Of a stretch of DNA of 64,000 nucleotides, positions 1 through 64,000 are shown piece after piece. The notes under the pieces are model-generated. The model was not told the DNA's origin. It saw only the letters and a program-made list of their open reading frames with translations, and ran no database searches. The stretch's first letter is position 1; each line of letters begins with the position of its first letter. The translations under genes and the position numbers were made by a program. Source of the DNA: Candidatus Latescibacterota bacterium (GTDB lineage: Bacteria; Latescibacterota; UBA2968); assembly GCA_965205975.1 (NCBI GenBank), contig OZ242195.1:4576001-4640000 (forward strand), read 5' to 3'.

Positions 1-114
1 ACACACGAGAGATGCAAAAGCCCACACCAGCGTTTTCTGCCGCAATAGCACACATAAGGGGGCCGATACAAGGGGGACAACGATCAACAATATGGGCAGA
101 TGCATATCAATCAT
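1..114 (-). CDS. mrpD: Mrp antiporter subunit D, 5' part (runs off window)
   Basis: Manual translation MIDMHLPILLIVVPLVSAPLCVLLRQK...; start overlaps the 3' end of mrpC; typical MrpD N-terminus. Confidence 0.75.
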   Translation of the reverse strand, partial: MIDMHLPILLIVVPLVSAPLCVLLRQKTLVWAFASLVC

Positions 115-460
115 TCACGCGGTCCCGTTCTATAATTTCGTCTTCCTCAATTGTATCATAAGCTTCTCCGATTCGCACGACGAGTGCCAACCCCAGGGAG
201 AGGGTTGCAATGCCCACGACAATTGCCGTCAGGATGAGTACATGGGGCAATGGGTTGGAATACACTTCAATACCTTCGCTCAAAATTGGCGCAGTGCCGC
301 CGCTTACTTTTCCCATGGTGATATAGAACAAGAAAACCGAGACCTGAAAGATACTCAGGCCAATCAATTTTTTGATGAGATTGGGACGCGCAATTGTGGT
401 GTACAGTCCAATCATCATCAAGACCATGCACGCCCAATCGTTCAATAATCCTACAGTCAT
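107..460 (-). CDS. mrpC: Mrp antiporter subunit C
   Basis: NLIKKLIGL...NPLPHVLILTAIVVG motif, 3 TM, operon context. Confidence 0.93.
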   Translation of the reverse strand: MTVGLLNDWACMVLMMIGLYTTIARPNLIKKLIGLSIFQVSVFLFYITMGKVSGGTAPILSEGIEVYSNPLPHVLILTAIVVGIATLSLGLALVVRIGEAYDTIEEDEIIERDRVND

Positions 461-882
461 CGCAATTGTCTCCGACCTGCAAAAGCAAAAAAGACCGCGA
501 TCATTACCGCAGCTACGGTAATACCCACGCCGAGTTCGACCAGAAAGATGCCCAGATGTTGTCCGTGCGGTGCACTTTCTGGATCCAGAGCCGTATAATC
601 CAGGAAATTATAGCCGAGAAATAGGGAGACCGCTCCCGTGCCCGCATAGAGCAAGACGCCGAGTGCGACGAGCGTTTCAATGATGCGGGGTTTTACAATT
701 TGTTTTGCAGCTTGCAGGCCAAAAATTAGCGTGTAGAGCACCACTGCTGCTGCAAAAATCACACCGGCTTGAAACCCTCCTCCGGGTCCGAAGTCGCCGT
801 GAAATTGCACGTAGAGCGCGAATAGCAGTATCGGCGGAATGAGTCCCTTGCCCACTACGCGGGGAATGCCCTGATGTTTCAT
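457..882 (-). CDS. mrpB: Mrp antiporter subunit B
   Basis: HGDFGPGGGFQAG motif; probable start MKHQ at 882 overlapping the upstream stop. Confidence 0.9.
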   Translation of the reverse strand: MKHQGIPRVVGKGLIPPILLFALYVQFHGDFGPGGGFQAGVIFAAAVVLYTLIFGLQAAKQIVKPRIIETLVALGVLLYAGTGAVSLFLGYNFLDYTALDPESAPHGQHLGIFLVELGVGITVAAVMIAVFFAFAGRRQLR

Positions 883-1418
883 GATTTGTCCTCCTTGCGC
901 CATATATGTCCCAGGAGCAATATTACGCCGATGCCAGCCGTAAAAATCACGGTTACTTCACCCAGTGTATCGTATCCCCGGTAGCTCGCCAATACCGATG
1001 TTACAATATTGGGGATTCCCATTTCTTCTCCCGATTTTTCAATATAGCGGTCGGCAACGTGTGTGTGAACGGGTGCATTGGGGTCGCCGAACATCGGCAT
1101 GTCCAGTGTGCCGTAAATAAGCGCGCTGCCTGTAATAAGTACGACGAGCAGTGCCAATGCGTTATTTTTTTTGGCAACTTTTTCTTCGCGCGTCGTCAAT
1201 GATAGTGTACCCAGAAGGAGTACGGTTGACACGCCAGCGCCAACAGCGGCTTCGGTAAATGCAACATCGACGGCGTCGAGCAATGTAAATATAATAGCTG
1301 ATAGGAAGCTGAATATGCCCATCATCATTGCAGCCATAAACAGATTTTGCATTCGGGAAATTGCGACCGCGAGTACGATCATCAAAATTAGCAGGACAAC
1401 ATCTGCAATTTCAGTCAT
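879..1418 (-). CDS. MrpB-related subunit (DUF4040/MnhB-like)
   Basis: AVDVAFTEAAVGAG and PNIVTSVLASYRGYDTLGE motifs; GGAGG RBS before ATG 1418. Confidence 0.88.
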   Translation of the reverse strand: MTEIADVVLLILMIVLAVAISRMQNLFMAAMMMGIFSFLSAIIFTLLDAVDVAFTEAAVGAGVSTVLLLGTLSLTTREEKVAKKNNALALLVVLITGSALIYGTLDMPMFGDPNAPVHTHVADRYIEKSGEEMGIPNIVTSVLASYRGYDTLGEVTVIFTAGIGVILLLGHIWRKEDKS

Positions 1419-1473
1419 GATGCCTCCACTATGACATCGTGGGTTTTGTCGTATATGTGCATAGGGCAAGAGC

Positions 1474-2808
1474 CTATCGTCGAGATAAGCGCGTCGTAAA
1501 ATATAAAACTGTGCAGCCAATGAGTGCCGAGGTAAGCGATCCTATCAATACACCGGCTTTTGCCACTTCGGCCAGGGATTCGTCCGGAAAGGCCAGGGTG
1601 GATATAAACAGGGCCATGGTAAAGCCAATGCCTGATAGCATGCCCACCCCGACGACCTGCGAGAAGTTCAGGTCCTGGGGCAACTCGGCAACACCTACCT
1701 TTACCGCCAGATAGGAGAACAACCAGATACCGAGGGGTTTGCCTACGACAAGACCTAAAATAATGCCGCTGGTAATTGAATTTGCAATCAGTGCTGACAT
1801 ATTGCCCGCAAATACCACACCCGCGTTCGCCAGTGCAAAGAGCGGCAAGATCACAAAGGTTACGACAGGCATCAAGGCGTGTTCGAGTTCCTGCAATGGC
1901 GCGATAGCCTGTTCGCTCACCTGTTCCACAGAATGGACAATGGTGTGCTGTTCGCTGCTGAGCAGCAACCTGCCCTGGGGTAGTCCGGTTTTCCTGAGTC
2001 GGCTCAGCAGTTCTTCCGTCTGTTCGCAAAACTCCTGCCCGTCAATGCGGGTTCTGGAGGGAATGGTAAAGGCCATCAGCACAGCGGCGAGCGTCGCATG
2101 GACGCCGGATTTCAGGAAGGCAACCCAGACGATAAAGCCGATCAAAAAATAGACGACTGGATTGCGCACACCAGCGATATTCGAGCCAATAGAAAACAGC
2201 AGGAATAAACCGCCAATTACAAGGCTTTGCAGCGCGATGGCGTCCGTGTAGAAAATCGCTACGACTATAATGGCTCCAATATCATCTACAATGGCGAGCG
2301 CGGTGAGGAATACCTTTAGCGAAATAGAAACCGGGAATAGGGCCAGTACGCCAAGGGCAAATGCGATATCCGTTGCCATGGGTATGCCCCAACCGCGAAA
2401 GGCTTCTCCTGATGGATTGAGCAACAAGTAGATCAACGCAGGCATGACCATGCCCCCCAGGGCTGCAAAGATAGAGAATGCGGCCTGGCGGGGATTGGCG
2501 AGTTCGCCAGCGAGAAACTCCCGTTTGATTTCGAGACCAACGACAAAAAAGAAGATGCCCATGAGGCCATCGTTAATCCAGTGGCCGATGGATTTTGATA
2601 GGCCGTATTCACCCAGTGCCAGCGTTGCTTTGATGTGCAGCCAGTCGTAGTAGTAGGGATAGAAGGACGAATTTGCCCAGATCAAGGCGACAATTGCCAT
2701 GGCGAGTAGCAAGCAAGCCCCGGCCAATTTGTTCATGAGAAATGTCTTTAAGGGACGGAGGAGTCTATCAATTAGAGCCTGGTCAGCGGGCATAGGCAAT
2801 CCTATCAA
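1474..2808 (-). CDS. nhaA: Na+/H+ antiporter NhaA
   Basis: WINDGLM, GWGIPMATDIAF, LAIVDD, GIGFTMALFI signature motifs. Confidence 0.96.
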   Translation of the reverse strand: MIGLPMPADQALIDRLLRPLKTFLMNKLAGACLLLAMAIVALIWANSSFYPYYYDWLHIKATLALGEYGLSKSIGHWINDGLMGIFFFVVGLEIKREFLAGELANPRQAAFSIFAALGGMVMPALIYLLLNPSGEAFRGWGIPMATDIAFALGVLALFPVSISLKVFLTALAIVDDIGAIIVVAIFYTDAIALQSLVIGGLFLLFSIGSNIAGVRNPVVYFLIGFIVWVAFLKSGVHATLAAVLMAFTIPSRTRIDGQEFCEQTEELLSRLRKTGLPQGRLLLSSEQHTIVHSVEQVSEQAIAPLQELEHALMPVVTFVILPLFALANAGVVFAGNMSALIANSITSGIILGLVVGKPLGIWLFSYLAVKVGVAELPQDLNFSQVVGVGMLSGIGFTMALFISTLAFPDESLAEVAKAGVLIGSLTSALIGCTVLYFTTRLSRR

Positions 2809-3119
2809 TCTATATGTTCGTCTGTCACAACGGGCTTGAGACCCGAAATAAGTGCTGCTTTACCAACTGCGTGGGTCGATGTGGGGCTGGTGACGAGCAA
2901 TATCACCAGAATCATCACCAGTTTTACTGTGACCATTGTCAGGCCACCCTGAAACATCAGTCCTATGAGAATGAGGCCTGCCCCCAGTGTGTCGGTAATA
3001 CCACCGCCGTGCAGGCGGCTGTAAAAATCGGGCAAGCGCAACAGGCCCAGGCCACCTATCAAGCATAGAATACATCCCAGGATAAGGCAAATCCAGCTCA
3101 ATATATCGATCATGATCAT
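2805..3119 (-). CDS. mrpG: Mrp antiporter subunit G
   Basis: GLLRLPDFYSRLH...TSPTSTHA motif. Confidence 0.93.
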   Translation of the reverse strand: MIMIDILSWICLILGCILCLIGGLGLLRLPDFYSRLHGGGITDTLGAGLILIGLMFQGGLTMVTVKLVMILVILLVTSPTSTHAVGKAALISGLKPVVTDEHID

Positions 3120-3137
3120 GGTGTTTGGGTCCTTTTT

Positions 3138-3407
3138 TTACTCTTCTGGCTCCGCACCTAAGTCGCCATACCTCACAAATTTTAGAACGGCCAATGTACC
3201 GATAAAATTGATCAATACATAAATCAGGGCGAGATCCAAAAAATCCGGACGACCGGTTAAAAATCCGAGTACAGCAATAAATAATACGGTTTTGGTGCCA
3301 AACATATTTATCGATAAGATGCGATCGTACACAGTCGGCCCCAATAGGGCGCGGCAAAGTGCCAGTGCCATGGTGACCAATATGCCGATCATTGCCGCAA
3401 TAAACAT
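3138..3407 (-). CDS. mrpF: Mrp antiporter subunit F
   Basis: GPTVYDRIL...LDLALIY..INFIGT motif. Confidence 0.93.
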   Translation of the reverse strand: MFIAAMIGILVTMALALCRALLGPTVYDRILSINMFGTKTVLFIAVLGFLTGRPDFLDLALIYVLINFIGTLAVLKFVRYGDLGAEPEE

Positions 3408-3408
3408 C

Positions 3409-3885
3409 TCATCGCTCCTGTGCCGTTACGCGACGATCCATATCGCCGCTCTGTACATCATCAGCGGCTTCTTTTGTCAGGGCATGAACCACAATTTCTT
3501 CTCCGTCCAGGTCGAGTGATACGGTGCCGGGGGTCAGGGTTATTGAATTGGCAAAGATGACGCGACAGAGATCGGTTTTTTGCGTTCCCGTTACGCGCAC
3601 TATGCGCGGAGCGATGGGCAACCTCGGACTCAAGATGCGTTTTGCCACGTCGATATTCGCTTTGATAATTGCCCAGGCCAGCCACGGAATATACAAAACC
3701 ATGTGCCGAGCCAGATGAATCGGGACTCCTTCTTCATCTATAATATCCAGACGATCTGCCAGATAAACGACAAAAGCGCACGACAATATACCCATGGTCA
3801 GGACGAGCGTGTGTTCAAGCGTATAATGTCCAGACCAGAGTAGCCAGATGGCGAATGAAGAAACACAAAAAAAGATGTAACGCAT
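3409..3885 (-). CDS. mrpE: Mrp antiporter subunit E
   Basis: ANSITLTPGT motif; start MRYIFF at 3885 after GAGG. Confidence 0.92.
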   Translation of the reverse strand: MRYIFFCVSSFAIWLLWSGHYTLEHTLVLTMGILSCAFVVYLADRLDIIDEEGVPIHLARHMVLYIPWLAWAIIKANIDVAKRILSPRLPIAPRIVRVTGTQKTDLCRVIFANSITLTPGTVSLDLDGEEIVVHALTKEAADDVQSGDMDRRVTAQER

Positions 3886-3979
3886 ACAGACCTCGAGTAA
3901 AAGCGGTGAGATGTGGGACGCAAAAGGAGGGTACACCGCCCAACCGCCCAGCCCTATAGATGAAACGCAATCGGGAAAG

Positions 3980-4020
3980 GCACAAAAAACCCATTCGTTC
4001 GCCCGAATGGGGGGATGTGC
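3980..4020 (-). terminator. Terminator-like hairpin in the mrpE 5' region
   Basis: Minus strand CCCATTCG-GGCGAA-CGAATGGG followed by TTTTTT. Confidence 0.6.
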
Positions 4021-4105
4021 GAACTATTCTATTTAATATTTTTCAACGCAAAAAATCAAGCGAAATATCTCATCGCGTCTTATCTTGTAGGCGGGTTATT
4101 TATTA

Positions 4106-4441
4106 TTGAGCAACTGCCTAATTAATAGAAAGGTACAGTCGGTGTCAACTATTCTGATCGCATATCTGTTTACAGCGCTCGTTTTTGGATTTTTTCTCTA
4201 TTATTTTGTTTGGCGAAATCGCTATGTGACGCAGATTCGCCTATCTGTTTACAAAGTTGAAGGGCGGGTTGTGAGTATTGAGCGCGTGGTGAGGGAGATT
4301 CAGGTGAATGAGCATCGGGATCTGCTGGCATTAAAACGCATTGAGTGGAAGGTTATTTACAAAGACCGGGATGACAATCTCTGCGAGACCCGTTGCCGCG
4401 TTCAAGGCGGGCAACTCGACTGGCATCCTCCGCTGTCATGA
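4106..4441 (+). CDS. Small hypothetical membrane protein (start may be GTG 4142)
   Basis: N-terminal hydrophobic helix then soluble beta-rich part; fills the gap without overlaps. Confidence 0.5.
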   Translation: MSNCLINRKVQSVSTILIAYLFTALVFGFFLYYFVWRNRYVTQIRLSVYKVEGRVVSIERVVREIQVNEHRDLLALKRIEWKVIYKDRDDNLCETRCRVQGGQLDWHPPLS

Positions 4442-4444
4442 TTT

Positions 4445-6019
4445 TTACATACCCCAGATATCGATATCGACCCCACTGCTCAATGTGCGGCGATCATGGA
4501 ATATTTTGTCTGCCCAACGCCTGCCTTCACGACGGTCAAAGATTATCAGATGCCCCGCCTCTGCATCACATCGATCCATGTACTCCGCGGTCTGATCAAG
4601 ACCATCGGTGATGGTTTGCTCCAGGCTTTTGTGGAGGATTTTGCATTCGATCACGATTTTGCGCATCTGATCGCCCTGTGGCCAGACGATTAGCAAATCC
4701 GTGTGCATTCGACCAAGGCCATACTCCCGCTCAATGCGTCCACCGCTGTTGACAATCCGCTGGAGAAAGGCTTGTAACAATAACTGTGGACCGGCTTCCT
4801 GGTATTGGAACCGCTTCACCCAATGTTCTGAGTGTTCGCGGAAGAAGGTTTGAAATGCAGTCATCAGTTTGACGACGTTCAGGCTACCATCGGCATTGAC
4901 ATACCAGGCTGTTTCCTGTTCGAATTCCTCTTGAACGACCCACGTCAACTCGCGGGGGACGACCTCGGCGTAGATGGGATTGGCGATACGCAACGGACGC
5001 TTTTGAGCCATGAGGCCGAGATCTCGCACATACTCCAGGTCTCGGTCGATGAAGTGGCGTACCTCGGCTCCGCTCAAAAGTGGTTCGATAACGCGCCGCA
5101 CGCGGTCTTCCTTGAGCTTGTCGGCCAATTGGTCAAGGTGCGTCTCTCGGCGCTGGATGAGTTGCTCTTGTGCGTTGCGGATGGCGTCGGCAGTGATTGG
5201 GATGTCGCGGTTTTGTGCGCCTTCGCCATAGAAACAGGTTTCGTCAGATAGGGCATTGACCAGCCAGGGCTGTCCCTGGGTCTGTCTCCAGATGAGTTCC
5301 AGCGCGTTGGGGGTGAATTGCTGTCCGGTTTCTTCGGTGTGCTGGTCGAGCAATGCGATCACTTCATCTTGTGAGAAGTCGCCCAGTCGCAGGGATCGCG
5401 CTTTAATGTTGAAGGCACTGCCACCAGCGATGATGGCGTTGGCTGAACTGGAATGAATGCGGTAATCGCGCACATCGCGCACCCCACACAATATCACGCT
5501 TTGCGGAAAACTGTCCGGACGACGGTCGTAGCCTGCTCGCAACTGCCGTAGCACGGATAGCAGAGAATCCCCGATCAAGGCATCGATCTCGTCAATGAGC
5601 AACACCAGAGGCTTCGGGGTAGCCTCGGCCCAGCGCGTCAATGCTTCGCGCAGGGCACCGTGAGGGCCAGACCTCGCCAGGATACCGGGCCAGACCTCGT
5701 CCAGAAATTCGTCGCCAGTCGAACGCGCCCGGGACGCCAGTTCGTCCAGAATGGTGCGCATCACCTGTTCCACATCTTCGCGCGCTGTCTGCCCGCCTTC
5801 AACGTTGACATACACGCAGTGATAGTCGTCTTCGGCGTTGAGCAAGTCGCGCAGGGCCAGCAGGGCAGAGGTCTTGCCCGTTTGTCGGGGCGCGTGCAGG
5901 ACGAAATAGCGTTTGTCGCGGATAAGTCGGCGGACTTCGGTAAGGTTGAGCCGCTCCAGAGGCGGGATGCAATAATGATCCGCAGCCACTACGGGTCCAC
6001 TCGTATTGAAGAAGCGCAT
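4445..6019 (-). CDS. AAA+ ATPase with C-terminal PD-(D/E)XK nuclease-like domain
   Basis: Walker A APRQTGKT, Walker B LLIDEID, C-terminal EREY..GRMHTDLLI..VIECK; start MRFFNTSG with AGGAG RBS. Confidence 0.85.
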   Translation of the reverse strand: MRFFNTSGPVVAADHYCIPPLERLNLTEVRRLIRDKRYFVLHAPRQTGKTSALLALRDLLNAEDDYHCVYVNVEGGQTAREDVEQVMRTILDELASRARSTGDEFLDEVWPGILARSGPHGALREALTRWAEATPKPLVLLIDEIDALIGDSLLSVLRQLRAGYDRRPDSFPQSVILCGVRDVRDYRIHSSSANAIIAGGSAFNIKARSLRLGDFSQDEVIALLDQHTEETGQQFTPNALELIWRQTQGQPWLVNALSDETCFYGEGAQNRDIPITADAIRNAQEQLIQRRETHLDQLADKLKEDRVRRVIEPLLSGAEVRHFIDRDLEYVRDLGLMAQKRPLRIANPIYAEVVPRELTWVVQEEFEQETAWYVNADGSLNVVKLMTAFQTFFREHSEHWVKRFQYQEAGPQLLLQAFLQRIVNSGGRIEREYGLGRMHTDLLIVWPQGDQMRKIVIECKILHKSLEQTITDGLDQTAEYMDRCDAEAGHLIIFDRREGRRWADKIFHDRRTLSSGVDIDIWGM

Positions 6020-6084
6020 CCCTATGTCTCCTTTTGTAATGAATATCTCCGCGAGATCCATTGCCGTGCGGGAGGTGGTTGACG

Positions 6085-6315
6085 CTACGATCCCACTTTT
6101 TCTGTGATGGAGACGGTGGTCTGGTCTTGTTGCGCTTTTTTGCGACGTGGACATGTAAAGCAGGCCGAGTCTTCGTCGAGGCTCTGTTCATGGGTTTCTA
6201 AGACGTCGCCACAACAACTTTGCTGCTTTTTTTTATATTGAGCAAATGTCAACGCACCTGCCATAAACGCAAATGCTATGATGAGAAAGATCGTCGCTGT
6301 TAATATGGTTTCCAT
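6085..6315 (-). CDS. NqrM-like small Cys-rich membrane protein
   Basis: One TM, then KKKQQSCCG...CFTC (4 Cys), directly downstream of apbE. Confidence 0.65.
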   Translation of the reverse strand: METILTATIFLIIAFAFMAGALTFAQYKKKQQSCCGDVLETHEQSLDEDSACFTCPRRKKAQQDQTTVSITEKVGS

Positions 6316-6325
6316 GTTAGAGTCC

Positions 6326-7327
6326 TTATTTGAGCAATGTCTCAAAATTAGACGTCATTTTTTCCACGAACCCATCTCCCTGTCGTACAATCATAAATAC
6401 GGCAAAATTGTGTTTTTCTGCAAATGCAAATCCCGTTTCCGGTCCCATTACATTGATCGCCGTGGCCAGTCCATCGGCGTAGGCGCAGCTTTTGTGTAGT
6501 ACTGTTACGGAGGCCAGGGCGTGTGTTATCGGTCGTCCGGTGCGCGGGTCGATGGTGTGGGAATACCGCACGCCGTCGCGTTCAAAATAGTTGTGGTAAT
6601 CGCCCGATGTTGCCAGGGACATGTTGTCTATGGCGAGTGCTTTTTGTAGTTCGCCCTGTCCCGCGGGGCTGGCAATGCCAATTCGCCAGAGTTGTCCGAG
6701 GTGATTGTGTCCCTTTGTCCGCAGTTCGCCACCGATTTCGATAAAATAGCGATTGATGCCCAAACTGTCCAGATAACTCGCTATGCGATCTACGCCAAAT
6801 CCCTTGGCGATTGCGGATAGGTCGCAATAGATTTCGGGTCGTTCTTTTTTTATTGCGGAAGCAGATAGGTCAATGTGAATTTTTTCATAGCCGACCAGTG
6901 TTTTAGCAGCTTGTATTGAGTCGGGCGATGGCACGCGCTCGGGGATGGCGTTGGGTCCAAAACCCCAAAGGTTGACCAGCGGCCCGATGGTGACGTCAAA
7001 CGCGCCATCAGACCAGGTGCTGATTTCACGCGCGATGTGTAAAACATAAGCAAAGTCCGATGAGACTGCAAACCAGTCTGTTGAAGGCGAGCGGTTGAAT
7101 TGGGTGATTTCGGAGTTGTCCTGATAAGTGGACATCTGGCGATTGACTTCTTTTAGGCGGGCATTGATTTCTCGGTCCAATACATCCGCGTCAAGAGTTT
7201 GGTCTTTTTGGACGATTTTGACCTGAAACGTCGTTCCCATCGTAGGACCTGAAATCGTCACCATCTGATCCCGATCCTGACATCCGATCAACAGGATTGG
7301 AAATACCCATCGCCAAATTCTGTCCAT
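6326..7327 (-). CDS. apbE: FAD:protein FMN transferase (lipoprotein)
   Basis: TMGT, DLSAIAKG, ATSGDY, SHTIDPRTG motifs; lipobox LLIGC after MDRIW start. Confidence 0.95.
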   Translation of the reverse strand: MDRIWRWVFPILLIGCQDRDQMVTISGPTMGTTFQVKIVQKDQTLDADVLDREINARLKEVNRQMSTYQDNSEITQFNRSPSTDWFAVSSDFAYVLHIAREISTWSDGAFDVTIGPLVNLWGFGPNAIPERVPSPDSIQAAKTLVGYEKIHIDLSASAIKKERPEIYCDLSAIAKGFGVDRIASYLDSLGINRYFIEIGGELRTKGHNHLGQLWRIGIASPAGQGELQKALAIDNMSLATSGDYHNYFERDGVRYSHTIDPRTGRPITHALASVTVLHKSCAYADGLATAINVMGPETGFAFAEKHNFAVFMIVRQGDGFVEKMTSNFETLLK

Positions 7328-7540
7328 TACCCCAAATGTCGTGTTGAAAAAACGCATCGCTGTGTCTCTTGTCTCATGCATTAGCGGTTCTGAATGGAAA
7401 TTGGGAATCATATAGCGATACTTATATCCTCGCTATATATATCCTATATCTATCGCTTTACTCCAAAATACAATTTAAAATCCAATCACACTGTAAATAT
7501 AAATAATTTCAATAGTTTATACAAGTATTATTAAACTCAT

Positions 7541-7569
7541 TTGACACGGCGTTTTAATCTCTTTATATT
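7541..7569 (+). promoter_or_regulatory. sigma70-type promoter for the CBS gene leader
   Basis: TTGACA-17 bp-TATATT. Confidence 0.7.
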
Positions 7570-7754
7570 CTCCAAAATAGCGAATAATCCAACAATTCAA
7601 TAAGGAGGTTGACTGTGTTGCCCAAACCCGATTCGTAGCTGGGGTGCAATAAAGTATTTGGTGGAGATTTTTCGGCATACAGCCTGTGCTTTTAGGCGGG
7701 TTTTGACAACTAACGCGCACACGAGGAGGAGGGCCATGCCACCAACAAATTTAT

Positions 7755-7811
7755 GCGGCTCCGATGAGAAGTCATACTGTGAATCACTTTTGATCGGAGC
7801 CGCTTTTTTTT
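7755..7811 (+). terminator. Terminator/attenuator upstream of the CBS gene
   Basis: GCGGCTCCGAT/ATCGGAGCCGC stem followed by T8. Confidence 0.7.
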
Positions 7812-7850
7812 CCCCAAACCCGTGGAATTTTTCCCCCAACTCATGGAGGT

Positions 7851-8300
7851 ATGATCATGACCATTCGAGATATTCTCGACCAAAAAGGTCGCCGCGTGAT
7901 TGCGATTGCCCCTGATCACACATTGGATGTGGTACTGGCTACGCTGATTCAAAATAGCGTGGGTGCGCTTGTCGTGCAGAATCGAGCAGGAGATTTGCTC
8001 GGTATTATCACTGAGCGCGATTTGATGCGCGTGGTGTATAATGGCGCAAATTTGCAGGCTGTGCGCGTTGAAGATGTGATGACGCGCGATCTCGTTACAA
8101 GCAATCCGGATTGCGATATTGAATATGTGATGGCAGAGATGACCGAGGGGCGATTCCGCCACATGCCGATTGTTGATGAGGTGGGTCGTCTCGCTGGCAT
8201 TGTGTCGATTGGCGATATTGTTAAAGCCAAGTTAGAATCTGCTGAGGAAGAAGTGATGATATACAAGGATTTTGTCACGCTGGATTGGCGGGCATCGTAA
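7851..8300 (+). CDS. Stand-alone tandem CBS-domain protein
   Basis: GIITERD, FRHMPIV, GIVSIGDIVK motifs; GGAGG RBS. Confidence 0.92.
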   Translation: MIMTIRDILDQKGRRVIAIAPDHTLDVVLATLIQNSVGALVVQNRAGDLLGIITERDLMRVVYNGANLQAVRVEDVMTRDLVTSNPDCDIEYVMAEMTEGRFRHMPIVDEVGRLAGIVSIGDIVKAKLESAEEEVMIYKDFVTLDWRAS

Positions 8301-8335
8301 CACAGGAGGTTCATGTGTCTGAAGAACTACCCGAC

Positions 8336-8375
8336 AAAAAAGTCTTCGGTTCACCAGCAACCGAAGACTTTTTTT
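8336..8375. terminator. Bidirectional terminator between the CBS gene and nqrF
   Basis: A-tract GTCTTCGGTT..AACCGAAGAC T-tract. Confidence 0.85.
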
Positions 8376-8394
8376 ATGTACTTTTTGAACTGGA

Positions 8395-9645
8395 TTACCC
8401 GCCAAAGTCGTCGAATAAGATATTCTCGGGTTCCACACCCATATCGTCCAGCATATCCATGCATGCCACTAACATCAGTGGGGGACCGCAGATATAATAT
8501 TCACAATCTTCGGGTGCCGGGTGATCTTTTAGGTACTCATCGTAGAGTACCTGGTGAATAAATCCGGTCAGGCCCGTCCAGTTGTCTTCTGGCATGGGGT
8601 CGGATAGTGCCACATGCCATGTAAAGTTGTCGTGTTCGCGCTGCAATCCGTCGAAGTCATCGACATAGAACATTTCATTCAGGCTGCGCGCGCCATACCA
8701 GAAGGTTACTTTGCGGTCTGTGCCAATGCGTTTGAATTGATCGAAGATGTGCGACCGCATCGGCGCCATGCCCGCGCCGCCACCGATGAAGATCATTTCG
8801 GCATCGGTTTCTTTGGCGAAGAACTCGCCGTAGGGTCCCGAGATGGTCACGTCATCGCCGGGTTTTAGATCAAAAGTCCACGACGACATTTTGCCCGGGG
8901 GAATACCCGTTGTGCCCGGCGGGGGGGACGCCACGCGGATGTTGAGCATGATGATCCCTTTTTCTTCGGGATAATTCGCCATTGAGTACGCGCGGAAGAC
9001 GGGTTCATCTACTACCGAGACATTGTCCCATACATTGAAGTGATCCCAGGTGCCTCTAAAGCGATCTTCCCCATCTGCGGCTGTGATATCGAAGTCGCGG
9101 TAGTCAACGGTGTGGGGCGGGCATTCGATTTGAATAAATCCACCGGCTCGAAATCCGACGTCTTCCCCTGGCGGCAGTTCGAGGATGAGTTCTTTGATGA
9201 ATGTGGCGACATTGTAATTCGAGATTACTTTGCAGTTCCACTTTTTGATGCTAAATACTTCGGCGGGCACTTCGATATCCATATCGCCTTTTACTGTGAC
9301 CTGACACGAAAGCCGACACCCTTCACGCGCTTCTTTGCGGTTGATGTGCGACCGCTCGGTGGATAAGATATCGCCTCCCCCGTCATTGATCGTGACTTTG
9401 CACTGTCCACAGGTGCCGCCTCCGCCACATGCGGAGGATACAAAAATTCTATTGTCGGCCAATGTGTTGAGCAATTTGCCGCCTATGGGAACAGCAATGC
9501 TGTGGTCGGGATCGTCGTTGATGGTGATGTGCGCCTGTCCCGAGGCAACCAATCGCGATCTGGCAATGAGTATGACCGCTACCAGCATCAGCACCATGGT
9601 GGTAAACATCCCTACACCGAGTAAAATTAGCCTTACGTCTTCCAT
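8395..9645 (-). CDS. nqrF: Na+-NQR subunit F
   Basis: [12 protein letters not shown] 2Fe-2[17 protein letters not shown]-terminal DDFGG. Confidence 0.97.
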
Positions 9646-9668
9646 ATTATCTCCACGCTTGCCTGGAT

Positions 9669-10280
9669 CTAAAGTTGAATCCCCGAAAAGAGCATAAATG
9701 CCATTGCCATCAAGCCCACGGTCATAAACGTGATGCCCAGCCCGCGCAATGCCGGTGGCACGTTGCTGTATTTCATTTTTTCGCGTATGCCCGCCAGTCC
9801 GACAATGGCGAGTGCCCAACCCGTGCCGCTGCCGAGTCCAAAGACGACACTTTCTGAAAAATTAAAGTCGCGTTCGACCATGAGCAGGGAGCCGCCCAGG
9901 ATGGCGCAGTTCACTGTGATCAGGGGCAAGAATATGCCCAGGGCGTTGTACAGAGTGGGCACGTATTTGTCCAGTACCATTTCCAGAATTTGAATCATCG
10001 CGGCGATGACGCCGATATATGTGACCAGGCCCAAAAATGTGAGATCTACATCTGGTAAACCCGCCCAGGCGAGCGCGCCTTCGGTCAGGACATGGGTAAA
10101 AATGAGATTGTTGATCGGCACTGTAATCGTCTGTACCACAATCACCGCAATGCCCAGGCCCACAGCGGTTGTCACCTGTTTGGAGACGGCGAGGTATGTA
10201 CACATGCCCAAAAAGAAAGCGAGGGCCATATTTTCGACAAAAACGGCTTTGACAAATAAGCTGATATAGTGTTCGGCCAT
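9669..10280 (-). CDS. nqrE: Na+-NQR subunit E
   Basis: [25 protein letters not shown]. Confidence 0.97.
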
Positions 10281-10281
10281 T

Positions 10282-10971
10282 TTAATCCTCTTCCACTTGT
10301 TCGGGTTTCCAGGCCCGCACGACCCAGATGAAGAACCCGATTAAGAAAAACGCACTCGGCGATAATAACATCAAGCCGTTGGGCATGTACCAGCCGCCTT
10401 CGGTAATGAGTGGCAAAATGTCAACGCCCATAAGTTTACCCGATCCCAGAAGTTCGCGGAAAAATCCCACCACAATTAAGATGGTGCTGTAACCCAATCC
10501 ATTTCCCAGGCCGTCTAATAAGCTGTGCGTGGGAGGATTTTTCATTGCAAATCCTTCGGCGCGTCCCATGATGATGCAGTTGGTAATGATCAGTCCGACA
10601 AAGATCGACAATTGCTTGGATATGTTGTAAGCAAATGCCTGAATAGCCTGGTCGGCGATAATCACAAGCGAGGCAATAATGGTCATTTGAACGATGATGC
10701 GGACGCTGGACGGAATGTGATTTCTGATCAGGCTTACCGATATATTGGAAAGCGTTATAACAAAGATGACCGCCAAAGACATGACGATTGAGGTCTCCAG
10801 CTTTGTGGTCACCGCGAGTGCCGAACAAACGCCCAATACCTGACGCCCGATTGGGTTGTCATCAAAGATGGGCGTCCATATCAGGCTTTTGGCTTCTTTC
10901 GCCGTCAATGACGGAGATGGTGGCACTTCTGGCGCTTGTTCTTCCCTTTCGATTACTTCAGCCACGAACAC
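10282..10971 (-). CDS. nqrD: Na+-NQR subunit D
   Basis: [26 protein letters not shown]. Confidence 0.96.
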
Positions 10972-11755
10972 CTCCTTGTTTGAGGGTGTCTAAAAATCGA
11001 CCGTATCCTTCGTTGCCCAACCAGTATTTGAGCATGCTGTCTAATCCCCGCGTGGTGATGGTCGCTCCCGAGAGGCCATCGACCTGGTATTTTGCTTTTT
11101 CACTTTTGGGATTTACCTGGCCTTTGATCACAGAGATCGCGACATTGCCGGCATCGTCATAAGCCTGTTTACCCGGCCATAATCCCTTCCATCTGGCGTT
11201 ATCGACCTCGCCACCCAGTCCCGGGGTTTCGCCGTGTTCGTAAAATGTGATGCCCTGAATGCTTTGCAGGTCATTGCCCAGAGATACAAAGCCGTAGAGC
11301 GTGGACCAGAGGCCATAGCCGTAGATGGGTAAGATAATGCGCTGCAATTTGTCGTTTTCCATCACTTTATAAACGAAGATGTAATTCGGGCGGTTGCGAA
11401 TATTGGCTATGTCTTTCGCAGAGTCAACAGAACGCCCAAAAGTGGGGTCGGCAGCCATTTTCTTTAAGTCATAGGTATCTACGTCGATGCCATCGGGGTA
11501 TTCTTCGCGGTTCAAGATCTGCCCGGTGTCCAGTTTAATAAGCAGCGGTACGACCTTTTTTTCGTAAACGGACTGGACATCGACCGAGGGATCGTATAGC
11601 CCACCCGCAATCAGGATATTTTTTACTTTGTCGAGGCGTTTGTTTTCTTTTTTGATATCGTGTAAGGATACAGCAAATAGTGAGACAAAAAGAGAACAGA
11701 CCAGACAAAGGGCCACCGCAACAAAGATCGTTTTTTGGATGCTGTCATTCTGCAC
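10958..11755 (-). CDS. nqrC: Na+-NQR subunit C
   Basis: GETPGLGG and FMN site [12 protein letters not shown] start with AAGGAG RBS. Confidence 0.95.
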
Positions 11756-12944
11756 GGGCCAGTCTCCTTTGGATATTGCGGTTGATAAAGACGCGGTCGA
11801 TGATGGGCGCGAATACATTGGCGAACAATATGGCCAGCATGATGCCTTCGGGATAGGCCGGGTTGGTCACGCGGATCAATACTGTCATGACGCCTATTAA
11901 AATGCCATAGACCCATTTGCCCTGGCGCGTCATGGCTGCGCTGACCGGATCGGTTGCCATGAATACCGTGCCAAATGCAAAGCCGCCGATGACGAGATGC
12001 CAGGCCGGAGATACGTTGAGCAGCGGGTTGGTGGTGCTGCCGATCCAGTTGAAGAATAGCGCAGATACGATCATGCCGATGGTGACGCCGGCCATGATTT
12101 GCCACGAGCCAACGCGGGTTAATATTAAGACGCCTGCGCCCAATAAACAGCAAAGGGTTGAGGTTTCTCCCATGGAGCCCGGGATCAAACCGATAAATGA
12201 TTCCCACCAGGTGTAGTCCATCTGGATATGAGTATCGGCATAGGCCGCTAATGGCGTTGCCTGACTATATCCATCAACGGCGATCCAGACTGCATCGCCT
12301 GAGATTTGCGCGGGATAGGCAAAATAGAGAAATGCGCGGCCCGTGAGCGCGGGGTTTAAGAAGTTCATTCCCACGCCACCGAATATTTCTTTGCCTATTA
12401 CTACGCCAAAGATGATGCCTATGCCTACCTGCCACAGGGGTATAAGGGGCGGCATTGTGAGGGGGAATAGCGTGCTGGTGACGAGAAATCCCTCGTTGAT
12501 TTCGTGTTTGCGAATGACTGCAAATATGGCTTCGCATAAGCCGCCCGCGGCTATGGTTACGAGTTGTACGGGTACAAAATAAATAGCGCCAATCGCAAGA
12601 CAACTGAGTACGTCGGAGGGCAGGAAGGACAAGCCCAGTACCTGGGCGAGCCAGACGTGCCAATCGCCAGTGCCGATTGCGCCGATATTTTGATAGGCCA
12701 GGCTCGCTTGCAAGCCCGTGTTGTACAGGGCAAATAAAATACAGGGTTGTAGCGAGAGTACGACTGTGATCATCATCCGCTTCAAATCCATGCCGTCGCG
12801 CACGTGAGCATCTGCCTGGGTAACCTCGCCGGGAGTGTAGAGGAATGTGTCCCCGGCTTCGTAAAACGGATACAGTTTTTCGAGTTTGCCGCCTTCTTCG
12901 AAGTGTTCGGCCTGTTTGTCCAATAAATCGCGTAGGGGCTTCAC
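11745..12944 (-). CDS. nqrB: Na+-NQR subunit B
   Basis: [15 protein letters not shown] site [17 protein letters not shown]. Confidence 0.97.
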
Positions 12945-14296
12945 TATCCTTCCTTTTCAATTTCGGTGAGGTTTTCGCGCAGAATGGGTCCAAAATCCAT
13001 TTTTGACGAACACGAAAATGTGCATAGTGATAGGTCTTCCTCATCCAATTCCAGAATACCGAGTTTTTCAGCGTCGTCGAGGTCTCGGGTGACGAGTGCC
13101 CGAATCAAAAAGTTGGGCAATATGTCCAGCGGCATGACGTCGTCGTAATTGCCATGCGGCACGAGTGCGCGATGGCTGCCATTGGTGGAGGTGTTCAATT
13201 TGAGGCGTTGGCCGAAGAACATTTTGGACAGTGCCAGATTTTTGATGGTGAAAAATTCGAATCCCGGCGTGATCCAGCCCAAAAAGGCGCGTTTGTTACC
13301 TTCTTCGAGTGCGGTGATCTGCTGGTGATACCGTCCCAGGAAGGCGCGTGTTTCGTCTGCTTTGCGCCCGGAGAGGACAGAGCCGCTGATGACGCGGTTT
13401 TCGACGTCTTCGAGTTCTCCTTCTACCAGGTCCATTATTGAAGCTCCCAGACGGGTGCGGATCAATTTGGGGTGTTTTACGGTGGGACCGCTCAGAGCGA
13501 CTACGCGCTCGGTCATAATCCGCCCGGTTGTGAACAGATGTCCCCATGCTATGACATCCTGAAGCCCGATGTGCCAGACTGTTTTATTGCGGTGTACGGG
13601 GTCTAAGAAGTGGATGTGCGTGCCGACTAATCCGGCGGGGTGGGGACCGGAAAATTCTTCGACCTGTACGCGGTCATCGTCGATTTCTGGCAGGTCTAAG
13701 TCGGGGTCTCTACAGAGAAAAATTGTTCCATCTACGAGTTTTGAGACGATTTTGAGGCCCAGTGTGAAATTGTTTTCCTGTCCGGCCAATACACGCGCCA
13801 TGTCCGGGGATAGCGGGTTGGTGTCCATGGCGTTGACAAAGATGGAATTCGCCTCGGTCGCGGGGTCGGCTACTTTGCCAAATGGCCGCGCTCTCAGGGC
13901 GGTCCACTGTCCGGATGAGATGAGTTGTTCTTTGACTGTTTCCCGGTCGAGATTGTCAATTTCGTCTTCTCGATGGGATTCAAAGGTGATTTCATCGTTG
14001 CCTTCCAGGCGGATGACCATTGATAAGAAGGCGCGTTTTATTCCCCGGTTTATGGCGATTACCTCGCCTGCGCCGGGTGAGGTGTAAAGAACACCTTCCA
14101 TTTTTTTGTCGGTGAATAATACATCGCCGAGTTTGACGCGGTCTCCCACTTGAGCCACGATTGTGGGACGCATGCCCACATAATCTTCACCTGAGAGTGC
14201 CACAGTTTGGACTGGTTTGCCATTTTGTACTGTGGATTGATCGGGGACGCCGCTAATGGGAAGGTCGAGTCCTTGTTTAATTTTTGTCAATGCCAT
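12944..14296 (-). CDS. nqrA: Na+-NQR subunit A
   Basis: [30 protein letters not shown]; start MALTK. Confidence 0.96.
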
Positions 14297-14554
14297 TATG
14301 GTCCTCAATTTTTTCCAATAAAAAAAGCAACCACAATTGTCAAATGGCCTTAATAAACAAGGGGGAGACAGACAGTGCAGTTGCTGTTTTGCAGGTGCTA
14401 TGAACACCTACAGGCATTGGAAACAAATCCATCGTAATCCAGATAAAGAACAGATGTGTTGTTCAAATGTTTTCTCGTTTGCGAATAAATTTATTATAAG
14501 CGTTTTTAATTGTCAAGCAAAAGGCGTTGTATCAGGAGAAATAAATTTTTATCC

Positions 14555-14587
14555 GTCATCGCGGCATGCTTAAAGCCGCGATCCAGG
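14555..14587. repeat. Palindromic REP-like repeat GTCATCGCGGCATGCTTAAAGCCGCGATCCAG, copy 1
   Basis: Identical copies at 23964 and 57645; degenerate interrupted copy at 58450. Confidence 0.9.
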
Positions 14588-15227
14588 CTCTATCTCCTCA
14601 ATCCCGGGCTTGGACGCACCAAAGCGCACATCAACCCCTCTGCCTTGAAGGACTGGAATGTGCGTGTTGAGTGATGTGGCACTCAAAGGGTTGTTTTTCA
14701 CATCAATCTCATCACCACTGCCCAATCCTGTATTTGCGACCAAAGGCGAAAGGTCTGAGACGTTGTTTCTGGAAAGATACAGATTTGTCAGATTGGTTAA
14801 GTTCGATAGTGGCGATATGTCCGATATGAGGTTGGCACTGAGGTTCAGATGCTCCAGGCTATTCAAGTCAGATAGCGCAGACACATCCGAGATCACGTTG
14901 TCGGAAAACCACACCCATTTTAAATTGGTCAAGCTCGATAGTGGCGATATGTTCGATATGAGGTTGACGCTCAGTGTCAAAGCCCTCATACACAGCCTGA
15001 CTCGCGTCGTATTCAAAGCGCACGGCAAGGCCGTTCGCGTTTTGTATATCTTTGCCGAAGATCTGAATGGCGATTACCTGATCAGTGGATACATTGAGAG
15101 ATGTGACAGCTTGATCGCCCACCGCACTATCCACATCCAGCGATAGGGAAAAGTTGTTCTGCGCCGAAAGAGATAGCGGGTATATCAGAAGGGCGAGTGT
15201 TAACACTTGCAGAATCAGGTTGCGCAT
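14570..15227 (-). pseudogene. Internally deleted secreted cohesin-like/internalin-type LRR protein
   Basis: Signal peptide plus cohesin-like start (to ...YEGFD) joins out of frame near 14977 to LRRs (ISDISPLSNLTNLTNLYL); 3' end runs into a REP. Confidence 0.7.
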
Positions 15228-15405
15228 CGGGTTTTCCTTGCATTAGTGGCTACCCCAATGTGTAGCATTTACCCTTATGATGTCAACTCCATAAATTTGT
15301 CCTGAAGTTCAAAATTTGTCCCGGTTTCCGCTTTTTAGCGATATGTGGTTGGATTATCTCCATGCTTCGTGTCGAAACCCGGTGTGCATTCAAAAAACTC
15401 ATTCC

Positions 15406-15462
15406 TTGACAACAAAATAATTTTTTGATAAAATTTGAATATAGTCATAAATATGGTCATAA
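15406..15462 (+). promoter_or_regulatory. vapBC promoter and possible operator repeats
   Basis: TTGACA-17-TAAAAT, then ATAGTCATAA/ATGGTCATAA repeats. Confidence 0.65.
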
Positions 15463-15481
15463 TTTTTAAAAAGGAGTAAAG

Positions 15482-15715
15482 ATGCCTTCAATTTCTAAAA
15501 GTAAATTGAAAGCCAATATGCTTCGTATATTTCGCGATATTGAAAATACCGGCGAAGAAATGATTGTCACAGATCACAATCGTCCTGTTTTACGCATTCA
15601 GCCTATTGGGCAAAAAAGGACAGTGGAAGAGGTGTTCGGTACCATTCAGGGCAAGGTCATCTACCGCGAAGATATCAATACACCGACCACCGACGAATGG
15701 AAAGATCTGTCATGA
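15482..15715 (+). CDS. vapB: Phd/YefM-family antitoxin
   Basis: ISKSKLKAN...GEEMIVTDHNRPV; ATGA overlap with PIN toxin. Confidence 0.85.
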   Translation: MPSISKSKLKANMLRIFRDIENTGEEMIVTDHNRPVLRIQPIGQKRTVEEVFGTIQGKVIYREDINTPTTDEWKDLS

Positions 15716-16092
15716 TTGTTCTGGATACTTCAGCGCTCATATTCTGGACTCTGGATCGAGAGCGATTATCTCAAATCGCAGCACAAGCGATCTCAGACGC
15801 CGACCATATTGCCATCAGTTCTATCTCTATTTGGGAGATCGGCATAAAAGTTAAAAAGCAAAAACTCGCTATACCACTTTCTATCCAGGAATTTACGGAT
15901 AAACTGAAAGCAATAGACCGCTTCGATATTCTGCCTGTAGATGCCCAGACTTGGATCAAGAACCTCGAACTCAATTGGGATCATGGCGATCCTGCTGATC
16001 GCACAATTGTTGCGACTGCCAGTTTGCACGCTTGCCCACTCGTCACCTCAGATTCTGCTATCCGCGCATTTTATTCACAGACTATCTGGTGA
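15712..16092 (+). CDS. vapC: PIN-domain toxin VapC
   Basis: VLDTS, SIWEI, HGDPADRTIVATA, LVTSD. Confidence 0.92.
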   Translation: MIVLDTSALIFWTLDRERLSQIAAQAISDADHIAISSISIWEIGIKVKKQKLAIPLSIQEFTDKLKAIDRFDILPVDAQTWIKNLELNWDHGDPADRTIVATASLHACPLVTSDSAIRAFYSQTIW

Positions 16093-16128
16093 GGACGATT
16101 TCAAAACTTTTACTGAAATGGAGTTGAC

Positions 16129-18480
16129 GTGAAATATTTGATACTCAATTTGTGGATTATTTTGCTTCTGATATTGCCCGGGCAGGCAACATCAGAAGTG
16201 GCGGATTCGCTGTCTGTTCTGGAGGAAGCCGTGAAGGTTGCGCCAAAAGATGGCGATGCCTGGGTCAGGTTGGGCAATGTGTATCTGAATGCGGGGGAGA
16301 TCGAGAAGGCCGATGGTGCGTTTCGCAAGGGAATTCGGTATGCCGGGTCTGCAGAGGCTTATGTGGGGTTGGGGCGGGTGTTTATGGCGAGGGGACCAAC
16401 GCGGGCGCGACAGGGGTTGCCGTATTTTCGGATGGCGCGGGCAAAGGATCCGAAGTTGATAGATGCCGAGTTGTATCTGGCGCGGGCAAAGGTGATGTTG
16501 CGCGATCTGGATGCTGAGGATGCGTTTCGCCGGGTGATTGCAATGGCGCCGGATTACGCGCCGGTGTATTTGGAATTGGCGGATTGGTATGTCAATAACA
16601 ATTTTGAAATGTATTACGGCGAGATTCGCCTGCTGTACGAAAAGTATCTGAGGCTGAGGCCGGGTGATGTCGATGCGCTTTACGGATTGGCAGTGTCATA
16701 TACGGAGGAGCAGAATTACCGGTCTGTCGTTGGGATTGGTGAGATGGCGTTGGCTAAAAATCCGGGCGAAGCGCGACTGTTGGCATTGCTTGCACAAGCG
16801 TATGCGGGTATGGGCGATCCGGATCGGGCATTGGCGTTGTTCGCGCAGTATTTCGATGCGATTCCAGCAGAAGAACGGGCGCTTTACAAAAATTTGCAAT
16901 TGGTGGCAAGGCCGGAGGAGTTGAAGGTGTATGAGTCGCTGCCCGAAGATGAACGCGCAACGTTTTTGACGACGTTTTGGCGCAAGCGCGATTTGACGTT
17001 GATATCGGGTGGTCTTGCGCGCGAGGCAGAACACTATCGCCGGGTGTGGTTCGCGCGGACGCATTTTGCGAAAGGTGTGCAGCCGTGGGACAGGCGCGGC
17101 GAGGTGTATATTCGGTATGGGGAGCCGGATTATCGGTCGCGGTCACACGCGCCCAATGCAGTGCCGAGTGCCGAGGCCGAGGCGGTGAAGGAGAGGCTGG
17201 CTCTGGATATTGAGGGTGGTTTTGTGGCGTCGGGAGAAATGACTGCGGAATCGTTTTTTGGCGGTGTGGATGATGATGAACAGGCGGTGGAGGATTACGA
17301 GGGTGTCAATCTCATTGAACCGGCTTATCCCGTGTCGTTTAACGAGCGGTCGATGCCGTGGGAGTCGTGGATTTACACGCAGGTTGGCGGCGGTGTGGAG
17401 TTTGTTTTTGTGGATGAGTTGCTCAATGGCAAGTGGCAGTTTCCCCCGCTGCCAGATGGCACGCGCATGTCGGGCGAGCGGTTGTCCGCGCTTTTGCGAT
17501 CCCATCCGGGCGTTGTGTTGAACGATGTGGTGGCTTCAACACCGGAGTATTTTGATTTGCCACCGGGGATTGAACCGCTGGCGTTTTATTACGATGTGGC
17601 GCGTTTTAGAGCAGAAGAGGGCAAGACCGGGGTTGAGGTGTATTACGGGGTGCCGACGCTGGAGGTGGATATTGAAAATGAGAATGGGCATGTGCGCCGT
17701 TCGGTGGTGATTTCAGACGATGAGGGCGAGGAGGTGTTTCGGACTCGGGATGATTTGTATTTTGGAGGTATTGATTCCAGGCAGTTGAAGAAGGGGACAT
17801 TTGTGCCCGATGTGGCTTATCTGGAAGTGCCTCCTGGCACCTATCGCATGGCGGTGCATTTGGCCGATGTAAATTCGGGGAAGTGGGGGGTTTATGTGCA
17901 GGATTTGGTGGCTCCGACATTTTCCGATTCACTGGCGATGAGTGATCTGGAATTGGCGTGGTCCATTAGTGAGGAAGGGGGGTTTCACGACAAATATCGC
18001 AAGGCCGATGTGTGGGTGATGCCGATGCCGTCGCGCAGTTTTGTGAATGATCGCAGTGTATTCGTTTATTATGAGGTCTATAATTTAAAACGCGATGAAT
18101 TTGGGCAGACGCGATATAAGGTGTCCTATACGATTCAGCAGGATGTGCGGTCGGGTTCTTCGATTTTTGGACTGTTGAGCGGGGGATTCAAAAGATTGAT
18201 GGCGAGGGGTAAAAAACCACAGGTGGCGGTGAGTTATGAGCATGTGGGGCGAGATGTTTGGGAGCCAATTCATCTGGAGCTGGATTCAGAAAAGATGATC
18301 CTGGGCCTCAATCAGGTTGAGGTTGAGGTGACGGATTTGTCGAGTGGTCAATCCGTGAAGCGCGAAGCTATTTTCAGGTTGGAACCAGCACCGCAGATAG
18401 CCGAGAGACAACGGGGAATTCAGGGTGATGATGTGCCACAAGGTAGGCGCGGGAGGCGGGGCGGTGAACGACGGCGTTGA
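16129..18480 (+). CDS. Secreted TPR + GWxTD-domain protein
   Basis: Signal peptide, TPRs, FWRKRD...EHYRR...WDRRGEVYIRYGEPD. Confidence 0.85.
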   Translation: MKYLILNLWIILLLILPGQATSEVADSLSVLEEAVKVAPKDGDAWVRLGNVYLNAGEIEKADGAFRKGIRYAGSAEAYVGLGRVFMARGPTRARQGLPYFRMARAKDPKLIDAELYLARAKVMLRDLDAEDAFRRVIAMAPDYAPVYLELADWYVNNNFEMYYGEIRLLYEKYLRLRPGDVDALYGLAVSYTEEQNYRSVVGIGEMALAKNPGEARLLALLAQAYAGMGDPDRALALFAQYFDAIPAEERALYKNLQLVARPEELKVYESLPEDERATFLTTFWRKRDLTLISGGLAREAEHYRRVWFARTHFAKGVQPWDRRGEVYIRYGEPDYRSRSHAPNAVPSAEAEAVKERLALDIEGGFVASGEMTAESFFGGVDDDEQAVEDYEGVNLIEPAYPVSFNERSMPWESWIYTQVGGGVEFVFVDELLNGKWQFPPLPDGTRMSGERLSALLRSHPGVVLNDVVASTPEYFDLPPGIEPLAFYYDVARFRAEEGKTGVEVYYGVPTLEVDIENENGHVRRSVVISDDEGEEVFRTRDDLYFGGIDSRQLKKGTFVPDVAYLEVPPGTYRMAVHLADVNSGKWGVYVQDLVAPTFSDSLAMSDLELAWSISEEGGFHDKYRKADVWVMPMPSRSFVNDRSVFVYYEVYNLKRDEFGQTRYKVSYTIQQDVRSGSSIFGLLSGGFKRLMARGKKPQVAVSYEHVGRDVWEPIHLELDSEKMILGLNQVEVEVTDLSSGQSVKREAIFRLEPAPQIAERQRGIQGDDVPQGRRGRRGGERRR

Positions 18481-18497
18481 GTGGTGAGTTTTAAGAG

Positions 18498-18543
18498 AAA
18501 ACAGAAGAGGCGATCACACAACTGTGATCGCCTCTTGTTTTTT
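18498..18543. terminator. Bidirectional terminator
   Basis: AAGAGGCGATCACA/TGTGATCGCCTCTT stem between convergent genes. Confidence 0.85.
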
Positions 18544-20215
18544 ACTCTGGTGCCCAAGCACGAGGTGCTATGCCTTCAATGTGTGTTTTGACATCGATGA
18601 TGGCGGGTTTGTTAGAGGCAAGTGCCTGATCTAAGGCTCCTGATAGCTCGTTGGGATGATTTACCGTGATGCCAAAGCAGTCCATGGATTGGGCGATTTT
18701 TGCAAAGTCGGCGTCGGTGAGTATCCAGAGTTCGTCGGATCCAGGGGTCTGTCCGCCGTATGTTCGCTCGTTGACGGATTTTTCCTGGTTTAGCGAGCGG
18801 TTGTTGTTTACGATGGTGACAGTGGGGATGTCGTATCGCAATGCGGTGTCGAGCTCGGTCATGTGATACCATATCCCGCCGTCGCCGGTGAAGCATATAA
18901 CGGGACGGTCGGGTTTGGCGCATTTGGCTCCAATGGCTGCGGGAAGACCCCAGCCGAGGGATCCGGCGCAGCGGATGAATAATTGATCGGGGTGTTTGAG
19001 GTCCATCATGGTGCCGGTCCATATCCCGGAATGACCTGTGTCAGAGACGAGGATGGCGTCCGAGGGGAGGAAGTCGGTGAGTTCTTTGCACAGGCGTTCG
19101 GGACGTATGGGGTTGTCGTCTGAGTTGACGAGTGGGGCGACTTCGTCGCGCCATTCGCGAACGAGGTCTTGGACGCGGGTGATCCATTCGGTGCGTTTTG
19201 CCATGGGGTCGGCATTGTCGATCATTTTGCGCAGTGATGCCCGAACATCGCCTTGCAGGCCGAGCGTGAGGGGGAAAGAACGCCCGAGTTCAGAGGGGTT
19301 GATGTCGAGCTGGATGACGGGCGTGCCTTTGGGCGGAATTTTCCATTCGTTGGTAACTTGCCCACCCGCGTGGCTGCCGATAAAGAAGACGAGGTCGGCT
19401 TCGCAGACGGTTTTGTTGGCGCAGGCGCGAGAGTATTGGCCGCATACGCCAATGGCGAGCGGATGGTCGTAGGGGAAGGTTTCTTTGGCGTTGAGGGAGG
19501 TGGCGACTGGAATGGATAATTTTTCGGCGAGTTCGACGAGTTCGGCACCTGCTTCGGAATAGGTGACGCCTCCGCCGGCGATGATGACGGGGCGTTTTGC
19601 CTGGGTGAGCAATTTGATGGCTTTCTGCACACTTGATTGTTCTGGCTCTGGACGGAATGGGGGCATGCGTGTGAATTGTTCTTCGATGATGACGTTCAGG
19701 TCCGCTTCGGCTTCTGCGATGTTTTGTCCGACAAAGCCCTCAAAGTCCAGGTGTACAGGACCAGGTGTGCCGGAGACGGATTCTCGAAATGCCTGACGCA
19801 TGAAGTAGGGCAGTTGATCGAGTTCGCCGACGTTAATACTGTATTTGGTGACTGCGCTAAAGGGGGCTGTGTGATCGACTTCTTGATAGGCGTGACGCTG
19901 CTGGTTGATCTGAGTTTGGCGTCCGGTGATGGCGATGACCGGGGCGCAGGCGAGATAGGCGTCTTGCAGGCCAGCGGCGAGGTTGACCGCGCCGACAGAT
20001 TGGGCCATGCAGATGCCGGGACCCCGGTTGACGCGGGCGTACGCATCGGCCATGTAGGCAGCGGCTTTTTCGCCGTGTGTCATGATGCGTTTGATGCCTA
20101 ATTTTTCCATTTCATACAGTGCTCTGGGTGCGATTACGGGCATGAAGAAGACATGGGTAATGCCATATCCTTTGAAGGTTTCAGCGATGAATCGCCCGCC
20201 GGTCATTTGGGGCAT
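18542..20215 (-). CDS. Thiamine-pyrophosphate-dependent enzyme (acetolactate synthase-like)
   Basis: GEKAAAYMADAYAR; GDGG...NN TPP motif. Confidence 0.9.
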   Translation of the reverse strand: MPQMTGGRFIAETFKGYGITHVFFMPVIAPRALYEMEKLGIKRIMTHGEKAAAYMADAYARVNRGPGICMAQSVGAVNLAAGLQDAYLACAPVIAITGRQTQINQQRHAYQEVDHTAPFSAVTKYSINVGELDQLPYFMRQAFRESVSGTPGPVHLDFEGFVGQNIAEAEADLNVIIEEQFTRMPPFRPEPEQSSVQKAIKLLTQAKRPVIIAGGGVTYSEAGAELVELAEKLSIPVATSLNAKETFPYDHPLAIGVCGQYSRACANKTVCEADLVFFIGSHAGGQVTNEWKIPPKGTPVIQLDINPSELGRSFPLTLGLQGDVRASLRKMIDNADPMAKRTEWITRVQDLVREWRDEVAPLVNSDDNPIRPERLCKELTDFLPSDAILVSDTGHSGIWTGTMMDLKHPDQLFIRCAGSLGWGLPAAIGAKCAKPDRPVICFTGDGGIWYHMTELDTALRYDIPTVTIVNNNRSLNQEKSVNERTYGGQTPGSDELWILTDADFAKIAQSMDCFGITVNHPNELSGALDQALASNKPAIIDVKTHIEGIAPRAWAPE

Positions 20216-20310
20216 GGTGTTCTCCTTTGGGTGTGGTGCATAACTGGGGTAGCAGGTTATCGTCCGTAATGAACTTCAAAAATATCAGAATTTCAAGTTA
20301 AAAAAACGGT

Positions 20311-20364
20311 TAGGGGCGGTGCCCCCGTATAAAAGCATTACGAGGCAGGCTCTGTGCCCGCCCG
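20311..20364. repeat. GTAG-type REP interrupted by a 28-bp mini-element
   Basis: TAGGGGCGGTGCC|CCCGTATAAAAGCATTACGAGGCAGGCT|CTGTGCCCGCCCG. Confidence 0.7.
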
Positions 20365-20366
20365 TG

Positions 20367-21302
20367 CTAAAGTTGTTTTGTAAGCGCGACTGCGCCGAGA
20401 AGTACGGAGTGGTTTTTGAGTTTGGCAGGGGTGATTTTGAGGTGTGGACGGTGAACCGACATGAGGAATCGACGGGTTTTTCTGCGTAGCGGTTCAAAAA
20501 GAACGCGCCCTGCGTTTGAGACGCCGCCTCCGATGACGATGACATCGGGGGCGAATGCATTTACAGCCATTGCCAGACCCTGTCCGAGGTCGGTGCAGAT
20601 TTCATCGACGAGCGCTCTGGCATAAGGGTCTCCAGAACGCGCGGTGTCAAATAGGGTTTTGGCTGTGATGGGGTTGTTGTTTGCAGTTCGCGCGATTGCG
20701 ATACTTTTGCGCGGGTGTTTTTGCACTGCTACTTTTGCGCGTCTGGCAATGGCAGTGCCCGAGCAGAGGGCTTCGAGACAGCCTCGGTTGCCGCAGTCGC
20801 ATTGGGGGCCGTCGCGCAAGATGGACACATGTCCGAGTTCGCCGGCATATCCGTTGCCACCGCGGTAGATTTCGCCGTTGATGATGATGCCCCCACCAAT
20901 GCCGGTGCTGATCGTGTAGTAGATGATGTGGCGACTGTTTTTACCCGCGCCAAAAGTAAATTCTCCCAGTGCGCCCACGTTGGCATCGTTGTCGATTATT
21001 GCGGGTAAGCCGAGGTGTTGTTCTACAATTTCCGGCAGTGGGCAATCGTCCCATCCGGCGACGTGGGTGGAGTTGACGATGCGCTGTGTGTCGAAGCTGA
21101 CGGGACCACCAAATCCAATACCACAGGCCGATACGGATGATTGTGAGATCAGTGTTTTGCTTGCGGCGAGTATGCGGTCAATTCTTTTATCGGCGTGGTC
21201 TGCGCGATCTGTTTGGTGCTGGATGTGTTTGATGACGCGGCCATCGGGCGTGGCAAGGGCCAGGCCAAATTGGGAACCGCCGATGTCAATGGCGAGGATC
21301 AT
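20367..21302 (-). CDS. ROK-family sugar kinase
   Basis: AIDIGG, DNDAN, GTGIGG-like STGIGGG, GELGH..CDCGNRGCLE; ATGA overlap with MFS stop. Confidence 0.92.
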   Translation of the reverse strand: MILAIDIGGSQFGLALATPDGRVIKHIQHQTDRADHADKRIDRILAASKTLISQSSVSACGIGFGGPVSFDTQRIVNSTHVAGWDDCPLPEIVEQHLGLPAIIDNDANVGALGEFTFGAGKNSRHIIYYTISTGIGGGIIINGEIYRGGNGYAGELGHVSILRDGPQCDCGNRGCLEALCSGTAIARRAKVAVQKHPRKSIAIARTANNNPITAKTLFDTARSGDPYARALVDEICTDLGQGLAMAVNAFAPDVIVIGGGVSNAGRVLFEPLRRKTRRFLMSVHRPHLKITPAKLKNHSVLLGAVALTKQL

Positions 21303-22504
21303 GGTGTGGCTCCAGATGGCAATAGCGTGCGGCGCACGAGCAGGGCAATGACGCCTGAGATGGCAATGGCTGTGACCATGGAGATGGATGAGGCGCTGTA
21401 GAACTGGCTGAAGAGGGTGACAAATAATCCCGCCGTGCTCATTTGTATAAATCCCATGAGGGCGGAGGCAAGTCCGGCTTTTTCCGGATAGGGCACGATT
21501 GCGCCGGCCATTGCCTGGGGGCGCACCATACCGCCGCCTATTGTGAATAAACACATTGGGGCAATGATGGTGATGACCGAAAATACGCCCGCGAGTTTGA
21601 GTCCCAGCAGGAGCAGGCCCGCGCCCGCTGCGATCAGGCTACCGATTTGAATGATGCGTGCGCTGCCGAGGCGATTGTTGAGACGGCCAGATAAAAATGC
21701 GCCGATCATGAGTCCCACGGCGACCGATCCAAAACAGAGGCCGTAGAGTTGGGGAGAGACACCCAACTCGGTGATGAGTACAAAAGATGAGTTTGTGATA
21801 AAGGCAAACATGCCCCAGAATAAGATGGCGACCATAAAGGTATATCCGAGGTACCGGCGGCTGGACAAGAGGTCGCGGTAATTGGCTATCATGCGCGCTG
21901 GATTCATGGCTGTGGGGTCGATCATGTTATTGGTTTCAGGCACTGCCCAGAGGTAGCCGAAGAAGAACAGGGTGCCCAGCGCGCTGAGTACGACAAAGAC
22001 GGAATGCCATCCAAAATGGGCTTGCAAAAATCCGCCTATCACGGGTGCGAGTATGGGGGCGAGGGCAATGGCTGTGGCCATGTAGGACATTATTCTGGCG
22101 GCGTGGATTTCGCCGTATATGTCGCGTACTACAGCGCGGCTTACAGAAGGGCCACTACCTCCGGCAAATCCCTGCAATACGCGAGCTAAAATGAGTGCGC
22201 CCACTGTGGGTGCAAATAGGCAGCCCAGGCCCGCGAGCGCGTAACAGGCAAGGCCGATGAGCAAAATCGGACGTCGGCCAAATCGATCAGAGAGGGGACC
22301 AAAGACGAGTTGTGCTGCGCCCAGTGACATCAGGAATAGGGTGACGGCGGGCTGGATGTGGGTGGGATGGGTTTGGAACTCCTCAACCATTGCGGGCATT
22401 GAGGGCAAAAACATGTCAATGGATAGAGGGGGCAGGCCAGACAGGCCAGTTAGCAAGATGGGGATGAGGATGCGAGAGGTGGGTGGATGTGGTTCTGCGC
22501 TCAA
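21299..22504 (-). CDS. Bcr/CflA-family MFS drug-resistance transporter
   Basis: SIDMFLPSMP, GPLSDRFGRRP; probable TTG start after AAGGA. Confidence 0.9.
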   Translation of the reverse strand: MSAEPHPPTSRILIPILLTGLSGLPPLSIDMFLPSMPAMVEEFQTHPTHIQPAVTLFLMSLGAAQLVFGPLSDRFGRRPILLIGLACYALAGLGCLFAPTVGALILARVLQGFAGGSGPSVSRAVVRDIYGEIHAARIMSYMATAIALAPILAPVIGGFLQAHFGWHSVFVVLSALGTLFFFGYLWAVPETNNMIDPTAMNPARMIANYRDLLSSRRYLGYTFMVAILFWGMFAFITNSSFVLITELGVSPQLYGLCFGSVAVGLMIGAFLSGRLNNRLGSARIIQIGSLIAAGAGLLLLGLKLAGVFSVITIIAPMCLFTIGGGMVRPQAMAGAIVPYPEKAGLASALMGFIQMSTAGLFVTLFSQFYSASSISMVTAIAISGVIALLVRRTLLPSGATP

Positions 22505-22564
22505 ATTATGTCCTTTTACGGGTCGGAGAGGCATCCCTGCCTCGATTTTCTGTGAGAGAGGGGA

Positions 22565-22792
22565 CTAAATCAGGGATATGATAAACCAGATAATGACGAG
22601 GGCAACAAAGGGCGAGATGTCCAGCCCACCCAGGTCGGGTAACAGACGGCGAAGGGGTACGAGAACCGGATCTGTGATGGCGCATATTATTCTGATGAGT
22701 GGATTGTATGGGTTGGGATTCATCCATGAGATGACTGCTCGCGCAATGATGATGTAGCCGTAAATTGTGAGGAGATTTGCCAGGAAGAACAT
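22565..22792 (-). CDS. yggT: YggT-family membrane protein
   Basis: ISWMNPNPYNP...TDPVL.PLRR...GLDISP. Confidence 0.93.
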   Translation of the reverse strand: MFFLANLLTIYGYIIIARAVISWMNPNPYNPLIRIICAITDPVLVPLRRLLPDLGGLDISPFVALVIIWFIISLI

Positions 22793-22899
22793 AAGAGGAC
22801 CTTTCGCAATGGGTTTCAGAGGCGATGTGATAAATTATTCGTTTACGCGAGAAAAGCAACGGAAAAGACGGGGCTGATCAACCCGCCTCGAGTACGAGC

Positions 22900-22938
22900 A
22901 AATGGCCTTGAGTATTTGATCACTCAAGGCCGTTTTTT
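22900..22938 (+). terminator. Terminator-like hairpin
   Basis: GGCCTTGAGT/ACTCAAGGCC stem then GTTTTTT. Confidence 0.6.
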
Positions 22939-22971
22939 GTCAAAAATTAACACACCGTATTTAAAAGAAAC

Positions 22972-23202
22972 TTAAGAAGACTTCTCTGACGAAGATTTCT
23001 CTGGCCGACTTGGCGACAAGTCTGCTCCATCATCTTTTTTGGGAGGCTTAGCTCCTTGGGGCATGGGGAGACCTACGTCGAAAGTAGGTATATTCCTATC
23101 TTCTTGGAACACTTGACGGGTATCTCGCCTGGCGGGCGTAGCTGGGGACCGTCTATTCCTTGATGGTACTTCTTTTTTTATGGAATTCTTTTTTTTAGCC
23201 AT
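22972..23202 (-). CDS. Small basic low-complexity hypothetical protein
   Basis: AGGAG RBS; ATG immediately after the stop of the upstream frameshifted gene. Confidence 0.55.
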   Translation of the reverse strand: MAKKKNSIKKEVPSRNRRSPATPARRDTRQVFQEDRNIPTFDVGLPMPQGAKPPKKDDGADLSPSRPEKSSSEKSS

Positions 23203-23203
23203 T

Positions 23204-23718
23204 TTAACTCTCTCCTGTTGTAGAAGCTCTAATATAGGTCCCAAAATAGGCCCTTGTTCGTTCCGTGGCTTCGGGTTCGTACTTTGATTTTATCGGTAGA
23301 GCTTGATCTTTGAAGTGTTTGTGGGATGCCTCCAGTTTTTGCTGCTTTAGTTTGGTGACGAGGTTGAAAATATCCTCGTTGGTAAGTTTGCCTTCAAATA
23401 CTGAAAACCACTGACTTTCTGCATCCAGGGCAGCTTTTCCACTTCTGTATTAAGGCTTCCGATCTGCTTAGCACGTTTCTGAAATGGCAAAAATCTCTTG
23501 ATGGCATTGATCACTTGTGAGACGGCAATTAGGGCTCCCCAAATTATGCCATATTCATTCCAAATAACCCATCCGCCAATGCTCGAACTGGAGGTGATAG
23601 CCAAAAATATCTGTATCCGGTTATCCCATTTTTCTAAGTGTATCTGATAGGCTTGTAAATAATAAACACTGGCCCTAAGTTGTACTAAGGTATCCCAGTA
23701 TAGGCTTTGATAGTTCAA
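23204..23718 (-). pseudogene. Frameshifted 2-TM SLATT-like membrane protein
   Basis: Two TM helices; reading continues in the -1 frame from 23431 (ALDAESQWFSVFEGKL...TGES*) to a stop at 23204. Confidence 0.6.
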
Positions 23719-23963
23719 GTTAAATTTTCCCGTCCCGTCCCCGCTATTCGTCGGTTCGCAACACGCGCAGAAAGTATGACGTGTGTGAAATTCTTTTCAA
23801 AAAATATAGAACTATTTCACTCTCTGTCAAGCGGTAGTATTGAAAGCAATGACGTGCAGAAAGCAAAAAGCCGCAATCCCCGTGATGCGCGTGTCTTTTT
23901 TTACGAGCCAGAGGTCTTTTGGACGTTGCACACGTTGGAAAAATTTGGTATTAATAAGCGATT

Positions 23964-23996
23964 GTCATCGCGGCATGCTTAAAGCCGCGATCCAGG
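23964..23996. repeat. REP-like palindrome, copy 2
   Basis: Identical to 14555. Confidence 0.9.
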
Positions 23997-24027
23997 AGGT
24001 TTTTAGCTGACTATTGAGGACTTTGTA

Positions 24028-26748
24028 ATGCGTTTCGGATATTTCTTTCTTCTGCTCTGTCTTCTGCCAATGCACGCGCTGGCAAGTTCGTCGCCCTACC
24101 AAAAGGTCGCCGATGTTTCGCTTGCAGGGTCGCTTTCTCTCCAGCACTATCGCCTCTCCAATGGTCTTCAGGTTGCGATTGTAGAAGACGATACCCGACC
24201 CGTTGTGACGTGCCAAATCGCCTATCGCGTGGGGTCTTCTCACGAAGCACCTGGTCGGCAGGGCATGGCGCATCTGGTTGAGCACCTCGTGGTGGTTCGC
24301 TCATTTCCAGAGTCGTTCTACCTTTTGGACGCGCCACATAGCAATGCTGGTACGTCGAAAGATGGTACGAGATACTACGCCACGGTTCCCAAAGCACAGC
24401 TGGATGCGCTGATCGCCAGTTTTGCTTGGGGTATGACACAGTTTGATGTTTCTCAGAAAGAATTCGATCTCGAAAAAGAGGTCGTTCTGGGTGAATGGGC
24501 GCGCAGTGCCAACAGTGCGCGTCGGCTTTTGTATAAAAAGTTATATGCCCGCATGTTTGCAGGACATCCCTATCGGTACGATATTTTGGGCCATCGTGAT
24601 ACGATTAAAACTTTTACTCTGGATCAAGCGACCGCATTTCACAAGCGTCATTACGTGCCAAACAATGCCTGTCTTGTAATTGTCGGCGATGTGAAAGAGG
24701 ATGATATTTTGCCCGTTGTGATTCAACATTTTGGAAGGATTCCGAAGGACGAGGGGTTTATTCCAGACGATGTTGATACGCTGGATGTCGCATCTGTACC
24801 CCAGGATTCCCTGCAATCTACAACTGATCTGCATTCTTCTGTTTGGGGTGTCTGGCATGTTCCAACGGATACACATCCAGACTCCTATCCTTTGTATTTG
24901 TTTGATAAAGCTCTTTTTGATGGTGAATATTCTCTTGCACGCCAAAGGCTAATTGGCCCGGGAAAGGTTCTCGGGGTGAATTCCTATTTTCTCAATATGC
25001 GCGATAAAGATCTGTTTTATTATATAGCTGACTTACCTTCGGGTACGCGTTATGAACCTGTGGTTTCGGCCATGCGACAAATTATTCAAGTAGCTATTGA
25101 TTTTTTTTCTGAAGAACGTCTTTTAGTGGCGAAAAACGAAGCGCGTAAGAGTTTATATCGCATGATAACCAGTCAGTTCCGTCTGGCAAATGTGATCTCT
25201 TTTGGATTCATTCGCACCAACGACCCTGCTTTTGATCTCAAGTGGATGCAGAATCTCGATGGCGTTACGGTGACCGATGTCAAGCGGGTGGCGAAGCAAT
25301 ATCTTTTAGATCAGCCGCCCCACACCTTTGTCCTGTACACGTCTCCAAAGCGAGCACCATCGCGGCGCGTATGGCTTTATGTGGGTGTTGTGTGGATTCT
25401 CGTGGGACTGGGAGGATACTGGTACTGGCGACGGCGAGCACTTGCGGTTGGATTATTTGCAGTCCTTTGCAATATTTCGGCGGCAGAGGCAGAAATCCCC
25501 AATCACAAGATATATTACGTGCAGGATACGCGCGTGCCGCAAACACGGCTTTCAATGAGGTATTATACAGGAGGAGATCTGCAGGAGACAATGGATACGC
25601 GCGGTTTGTCCTTTGCGTTTTTTCGCCTGAATGATCTGGCATTACACGGGGAAGATAAAAAGGAGATGGATCGGCTTGGCGCAGAGTTCTGGTTCAATAT
25701 TTCTGATCGATACGTCACCGTTAATCTGACTGTGTTTAGTGAAAATTTGGATGCAGCCTTAAAACGCCTGAAAGCGATGATGGAAGATCTCAGATTCTCT
25801 GAAGAATTGCTGGACAGAGAACGGGCGCGGATTATAGACGATTTTGAGGATTATGTTGATGATCATGAGGTGGCAGGAATTTTTTGTTATCATTTATACC
25901 AGGGCGAGTACCGGCGAGAGGGCTCGCGCACAGCACTTGAAAATTTGACAGCGCAAGACTTGCAACAATTTTGGGATCAGACCCTGCGCGCAAAAGTTCT
26001 CTTTTTTAGAGTGACTTCCGATCTGAGTAAATCGGAAATTGAACGCAGTTTGCACGTGATGACGGATGACCGACCTCGGGATGGTTTTTCGCCACTTCCT
26101 CGGCCAAAACGCAAAGAGATCAGGGGTTTGCACGCTTTAATTTCCCCAAGTACCCATCTGGCTAATTTTTCTTATTGGATAACCAATGGCTTGCCCCGCA
26201 CAAATGAGGATTGGTTTGCACAAGCGGTTTTGGTCAATGCGCTAAATCGCCTGTTGTTCGTTCGGCTTCGCGACCAGAAGGGCTGGTGTTATTCGGTTGG
26301 TGCGAGTATTCAGGAATGGACATCGCCACCAGTGCTGTATTTTTGGGCTGATCCTCGAGATGTTAATACTTCTAAGCTGATTCCCGAGATGTTTCGGTTG
26401 ATTTACCATTGTTTATCCGAGCCAGAGTTTTGGACAGAAGTGAAGAAAGGTCGCGAACGGCTCAAACGGGCGTATCATTTGCAACTCGGTCCGCAGACCA
26501 GGCTCAATCAGCAGGTGCGCTATGACCGCGATGGGGTGCCCGCTCTTTCTCTGGAGGAATACGAATCAGCTATAGATCGGGTGACGGAAGAAGATATTCG
26601 CCGCGTTTTCAGGCGACTGTTGAACTATCAGGTCAAAAATTTTTTGATGCTTATTTACGGGGATGCCGATCACGTTAAAGACGCATTGAGACGGGGGGAT
26701 ATCATGGGCAGAACAACGGTTTTTAATATTCAAACGCTGATTGAGTAA
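24028..26748 (+). CDS. M16 (pitrilysin/PqqL-like) zinc peptidase with internal TM
   Basis: Signal peptide, LSNGL, HxxEH (HLVEH), EKEVVLGE, HPY; inactive second half. Confidence 0.88.
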   Translation: MRFGYFFLLLCLLPMHALASSSPYQKVADVSLAGSLSLQHYRLSNGLQVAIVEDDTRPVVTCQIAYRVGSSHEAPGRQGMAHLVEHLVVVRSFPESFYLLDAPHSNAGTSKDGTRYYATVPKAQLDALIASFAWGMTQFDVSQKEFDLEKEVVLGEWARSANSARRLLYKKLYARMFAGHPYRYDILGHRDTIKTFTLDQATAFHKRHYVPNNACLVIVGDVKEDDILPVVIQHFGRIPKDEGFIPDDVDTLDVASVPQDSLQSTTDLHSSVWGVWHVPTDTHPDSYPLYLFDKALFDGEYSLARQRLIGPGKVLGVNSYFLNMRDKDLFYYIADLPSGTRYEPVVSAMRQIIQVAIDFFSEERLLVAKNEARKSLYRMITSQFRLANVISFGFIRTNDPAFDLKWMQNLDGVTVTDVKRVAKQYLLDQPPHTFVLYTSPKRAPSRRVWLYVGVVWILVGLGGYWYWRRRALAVGLFAVLCNISAAEAEIPNHKIYYVQDTRVPQTRLSMRYYTGGDLQETMDTRGLSFAFFRLNDLALHGEDKKEMDRLGAEFWFNISDRYVTVNLTVFSENLDAALKRLKAMMEDLRFSEELLDRERARIIDDFEDYVDDHEVAGIFCYHLYQGEYRREGSRTALENLTAQDLQQFWDQTLRAKVLFFRVTSDLSKSEIERSLHVMTDDRPRDGFSPLPRPKRKEIRGLHALISPSTHLANFSYWITNGLPRTNEDWFAQAVLVNALNRLLFVRLRDQKGWCYSVGASIQEWTSPPVLYFWADPRDVNTSKLIPEMFRLIYHCLSEPEFWTEVKKGRERLKRAYHLQLGPQTRLNQQVRYDRDGVPALSLEEYESAIDRVTEEDIRRVFRRLLNYQVKNFLMLIYGDADHVKDALRRGDIMGRTTVFNIQTLIE

Positions 26749-26766
26749 TAATTTTCGTTTATACTC

Positions 26767-26877
26767 TTGACGTTATTTTTGAAGTTGGGTATGTTTTATG
26801 CACTGCGGGTTGCTGCGGTATTTCTGTTTATTTCCTCCCTCCCGATAAATAGAGTGCTGTTGGCAGCCCGCTTTTTT
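26767..26877 (+). ncRNA. Candidate small RNA 1 (promoter, long hairpin, U-tract)
   Basis: TTGACG-17-TATGTT; stem 26805-26871 rich in G-U pairs, loop TTCCTCCCTCCCG; T6. Confidence 0.5.
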
Positions 26878-26878
26878 A

Positions 26879-26970
26879 TTGACAGGGTTATTTTTGGAAT
26901 TTATTTTGCTTTTGTAGCAGAAGTGCAAAGCTTTTGAGGGTGTCGGGAGGGAGCCCTCAAAGGCTTTTTT
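26879..26970 (+). ncRNA. Candidate small RNA 2 (promoter, hairpin, U-tract)
   Basis: TTGACA-17-TATTTT; stem 26927-26967, loop GTCGGGAGGGA. Confidence 0.45.
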
Positions 26971-26981
26971 ATTTTATAAAT

Positions 26982-27021
26982 AAAAAAGAGGCGCTGGTTG
27001 GGAGGGTATAACCAACGCCTC
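26982..27021 (-). terminator. Minus-strand hairpin/terminator (candidate sRNA 3 end)
   Basis: GAGGCGTTGGTT-ATACCCTCCC-AACCAGCGCCTC then T6. Confidence 0.55.
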
Positions 27022-27085
27022 AAGGGATGTTGCATGGTACCGGATTAGACGCATTTGTACAGAAAAGAGTTCCAAGAAAGAGTAA

Positions 27086-27122
27086 CGGCGTTGACTCAGC
27101 CGGGGTATAGGAGTCAACGCCG
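27086..27122. other. Perfect 12-bp hairpin
   Basis: CGGCGTTGACTC/GAGTCAACGCCG, loop AGCCGGGGTATAG. Confidence 0.7.
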
Positions 27123-27299
27123 ATATTTTTGCGACACGCTTTGTCGCATATTCTTTTACTTTTAAGGGCTGGAAAGGTTCCCGAATGGTGTGATTTTTTG
27201 TGCGTTCAAGCAAATGACTGTGTACTTTTATCTTCTGGTATTCCGGTATATATTGTTGTGTTCTTAAAAAGATGTGATCACTGTGGGTATGGAGAATAC

Positions 27300-28808
27300 A
27301 TGCTGAACAAAAAAATAGAACGCTGGGGGCTGTGGCTCGGTCCGGTGATTGGGGTGGGGATCACAGTTTTTGGAGATCTCAAGCCGGGGCATCCCGAGGT
27401 GACACATACGGCAGGTGTGGCCTGCTGGATGGCGGTTTGGTGGATGACAGAGGCCGTGCCTTTGGCTGCGACGGCACTGTTGCCCGTGGTGCTGTTTCCC
27501 CTGCTGGGTATTATGAGCGGGCAAGAGGTTGCGCCACTTTATTTGAATCACATTATTTTTTTATTTGTGGGTGGTTTTATGGTGGCACTGTCCATGCAGC
27601 GCTGGAATTTACACAGGCGAATTGCCCTTCGCTTGCTGCTTCTTTTTGGGGGGTGTCCGCGATGTATTCTGACGGGATTTATGCTGGTAACGGCGTTTTT
27701 GTCCATGTGGATTTCCAATACGGCGACAACGATGATGATGGTGCCAATTGCGCTTGCAATTGTGGTTAGAATGGAAGAGCAGGGTGTGGCAAATCGTTCT
27801 TTTGGCACGGCGGTGTTTCTGGGGGTGGCTTATGCGGCTTCAATTGGCGGAAGTGCAACGCTTGTGGGTACGCCGACCAATTTGTCTTTTGTGAGGATTT
27901 TATCCATTCATTTTTCAGAGGTTCCCGAGATTTCGTTTGCGACATGGTTTGCGTTTGCTCTGCCTCTGGCATGTGTGATGCTCGTTTGTGCGTGGGGTGC
28001 GCTTTGTCTCGTTTTTGGCATTCGCGGTCGCGGCGATGATATTGATATGAGTGTGGTGCGAACGCAATATGCCGAGTTGGGACCGATGTCGTTTGCCGAG
28101 AAGATCGTACTGACCGATTTTGTATTGTTGGCGCTGTTGTGGTTGTCGAGACGTCCCATTCAAATTGGAGATTGGACGTTGCCGGGCTGGTCTCAGTTTT
28201 TCGAGTCTGGCGGATTGATAACCGATGGGTCGGTTGCTATGGCAATGGCTCTGATTTTGTTTGTCGTGCCCGCGCGAGATGGCGCGAGATCCAGGGTGAT
28301 GGATTGGCAAACGGCGGGCAACGTGCCCTGGCATATTGTGTTGTTGATTGGCGGTGGATTTGCTCTGGCAAGTGGGTTTAAGGAGTCGGGGTTGTCGCTC
28401 TGGTGCGCGCAGCAGTTGGAGGGTATGGGGCGCTTGCATCCTCTATTTTTGGTCGGTGGTTTGTGTGTGATGATGACTTTTTTGACTGAGTTGACTTCCA
28501 ATACGGCGACGGCTGAGATGTTTCTTCCGGTTTTGGCGGCGTTGTCTGTAGCTGTGGGTCTCAATCCATTGCTGCTGATGATTCCAGCCACGTTGTCGTG
28601 TTCTTGTGCGTTTATGTTGCCAGTAGCTACGCCACCCAATGCGATTGTGTTTGGCACGGATAGAATTTCCATGCGCGATATGGCGCGTGTGGGTGTGTGG
28701 TTGAATTTGGTTGGGGCAGTGATGATTACTGCTGCGATTGCTGTTGTTGGTCGCGTTGTGCTGGGTATTGAACTTGGGGTAATGCCCGATTGGGCGAGGA
28801 TAGAGTAG
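27300..28808 (+). CDS. DASS/SLC13 Na+:dicarboxylate or sulfate symporter
   Basis: SMWISNTAT, GTPTN, SNTAT, MLPVATPPNAI; GGAGA RBS. Confidence 0.93.
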   Translation: MLNKKIERWGLWLGPVIGVGITVFGDLKPGHPEVTHTAGVACWMAVWWMTEAVPLAATALLPVVLFPLLGIMSGQEVAPLYLNHIIFLFVGGFMVALSMQRWNLHRRIALRLLLLFGGCPRCILTGFMLVTAFLSMWISNTATTMMMVPIALAIVVRMEEQGVANRSFGTAVFLGVAYAASIGGSATLVGTPTNLSFVRILSIHFSEVPEISFATWFAFALPLACVMLVCAWGALCLVFGIRGRGDDIDMSVVRTQYAELGPMSFAEKIVLTDFVLLALLWLSRRPIQIGDWTLPGWSQFFESGGLITDGSVAMAMALILFVVPARDGARSRVMDWQTAGNVPWHIVLLIGGGFALASGFKESGLSLWCAQQLEGMGRLHPLFLVGGLCVMMTFLTELTSNTATAEMFLPVLAALSVAVGLNPLLLMIPATLSCSCAFMLPVATPPNAIVFGTDRISMRDMARVGVWLNLVGAVMITAAIAVVGRVVLGIELGVMPDWARIE

Positions 28809-28821
28809 GCGGAAGGTAGCG

Positions 28822-30597
28822 TCAATCCGCGACCTGTGACTCGCGGGTTGCAATGCGCGATAGTATTTCTCCATTGCGCGTGAGGTCTTGCGCCCGAACC
28901 AGGCGTGCATAGAGTCCATCGCGGTCGATGAGGGAACGGTGATTGCCCGTTTCGACCACGCGACCTTTGTCGAGTACAGCAATGGCAGGCGACCGGCGCA
29001 CGGCGGAGAGGCGGTGGGCAATGACGAGGGTGGTGCGGTTTTGCGTGAGGCGATAAAGGGCTTCTTGAATAAGTGCTTCGGTTTCAACGTCAACAGAGGA
29101 TGTGGCTTCGTCAAGGATGAGGATGGGGGCGTTTTTAAGCAGTGCTCGGGCTATGGAGAGGCGTTGTTTTTCACCGCCGGATAAGCGCACGCCGCGTTCT
29201 CCAATGATGGTGTCATATCCTTTGGGCAGGTCTCGGATAAAGGCATGGGCATTGGCTGCTTGTGCGGCTTTTCGCACCGTGCGTTCGGTCGCATCTGGAT
29301 GACCGAAGATCAGGTTTTCATATACTGTGCCGTGAAATAAAAAGACGTCTTGAAGGACTGAGGCGATGTTTTGGCGCACAAAAGAGAGGGGTAGGTCGCG
29401 CAGGTCATATCCGCCAATGCGAATCGTGCCCTGTTGAGGGTCATAAAATCGGGGCAAGAGGTTGGCAAGGGTTGATTTACCTGCGCCCGTAGGGCCGACG
29501 AGTGCAAGAATATCTCCTTCGTCAATGTACAGGTTGATGTCGTGCAAGATGGGTGTGTTGGGATCATATCCGAAGGTGAGTGCGTCGATGTCAATATCAT
29601 AGGTGATGGTTTTGGGCACGGTGACACCGGGCGCGTCGGTAATTTCTGGACGGATGGCGAGGAGTTGAAAAACGCGGTCTGTGCTGGCGGCGGCTTTTTG
29701 CAATACATCGTTAAAAGACGCCAGTTGCAAAAAAGGCTGGTAGATGTGGCCCATATAGACGATGAAGACAAATAGATCAGCTACCGAGATGCTGTCGCTG
29801 AGGGCCATGTTGCCACCGCTCCAGATGACGAGCACAATGCCCAAGCCTCCTGTGGCTTCGATGATGCCGGCGGGCAGGAGCGAGACTGTGTTGGCTTTGA
29901 TCAAGCGGTCGTGAAAGGTGGCACTGCGGTGGGTTACCTGGCGGGCGCATTCCCGTTCGCGAGCAAATGATTTGATGACGGCAATGCCCGACATGTTATC
30001 CTGTATGAGGGCGGCGAGTTCAGAGAGGCGCTCGCGCACCGCATGCCACATGGCGCGCACTTTGGATACATAGCGATAGACGAGAAATGCCGTGAGCGGG
30101 ATGGGCAATATGGCGATGATGGCGAGTTCTGGGTTGAGGTAAAAGAGCACGGCAACCATGGATATGGGGATAACCGTGGCGAGCGCGGTTTCGGGTATGC
30201 CGTGTGCAATAAAGTCTTCGATGGCTTCGATGTCGTTGATGGAGCGGGCCATGAGATTGCCGGTGCGCTGGCGATTGAAAAAGCTGTGGGATAGGTTTTG
30301 CAGGTGCTTGTACACGCGCGTCATAAGTGCGTGCATCACGCGATAGGCAGTGACGTGGGAAAAAAAGCCATAACCATAACGGGAGACACCGCGAAGCAGA
30401 TAAATCCCGAGGAGTAAGAGGCTGACTTCTATGAGGTCCCCTGCGGGTTTTGCTTCGGTGAGCCACTGGATGAGTTTGCGGATGAGCAATGGTGGGATGA
30501 GATTGGCCGCTGCAAAGATAAGCCCACAGGCGATGCAGCATGCCATAAAGAGACGGCGCCCTTCGAGCAGGTCGTAGATTTGTTTGATAAAGGCCAT
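28822..30597 (-). CDS. ABC exporter (fused TMD-NBD, MsbA-like)
   Basis: GPTGAGKS, LSGGEKQR, LDEATS. Confidence 0.93.
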   Translation of the reverse strand: MAFIKQIYDLLEGRRLFMACCIACGLIFAAANLIPPLLIRKLIQWLTEAKPAGDLIEVSLLLLGIYLLRGVSRYGYGFFSHVTAYRVMHALMTRVYKHLQNLSHSFFNRQRTGNLMARSINDIEAIEDFIAHGIPETALATVIPISMVAVLFYLNPELAIIAILPIPLTAFLVYRYVSKVRAMWHAVRERLSELAALIQDNMSGIAVIKSFARERECARQVTHRSATFHDRLIKANTVSLLPAGIIEATGGLGIVLVIWSGGNMALSDSISVADLFVFIVYMGHIYQPFLQLASFNDVLQKAAASTDRVFQLLAIRPEITDAPGVTVPKTITYDIDIDALTFGYDPNTPILHDINLYIDEGDILALVGPTGAGKSTLANLLPRFYDPQQGTIRIGGYDLRDLPLSFVRQNIASVLQDVFLFHGTVYENLIFGHPDATERTVRKAAQAANAHAFIRDLPKGYDTIIGERGVRLSGGEKQRLSIARALLKNAPILILDEATSSVDVETEALIQEALYRLTQNRTTLVIAHRLSAVRRSPAIAVLDKGRVVETGNHRSLIDRDGLYARLVRAQDLTRNGEILSRIATRESQVAD

Positions 30598-30675
30598 AAG
30601 TTTATTGTGATTTGAGGTTCGTTATGGTTGTGACCCAAACCTATTATTTGATGGGATAGAAGTCAAGAAAATAGA

Positions 30676-31698
30676 ATGGAGAAAACGACTATGGTGATTA
30701 AAACAGAGGAAGAATTGATCGATCAGATGACGACCCCGTCGCCCGAAGTGGTCGAGGCTATGTCAAAGTTAGATGGTCCCGTGATGATTTTGGGTATCGC
30801 GGGAAAGATGGGACCGACTTTGGCAGAGTTGCTACTGCGCGCTGGCGCAGATGAGGTGATTGGCGTGTCGCGGTTTTCCAATCCGCTGGATCGCGATGAT
30901 CTGGAGTCGCGGGGTATTGCGACGATCAAGTGCGATTTGCTGGACGATGAAGGGCTGGCGCGGTTGCCTCGCGTGCCGTATCTCTATTTGATGGCCGGGC
31001 ATAAGTTTGGAGCAACGGGCAATGAGCCGTTGACCTGGGCGATGAATGCGGTATTGCCCGCAAAAATTATGCAACAGTTTCCAGAGTCGCGCGTTGTTTA
31101 TGTGTCTTCTGGCAATGTTTACGAATTTGCTTCGGTGACGGGGTCGGGTGCTCGGGAGGATGCTGGTGTCAATCCGATTGGCGAATACGCCATGTCCCGG
31201 CTGGGCGGTGAACGGCTTGCCGAGTTTTATTGCAAAGAGAATCGAACGCCTCTGGCAATTGTGCGTTTGTTTTACGCGACTGAGTTGCGCTATGGCATCA
31301 TTTTGGATATTGCCGAAAAGATTAAATCCGAGACGCCTATTGATCTGTCTATGGGCCATGTCAACCAAATTTGGCAGGGCGATGCCAATGCGTATTTGGC
31401 GCGGATGTTTCCGCTTTGTGCATGTCCCGCACGGGTGGTGAATATGACGGGTAAGGATGTGTTGTCGGTGCGCGATTTGGCTTTGCAATTGGGTGAGTAT
31501 ATCGGTATTGATCCGGTGTTTGATGGCGAAGAGCGCGAGACGGCATTGTTGGGCGATGCAGGGGTGCTGTTTGAGGAGATGGGGGTGCCGCAGGTTTCTG
31601 TTGAAGAAATTGTCTCGTGGGTTGCACACTGGGTTATGAGCGATGGTCGTACGTTGGGCAAACCGACAAAATACGAGTCGAGGACAGGGGCGTTTTGA
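30676..31698 (+). CDS. NAD-dependent epimerase/dehydratase
   Basis: LGIAGKMG Rossmann motif, SSGNVY, EYAMSR. Confidence 0.85.
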   Translation: MEKTTMVIKTEEELIDQMTTPSPEVVEAMSKLDGPVMILGIAGKMGPTLAELLLRAGADEVIGVSRFSNPLDRDDLESRGIATIKCDLLDDEGLARLPRVPYLYLMAGHKFGATGNEPLTWAMNAVLPAKIMQQFPESRVVYVSSGNVYEFASVTGSGAREDAGVNPIGEYAMSRLGGERLAEFYCKENRTPLAIVRLFYATELRYGIILDIAEKIKSETPIDLSMGHVNQIWQGDANAYLARMFPLCACPARVVNMTGKDVLSVRDLALQLGEYIGIDPVFDGEERETALLGDAGVLFEEMGVPQVSVEEIVSWVAHWVMSDGRTLGKPTKYESRTGAF

Positions 31699-31795
31699 AG
31701 GGGCGAAAAATTTTTCGCCCGTACCCGTTATTGTACCACCGTAGGGGCAACCCTCGTGGTTGCCCGTTGTCGTAGGGGCGAGGCATGCCTCGCCC
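31699..31795. repeat. Cluster of three GTAG-type REP hairpins
   Basis: AGGGGCGAAAAATTTTTCGCCC, GTAGGGGCAACCCTCGTGGTTGCCC, GTAGGGGCGAGGCATGCCTCGCCC. Confidence 0.85.
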
Positions 31796-31813
31796 TTCAT
31801 TAAGGAGTATGAC

Positions 31814-33112
31814 ATGATAAAAGCAGGGATTTCAGAGGTGAATATCACGCCGCCAGTAGGGATTTCAATGTGCGGATTTGCAGCGCGCGGAGGACCATCT
31901 GAGGCGATACACGACGAGTTGTACGCCAGGGTACTGGTGCTGGATGACGGCAAGACGCAGGTCGCAATTGTGGGGGCTGATGTGATTAGTTTTGCGCCGG
32001 ATCTGGTCAATCAAATCCGGGAGTTGGTCGAGCATTCGGTTGGGATTCCCGGAAGACATATTTTACTCAATGGGTCTCATTCCCATTCGGGGCCCTCTGT
32101 GATGGCTTTCCGATGTATGGGCGACCGCGATGCAGCTTATGAAGATGTTCTGTGTCGCAAGATCGTTGGGGCTATTAAAATGGCGGCAGAAGGATTGATA
32201 CCCGCATCGCTTTCGCACGGGCGAAAATCCGTGCGTATTGCACATAACCGCAGGGAGATGCGCGATGGACGCATTGTGCTGGGCCATCATCCCAAAGGTC
32301 CCGAAGCGCCCTGGGTCGATGTGGTGCGCGTGGATACAGCAGGCGGTGTACCTGTGGCTGTTGTATTCGCGACTGCGGCGCATCCCGTGAATTTGAATGC
32401 GCTATCGATCAGTGCAGAGTTTCCGGGATATGCCGCGCAGTTTGTGCGGGATAATTTGGCGATGCCTCTGTTTTTGCAGGGTTGTTGTGGAGATATTAAC
32501 TGTTCTCCAAAGGATGGGAAATTTGAGGGATGCGAGTTGTTGGGCACGCGTCTGGGCGCGGTCACGGTGACGGCTGCGTTACATGCCGAGAGGCTGGAGG
32601 GTGATGAGCTGAAGGTGAATAATCGAGTTGTCGAATTGCCTCTTATGGTACCCGATGTCGATGAAGCAGAGCGTGCACTTGCAGATGCCACAGCGAATTT
32701 GCAACGCGTGCGAGGGGACAAAAATATAACGCCTTACCGACGGCGTCAACAATACGCAGGGATGGTCGGGTGGGCAAAGGATTATGTGCGGGCTGCGAAA
32801 AGAGGCGGAAGTCCAACAGAGTCGTTTGAGATTCAGACCATGCATATTGGCAATTTGGCAGTGGTGGGATATCCAGGGGAGATGTTTGTCGATTACCAGT
32901 TGTTTTTAGATGATGCTTCTCCTTTTGATAGAACTATCGCACTGGGATATACCAATGGGTGTATTGGGTATGTTCCGACTGCGGATGCCTATCCTGTTGG
33001 TGGATATGAAGTCGAACAAGCTTTTAAGTATTATGGAACATTAATGATGGGTGCGGAGTGTGAAGATATGATTAAAACGACGACGGTTGATATGCTGAGA
33101 GAGATGACATAA
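31814..33112 (+). CDS. Neutral/alkaline ceramidase-like hydrolase
   Basis: HDELYARVLVL, SHSHSGP, AAHP, ISAEFPG, GCCGD, PGEMF, GGYE; TAAGGAG RBS. Confidence 0.85.
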   Translation: MIKAGISEVNITPPVGISMCGFAARGGPSEAIHDELYARVLVLDDGKTQVAIVGADVISFAPDLVNQIRELVEHSVGIPGRHILLNGSHSHSGPSVMAFRCMGDRDAAYEDVLCRKIVGAIKMAAEGLIPASLSHGRKSVRIAHNRREMRDGRIVLGHHPKGPEAPWVDVVRVDTAGGVPVAVVFATAAHPVNLNALSISAEFPGYAAQFVRDNLAMPLFLQGCCGDINCSPKDGKFEGCELLGTRLGAVTVTAALHAERLEGDELKVNNRVVELPLMVPDVDEAERALADATANLQRVRGDKNITPYRRRQQYAGMVGWAKDYVRAAKRGGSPTESFEIQTMHIGNLAVVGYPGEMFVDYQLFLDDASPFDRTIALGYTNGCIGYVPTADAYPVGGYEVEQAFKYYGTLMMGAECEDMIKTTTVDMLREMT

Positions 33113-33334
33113 GGAAAAAAATGTCTATATATTGTATAATAAAGTATTTATACCACCTGAAATTGTAGAAATCGCTTGACAGGTAGCTTGTATATTCATA
33201 GATATATATTTTGTGAGAGTATTTATTTGGTGGTGGTTCTCTATAAGCGCGGGTTATATGTACGCCGAGATCCATCATATCTCATCAAGCCAGATCCCAA
33301 TAGCCGATTCATCGGCACTGTTGTGGGGGCTGCA

Positions 33335-34519
33335 ATGTATCGAAACGTTTTCTATATGATGCTGGTCGTGCTTTTTCCCCTTTCGGGATACGCGCAATCA
33401 GATATCGATATCGATTTTGACAATAACGGCGTCGTTGATGAGCAAGATCTCGCAGCTCTGACCGCAGCTTTTGGTACAAATCAGGCGCAGTATGATTTGC
33501 ACCCAGATGGCGTGATTAATTTTCAAGATCTTATTATTTTTGCTGGTGCTTACAACCAGAGAGATACCTCTGAAGTCGTGCCGATTACCAGAGATGTCGA
33601 GGAGCAAGTAGCTTCTGCTCAGGTCGAATTTTTTGAGCTTTCGACGAATAGCCGGCCAAATGATCTGGCGATAGACCCTCAAGGGTATATATGGTTTACA
33701 GAGGTGGGGGGCAATGCAATTGGCCGATTAGAGCCGCGCACAGATATGATTCTCAGATTTTCTTTGACCACGACGGGTGCGCAACCACACAGTATTGCCC
33801 TCGATAGTCAGGGGCACGTCTGGTTTACTGAAATTGCCGCCAATCGAATTGGTGTGCTGGCTCCTTTCTCTGGGGATATCCAGGAGTTTACTATTCCGAC
33901 TCCGGGCAGTCGGCCAATGAATTTGAAATTTGACGATCAAGGGAGGATCTGGTTTATCGAGAGTGCAGCCGATCGCATTGCCCGTTTGGACCCCGTCACT
34001 GAAACGATAGAAGAATTTTCAATTGGCGAACAAGATGTCGCGCTTGGTTCGCTTCAGATAGATGACAGTGGACAGGTCTGGTTTGTCGATCGCGAGCAAA
34101 GCCTGTTGGGTACGCTCGACCCCGATACCGAAGAGATTACAACCTTTTCGCTTCCAAGTGATAGTCTTGCAATTGGGCAAATGGGATTGGATTCAGTGGG
34201 GAAGGTGTGGTTTACGGATACGGATTCGACAAGGCTGGGCATGTTTGATTTTGTCTCCAGGCAAACGAGCTATTTCCGATTTCCCGAAAAGATGGAATCT
34301 CCTTATGCTTTGGAGGTCGATTCGAATGATCGCGTGTGGGTCGGTGGACAATCGTCGGGATGGCTGACCAGTTTTAGTTTGCAAGATACGACGTTTACAC
34401 TCTATGGGATTTCCGATGATGATGTTGAGGTCAAAAACTTGCGCGTTGATCCCAGAGGTGTTGTCTGGATTGTCGATTCAACCGGGAATCGAATTGGACG
34501 TATTGAAACGTCTGATTAA
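33335..34519 (+). CDS. Secreted Vgb-lyase-like beta-propeller with N-terminal dockerin/EF-hand-like module
   Basis: DFDNNGVVDEQD...YDLHPDGVINFQD; repeated G.IWFTE...N.IG blades. Confidence 0.82.
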   Translation: MYRNVFYMMLVVLFPLSGYAQSDIDIDFDNNGVVDEQDLAALTAAFGTNQAQYDLHPDGVINFQDLIIFAGAYNQRDTSEVVPITRDVEEQVASAQVEFFELSTNSRPNDLAIDPQGYIWFTEVGGNAIGRLEPRTDMILRFSLTTTGAQPHSIALDSQGHVWFTEIAANRIGVLAPFSGDIQEFTIPTPGSRPMNLKFDDQGRIWFIESAADRIARLDPVTETIEEFSIGEQDVALGSLQIDDSGQVWFVDREQSLLGTLDPDTEEITTFSLPSDSLAIGQMGLDSVGKVWFTDTDSTRLGMFDFVSRQTSYFRFPEKMESPYALEVDSNDRVWVGGQSSGWLTSFSLQDTTFTLYGISDDDVEVKNLRVDPRGVVWIVDSTGNRIGRIETSD

Positions 34520-34579
34520 CTGTTTGTCTAATCGCCAGAGGAACAGATTTTTAGGACAAGCAAGAGTAGGTCTGCAAGC

Positions 34580-34609
34580 AAAGCACTCTATATTTAGAGT
34601 GCTTTTTTT
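34580..34609 (+). terminator. Intrinsic terminator
   Basis: AAAGCACTCTA/TAGAGTGCTTT with T-tract. Confidence 0.75.
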
Positions 34610-34682
34610 ATTTAAAAAGGCGTTGACACACCAGAAGGCACATACTATATACTTTTACGCTAAACATGAGGAGCCAACGGTT

Positions 34683-36086
34683 ATGAAATATTGCAATGCC
34701 ATTTTTTGTTTTGCTCTTATCGGATTGCTGGTTTTGCCCTGTGATGCCGATCAGTTGGTGCTGATGTCGCCACATTCAGATGAGATCCAAAATGAGTTTG
34801 AGTCAGCTTTTGTGGCTTTTTATCAAAAGACTACAGGACGAGATGTGCGGGTAGAATGGCTCGATATCGGTGCGGGTACGAGTGCGATTTTGCGTTATAT
34901 CAAATCGGAATTTGGGCGGTCGCCAGAAGGCATTGGCATCGATATCTTTTTTGGTGGGGGCACCACGCCTTATGTGGATTTGTCTGAGCGAGGGCTGTGT
35001 CAATCCTATCGGTTGTCCGATGCCGCGCTCAATCGATTACCCGCGCAGATTGGAGGGGTTCCGCTTTACGATTCGGCCTATCAATGGTATGGTGCAACGC
35101 TGTCTGGTTTTGGTATTGTGTATAATCGGCGCGTGCTTGAAATTTTGAATTTGCCTATCCCCCAAACCTGGGCGGATTTGGGGGCACCGGAATTGTTCTC
35201 GTGGGTTGGTTCGGGCGATCCGCGCAAGAGTGGCAGCGTGCATATGGCTTATGAATTAATTTTGCAGGCTTATGGCTGGGAAAGAGGATGGGAAGTGATT
35301 ACCACAATGGGGGCCAATGTGCGAAATTTTGGACAAGGTGGTTCTTATGCGCCCAGGGAAGTTGCTATGGGTGAGGTGGCTTATGGTTTGTCTATCGACT
35401 TTTATGCCTGGGCACAAGTCGCAGAAGTAGGCGATGAATACGTGGGCTTTGTGATGCCCGATAATTTGACTATTGTCAATCCCGATGGTATTGCCATATT
35501 AAAGGGTGCGCCAAACCTGGAGGTGGCACAGGTGTTTTTGGAGTTTGTGATGTCCGATGCGGGGCAAAAACTCTGGTTTTTAAAAAAGGGCGTACCGGGC
35601 GGTCCTGTCGTGAAGCAGTTGAATCGGTTTACCGTATTGCCCGATTTGTACACGCGCTATCAGAGTGATGCTGCGGTGACGTTAAATCCCTTTGAATGGC
35701 GTTCCGATTTGATATACGATGCTGAACTGGGCAGTGGGCGATGGCGCGTGTTGAACGATTTGATCGGCGTGATGGTTATTGACTCGCATCAGGCATTACA
35801 AGCTGCCTGGAAGGACGCGATGACAGATGGCGTGTCAGCGGAAGAACGCAAGACGCTGTCATCTGTTCCCATTTCAGAGGCTGAAGCACTGAAATGGGAG
35901 CGGTCATGGGGAGATGCCGAGATGCGCAATCGGACAATGGCTGGTTGGACGGATTTTGTGCGCGACAAATACGTTACTCGCGATGTACCTTTGTCTGTGC
36001 GTATCACCAATGCGATTACTCTGTTTTTTCCTATGGGTATTGCCGGCTGTGTAGTGGCTTATTTGTGGCGTTTGCGCAGAAATTAA
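34683..36086 (+). CDS. ABC substrate-binding protein (Fe3+/AfuA-like) with C-terminal TM
   Basis: DIFFGGG, DPRKSGS, PDGIAILKGAPN; C-terminal hydrophobic helix + RLRRN. Confidence 0.85.
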   Translation: MKYCNAIFCFALIGLLVLPCDADQLVLMSPHSDEIQNEFESAFVAFYQKTTGRDVRVEWLDIGAGTSAILRYIKSEFGRSPEGIGIDIFFGGGTTPYVDLSERGLCQSYRLSDAALNRLPAQIGGVPLYDSAYQWYGATLSGFGIVYNRRVLEILNLPIPQTWADLGAPELFSWVGSGDPRKSGSVHMAYELILQAYGWERGWEVITTMGANVRNFGQGGSYAPREVAMGEVAYGLSIDFYAWAQVAEVGDEYVGFVMPDNLTIVNPDGIAILKGAPNLEVAQVFLEFVMSDAGQKLWFLKKGVPGGPVVKQLNRFTVLPDLYTRYQSDAAVTLNPFEWRSDLIYDAELGSGRWRVLNDLIGVMVIDSHQALQAAWKDAMTDGVSAEERKTLSSVPISEAEALKWERSWGDAEMRNRTMAGWTDFVRDKYVTRDVPLSVRITNAITLFFPMGIAGCVVAYLWRLRRN

Positions 36087-36098
36087 AAAGGGTGCGAC

Positions 36099-37190
36099 AT
36101 GTTCGGAATCAGGCTGGAAAATGTGACCAAGCGTTTTGACAATGTTCTGGCATTGGATCGCATCAATCTGGAAATTGACGCGGGGGAGTTCTTTTTTTTG
36201 TTGGGTCCCTCTGGTTGTGGGAAAACTACGTTGCTGCGTATTTTGGCGGGTTTTGAGCAGCCCGAGAGTGGTCGGGTGCTTTTTGATGAACGCGATGTGA
36301 CTGCTGTGCCTCCGCACGAGCGCAATACGGGCATGGTGTTTCAGAATTATGCCTTGTGGCCTCACATGACGGTTTGGAAAAATGTGGAATACGGCCTTAC
36401 GATGCGCAATATGCCACAGCACGAGCGCGACCAAAAAGTGAAGCGCGCTCTGGAAATGGTTCAGATGAGTGGTTATGCCAGGCGGTCGCCCAATCAGCTT
36501 TCGGGGGGGCAGCAACAGCGCGTGGCACTGGCGCGGGCACTGGTTATAGAACCGGATGTTGTGTTGTTGGACGAGCCGCTTTCCAATCTGGATGCGCGAT
36601 TGCGGTTGGAGATGCGCGAGCAGTTGCTGGATTTACAGCGGACTCTGGATGTTACGATGATTTATGTGACACACGATCAAAAAGAAGCGCTGGCTATGGG
36701 CGAGCGCATTGCGGTTATGCAGATGGGTAAGGTGGCGCAAATCGGTACACCACGCGATGTTTACAGGCAACCACTCACGCGCTTTGTCGCGGATTTTATT
36801 GGCGAGATCAATTTGATTTCTGGGGAGATAAAATCTGTGGAATCCGGGGTGGTTGCTGCAACAGATGTGGGGGATATTCTCGGGCAGGCGGGATATGAGG
36901 GTATTCAGGTTGGGGATCGGGTGTTGTGCGCGATTCGGCCCGAGGCGATAGGTTTTCTTTTAGATGAATCTGGGGCGGTAGATAATGTCATTTTTGGGCA
37001 TGTGCGGCGTGCAATTTATCTGGGCGAAGTCGAACAATTTTTTGTTGAATTGGCAAGTGGAGATCAGGTCAAATTAATTAAATACGACGCGACTATGCAG
37101 CACGTACAACCCGGCGATGAGGTACGACTGGGGTTTTCGCAAGTGGTCATGTTGCGCGATGAAGCGGAGGACCGCGATGAAGCGGTTTGA
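36099..37190 (+). CDS. ABC importer ATPase (PotA/FbpC-like, TOBE)
   Basis: GPSGCGKT, LSGGQQQR, LLDEP, YVTHDQ. Confidence 0.93.
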   Translation: MFGIRLENVTKRFDNVLALDRINLEIDAGEFFFLLGPSGCGKTTLLRILAGFEQPESGRVLFDERDVTAVPPHERNTGMVFQNYALWPHMTVWKNVEYGLTMRNMPQHERDQKVKRALEMVQMSGYARRSPNQLSGGQQQRVALARALVIEPDVVLLDEPLSNLDARLRLEMREQLLDLQRTLDVTMIYVTHDQKEALAMGERIAVMQMGKVAQIGTPRDVYRQPLTRFVADFIGEINLISGEIKSVESGVVAATDVGDILGQAGYEGIQVGDRVLCAIRPEAIGFLLDESGAVDNVIFGHVRRAIYLGEVEQFFVELASGDQVKLIKYDATMQHVQPGDEVRLGFSQVVMLRDEAEDRDEAV

Positions 37191-38862
37191 TCTCAATTGG
37201 CCCACGCTCATTTTTCTGGTGGGGTTGATCGGCTTTTTTGTCTTGTTTTTGTTTTATCCTCTATGGTATGCTTTTGTGCAGTCGCTGGTGGTGGATGGCA
37301 GGTTCACGTTTGCGTTTTACGAATTAATGGTGACGAGTCCGGTTTATCAGGAATCTATTCTCAATAGTTTTCGGCTGGGGATGATTACGACCATTGCGAC
37401 TACGTTGCTCAGTTTGCCTCTGGCGTTTTTGCTGGTGCGATACGATTTTGCTGGCAAAGGATTTCTCAATGGTTTGATTCTGGTGCCTATGGTTTTGCCC
37501 CCGTTTGTAGGGGCGATTGGCATGAAGCAGATGTTTGCGCGTTTTGGTTCTATCAATTTGTTGCTTCTGGATTTGGGGCTTATCGATCAGCCCATAGATT
37601 GGTTTGGCGGCGGTGGCTTTGTGGGTGTGGTGATTTTAGAGGTGCTGCATCTCTACCCCATTATGTATCTCAATGTGGCCGCTGCGCTTGCCAATGTCGA
37701 TCCGAGTCTGGAAGAGGCGGCGCGCAATATGGGTAGCCGCGGGTTTCGCCTTTTTCGCACGGTGACATTTCCGCTGATGTTGCCGGGCTATTTTGCCGGG
37801 GCGATTATTGTTTTTATCTGGGCGTTTACCGATTTGGGGACGCCGCTTATTTTTAATTATCGCCAGGTTGTGGCGGTCGAGATTTTCAATTCTATTGAGG
37901 ATATTAACGAAAATCCGATGGCTTACGCGCTCGTTGTCTTTGTGTTGCTGTTGACGGTCTTTTTCTTTTATCTGTCAAAGGCGACGCTGGGCAATCGCCG
38001 CTATGAGATGATTGCGCGAGGGTATATCAGTTCGGGATCGCGCCCCGCTTCTCGCGGGATGACGGTGTTGATTTACGCCGCGATGCTGTCGCTTACGGGC
38101 ATTGCTCTGATTCCGCATATGAGTGTGTTTTTGACGTCTATTGCCGAACGCTGGTTTATGGCTGTGCTGCCCCAGGAGACGACCGGGCGATTTTATACGA
38201 TGGTTTTTGAACATCCGATGTCTCTGTCCAGTATTGAGATGAGTCTGATATTGAGTGTGTTGAGTACGACGCTGGATGTTGTTCTGGGTATTGCCATTGC
38301 CTATTTGTTGACGCGTACCCGCATCCCGTATAAGGGCGTTTTAGATGCGGTGGCGATGTTGCCTTTAGCCCTGCCCGGTCTGGTGCTGGCTTTTGGGTAT
38401 TTGGCGGGATATTCGGGCACTTTTTTAGATGCGCGGCACTATCCCGTGCCACTGCTGGTTATTGCCTATGCGGTGCGGCGGTTGCCCTATATGGTGCGCG
38501 CGGCGTATGCGGGATTTCAGCAGACGAGTGTGACGCTGGAAGAGGCGGCTCAGAATTTGGGGGCTTCCCGGTTGCGCACGCTTTTTCAAATTACATTTCC
38601 GCTGATTTTAGCCAATCTGGTGGCTGGCGGTATTTTGTGTTTTGCGTTTGCCATGCTCGAGGTGAGCGATAGTTTGATTTTGGCACTCAAGGACGAGTAC
38701 TATCCCATCACAAAAGCGATTTACGCGCTTATGGGGCGCATTGCAGATGGCGCGTATTTGGCCAGTGCGATGGGTGTTTTTGGTATGGTGTTGCTGATTG
38801 TGAGTTTGTTTTTGGCCGGGCGATTTTTGGGCAGGCGCATGGGCGAGTTGTTCCGCGCATGA
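37177..38862 (+). CDS. ABC importer double permease (FbpB-like)
   Basis: Two EAA loops (LEEAARNMG, LEEAAQNLG). Confidence 0.92.
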   Translation: MKRFDLNWPTLIFLVGLIGFFVLFLFYPLWYAFVQSLVVDGRFTFAFYELMVTSPVYQESILNSFRLGMITTIATTLLSLPLAFLLVRYDFAGKGFLNGLILVPMVLPPFVGAIGMKQMFARFGSINLLLLDLGLIDQPIDWFGGGGFVGVVILEVLHLYPIMYLNVAAALANVDPSLEEAARNMGSRGFRLFRTVTFPLMLPGYFAGAIIVFIWAFTDLGTPLIFNYRQVVAVEIFNSIEDINENPMAYALVVFVLLLTVFFFYLSKATLGNRRYEMIARGYISSGSRPASRGMTVLIYAAMLSLTGIALIPHMSVFLTSIAERWFMAVLPQETTGRFYTMVFEHPMSLSSIEMSLILSVLSTTLDVVLGIAIAYLLTRTRIPYKGVLDAVAMLPLALPGLVLAFGYLAGYSGTFLDARHYPVPLLVIAYAVRRLPYMVRAAYAGFQQTSVTLEEAAQNLGASRLRTLFQITFPLILANLVAGGILCFAFAMLEVSDSLILALKDEYYPITKAIYALMGRIADGAYLASAMGVFGMVLLIVSLFLAGRFLGRRMGELFRA

Positions 38863-41800
38863 TGAAAGTGCAAGAGGATATGATGAATTTACGGAGATGG
38901 ATAATTATTTTTGCAGGGGGTGTGATAGGCCTGGTCAATGCGGCGATGGCACAGAATACACCATGGCGCTATGATTTTGAGGCGTTGTCAGGGGCCTATC
39001 GAGCAGATGCAGGCAGTCAGGTTTCGCTTTCGACGAGGCGTTACAAATGGGGCGCGCAATCCCTGAAGTGGGAATGGCAGAATAATGGATGGCTTGTGTT
39101 CACGGATCCCGCGCCGGGACGTAGCGACGCTTTGACCGGGTTTCGAGCGTGGGTGTACAACGAGGAGGCACTCGATGAGAAGCTGATCTTTGCATTTGGC
39201 ACGGAATCCGAATTGGCGACAAACAATCCGCGCTATCAGTTCGAGTTTGGCTTGAATTTTACGGGCTGGCGGACGATGTGGATCCATTTCGAAGAGGATG
39301 CGCGGAACAGTGCTTATAGGGGTGCGGCAGATGGGCGTGTGACGGCGTTTGAGATCCGTGCGTCGAATAGTGGGACTGTGTATCTGGATTTGATGGAGTT
39401 GGTGGAGAGAATTCACCACAGGCGGTCTGCTGACGCACAGGTTCCCTTTGTCAATGCAAATATAGCAGATAGAACTCGCGAATATCGGTGGCGTAGAAAC
39501 AGATTGCCAGGTCCGCTTCTTTCTCGGATTACCAATGGTGAGAGGCTGGCTTTTGAGACGATTGCGGCGCGATATGAGGCATGGGTGTTCGGCAACAGGG
39601 TAAAGGATGATCAGCGGGAGCCCGTGAGGATTCGGCTCAATGAGCTTGAGGATTACATAAGGCGCGGGTATAGCAATCTGGCAGATTACGAGATTCGACG
39701 CGAGGATGACCGCATTATAGGAAACCCCCTGTTTGCGGCGCGGTCGCCCTATACCCCTTCTTTTCAGAGTGTTTTTCAGGGGGTTTTGTTGCGTCTGGTG
39801 CTGGATTATCGGTTGAATGGCAATGAGGAGGCCAAAGATCGCGTGATAGATCTCTTCGATTATCTACACGATCAGGGGTGGGCAGATGGCAGTGGTATTG
39901 GCGCGTTGCACCACGAGTTTTTGCGGATTGCTGGCTATGCTCATGCGGTGTATTTGATGCGTGATATTCTGGGGGATACACAGCGGCTGGAACGGGAGTT
40001 AGCGAGTTTGAAATGGTATAGTATGTTTGGCGAGTTGTATGAACAGACCTGGGATCCGGGCACGAATGCGGATTTTTTGCGTTCGGTGGCGATGTATCGG
40101 TTGTTGTGTATTTTGATGATGGACGATTCGCCCGAGAAGGTGGCGAATATGCGCCGCTATGTTGTATGGCTCAACAATGCGCTATCTATTGCGCCGGGGT
40201 GGTTGGATACGATTAAGCCAGATTTTGTGGGGTTTCACCATCGGGGTATCTATGCCAATGCGTATGCGCCACACGCTTTTCACGTGGCTTCTGTTCTGGT
40301 GTATTTGTTGCACGATACGCCTTTTGCAGTTGCAGATGATAAGCGCAATAATTTGAAGCAGGCGCTGTTGACGGCGAGGGTGATGGCGAATACGTATGAT
40401 ATTTCAACAGCTATCGGTGGTCGCTTTCCGCTCAATACGACGGTAACCGATGATCTTTTGCCAGCATATATGTATATGGCTTTGGGTTATCCTGCGGTGG
40501 ATGCGGAGTTGTCTGGTGCGTTTATGCAGCTTTGGAAGCCGAAGTCGCAGTTGTTGATCGAAGGTTTGTTCGAACAAGCATCTGCAGGAATCTTGTATTT
40601 GCATACGCCTGGTGCCGCGCAAATGATGGCGGATTTTGCAGAGGCAGGGCATCTTCCTGCTGCTCCGCCTTCGGGGCACTGGACGCTGCCTTATGGCGCG
40701 CTGTCCATTCATCGGCGTGGGGACTGGATGGTGAGTATGAAGGGGTGGAGCAAGTACGTGTGGGATTACGAGTCGTCAAATAGCGGGGAAAATCAACTCG
40801 GTCGTTATTTGAGCTATGGTTCGATGCTGATTTACAGCAGTGGCGATCCTGTTGGCCGCGAGGCGAGTGGGATTGTTCGGGATGGGTGGGATTGGAGTAT
40901 GTGGCCGGGTACGACGGTGATTCGCTTGAGTCATGCGCAGCTCAAGCACGAGGGACGGGATCGCAATTTTTCGGATGAGACTTTTGTGGGTGGGGTGAAT
41001 ATGGGAGGAAAAAATGGCGTGTTTGCGCTGAAGTTGCACGATACGAGGTTCAATACGAGTTTTCGGGCGGTTAAGACGGTGTTCTGTTTTGACGATGTGT
41101 TGGTCTGCTTGGGGTCTGGTATTGAGAATGATGATGGGGGGCCTGCGACGGTGACGCCGTTGTTTCAAGCGGCTATTTCTGAGGACCGTCCTACGGAGGT
41201 AAATGGGGAGCGTGTAGGTGCGATTCCATACATGTTTGCAGGGACCGCGGGACAGAGGACCTGGCTGATGGATTCAAGGGGGAATGGGTATGTGATTCCA
41301 GATGGGGGCGATTTGCGGGTGCAGCGTCAGGTGCAAGCTCCTGGAGATTTTGGTTATGATAGCGGTGGTACAGGAACTTTTGAATTGGCGTATCTGGATC
41401 ACGGCCCCATGCCTCGTGGTGCGTCATATCACTATGCCGTGCTGGTTCAGGGGTCGCCGGATAGGGTAAGCGCGTTTGCCAATGCACCCCAGTATGATGT
41501 GTGGCAGCAAGATCGTTATGCCCATATCGTGAATCATGTCGGGATGAAAATGACGGGCTATGCGTTGTTTGACAGGGGTGCAAGGCCAACAGGTGGTCCG
41601 ATTGTGTCTGTGTCTTTGCCGAGTTTGGTTATGACCCACGAGGTAGGTAATGGGTTATTGGTTTCGGTTGCGGACCCGGATTTTGGTTGGAGTTGGGAGA
41701 TCCAGACGCCGCATCGGCAAGATGGTTCGCTAATTGTCAATCAGGCGAGTGAGCCCCGGAAAGTAGAGGTGACAGTGCGCGGAAAATGGTGCTTGGACCA

Positions 41801-42146
41801 GTCCTATGACCTGGTAGAGATTGTAGAGGAAAGCGAGGATCAGACGGTTATGGCGTTTATCTGTCAGGATGGCAAGACCGTAGAAGTGAAACTGATTGGG
41901 GCAGATGTCAGTTTTAAAAGTCCGGATTTTGATGGAAATGGTGTGGTCGGGATCGCGGATTTTTTGCTATTTGTCAACCACTTTGGTCTGTCGGAGGGGG
42001 ATGCGGGTTTTGACGCAAAATACGATCTGGATGGCAATGGCATAGTGGGGATAAGCGATTTTCTGATTTTTGTAGAGGGATTTGGCAAGCCGGTGAGCGG
42101 AAAACCAGTGGCTCTCCGAAATGGGAGCGAAAAATTGGGGTCGTGA
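38859..42146 (+). CDS. Chondroitin ABC lyase-like polysaccharide lyase (PL8) with C-terminal dockerin/EF-hand-like module (start may be 38880)
   Basis: LNFTGWR, DQGWADGS, GFHHRGIYANAY, GGRFP, GWDWSMWPGTT; C-terminal DFDGNGVVGIADF repeat. Confidence 0.87.
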   Translation: MMKVQEDMMNLRRWIIIFAGGVIGLVNAAMAQNTPWRYDFEALSGAYRADAGSQVSLSTRRYKWGAQSLKWEWQNNGWLVFTDPAPGRSDALTGFRAWVYNEEALDEKLIFAFGTESELATNNPRYQFEFGLNFTGWRTMWIHFEEDARNSAYRGAADGRVTAFEIRASNSGTVYLDLMELVERIHHRRSADAQVPFVNANIADRTREYRWRRNRLPGPLLSRITNGERLAFETIAARYEAWVFGNRVKDDQREPVRIRLNELEDYIRRGYSNLADYEIRREDDRIIGNPLFAARSPYTPSFQSVFQGVLLRLVLDYRLNGNEEAKDRVIDLFDYLHDQGWADGSGIGALHHEFLRIAGYAHAVYLMRDILGDTQRLERELASLKWYSMFGELYEQTWDPGTNADFLRSVAMYRLLCILMMDDSPEKVANMRRYVVWLNNALSIAPGWLDTIKPDFVGFHHRGIYANAYAPHAFHVASVLVYLLHDTPFAVADDKRNNLKQALLTARVMANTYDISTAIGGRFPLNTTVTDDLLPAYMYMALGYPAVDAELSGAFMQLWKPKSQLLIEGLFEQASAGILYLHTPGAAQMMADFAEAGHLPAAPPSGHWTLPYGALSIHRRGDWMVSMKGWSKYVWDYESSNSGENQLGRYLSYGSMLIYSSGDPVGREASGIVRDGWDWSMWPGTTVIRLSHAQLKHEGRDRNFSDETFVGGVNMGGKNGVFALKLHDTRFNTSFRAVKTVFCFDDVLVCLGSGIENDDGGPATVTPLFQAAISEDRPTEVNGERVGAIPYMFAGTAGQRTWLMDSRGNGYVIPDGGDLRVQRQVQAPGDFGYDSGGTGTFELAYLDHGPMPRGASYHYAVLVQGSPDRVSAFANAPQYDVWQQDRYAHIVNHVGMKMTGYALFDRGARPTGGPIVSVSLPSLVMTHEVGNGLLVSVADPDFGWSWEIQTPHRQDGSLIVNQASEPRKVEVTVRGKWCLDQSYDLVEIVEESEDQTVMAFICQDGKTVEVKLIGADVSFKSPDFDGNGVVGIADFLLFVNHFGLSEGDAGFDAKYDLDGNGIVGISDFLIFVEGFGKPVSGKPVALRNGSEKLGS

Positions 42147-42163
42147 TAGTTTGCTGGTATAAC

Positions 42164-42197
42164 AAAAAAGCCGCCACACAATGTGGCGGCTTTTTTT
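42164..42197. terminator. Bidirectional terminator
   Basis: A6 GCCGCCACA/TGTGGCGGC T7. Confidence 0.9.
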
Positions 42198-42474
42198 ATT
42201 CCTTAGAATGCGATTTGTCCCAGATGGGTTTTACTTTTTCGATGACTTCAGCATCGGTCGGGCTGGATGCGACGATGTTCGTAAATTCTTCAGCTTCAAC
42301 TCCGAGTTCCTCCAGGAACTTTCTGTCAGCTGGTCACGGATAGACGTAGTCACCGATGCAGCCTCGCAATTTGGCGCGGGCTTTATCTGTAATGCGCGGG
42401 AGCCAGGGCATGTCGCCCATGTAAAGCTGACGGCTGCGCGGTCTAAAATCAACAGCGGAACTGAGTTTGTCCAT
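42196..42474 (-). CDS. DUF5069-like protein, probable selenoprotein (UGA codon 47)
   Basis: GAAGGAGG RBS; MDKLSSAVDFRPRSRQLYMGDMPWLPRITDKARAKLRGCIGDYVYP-U-PADRKFLEELGVEAEEFTNIVASSPTDAEVIEKVKPIWDKSHSKE*; SECIS-like hairpin. Confidence 0.8.
42297..42333 (-). promoter_or_regulatory. Candidate bacterial SECIS element
   Basis: Immediately 3' of UGA: lower stem CAGCU/AGUUG, upper stem AGUUCC/GGAACU, loop UGGA at +20 to +23. Confidence 0.65.
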
Positions 42475-42572
42475 TGATTCCTCCTTCAGGTATAATGGCT
42501 TTTACATGTCATAACATAGTGATTTTGCCAGTGAATAGCAAGTTAGAAAGTGGGGCCGCCGGTGGAATAAGA

Positions 42573-43652
42573 TCATATAAATTCTCGCAGATTGATTTGC
42601 TTCATACCCTCTTTAATATATTCTAAACTCTCACGATTTGATAAATCCAGTATGGGATGCTCAAAACCAATTTTCTCCGCCAAAATACTTGCTACTTCTT
42701 TAGTCCAGTGGGTCATACTCATTTGAACAATATTGCCATTTATGGCTTCAGCCATTTGGACAATACGACTGCGTTCACCAATTCTATCCACTAAAATAAT
42801 TGTCGACATGTAATGTGTCTGTCTGCCCAATTCTATCTCTCTTTCAAACCTCGATACTTTGTCCAAAGATATCTCTGTATTCCCCGGCCCAATAAAACCA
42901 ATGTCGAATCTTACACCAACGCCTGGTTCGTATAGAAGGGTGGCATCACTCTCTCGTTTTGTCCCTCGGTCAGATAACCAGAAAACTTTGTTGGTCTCAT
43001 CAGTATTTTGTCGATCAATTTTTCGAAAGCCCAATAATGAGAGAAGAGAACCCAATATAAGCTTTTCAAACAACTTGCCATACATTGATTTTTCGGAACC
43101 TCTAATTGCTAATGTTTGAGTGCCAATAGCAGCAAAAAGATAGAGAATGAATGGCCAATCCACCTTGCATTCCACGTCCTGGATTTTCAAAATACCTTCG
43201 AGTTCTCCATAGTCAATTTTACATTTATCCGTAGATTGTTTAAGTGACTCCTCAAGCGCGTTGAGGTAATTATCAAATTCATTATCCCTATTTCTCAATA
43301 CATTCTGGATACTTTTTCCTGTTAGACCGATACACCATTGCAAAAAAAGTTTTCTCTCATTTGGTATTTTTGATCTTAGTTCGGTTTTTACAATCTCCGG
43401 GATCTTATCGACAAAATTCTCAATATCCTGACCAGACCTGAGAAAAGTCACAAATAGTGCTGCATTTGAAAGCGTCAATCTTCTCCGGGTCAACCCCTCG
43501 GTTAAAGAACGGATATTCCCACCGCACAGGACAGAGGTCACAACTTCTACAACGATATCCTCACCAATCCTGTCAATTACTTCAACACCTCGATACCTTG
43601 CCAGAGATTCACCAATACGAGGGATATTTTGCGATATTGTCTCATAAAACAT
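42573..43652 (-). CDS. Type II restriction endonuclease, CfrBI-like
   Basis: GGNIRSLTE.LTRRR, IRGSEKSMYGKLFEK, RESDATL..RFDIGFIG.GNTEISLDK; AT-rich; downstream of MTase. Confidence 0.78.
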   Translation of the reverse strand: MFYETISQNIPRIGESLARYRGVEVIDRIGEDIVVEVVTSVLCGGNIRSLTEGLTRRRLTLSNAALFVTFLRSGQDIENFVDKIPEIVKTELRSKIPNERKLFLQWCIGLTGKSIQNVLRNRDNEFDNYLNALEESLKQSTDKCKIDYGELEGILKIQDVECKVDWPFILYLFAAIGTQTLAIRGSEKSMYGKLFEKLILGSLLSLLGFRKIDRQNTDETNKVFWLSDRGTKRESDATLLYEPGVGVRFDIGFIGPGNTEISLDKVSRFEREIELGRQTHYMSTIILVDRIGERSRIVQMAEAINGNIVQMSMTHWTKEVASILAEKIGFEHPILDLSNRESLEYIKEGMKQINLREFI

Positions 43653-43666
43653 TGGTTTCTCCGGTT

Positions 43667-44857
43667 CTAAAATTCAATATAGTGTTTGATGGGTGCGACT
43701 GGTTCACAGTTTATCCAATTCACCTCTTCAACTTCCTGCCGCAACCAGCTCTCAATATTCTTCTTAATTTCATTAACATAGTCTTCATTGATTTCAAATA
43801 ACACAAATCTTCTATTGAGTTTGGAGGCAGCTTGCCCAACTGTGCCAATGCCCGCAAAGGGATCGAGAATGACATCATCCTTAAACGAATAGTACCGAAT
43901 CACTTTCTCAGCAAGCTCTAAGGGGAATATTGCTGGATGTTTTTTGCTGTGAGCAGGATGAATTTTCCAGATATTGGTTACTTCATACCCATCATCAATT
44001 CGAGATTCTTTAACTCGTTTTTGATCTGGATGTTTTCTGATATGCCAATCAATCAATTTATCCGTGCTCTTCCGATAGACCAAAATATATTCTGTTATAG
44101 GGACAGATTTGTATTGCAACGGATTCCTGTCAGCCGAAAATCTTCTGCCTCGTCCGGTTGCCCAACCAGCACCTTCCGGTTTCACCCATATTATATCATC
44201 GATAAACTCAAATCCTTCTTCAATAAAAATTCTATGAATATCAAAAGGCACTGCTATTCTCTTAGAAGATTCGTTTCGACTTGCTCTGCGAATCAACACA
44301 GGCGCTATGTTTATGACAAAAAACCGTCCTTCATTTAGAACCCGATGACACTGATGTATGATTTTTCTCATTTTGAGTAAGTATTCGTCGTATTGAATGT
44401 AATCCGAATATTCAGGCCGAGCATTATAGTAAGGAGGAGATGTGAAGACGAGATCAACCGATTCAGATGGTGTCTCCGAAAGTAGTTCTTCACTATCTCC
44501 CAAACCAACCGAATTCCTCAGATTTGAAATTTTAGGTACGCCAGCTTTCTTTCTTTTTTTCGTTTTACCGTTTGTGCGTCCGAGCAATCTTGCTTCTAAG
44601 ACCTCCTTTTGAGTTGTCTTTGGTTCTTGTATCAAACTCGTATATGCATCAATTACTATCTCACCTATCTTATTGTTATCTTTACCCTTTAAGGGCACTC
44701 GCCAGAGATGGTATCGGTCATCTACTTCTGGCAGTCCAAACTCTATTGCCTTGTTAAGATCGATATTTTGCAGATAATTAGTGGAAATTTGTTTCGCATC
44801 CTCAACATTTTTCACGCGATATTTCCGCTGATCGTAAACGGTTATTTTTTTCCCCAT
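43667..44857 (-). CDS. N4-cytosine DNA methyltransferase (beta class)
   Basis: DLVFTSPPY precedes HPAIFP and [18 protein letters not shown] before MGKK. Confidence 0.9.
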
Positions 44858-45033
44858 AACATCTCCAATCATTCTACGAGCACAAATTAAGGAATGTTTT
44901 TTAGATATAGTCAATTTACCGAGGAAAACAAGGATTTTTTGCACTTTGCTATACTTTGAACAAGCTGTGTACAACTTCTCAAGAAGTTCATTTGGAGGAG
45001 GTAATGGATCGCATTATTCAACTTTATGACAAT

Positions 45034-45603
45034 CTATTTTACGGTGTATGTACTCAGTGTTGTGTCGCCGTATTTTTTTTGTCGAGAGAGGGTGAAGTTG
45101 GAAAAGGGTTTGGGGAGTGTTGTTTGAGAGGCGTGTTGGACGAGGATGCGGGCGTTGGGCGCGAGTATCGGCGTTGTTGCGAGGCGGGTGAGTATGGCGC
45201 AGGACATGGGTTGTCCGTCTAATTGCTGGTTATAGGGGGGGTCGAGGTAGATGATGTCGAATAGGGCATTTGAATGTGCGAGTTGAGGCAGGAGTTTTTG
45301 CGCGGGTCGCGCATAAAGCTGGATGCGGTCGTTGAGATGCCAATTGTCTATAAGCTGTGCGATGAAGCGGTTGCAGCGGCGGTCGGGCTCATTGATGACC
45401 ACCTGCGCACCGCGGCTACAGGCTTCGAAGCCGATTTGACCAGAGCAGGAGAAGAGGTCGAGGAAATATTTGCCGCAGAGGATTTCGCCGAGGGAAGAGA
45501 ATACAGCTTTTTTGACAAAGTCGGATGTGACGCGGGCATTGCCGTATTTTTTGTTGTTAAAGGGGATGCGGCGACCCTTAAATTCGCCAGCGATGATGCG
45601 CAT
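45034..45603 (-). CDS. rsmD: 16S rRNA m2G966 methyltransferase RsmD-like
   Basis: MRIIAGEFKGRRI, LDLFSCSG, DIIYLDPPY, KKYGDT. Confidence 0.88.
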   Translation of the reverse strand: MRIIAGEFKGRRIPFNNKKYGNARVTSDFVKKAVFSSLGEILCGKYFLDLFSCSGQIGFEACSRGAQVVINEPDRRCNRFIAQLIDNWHLNDRIQLYARPAQKLLPQLAHSNALFDIIYLDPPYNQQLDGQPMSCAILTRLATTPILAPNARILVQHASQTTLPKPFSNFTLSRQKKYGDTTLSTYTVK

Positions 45604-45614
45604 AAGAGCGTGTT

Positions 45615-48098
45615 TTAATTCCCATACCGGAAGCGCACTTCGCGTTCTATGCTCTTGCCACTGATCAGGTCGGTTACGATGATTTCGAGTGCGTTGACAC
45701 CGGGTCTGACTTTGTTGAGTACGATTTCGACGTATTCGCGCTCGTCGGCGTCGCGTCCGGTGCGTTCGTTGGTGATGGCCACCTGAGGTTTGCTGGTTCT
45801 AAAGATGGTGCGCAACCCCGTGGCTACAGCGCCAAATACGCCAACGGCAGGCATGGCACTGGAGCGAATGCGGTATTCGGTTTTGTAGCGGGTTTGTCCA
45901 AAGGTATCTTTGGTCAGATTGTAGATTTCAAAGTAGGCATAGACATTTTGCGTTGCGGCATAATTGCGCGTGGGAATGGGAATGATCCACACATCTTCTT
46001 TTTGGAATTTTGTCGCGCCTTCTTCCGCAATGTTCGAAGCCAGTTGAATTTCGCTAACTTGAAGCTCTGGGATCTGGTAGTCTCTGACTTCGAGTTCTTG
46101 CCGGTAGAGTCCGGTGCGTCCAGAGATGAGGTCTTTCATTTGTACTTGAAGTTCGTATTTGCCAGGCGGTACCTGTGTCTTGATGATTTCAGGCACAAAA
46201 GCACCCTGTTCAGTTGCGTTGGGTACTTGTGTGCCGCGATACGCGAACTCATCGGTTGTGCGATAGATGGATGTGTGACCTTCATTTGCCAGCGCAACGG
46301 CCAATTGCACGTGTATGAAACTCGAATCGGCTTCTTGCTCAATTTCGACCTGCTCGGGCGGAATGCCGTAATAAATCTCGAGATTGGTTTGGCCATCGGG
46401 TCCGCGGAAGTGCGCCAGGTCATAGTAAAAATTGAGTATATCGCCGGGAAGTCCAGGGCGATAAAAGTCGGGCGAAGTCGATACGGCTTGCTGGTAGATG
46501 ACTGCGGGTGTGTGTTCGGTCATGCGGGCGATATAAGCGATGGCTTCGGCATCTTCGGTCGTGGCGTCGGGCAGTGGGGCAAAGTCATAGCGTCCATTGC
46601 CCATTTCGTCGGTGAATGTAATCTCTATGCCCCCATTGAGCTGAATATAGGTCCAGGTTTCCCAGGGCACGGTATCAATTTCATTGCCAATGGTAATGGG
46701 TGCGTATCGGCCAAATTGTAAGCGGGTGTTGAGCTGTCCTGTTTGTTCATCGAGGACGCTTTCGATGGTGCCGTCGCGCTCAAATGGATTGCGCTCAAAA
46801 CCGAGTCTGAAATCCGCAGCTTCGCCGCCTTCGGCCTCGGGGAGTTCGGCCATACCTTCATCGGCAGCTTCGCCGGCTTCTTCGGATGTAAAATTCTCGT
46901 CAGCTGCTATGTCGGAAGGGGAGTCTGGAGTAAAGAGAGAGCCTGTTTCGCGGCTGGTGCGAATGGGAAAGACGGGACCTGTGAAGGTGAAGAAGGCTGC
47001 TTCAGGACCGTAGATGTCAACGGCCATCTGTGTGCGCACGCGCTCTACTTCGGCGGTTTGAACAAAATTGCGGTCATTGGAGCGCGAGCGGTAGTCGGGT
47101 TCGCCATATCGGATATAAACAGCCCCTCGCTCATCCCAAGGATAGACATTGGATGAAAAATAGGTGCGTGCATACCACGTGCGGCGGTAGTGTTCGATGA
47201 CGCGCTCGTTGAGTTTGGTGAGAATGTCGGGGTCGCGCCGTGCCCAGAATTGCTCGCGATATGCCTGTTGTTCGGGTCCCGGTGAGGCGGCGTGGTATTC
47301 CTGGAGTTCTGTATCTGAGGCAACGTAGGCAATATTGGTGTAATGTGCGCGTTCACTACCTTCGGTGTTGGCGAGATAGCGCTCGAAGAGTTCGAGGGCT
47401 TTTTGCGCTTCGTCGTTGTAAAAATAACCCTGTGCAACAATGGGCAAGAGTTGAACGACGTCGGGATTTGTCGTGAGATAGGGAGCAATGTGTTCGCGAA
47501 TTTTGTCAAATGCTTTGGCCTGTACACAGGCTAAACCGAAATAATAGAGGCCCTCGGGATTATCGGGTTCGAGTTCGACGTATTTCTGATAATACTGCAT
47601 GGCCTTGTTGTGGTCTTCTTGAAATCGCTCATAGACTTCGCCGAGCAAGCGATAGGCCGGGCCGTAGTTGGGATCGAGTTTGGTGGCGCGTTTGGCCTCG
47701 CTAATGGCTCTGCGGAAATTGTAATAAGATTGCATTCCCCGCGTGGGTGCTTCGGCATACGTAAGGCCAAGCCCGACATAGGCTTCGACGAGGCTTTTGT
47801 CGAATTTTTTGGCTGTTTTGAAGGCGTCTTCGGCTTCTTTGTATTCTTTCCGTTTGAGATAGATATAACCCAGTTGGGAATACACATGGGCGTCTTCGGG
47901 AAAGTTTTCTAAAATGCGTTGGAGGGTCGCCATGGCCTCGTTGATTTCACCCGCTTGAATCTGACGCTGACCCAGGGCAAACATCGTATTTCGATAGGCT
48001 TTGTCTTGTTGAGGTGTCTCATCTTCTTCTGCAAAAAGAGGCAGCGCAATGCAAGAAGCGCAGCAGACAGCCATCCAGAACCGCAATCCTATTTTCAT
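45615..48098 (-). CDS. Secreted TPR + GWxTD-domain protein (paralogue of 16129)
   Basis: FWARRD...EHYRR...WDERGAVYIRYGEPDYRSRS; start MKIGLR. Confidence 0.85.
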   Translation of the reverse strand: MKIGLRFWMAVCCASCIALPLFAEEDETPQQDKAYRNTMFALGQRQIQAGEINEAMATLQRILENFPEDAHVYSQLGYIYLKRKEYKEAEDAFKTAKKFDKSLVEAYVGLGLTYAEAPTRGMQSYYNFRRAISEAKRATKLDPNYGPAYRLLGEVYERFQEDHNKAMQYYQKYVELEPDNPEGLYYFGLACVQAKAFDKIREHIAPYLTTNPDVVQLLPIVAQGYFYNDEAQKALELFERYLANTEGSERAHYTNIAYVASDTELQEYHAASPGPEQQAYREQFWARRDPDILTKLNERVIEHYRRTWYARTYFSSNVYPWDERGAVYIRYGEPDYRSRSNDRNFVQTAEVERVRTQMAVDIYGPEAAFFTFTGPVFPIRTSRETGSLFTPDSPSDIAADENFTSEEAGEAADEGMAELPEAEGGEAADFRLGFERNPFERDGTIESVLDEQTGQLNTRLQFGRYAPITIGNEIDTVPWETWTYIQLNGGIEITFTDEMGNGRYDFAPLPDATTEDAEAIAYIARMTEHTPAVIYQQAVSTSPDFYRPGLPGDILNFYYDLAHFRGPDGQTNLEIYYGIPPEQVEIEQEADSSFIHVQLAVALANEGHTSIYRTTDEFAYRGTQVPNATEQGAFVPEIIKTQVPPGKYELQVQMKDLISGRTGLYRQELEVRDYQIPELQVSEIQLASNIAEEGATKFQKEDVWIIPIPTRNYAATQNVYAYFEIYNLTKDTFGQTRYKTEYRIRSSAMPAVGVFGAVATGLRTIFRTSKPQVAITNERTGRDADEREYVEIVLNKVRPGVNALEIIVTDLISGKSIEREVRFRYGN

Positions 48099-48341
48099 GG
48101 TATTCTCCCGATGGAAAAGTCGGAGGACCAGATGTGTTTTAGTATTCGTTAAAATATTGTAAGAACAGGTCTTTGTCAATAGGTTCCAAATCAGTTAAAC
48201 ATCGTACATGAGACTATGTTGATAACGCCTGACTGATGGGGCGGTTCCGGTTTTTGTGATTCTGTACTTGACCCTCTGAAAAGAAGAGTCTTATGTTGAA
48301 GCAATGGACAAAAGAGGATCTAAACCATTTAGGGGGATTTA

Positions 48342-49661
48342 ATGCGGTATCGGTTTTGTTGGATTGTTGCGTTTTGGGGGCTGATTTTTGAAGGTGTTTC
48401 CGCAGATGCAATAGGAATTCCATGGGACTTGTCTGCGATACTGGGTTCTGTAACGGTTGAGCAGGAGCAGCGGCAACGCTATAATATACAGCCTCGCATA
48501 CGCATGGGGGACTTGTCTGCGGCTTTTGATCTGGAGATTTTTTTGGATCATGAGGGGCGCATTCGGGACAGTGGCTGGGATTTTTCGAGTCGCCGAAGAG
48601 GGGTGGAGAGTCTGTTGCGAAAAATTCACTACGTGCGCTATGGAGATATCGATGATCGCAATCGGCGATTGTCTCTGCACGTCGGTGCTTTGGAATGGGT
48701 GACATTGGGCACGGGGCTGGTGATGCGCAACTATCGCAATACGCACGGTTCGCCGGGGATAAAACGCGCGGGTTTGGACATGAGAATTCGCCATATTTTC
48801 AGGCGTTTGACAGTGCGCGCCGTGATCGGCAATTTGCTGGATTTAGAAAGCGGTGGACCCGTTCTGGGGGGGCGCGTCGAATTTCAACCAGTTCCGCTAT
48901 TGGATATGGGCGTCACGGCGGTTGTGGATGCGGATCAACTCAGCGGCTTGCCAGATTCAATTCGCGCAGGTCTGCCGCGCGATGCATTTGCAGTCGCGAG
49001 TGTTGATGTGGGCTATCCGTTTATCGATAGACGGCATCTAAGGGCGAGGCTGTATGCGGGCGCGGGGCGAATTTTGGATGAGGATAGTGGGACGGGTCTC
49101 GCTTTGCCCGGTGTGATGGTTGATGTGGGGCCAGCGCGATTGCAGGCGGAGTATCGCTGGGTCAACGGCAGGTTTCAGGCCGGGCATTTTGACGCGCTCT
49201 ACGATGTTAATCGCGCCCTTGTCGATTCGCGTACGGGGGCTATTACAACGCGGGAAGCTACGTTGCAGTCTGAGTCGATGCAAGGGGTGTTTGGCAGTGC
49301 TCTTGTGAGATTTTACGGCATTTTTGTGGCAAGTGGATCCTATCAGCACTTGCGCGGAGATGTCAGCGATGCACAAATTGTGGAAGGCCGCGCGGGTATG
49401 ATACCAGAATTTTTGAAACAGATGCCCAAATTAAAAAAAGTGACACGAGCAGAGGGGTATTTTGAGAAGCGCTTTCAGAACATCAGCCTGAGAAATTTAT
49501 TCGATGGCACGCCCAATACGCGGTTTGGATATGTGGTTGCGCTGGAACCCGTAAAGAATACAGTGGTGATAATGGAGGCCGAATTTACTTATTTGCCAGA
49601 TGGTTCCGGCGGGTTTCGGCGCGAACGGATTTTGAATATTCAGACAAAGATAACGCTTTGA
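48342..49661 (+). CDS. Secreted hypothetical protein, possibly an outer-membrane beta-barrel
   Basis: Signal peptide, alternating beta-strand pattern, hydrophobic C-terminus. Confidence 0.65.
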   Translation: MRYRFCWIVAFWGLIFEGVSADAIGIPWDLSAILGSVTVEQEQRQRYNIQPRIRMGDLSAAFDLEIFLDHEGRIRDSGWDFSSRRRGVESLLRKIHYVRYGDIDDRNRRLSLHVGALEWVTLGTGLVMRNYRNTHGSPGIKRAGLDMRIRHIFRRLTVRAVIGNLLDLESGGPVLGGRVEFQPVPLLDMGVTAVVDADQLSGLPDSIRAGLPRDAFAVASVDVGYPFIDRRHLRARLYAGAGRILDEDSGTGLALPGVMVDVGPARLQAEYRWVNGRFQAGHFDALYDVNRALVDSRTGAITTREATLQSESMQGVFGSALVRFYGIFVASGSYQHLRGDVSDAQIVEGRAGMIPEFLKQMPKLKKVTRAEGYFEKRFQNISLRNLFDGTPNTRFGYVVALEPVKNTVVIMEAEFTYLPDGSGGFRRERILNIQTKITL

Positions 49662-49666
49662 CTCGT

Positions 49667-52648
49667 TTAAAATCCCTCAAATTGGCTCAGGTCTGCAATG
49701 CCGTTGGGCAGGGCGGCGATGTGTTGGGCAAGGGCGAGGCGCGATTGCTTGAGGTCGGGATCATCGACCATGATGAGTACGTCTTCGAAGAAGCGGTTGA
49801 TGGGGTCGCGCAATTCGGCCATGACCTGGATCAGGGCGGCGAGTTTGTCGTCGGCTGCGTCCATTGTTTTGCGCGCGGCGAGATAGGCTTTGTTCAGTGT
49901 ACAGGAGGCTTCTTCGGGGTCGCGGCCGGGATTGAGATCGTAGTGTTCTGAGAGGTCGCGCACAATGCGTTTGCACCGCGCATGGGCATGGAGGATGTCG
50001 AGCCATTGATCGGAATGGATTTGCGCGGTAAATGCTCGGGCAATCCGCTGGATTTGATAGGGGTCATCCAAATGCGCTGCAATCGCAGCGGAAATTGCGT
50101 CGTGGCGCAGGCCCTCGTCGCGCAGGACTACTTCGAGGCGACGAATGATGTAGTCAAAGGCTTCGTCGAGGGCTTCTTGTTTGACTACAACGGGCAAGTG
50201 ATTGGCGGCTACATTGAGGCCATGGCGCAGGGGAAAATGCATTTTGTAACCGAGAAGATTTGAAAGCAAGCCCAGGGTGTCGCGCCTGAGACCGTAGGGG
50301 TCGGCATTTGATCGGGGTTTGATGCCCACGCCAAAAAGACCGGCGAGGCTGTCGAGGCGGTCGGCTATTGAGACGGCGAGGCCGGGTTGTGTTTGGGGCA
50401 GTGAGTCGCCCGGGAAGCGCGGATGGTAATGGTCTTCAATGGCGCGCGCAACGGTTTTCGTTTCGCCTGAAGACAGGGCATAATAGCGGCCCATGATGCC
50501 CTGCAGGGAGGTCATTTCGACGACCATGCTGGTCGCCAGGTCGGCTTTGCACAATACGGCTGCGCGCAGAGCCGCTTTTTTATTTTTTTCACGAAGTCCA
50601 AGCGCGGCAGATAAATCGTTGACGAGTTTTTCTATGCGGCGGGTTTTGTCGCGCATAGAGCCGAGTTTTTCTTGAAAAGTGAGGGTGTCCAGGCGCGATA
50701 GAAAGTCGCCGAGTTTTTTGTTTGTGTCGTCTTCGTAAAAGAATCTGGCGTCGGCATATCGGGCGCGTATGACGTTTTCATTGCCTTTGACGACGAGGTT
50801 GGGGTCGTCGGGTAGCCCATTGCACACGGTGATAAAGTTGGGTTTGAGGTTGCCTTTTTCGTCGAGTACCGGGAAATATCGCTGGTGTTTTTTCATGACG
50901 GCGATGAGCGTTTCGCGGGGTAGGGAAAGGTGCGCGCTTTCAAAGGTGCCACAAAGCGCGTGCGGGGCTTCGACGAGGTCGGTGACTTCGTCGATCAGGT
51001 TGGGGTCGTCGGGTACGTTGCCGTCGATTTGTTGGGCTACTGTTTCGACTTGTTGTTTGATGGTTTCGCGCCGTTTGTCGCGGTTGACTACGATGCCGTG
51101 TTTTTGCATTTGCGCGCGATAGTCAGAAGCAGAAGCGATTTCGATTTCTGGCGAGGCATTGGGGCGCAGTCCGCGGCTCGTGCGTCCCGCTGTTGCGCGC
51201 GCATAAGTGAATGGGATGATTTGATCGCCAAAGAGGGCGACAATCCAGCGGAGGGGACGCGGATATGCGATTCCTTCAGAATTCCAGCGCATGGTTTTGC
51301 CAAAGCTGAGTTTGGCGATAAGTTCGGGTAGCAGTTCAGAGAGGATTTCCTGGGTTTTGCGCCCGTAAATGGTGATGCCTGCCCAGACGTAGTCGTCGCG
51401 CTGTTCCACTTCTGATGGATCAATGCCCTGTCCGCGGGCAAATCCCTGAAGTGCTCGGGTGGAATTGCCGTCATTGTCATAGGCGATGCGGATGGCTGGT
51501 CCGCGCGCTTGTCTGATTTCATCGGGTTGCCGTCCCAGCAGATTTTTGACGATGGCATATTGTCTGCGCGGCGTGCCGCTAACTTCGATGCTGTCGTACG
51601 TGAGATTTGCTTCGCCGAGGTGTTCGGGCAGCAGTTTTTCAAGTTGTGCTATCGCGCTGACCACATCGGCAGGTGGCAGTTCTTCCGAGCCGATTTCGAA
51701 CAGGAGATCGGCGGCGTTTAATTCGGGCAGTTTTTCGGCTTCGGGTACCGGTGAGGGCTTGTCCTTTAATGGTTTTATGAGGGGATGTCCCTGGTCTTCG
51801 CGTTGTTTGAGATATGCTTCGGCTATTTGGCGCGATAGGTCGCGCATTTGGGCAAAAAAACGGGCGCGTTCGGTTACGCCAATGGCACCGCGCGTGTCGA
51901 GCAAATTAAAGGTGTGCGAGCAGCGAATGACGTAGTCGTGTGCGGGAATGACGAGGTCGCGGTCAAGAGCTGCCTGGGCTTCGGCTGTAAAGATGTCGTA
52001 CATGGATTTGAGGCGGTTGACGTCGGCCCAGTAGAATTCGTAGTTGCAGTATTCTATTTCTTGTTTTTTGAGGATGTCGCCATAAGTTACCGTGTCATTC
52101 CACTGTAGTTTCCAGACTTCATCGACGCCTTGAAGATACATGGCAATGCGTTCGAGACCGTAGGTGATTTCAACGGCAACGGGATCGAGTTGCATGCCAC
52201 CCGCTTGCTGGAAATAGGTAAATTGCGTGATTTCCATGCCGTCTAACCACACTTCCCATCCCAGGCCCCAGGCACCCAGAGCGGGGGATTCCCAGTTGTC
52301 TTCGACAAAGCGGATGTCGTGTGCTTTGCAATCGAGTCCCAGAGTTTCGAGGCTTTTGAGATACAGTTCCTGCGGGTTGCCGGGGTCGGGTTTGAGGATG
52401 ACCTGATACTGGGTGTGCATTTGCATGCGGTTGGGGTTTTCACCAAAGCGCCCATCGTCGGGGCGATAGGAGGGTTCGACATAGGCGACGTTCCAGGGTT
52501 CGGGTCCGAGTACGCGCAATACTGTGGCGGCGTTCATAGTGCCTGCGCCCACTTTTTCGCTGTAGGGTTGCCAGATTATACAGCCGTTGTCGGCCCAGAA
52601 GCGCTCGAGGCGCATGATCAGGTCTTGAAAATTCAGGTGGTTGCTCAC
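49667..52648 (-). CDS. glyQS: Glycine-tRNA ligase, fused alpha+beta
   Basis: Alpha motifs [22 protein letters not shown] continuous with beta [23 protein letters not shown] start. Confidence 0.95.
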
Positions 52649-52746
52649 GGTTGGTTCCTCGGTTGGTGGATCGTGGTCAAAGGTCAAATGATACCCTGAT
52701 TTTTAGTTTGTGTCAAATTGTGGTCGGTTTTAAGCGTTTTTTCCTC

Positions 52747-52855
52747 TTGCAAAAGTCCATTTTCTGGTCTATATTCTGGATAGATGACGACTGGCAAAAT
52801 TAAATACAAACGCTCCCTCAATGGGGGCGTTTTTTTTATACGCGGAAGGAGGTAA
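52747..52855 (+). promoter_or_regulatory. pyrB promoter, leader ORF and attenuator
   Basis: TTGCAA-17-TATATT; leader ORF 52784-52855; hairpin 52808-52832 followed by a T-tract. Confidence 0.65.
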
Positions 52856-52858
52856 GAG

Positions 52859-53785
52859 ATGGACAGTCTGTTTCACATAATTGAGGCGCAGCAATTTAGT
52901 CGAGATATCATGGATGAGATTTTTGGTGTGACGCGAGAGATGGAGAATGTGGTCAGCCGTTATGGTTCGAATATTTTGAATCGGCGGATTATGGCGACTT
53001 TATTTTACGAACCGAGTACGCGCACGCGGTTGTCTTTTGAAGCGGCGATGTATCGCCTGGGTGGCGAGGTGATTACTACAGAGAGTGCGCGGGAGTTTTC
53101 ATCAGCGGCAAAGGGTGAGACGCTGGAGGATACGATCCGTATTGTAGAGGGGTATTCCGATGTGATTGTGTTGCGGCACTACGAGAGCGGTTCTGCACGG
53201 CGGGCGGCAGAGGTGGCGTCGATCCCCATTCTCAATGCGGGTGACGGACCGGGGCAGCATCCCACGCAGGCACTTTTGGATGTGTACACGATTCAGAAGG
53301 AGATCGGCAGGTTAGATGGTATTCATGTGGCATTGGTCGGCGATCTGGCAAATGGCCGGACAGCGCGGTCACTGGCTTATTTGTTGACAAAGTACGAAGA
53401 TGTGAAGTTGTATTTTGTGGCGCCAGATATGGTGCGTATGAGAGATGATATCAAGGGGTATCTGACAGAACACGGGGTGGCGTTTGAGGAAGAAGACGAT
53501 CTGATGAGCGTGATGTCGAAGGTGGATGTGGTGTATCAGACGCGGATTCAGCGAGAGCGATTTGGCGATCGGATACAAGATTACGAGCGGGCGCGGGGAA
53601 AGTATATTATCGATGTGGAGACGATGTCGGCGCTTTCGGAGAATGCGATTGTGATGCATCCCCTGCCCCGGGTTGATGAGATTGATCCGGCTGTTGATAC
53701 AGATCCCCGTGCTGCGTATTTTCGCCAGGCACATAACGGTGTTTTTATTCGCATGGCGCTGTTGCAGATGGTGTTGGACGTGTGA
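52859..53785 (+). CDS. pyrB: Aspartate carbamoyltransferase catalytic subunit
   Basis: FYEPSTRTR, KGETL.DT, HPTQALLD, MHPLPR. Confidence 0.97.
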   Translation: MDSLFHIIEAQQFSRDIMDEIFGVTREMENVVSRYGSNILNRRIMATLFYEPSTRTRLSFEAAMYRLGGEVITTESAREFSSAAKGETLEDTIRIVEGYSDVIVLRHYESGSARRAAEVASIPILNAGDGPGQHPTQALLDVYTIQKEIGRLDGIHVALVGDLANGRTARSLAYLLTKYEDVKLYFVAPDMVRMRDDIKGYLTEHGVAFEEEDDLMSVMSKVDVVYQTRIQRERFGDRIQDYERARGKYIIDVETMSALSENAIVMHPLPRVDEIDPAVDTDPRAAYFRQAHNGVFIRMALLQMVLDV

Positions 53786-53790
53786 AAGGT

Positions 53791-54216
53791 TTAAGATAGG
53801 TTCTCAAGGTCTCTTTTAAATACCAGGAGTACAATAGCCCCAGATAGCGATTCCGTTACGGCAATCCGACTTTGTTTGTCGTAGAAAAATCCCGAAAAAT
53901 TTCGTCCTGACGTGGAAAATGTGATTTCAAATTTTGAATTTACAGCGTAATTCCCATCTGTCTCCCAAACACTCCGATCCGGACTGCCAAAGTGCGCATA
54001 TAAGCGATATGTTCTGTCCGGGTTTAATTCAATAAATCCAGTGGGCGGATTTTTTTCCGCTTCGCGATTTCGATAGACCAGAGCGTGTCCGCGGCCCGAA
54101 TCAATTGTAACTGCCTGCAATGTGTAAATCCCTGCCACGGCCTGTGGCGATGTGGGTAACTCCGCGCCACAGGTACTCAAGAGCAATCCCAAAAAAATAA
54201 TCGCGATCCGTTTCAT
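53791..54216 (-). CDS. Hypothetical lipoprotein
   Basis: MKR-hydrophobic-LSTC lipobox; GGAG RBS. Confidence 0.7.
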   Translation of the reverse strand: MKRIAIIFLGLLLSTCGAELPTSPQAVAGIYTLQAVTIDSGRGHALVYRNREAEKNPPTGFIELNPDRTYRLYAHFGSPDRSVWETDGNYAVNSKFEITFSTSGRNFSGFFYDKQSRIAVTESLSGAIVLLVFKRDLENLS

Positions 54217-54344
54217 AACAACCTGTCTCCAGGTGCTCTTTGCCGCTCAAATCATAAGTGTTCTAAATTAATCCAACTGCTTCGTTTATGCGAGTATTTT
54301 CTATCACCTTGACGGATTAGCAGTTGTGCGAGTATATTGTGCTT

Positions 54345-55265
54345 ATGATTTCTGATGAGATGAGAAGACGCATCGCCGCGCTCAATCGCCGCGACTTGAA
54401 ACACGCAGATGAGGTTTCGGAAGCCGAGGGGCAAGTAGAGCCTGAAGTTCGGTCTGTCCGTGGAGAGAGGCGCGCGCCCGATCCCGGTGAGTTGCGCGTG
54501 ATGGCTACTGCGTCCGATGCGCGATTGCATCTCGCGCTGGACGAGGTGACACAGGGCGAGGTGATTCATACACCCGCAGGTACATTTCTGTTGATTGATC
54601 AGACTGTTCAAGAGTTTCTGAGCGGTGGCGGGCGGGCGTTTGGTGCGCGATACGAACGCGCGATAAGCGCGTTACATGCGGGTAATGTGCCACACGATCC
54701 GTATGATACGTTTCATACTTTGATTGATGCACGCGCCGAAGATGTGATTTACGTCGATATTGAGACGACGGGGTTGACGGCTGGTACGCCGCTGTTTTTG
54801 ATTGGCGTGTTGGGGCATTTTGATGGCGATTTGCGCGTTGTGCAGTTGCTGGCGCGAGATTATACGGAAGAGGCTGCGTCGTTGTCGCATTTCGTCACAA
54901 TGTTAGATGCTTCGAGGGTGATTGTGAGCTTTAATGGCAAGTCGTATGATTTGCCCTATATCCGCGACCGGTGTTTGTTTATGGGTGTGCCGTTTCGGCT
55001 GCGACAGGCGCATATCGATATGTTGCATGTGGGGCGTCGTATATGGGGCAGGCAGTTACCCAATTGCAAGTTGCAGACTTTGGAACAATATATTTGCCGC
55101 CGCACCCGGCAAGGCGATATTCCAGGTGCTGAGATTCCCAATGCGTATCACCGATTTGTTAAGTCGGGAAATGCCGTGCAGATGCGCGATATTTTGCATC
55201 ACAATGCGCTGGATCTGCTGACGACGACAGAGGTGTTGTTGCGTGTGCTGGAGGGGGAGAGGTGA
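54345..55265 (+). CDS. RNase H-like DEDD exonuclease (YprB/RNase_H_2 family)
   Basis: YVDIETTGL, SFNGKSYDLP, HIDMLH, HNALDL. Confidence 0.85.
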   Translation: MISDEMRRRIAALNRRDLKHADEVSEAEGQVEPEVRSVRGERRAPDPGELRVMATASDARLHLALDEVTQGEVIHTPAGTFLLIDQTVQEFLSGGGRAFGARYERAISALHAGNVPHDPYDTFHTLIDARAEDVIYVDIETTGLTAGTPLFLIGVLGHFDGDLRVVQLLARDYTEEAASLSHFVTMLDASRVIVSFNGKSYDLPYIRDRCLFMGVPFRLRQAHIDMLHVGRRIWGRQLPNCKLQTLEQYICRRTRQGDIPGAEIPNAYHRFVKSGNAVQMRDILHHNALDLLTTTEVLLRVLEGER

Positions 55266-55275
55266 AGGGTGCCTT

Positions 55276-57676
<2,401 letters not shown>

Positions 57677-57735
57677 TGTTTGCAATTGTAGCTGATTATA
57701 TTGTTTGGGATTATCACGAGAGGAGGAGGCGAGAT

Positions 57736-58395
57736 ATGAATATGCGGTGGATCATTGGTTTGTTTTTTGTCGGGTGTGTTATAGTACAACAGGTCTGGGC
57801 GGAGACGTCATTGGGGTTGCCGGTTGAGGGTGTGCAGACGATTGTGTTGCGCAATGAGGTGGGTAAGAATCAGATTCGGTTTGTGAGTTCGGCACCGCTG
57901 GAGGAGATCCACGGTACAGCGGCGGAGATTTCGGGCGAGTTGATACTGGATCCGACAAATTTGGAGGGTATGGCCGGGAAGATTGAGGTGCAGGTTGCGA
58001 GTATGGAGACGGGTATCGAGAAGCGTGACGCGCATTTGCATAGCGCGGATTGGTTGGATGAAAAACAGTTTCCGGTGATTGTGTTTGAGATTGCAGGGTT
58101 GAAGGATGTGTCTGTGGAGGGAGGAAAAGATAGGGCTGTGATTAAGGGTTTGGCAATGGGGACGTTTTCACTGCACGGCGTGGCGAAGGAGATGGAGATT
58201 CCTTTTGAGGCGACGTATTTGCTGGCGTCGGAGCAGACAAAGAAGCGCGCGCCAGGAGATTTTTTTGTGGTGAAGGGCGAGTTTCAGATTGCGTTGAAGG
58301 ATTTTGATATTGCAGGTGCGCGCGGGCTGGTGGGTAATCGGGTTGGGAAGAAGATCGATTTGAAGACAAATTTTTTTGGTTCTACAAGGCGGTGA
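57736..58395 (+). CDS. yceI: YceI-family periplasmic protein
   Basis: METGIEKRDAHLHSADWLD...FP, LHGVAKE; AGGAGG RBS. Confidence 0.88.
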   Translation: MNMRWIIGLFFVGCVIVQQVWAETSLGLPVEGVQTIVLRNEVGKNQIRFVSSAPLEEIHGTAAEISGELILDPTNLEGMAGKIEVQVASMETGIEKRDAHLHSADWLDEKQFPVIVFEIAGLKDVSVEGGKDRAVIKGLAMGTFSLHGVAKEMEIPFEATYLLASEQTKKRAPGDFFVVKGEFQIALKDFDIAGARGLVGNRVGKKIDLKTNFFGSTRR

Positions 58396-58425
58396 GACTG
58401 GAGACGTAAGACGGGAGAAACAACC

Positions 58426-58509
58426 GTAGGGGCGAGGCCTGCCTCGCCCGTCATTGTGGCCCCGTATAGAATCATTACGGGGCAGGCTATGGTTTTAGCT
58501 GCGATCCAG
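58426..58509. repeat. GTAG REP followed by a degenerate GTCAT..GATCC repeat interrupted by the 28-bp mini-element
   Basis: GTAGGGGCGAGGCCTGCCTCGCCC; GTCATTGTGGC|28 bp|ATGGTTTTAGCTGCGATCCAG. Confidence 0.75.
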
Positions 58510-58593
58510 TGTTTGCGAACTGTGGATGGGAAAACTTGATATCCCAATCACAGTTTTTTTATAAAAATGCACTAATTCTGAAAAAAATGAAAA

Positions 58594-58631
58594 AATAAGA
58601 GATATTCGGAAGGAATAAGAGATATGCGGAA
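58594..58631 (+). promoter_or_regulatory. Tandem 18-bp direct repeat, candidate AraC-type site
   Basis: AATAAGAGATATTCGGAA / AATAAGAGATATGCGGAA, 20-bp period. Confidence 0.55.
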
Positions 58632-58930
58632 TCTTTTTGGGTTGAACTTATAGACGCGATGGTATTATCATAAAAAAGCCGCTGGCAAGACTCGGCTAAG
58701 TCAACTGTCAGCGGCAGCAAATATCTCAAGCTGATAACTTGAGAAGGTTAAACAAAGGTAGCGACCTGAAGCGCGATTGTCAATGTGAATATAATGTTCA
58801 ATCGAAAATAGAAAAGTGAACGATGTGTTCACTTCTCAATTCGATAGTCAGCTTGAACTTTATTCTACGATAATCTCTATATGGAATAAAAATAACGCCT
58901 TAAAAAAATTATCATTTGAACAATTCATAT

Positions 58931-58946
58931 TGGCATACATGTTGCA
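58931..58946 (+). promoter_or_regulatory. sigma54 -24/-12 promoter
   Basis: TGGCATACATGTTGCA with correct GG/GC spacing; palindrome AAGTGAAC-N5-GTTCACTT about 100 bp upstream. Confidence 0.65.
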
Positions 58947-59047
58947 TGTATCTGTTTAAGCAGTAAAAAATCTGTTTTAAATCGTGTGGAAAGTCAGGCT
59001 CTAAGCCTCAAATATTTAGACAGCGTTTTATCGCACAGGAGAAAAAT

Positions 59048-59854
59048 ATGAACAAACAGAAAATACTGATTATAGATCACGATCCCGGCATTCTATCGAC
59101 CCTTGTCGGATTTCTGAGCGATGAACCTTATGATGTATGCACAGCGAGCAATGGGAAAGAAGGGCTTGAAATTTTGAGACGAGAGAAGATCGATCTCGCT
59201 ATCGCTGAAATGTATATGGGAGGTCTTGATGGGGTCGCGCTTTTGAAGTGCGTTGCAATAGAGAAAATTCAGACAAACGTCCTGATCATGGAAAGTGTTG
59301 TGCCCATGGAAGTAGCCGAAAAAATACTCAAGGCCGGTACTGCAGGCGTATTGGACAAACCGACCAATAAGGACAGATTTTTGGCAAAGATCAAAAACTG
59401 TATCCCACTAACTGAAGTGGAATACACCGGGGCGCGGGTCCGTCAAACATCTCGTTTACTGCCCAGATCCCTTCAACAGCCATTGAACGCTGGTCGAGAG
59501 AAGGTTTCACCAGAGGCGTTGGAATCATTTTTGGAGGAGCGTTACAGAGATCCAGGCCTGAAATTTGAAGACCTCACGCGCTGTTTTGATATCTCGCTAT
59601 CGCGTGGTCACGCGCTGTTCAGAAAATATTTTGACAGGACCTTCCGTGAAAAACTGAGGGAGGTCAGAATAGCGCAGGCAGAGCATTTTTTAACACACTC
59701 ATCACTGTTGATATATGAAATTGCACGCCTATGTGGGTTTCGCGGATCAAATCGTTTCTCCGAGGATTTCAAGAGGATACATGGCTTTTCTCCTACCCAG
59801 TATCGTAAAAAATTTATGCGCGGAGCAATTCAGTCGTTTTCGGAAGATGTTTGA
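59048..59854 (+). CDS. Receiver-AraC response regulator (atypical receiver)
   Basis: REC fold plus C-terminal IYEIARLCGF..FKRIHGFSPTQYR. Confidence 0.88.
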   Translation: MNKQKILIIDHDPGILSTLVGFLSDEPYDVCTASNGKEGLEILRREKIDLAIAEMYMGGLDGVALLKCVAIEKIQTNVLIMESVVPMEVAEKILKAGTAGVLDKPTNKDRFLAKIKNCIPLTEVEYTGARVRQTSRLLPRSLQQPLNAGREKVSPEALESFLEERYRDPGLKFEDLTRCFDISLSRGHALFRKYFDRTFREKLREVRIAQAEHFLTHSSLLIYEIARLCGFRGSNRFSEDFKRIHGFSPTQYRKKFMRGAIQSFSEDV

Positions 59855-59909
59855 GTTGTATGTTCATTTGGTCGGTCTAATTCACTTTTAACAGTGGGCT
59901 GGATGAGTT

Positions 59910-61190
59910 ATGGCACAGAGTGAAAAGATTGTAAGGTTCAATGGCTATCCCCAAAAAGAGGTGTCTTTTGAAAACACAGAGGCGCGAGAGGCCCTCTCAA
60001 CTTCAGGAATTGGTTTCCGGTTTGTGCGCTATTTCTTGCTCACCATTTTGTGCGTGGTGGGTAGCATGGCCGCGCTGATTGGTCTTTTGGGCTGGCATCT
60101 GGGCATGGAAATCACGGTTGCAGGGCAAGGTCGCTTGCAGCCCACTGCGCGTTATGAAGTGAAAGCACAACGATCGGGCTTGATCCAGACTGTTCATGTG
60201 CAACACGGACAAGAGATTGCACAGGATGATTTGATGCTGACTTTGGATGATACCGATTTGCGTACGGAATTGGAACAACTCGAACATGAATTAGCGATGA
60301 ATCAGAGTCGGCGTGTGGCTCTGGTTGCAGAATTGCAACGCGAGCGTGCCGTTTTGGAGACAGAGATTGCAGGATCTGAAGTGGCGTATGAGACAGCGAG
60401 GTTGCAATTGGAACAGGTCCGGCAAGAATACCAGATCTACCGCAAATACGCGCCTTATCGCGAGGATGGGAGTGTGCGGCCGCCTGTTGATACCTTGATT
60501 CCCATTCGGGTACACCAGACGCGGGTACAGCGTACAAAAGTGGAGATTGAGCGGGCAAAACGGCGGCTGGTCGCTCTGGACAATCGCAAGCAGGAACACG
60601 AGATGCTAAAACAAACATACAAAAAATTACAGGTCAGCCATCGCCTTGTCAAAACTCGTATGGAACAAATGAAGATCTATGCCCCTGTTTCTGGAACTGT
60701 GTTGACGCGCGATTTGGATAAACGCGAGGGCGACCGCATAGAGGCGGGTGAAGCCGTGATTGAATTGGCCGAACTGCACAGTTGGCAAGCTGAGGTGATG
60801 ATTCAAGAAGTGGATATTCCAAAGGTGAAAGAGGGGCATAAGGTGCGGATATATGTGAATGCATTTCCCCATATGGAATACAAGATTTTTGAGGGAAGGG
60901 TGACAGATGTTCCGAGAAAACCCGAGCCTATCACACCTATGGGCGCCGGTCTCGTACCGGGCGGTATGAGTACTGTTTATCCGGTGAAGATTAGTGTGAT
61001 AGATCCACATTTATCTGACGGAGAATGTCCGCTTGCTTATGGCATGGGTGTGGAAGCTAAGATCGTGACAGAGCGCGGTCCTATCGTTGACTTGCTGTGG
61101 AAGAAGTTTCTGAAAACCGTAGGCAAAATCGGTCGCCCTGAGATTTATCGGTTGGAAGAATCTCCTGAAACTGCACAGATCAGGAACTGA
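59910..61190 (+). CDS. HlyD-family secretion membrane fusion protein
   Basis: N-terminal TM, lipoyl-like hairpins (IYAPVSG), coiled coil, AFP..EY..FEG.V. Confidence 0.9.
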   Translation: MAQSEKIVRFNGYPQKEVSFENTEAREALSTSGIGFRFVRYFLLTILCVVGSMAALIGLLGWHLGMEITVAGQGRLQPTARYEVKAQRSGLIQTVHVQHGQEIAQDDLMLTLDDTDLRTELEQLEHELAMNQSRRVALVAELQRERAVLETEIAGSEVAYETARLQLEQVRQEYQIYRKYAPYREDGSVRPPVDTLIPIRVHQTRVQRTKVEIERAKRRLVALDNRKQEHEMLKQTYKKLQVSHRLVKTRMEQMKIYAPVSGTVLTRDLDKREGDRIEAGEAVIELAELHSWQAEVMIQEVDIPKVKEGHKVRIYVNAFPHMEYKIFEGRVTDVPRKPEPITPMGAGLVPGGMSTVYPVKISVIDPHLSDGECPLAYGMGVEAKIVTERGPIVDLLWKKFLKTVGKIGRPEIYRLEESPETAQIRN

Positions 61191-61192
61191 AC

Positions 61193-62908
61193 GTGCGCCA
61201 AATACTCAAAATCATCAAAATGCTCCGTCCTTACTGGCGGTTTATCTTCCAGTCCCTCCTCGTGGGCATCATGGTTATGTTCTTACGAATCCCAGGACCG
61301 TATATCACTAAGGTTTTGATTGACGACGTGTATCCCCACAAAGATTACACGCTCCTGACCTTCATTCTGGTTATAGGTGCTGTGATTTCGACGGGATTGG
61401 GATTTACAAATTTGTTGAGCACTTATTTTAGTCGTTATGTGGGTGTCAACATGGGACTGGATTTCAAATCTCGATTTTATTCCCATGTGCAATCGCAGGA
61501 CTTCAGCTTTTTCGACAATCGGCAGACGGGAGAAATCCTGTCTCGATTCAGGGATATGGACAGATCTATTGGCAGTACCATTGGAATGGTGAACAGCCTG
61601 ATTATGAACACGCTTCAGTTGCTCATTTTCCCGCCCATTTTGCTCTACATCAATTGGAAACTCGCCTTACTCAGTCTGGCAGTGCTGCCTTTTGATACGG
61701 TATTGATTATCGTGTCAAAAAAATACCTCAGCAGGGTTTCAAAAAAATTGACCGAAGCCTCTGCCGAATTATCTGCCAAGTCCTATGAATCGCTTTCGGG
61801 CATTCGCACTGTGCAAGCACTGGGACTGGAAGCCGCATTTTATCACAAGCTCAGAGACATCTTTCTCAATGTTGCAAAATTGCGAATTCGATCAACCCAT
61901 TTAAGTGGTGGATTTGGGTTTATAGGATCGTTGGTGAAAACAGCGGGTACGTTGGCGTATGGTTGGTACGGTTGGACGCAAGTTCTATCGGGCAATCTCT
62001 CTCTGGGTAGTTATATGGCCTTTTCAGGTTATGTGGGGTATCTCTACGGTCCAATCGGCAATCTCATCGGTCTCGTGGGGCAGGTTGAAATGGCTCTGGT
62101 TCGCATCAATCGTTTTTTTGAAGTTTATGACTTGAGACCCGAAATTCAGGATCGTCCTGATATGCCCGCCTTGCCACAGGCCAGGGGCGAGATCGGTTTT
62201 CACGATGTGAGTTTTTCGTATCAGGAAGATCAACCCGTTTTGCACCACATCAACCTTCACATCCCTGCCCAGGCCACCATTGCACTGGTCGGCAAGAGTG
62301 GGTCTGGCAAATCAACACTTGCCAAATTGATCCCGAGATTTTATGATCCGCAAGAGGGATATGTGTCTATTGATGGGTACGATATTCGAAACTATCGCTT
62401 GAAATCCATCCGGCAGCAGGTTGGATTTGCGATGCAAGGCAGCACCTTGTTTCAAGGTAGTATTTTGGATAACCTGACCTTTGGACACGATATACCCCTG
62501 CGAGACGTCCAGGATGCGACACAGGCTGCGTACATCCACGACTTTATCGCATCATTGCCCGAAGGATATGAAACACTGGTAGGAGAACAGGGGGCGCAGA
62601 TGTCGGAAGGGCAGAAACAGCGCATTGCCCTATCGCGTGTGCTGTTGATGGACACGCCCATTTTGATTTTGGATGAGCCTACAGCCGCGCTGGATATGGA
62701 ATCCGAATATCACATCCAGGAGGCATTGAAAACCGTGCGACAAGGAAGGACAACAATCATCATCGCACATCGGCTTTCAACGATTCAAAATGCAGATGAG
62801 ATTGTGGTATTGGATGAGGGACAGATCGCAGAGCAGGGCACGCATGAATGGTTAGCCATGCAAGATGGGGCTTATGCCCGTTTATATGAAAAAACAGCGA
62901 GTATATGA
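61193..62908 (+). CDS. Peptide/protein export ABC transporter without C39 domain
   Basis: FFDNRQTGEILSRF, GKSGSGKS, MSEGQKQR, LDEPT. Confidence 0.9.
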   Translation: MRQILKIIKMLRPYWRFIFQSLLVGIMVMFLRIPGPYITKVLIDDVYPHKDYTLLTFILVIGAVISTGLGFTNLLSTYFSRYVGVNMGLDFKSRFYSHVQSQDFSFFDNRQTGEILSRFRDMDRSIGSTIGMVNSLIMNTLQLLIFPPILLYINWKLALLSLAVLPFDTVLIIVSKKYLSRVSKKLTEASAELSAKSYESLSGIRTVQALGLEAAFYHKLRDIFLNVAKLRIRSTHLSGGFGFIGSLVKTAGTLAYGWYGWTQVLSGNLSLGSYMAFSGYVGYLYGPIGNLIGLVGQVEMALVRINRFFEVYDLRPEIQDRPDMPALPQARGEIGFHDVSFSYQEDQPVLHHINLHIPAQATIALVGKSGSGKSTLAKLIPRFYDPQEGYVSIDGYDIRNYRLKSIRQQVGFAMQGSTLFQGSILDNLTFGHDIPLRDVQDATQAAYIHDFIASLPEGYETLVGEQGAQMSEGQKQRIALSRVLLMDTPILILDEPTAALDMESEYHIQEALKTVRQGRTTIIIAHRLSTIQNADEIVVLDEGQIAEQGTHEWLAMQDGAYARLYEKTASI

Positions 62909-63038
62909 TATGCAATGGTGTACAAAACGTCATTCCTGTCATCCCGTAGTGATGTAATATGGGATACAATACTGTTCCTGCTTGGGACAAGCGGGGGGCA
63001 GTTCATTAGGTCGTTGGGTCTTTATTTTTTAAAAGGAA

Positions 63039-63788
63039 ATGAAAATGCAAGATAGCAAAATAGATGTAGGTGATGATTTGGAATTTGATGATACTCAGCA
63101 ACTCCCTTGGTCAATTAAAAAATTAGTCCTGTGGTTGGTTTTATACTTGGTAATTAGTGTTGGTAGTGGTGCTCCCTTTGGCTTCTTAATGGCACATTTT
63201 AATCATGTCAATAAATGGGGTTTAACGGTTCAAGATATTGTACTTATCGGGCAAACATATCTCAATCTGGTTTTTATACTTGCCTTTCTTGCCTTTCTTA
63301 TATGGCGATGCAAGAAAGTGGATTTATCGCTCAGGACAATTTGGGGGAGCTATGCTCCTCAAGTTCAATATATCATTTTTGCCTTAACTTACGGGGTTTT
63401 AATGTCCCTTTTATGGAACTGGAAAGTCGTAAATTTTGACACTCCTCCCCCCAAATATCCTGATGCGATATTTTATGGCTACGTGATAGTTGCAGGTCTT
63501 TTCGGTCCCTTTATAGAAGAATTATACTTTCGCGGCCTGCTGTATAGAACCTTGTGCAAACGTTATGTGGAACGAAATGCTATTTTGATTTCAGCCGTCA
63601 TTTTTGCAGCGTACCATTTTCAATACTGGTTAGAGATTACGAATCTCCTCTTCGTATTTTTGTTTGGTGTTGTGACAGCATTTTTGGTAAGACGTACAAA
63701 TTCACTTACTGCCAGCTTTTTGCTTCACTCTATTGCAAATTTGATCCATGTGGTGGTTTTTCAGTATAGAGAATTTTTTTTGCTGTAA
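63039..63788 (+). CDS. CPBP/CAAX (Abi) intramembrane metalloprotease
   Basis: EELYFRG, FAAYH, HSIAN motifs; AT-rich. Confidence 0.9.
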   Translation: MKMQDSKIDVGDDLEFDDTQQLPWSIKKLVLWLVLYLVISVGSGAPFGFLMAHFNHVNKWGLTVQDIVLIGQTYLNLVFILAFLAFLIWRCKKVDLSLRTIWGSYAPQVQYIIFALTYGVLMSLLWNWKVVNFDTPPPKYPDAIFYGYVIVAGLFGPFIEELYFRGLLYRTLCKRYVERNAILISAVIFAAYHFQYWLEITNLLFVFLFGVVTAFLVRRTNSLTASFLLHSIANLIHVVVFQYREFFLL

Positions 63789-63826
63789 TAAGAGGTCATC
63801 ATCACTTTTCAAGAAAGGAGCAAACC

Positions 63827-64000
63827 ATGAGATTTCTCAAAAAAATCTCGCTATCTCCGTATGCAGATAGCATTCACAATGTTATAGCATATTCAGGAGA
63901 AGAAGAAGATTATAGAGACGACCTTGACCTTTGGGCGCAAGGAGATGCAGAAACTCAAGCAGGCCGAGATGAGGCAATTGCTGGTTTTCAGGCAGCGGTA
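63827..64000 (+). CDS. Small acidic ORF, candidate exported precursor (truncated by window)
   Basis: AAAGGAG RBS; MRFLKKISLSPYADSIHNVIAYSGEEEDYRDDLDLWAQGDAETQAGRDEAIAGFQAAV... Confidence 0.65.
   Translation, partial: MRFLKKISLSPYADSIHNVIAYSGEEEDYRDDLDLWAQGDAETQAGRDEAIAGFQAAV

Follow-up and report, generated by a model that had tools for sequence, protein, structure and literature searches.

A short DUF5069 gene of Latescibacterota with a conserved in-frame UGA is a probable selenoprotein gene

Bacterial selenoprotein genes that are decoded by SelB on an intragenic SECIS element, for which the formate dehydrogenases of E. coli are the prototype, provide the nearest described mechanism for the locus considered here. 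For the chemistry of the putative product, the nearest analogues are the monothiol glutaredoxins and 1-Cys peroxiredoxins, redox proteins that operate with a single Cys or Sec. Like them, the predicted protein would present one reactive residue, followed by proline, at the start of a helix and no resolving Cys; unlike them, it is modeled as an all-helical fold unrelated to thioredoxin, and its redox role is putative. The closest structure is 3OMD, an uncharacterized protein of Leptospirillum rubarum in which the Cys of a Y-x-Y-N-C-P-L-D motif aligns with the predicted Sec. Compared with long forms of the 3OMD type, the protein described here lacks the C-terminal ~50 residues, and Sec would replace Cys. 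Set against the catalogued selenoprotein families, the domain family concerned, DUF5069 (PF16798), is distinguished by having neither a CxxU/UxxC motif nor a thioredoxin fold.

The gene lies in a stretch of 64,000 nucleotides (hereafter the window) from a Candidatus Latescibacterota genome, which is represented by a single 5.56 Mb contig and is 98% complete. The features of the locus are as follows.

42196..42474, minus strand: probable selenoprotein gene of the short DUF5069 (PF16798) type, 92 codons, with Sec as residue 47 (profile, comparative and fold-match evidence)
42480..42487, minus strand: Shine-Dalgarno-like GAAGGAGG, 5 nt ahead of the ATG at 42474
42334..42336, minus strand: in-frame UGA, codon 47, at the conserved Cys column of the family (Y-x-Y-P-U-P-A-D)
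42305..42320, minus strand: putative SECIS upper stem-loop, 6-bp stem, UGGA loop at 42314-42311, 19 nt after the UGA
42291..42332, minus strand: whole two-tier hairpin from folding, the lower tier predicted here and variable in relatives
42164..42196, both strands: intrinsic-terminator-like hairpin (consensus match only), shared with the convergent gene for a PL8-type polysaccharide lyase
42556..45042, minus strand: type II restriction-modification cassette (CfrBI-like endonuclease and N6/N4 methylase), 39% GC, given for context

A first-pass annotation made from the letters of the window had proposed a hidden selenoprotein gene at this position, and its landmarks were all reproduced: the ribosome-binding site, the ATG at 42474, the TGA of codon 47 at 42336-42334, and 45 sense codons leading to a TAA at 42198-42196. 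The TAA runs, as proposed, into a hairpin that is called terminator-like on both strands, the convergent lyase gene ending at 42146; such sites numbered 6 in the scan against 2.3 expected. The gene is indeed missing from the table-11 list of open reading frames of 70 aa or more. Orthologues are also preceded by purine-rich, RBS-like stretches, and no promoter rose above chance (5 sites against 3.9 expected). Contigs from four metatranscriptome runs in four studies span the gene at ~95% identity, and three bridge the UGA; the runs were picked because they contain the gene, and the contigs are uninformative on strand, level and transcript ends. Among the matches listed, none carries an altered letter at 42334-42336. 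The RNA runs with similar sequence are mostly sponge metagenomes.

Read through the UGA, the protein scores 61.2 bits against PF16798 (gathering cut-off 27) over profile positions 4-77 of 133. It thus falls short of the full 133-position domain and belongs to a short subfamily whose members run to 81-94 aa and end at a stop of their own. An AlphaFold model built from 118 sequences (pLDDT 87.8) places helices at residues 25-37, 48-57, 61-69 and 74-89, with no strand of three or more residues and no beta-alpha-beta thioredoxin fold; in this model residue 47 lies at the start of helix 2. The model superposes on 3OMD with Z 12.6 and rmsd 2.2 over 85 residues, the next match having Z 4.2, and Foldseek returns 3OMD with probability 1.00 and TM 0.77, the next E-value being 2.4. 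The fold searches gave no match beyond 3OMD, which does not in itself make the fold unique. The resemblance of both halves to DUF5069, put forward in the first-pass annotation, is borne out by the profile score and by a 3OMD-like fold that continues past the UGA. NCBIfam 20.0 has no model for the window protein or for five homologues, the ESM Atlas returned only DUF5069 clusters with scores below 0.9, and a tandem homologue searched with its DUF5069 part skipped returned nothing.

The position of the UGA is the first line of evidence for recoding. An alignment of 202 DUF5069 domain rows, drawn from 180 proteins, shows a residue at the UGA column in 185 of them: 142 C, 20 S, 5 W, 5 D and the rest other. 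Cys is thus the main residue of homologues at this position, and it is absent from 43 of the 185, about a quarter. A search of 168 genomes of the Latescibacterota phylum with a profile of the short subfamily (E<=1e-18) found an orthologue in 119, all within the class of the window; 104 have an internal TGA and 15 have no stop. Where the codon was read (69 of the 119), every TGA lay at the Cys column (59/59) and the other 10 were TGC or TGT. An overlapping set, the best 80 of 123 GTDB loci, comprises 63 TGA and 17 Cys forms. TGA forms occur in three families and more, and also in Poribacteria. The original alignment of the UGA with the Cys of YPCP therefore stands, and a TGA common to ~100 genomes is neither a strain-specific nonsense change nor a sequencing error. 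No relative was found in the viral contigs or plasmids searched.

The frame past the UGA is under coding constraint, judged by its pattern of substitution. Not one stop occurs in 2046 codons after the UGA in TGA rows, and codons 59-80 have a pN/pS of 0.17, compared with 0.035 for the stretch that precedes the UGA (62 rows, L135 being excluded for a 3-base insertion; 252 pairs of <20% divergence, whose members are kin and not independent). DUF5069 paralogues of two and three domains are common in relatives. For example, the genome of the window encodes a two-domain tandem form (G000:C1:598752-599606, plus strand) with the motif Cys in its second domain only and no UGA. A three-domain paralogue elsewhere (L056; G060:C1, ~2155900) carries a TGA in frame where Gly is otherwise conserved; Sec was considered there and rejected, since this TGA is off the Cys column and a nonsense change or error is more likely.

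A second line of evidence is the hairpin that follows the UGA. The bacterial SECIS model, as set out in section 5 of PMC13188914, has a 3-9 nt loop with G in its first two positions, 16-37 nt from the UGA, on a stem of 4-16 bp with MFE <= -7.5. The hairpin lies within all of these limits, with a 4-nt UGGA loop, a distance of 19 nt, 6 bp and -14.2 kcal/mol, the last being the folding energy of the two-tier structure; the G-containing apical loop had been placed at about 20 nt. Its stability is close to that of shuffled sequences (z -0.7 to -1.6 in four windows), so that support for the element rests on conservation. Codons 53-56 each use one codon in 62/62 TGA rows and vary in Cys rows, whereas codons for other invariant residues (e.g., R27, D30, K31, F64 and D74) vary synonymously within the TGA rows. 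The 5-bp upper stem is unbroken in 62/62 TGA rows against 1/17 Cys rows, and that one Cys row lacks the loop G. Among 50 distinct rows, 99% of stem cells are paired, compared with 10-69% for slid-partner controls. Four of the six stem pairs never vary and are thus uninformative on pairing; at the closing pair, 52 rows have G-C and 10 have C-G, a compensatory change that is probably one event in one clade. Of 13 further TGA forms in the family designated f3, nine have the same 12-mer core, three keep the stem through U-G and one has a rearranged loop. As judged across these alignments, then, the hairpin is synonymously frozen in TGA forms and decays in Cys forms. The two-tier hairpin of the first-pass annotation folds as described and its upper tier is conserved; its lower tier varies between relatives.

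The genome also encodes what SelB-dependent decoding calls for, since selA, selB, selC and selD were all found in it: selA (494 bits) with selB (388 bits) adjoining, and selD (371 bits), which has an in-frame TGA of its own, directly ahead of a tRNA-Sec gene (selC; 70 bits, UCA anticodon). Among the TGA genomes, 102 of 104 have selA, the two misses being 80% and 81% complete. However, selA also occurs in 12/15 Cys-form genomes and 131/168 genomes overall, so that the match between TGA and selA is a matter of consistency and does not discriminate. Hairpins of the same geometry follow 42 of 25190 open-flank TGAs in the genome, and these 42 include the DUF5069 gene, selD and two redoxin-like UxxC candidates. 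The latter, redoxin/peroxiredoxin-like frames at G000:C1:3427023 (minus strand), which is directly upstream of selD-selC, and C1:1533907 (minus strand), are probably selenoproteins of known families, as we presume.

Together, the complete Sec machinery, the Cys column and the presence of the TGA in ~100 genomes support a stand-alone DUF5069 selenoprotein, and with a high degree of confidence we consider the 92-residue protein to be made by recoding of UGA to Sec. Translation would start at the ATG at 42474; at the UGA, Sec-tRNA(Sec) would be brought in by SelB docked on the hairpin whose UGGA loop begins 19 nt further on; and the resulting chain of 92 residues would fold into four helices, its only selenocysteine lying where helix 2 begins. 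The gene itself would be a stand-alone housekeeping unit, outside any selenium operon. Within the order to which the window belongs it is usually solitary, separated by 58-273 bp from an rsmD-like gene that precedes it, with a convergent gene on its other side; in the strain of the window the 2.5-kb restriction-modification cassette is inserted between the rsmD-like and DUF5069 genes. The same cassette is present in two (L059, L064) of the 17 closest loci (L057-L073).

Selenocysteine generally sits at reactive positions, and the UGA accordingly marks the likely active residue of an otherwise uncharacterized domain. The residues that are near-invariant in the family are R27, D30, K31, R33, A34, C/U47, D50 and D74, which may form a shared pocket around residue 47. 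Cys residues are sparse: among 63 Sec forms, 24 have none besides the Sec, 24 have C71, 15 have C39 and none has both, so that no resolving Cys is conserved. The motif is U-P/G-A-D with no conserved second Cys, and not CxxU, UxxC or UxxS/T. C39 had been singled out as a second Cys eight residues upstream of the UGA; it is present and is not conserved in the family, position 39 being T, K or R outside the genus of the window. We rejected C39 as a resolving Cys, because it occurs in only 15/63 Sec forms, all close kin; a residue so confined to the genus does not belong to any redox motif of the family.

The reading we favor is that Sec47 serves as the lone selenol of a redox centre, within a helical fold other than that of thioredoxin, and to it we assign roughly even chances. 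A small substrate, bound by R27, D30, K31, R33, D50 and D74, would oxidize or modify Sec47 and, since no resolving Cys is conserved, re-reduction would fall to an external partner: a small thiol, an NAD(P)H flavoreductase or a glutaredoxin/thioredoxin system. A redox role would be in keeping with section 7 of PMC13188914, where most uncharacterized selenoproteins are held likely to be redox in function.

Gene neighborhoods provide a hint of NAD(P)H dependence. Of 58 genomes that encode an FNR-type reductase, 40 have its gene immediately downstream; these loci span four genera and include both Sec and Cys forms, and since all belong to one family they may reflect one ancestral event. The reductase was not found in the genome or genus of the window (0/20, E<=1e-40). 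Three Poribacteria loci have a gene for a Grx-thioredoxin-reductase fusion 18-22 bp upstream, and in two Cys homologues (P0107, P0198) a NuoF-like FMN-binding protein has DUF5069 joined to its N-terminus. A DUF5069 form with an extension at the N-terminus is also found unfused (P0046, P0151, P0169, P0171, P0179). Other fusions, to cupin, dienelactone hydrolase, AI-2E and methyltransferase domains, are not redox and count against such a role, as does the lack of Cys at the UGA column in about a quarter of the family domains. Most loci have unrelated neighbors, and 80 loci of long-form Cys homologues gave synteny with housekeeping genes only and no functional partner. A ~350-aa protein is encoded directly upstream of, and often overlapping, the DUF5069 gene in 19 of the loci L057-L136 and in 15/20 f3 loci (located at L124:2871-3992 and in f3 loci L217-L236). 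It has no match in Pfam, NCBIfam or the PDB, and a 31%-identical homologue is encoded elsewhere in the genome of the window.

The same recoding could serve a different chemistry. Sec47 may be a covalent nucleophile or group carrier, for acyl, alkyl or sulfane sulfur groups, within a small enzyme or scavenger whose Arg/Lys/Asp cluster binds an anionic substrate. This is the foremost of the alternatives, and we regard it as unlikely, if worth entertaining. It would suit a single Sec or Cys with no resolving partner (recall the 24/63 Sec forms without any Cys) and the near-invariant charged residues R27, D30, K31, R33, D50 and D74, as well as the DUF5069 fusions to cupin and hydrolase domains. 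Against it, the model matches no known enzyme fold, with 3OMD alone above background, and no genes of a substrate pathway lie nearby. Less likely again is that the protein is a chaperone or sensor in which Sec47, with D30, D50 and D74, binds Cu, Hg, Zn or Fe: acidic residues are conserved near Sec in the sequence, and the catalogue of PMC13188914 includes metal-related selenoproteins, but there is no second conserved Cys or His, and no metal-resistance or transport genes were recognized among the conserved neighbors. A function outside redox chemistry, nucleophile or carrier activity and metal binding seems improbable.

Readings of the UGA as something other than Sec fare considerably worse. 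Trp or Gly could be inserted by a reassigned code, or Cys by suppression, and five database proteins do have W at the position (P0003-P0006, P0012). Yet TGA is an ordinary stop here, closing 690 of the 1748 open frames that reach at least 400 codons, as it would not under tables 4 or 25; the sole tRNA with a UCA anticodon in the genome is tRNA-Sec; W24 is TGG in 62/62 rows; and natural homologues have Cys at the position, not Trp. The W entries seem best explained by gene calls with the wrong table, and we think another amino acid very improbable. That the UGA is a true stop, ending a pseudogene, a misread gene or a 46-residue peptide, can be set aside almost entirely, for although 12/180 public proteins end exactly one residue before the column (P0023, P0030, P0032, P0038, P0043, P0044, P0053, P0086, P0094, P0121, P0134 and P0176), the same TGA recurs in 104 genomes, three families and more, and Poribacteria, frame and protein sequence are conserved beyond it, and the DUF5069 match and 3OMD fold extend past it. 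Both the shortened and the W-reading public entries are probably mis-calls of TGA genes.

With Sec47 taken as a selenocysteine, the family provides an illustration of exchange between Sec and Cys. A tree built from the proteins of 75 distinct rows among the 80 (83 columns with the U/C column masked, midpoint root, direction by parsimony) needs five Sec/Cys changes, and its well-supported branches force at least four; for instance, a supported clade of 42 rows contains 40 Sec forms and two Cys forms. In the genus of the window, two genomes (G011, G018) have TGC and proteins 94-96% identical to that of the window. Each has one stem-breaking change, and selA, selC and selD are kept in both, which suggests recent reversion from Sec to Cys without loss of the machinery. 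A further Cys form (L054 in G059; TGT) has an intact stem and a loop without G, in what looks, from its sequence, like a SECIS relic; in that genome, 86% complete, selA, selD and tRNA-Sec were not found above the cut-off.

A broader proposal can be framed more tentatively, as one we find plausible but would not yet back over its competitors: DUF5069 may be an unrecognized all-helical class of single-thiol or single-selenol redox proteins with no relation to thioredoxin, for which NAD(P)H flavoreductases provide the recycling, the short form being a core selenoprotein of one Latescibacterota class and Poribacteria that has undergone at least four Sec/Cys switches, often with the Sec machinery kept.

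The recoding mechanism is textbook; what is new, apparently, is DUF5069 as a selenoprotein family. Table 1 of PMC13188914 (2026), which covers 119 families and subfamilies, has no DUF5069 or PF16798 row. Neither PF16798 nor a motif YPUP or YPUG occurs in the four supplements of PMC12013277, and '5069' appears there within accession numbers among the matches listed. 'DUF' does not occur in the available main text of PMC13326102, which presents BSepDB with 111 previously reported families. A full-text literature search, with most subscription journals outside its scope, gave no match to DUF5069 or PF16798. A query pairing Latescibacter with selenocysteine led to PMC8318568, which in the part available does not concern this gene, and papers matching 3OMD were unrelated by title among the matches listed. 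The family is thus apparently missing from the published catalogue, at a time when new bacterial selenoprotein families appear regularly, nine of them in PMC12013277 alone.

If the reading holds, the bacterial selenoproteome gains a family present in ~100 genomes of the phylum, and one that is mis-called in public catalogues, where its members are cut at the UGA or read as Trp. Why Sec is retained or lost is called unresolved in section 8 of PMC13188914, and the near-identical Sec/Cys pairs with decaying SECIS elements offer a natural series with which that question may be approached. DUF5069 already has a crystal structure, and its function could be tested with ordinary Cys homologues.
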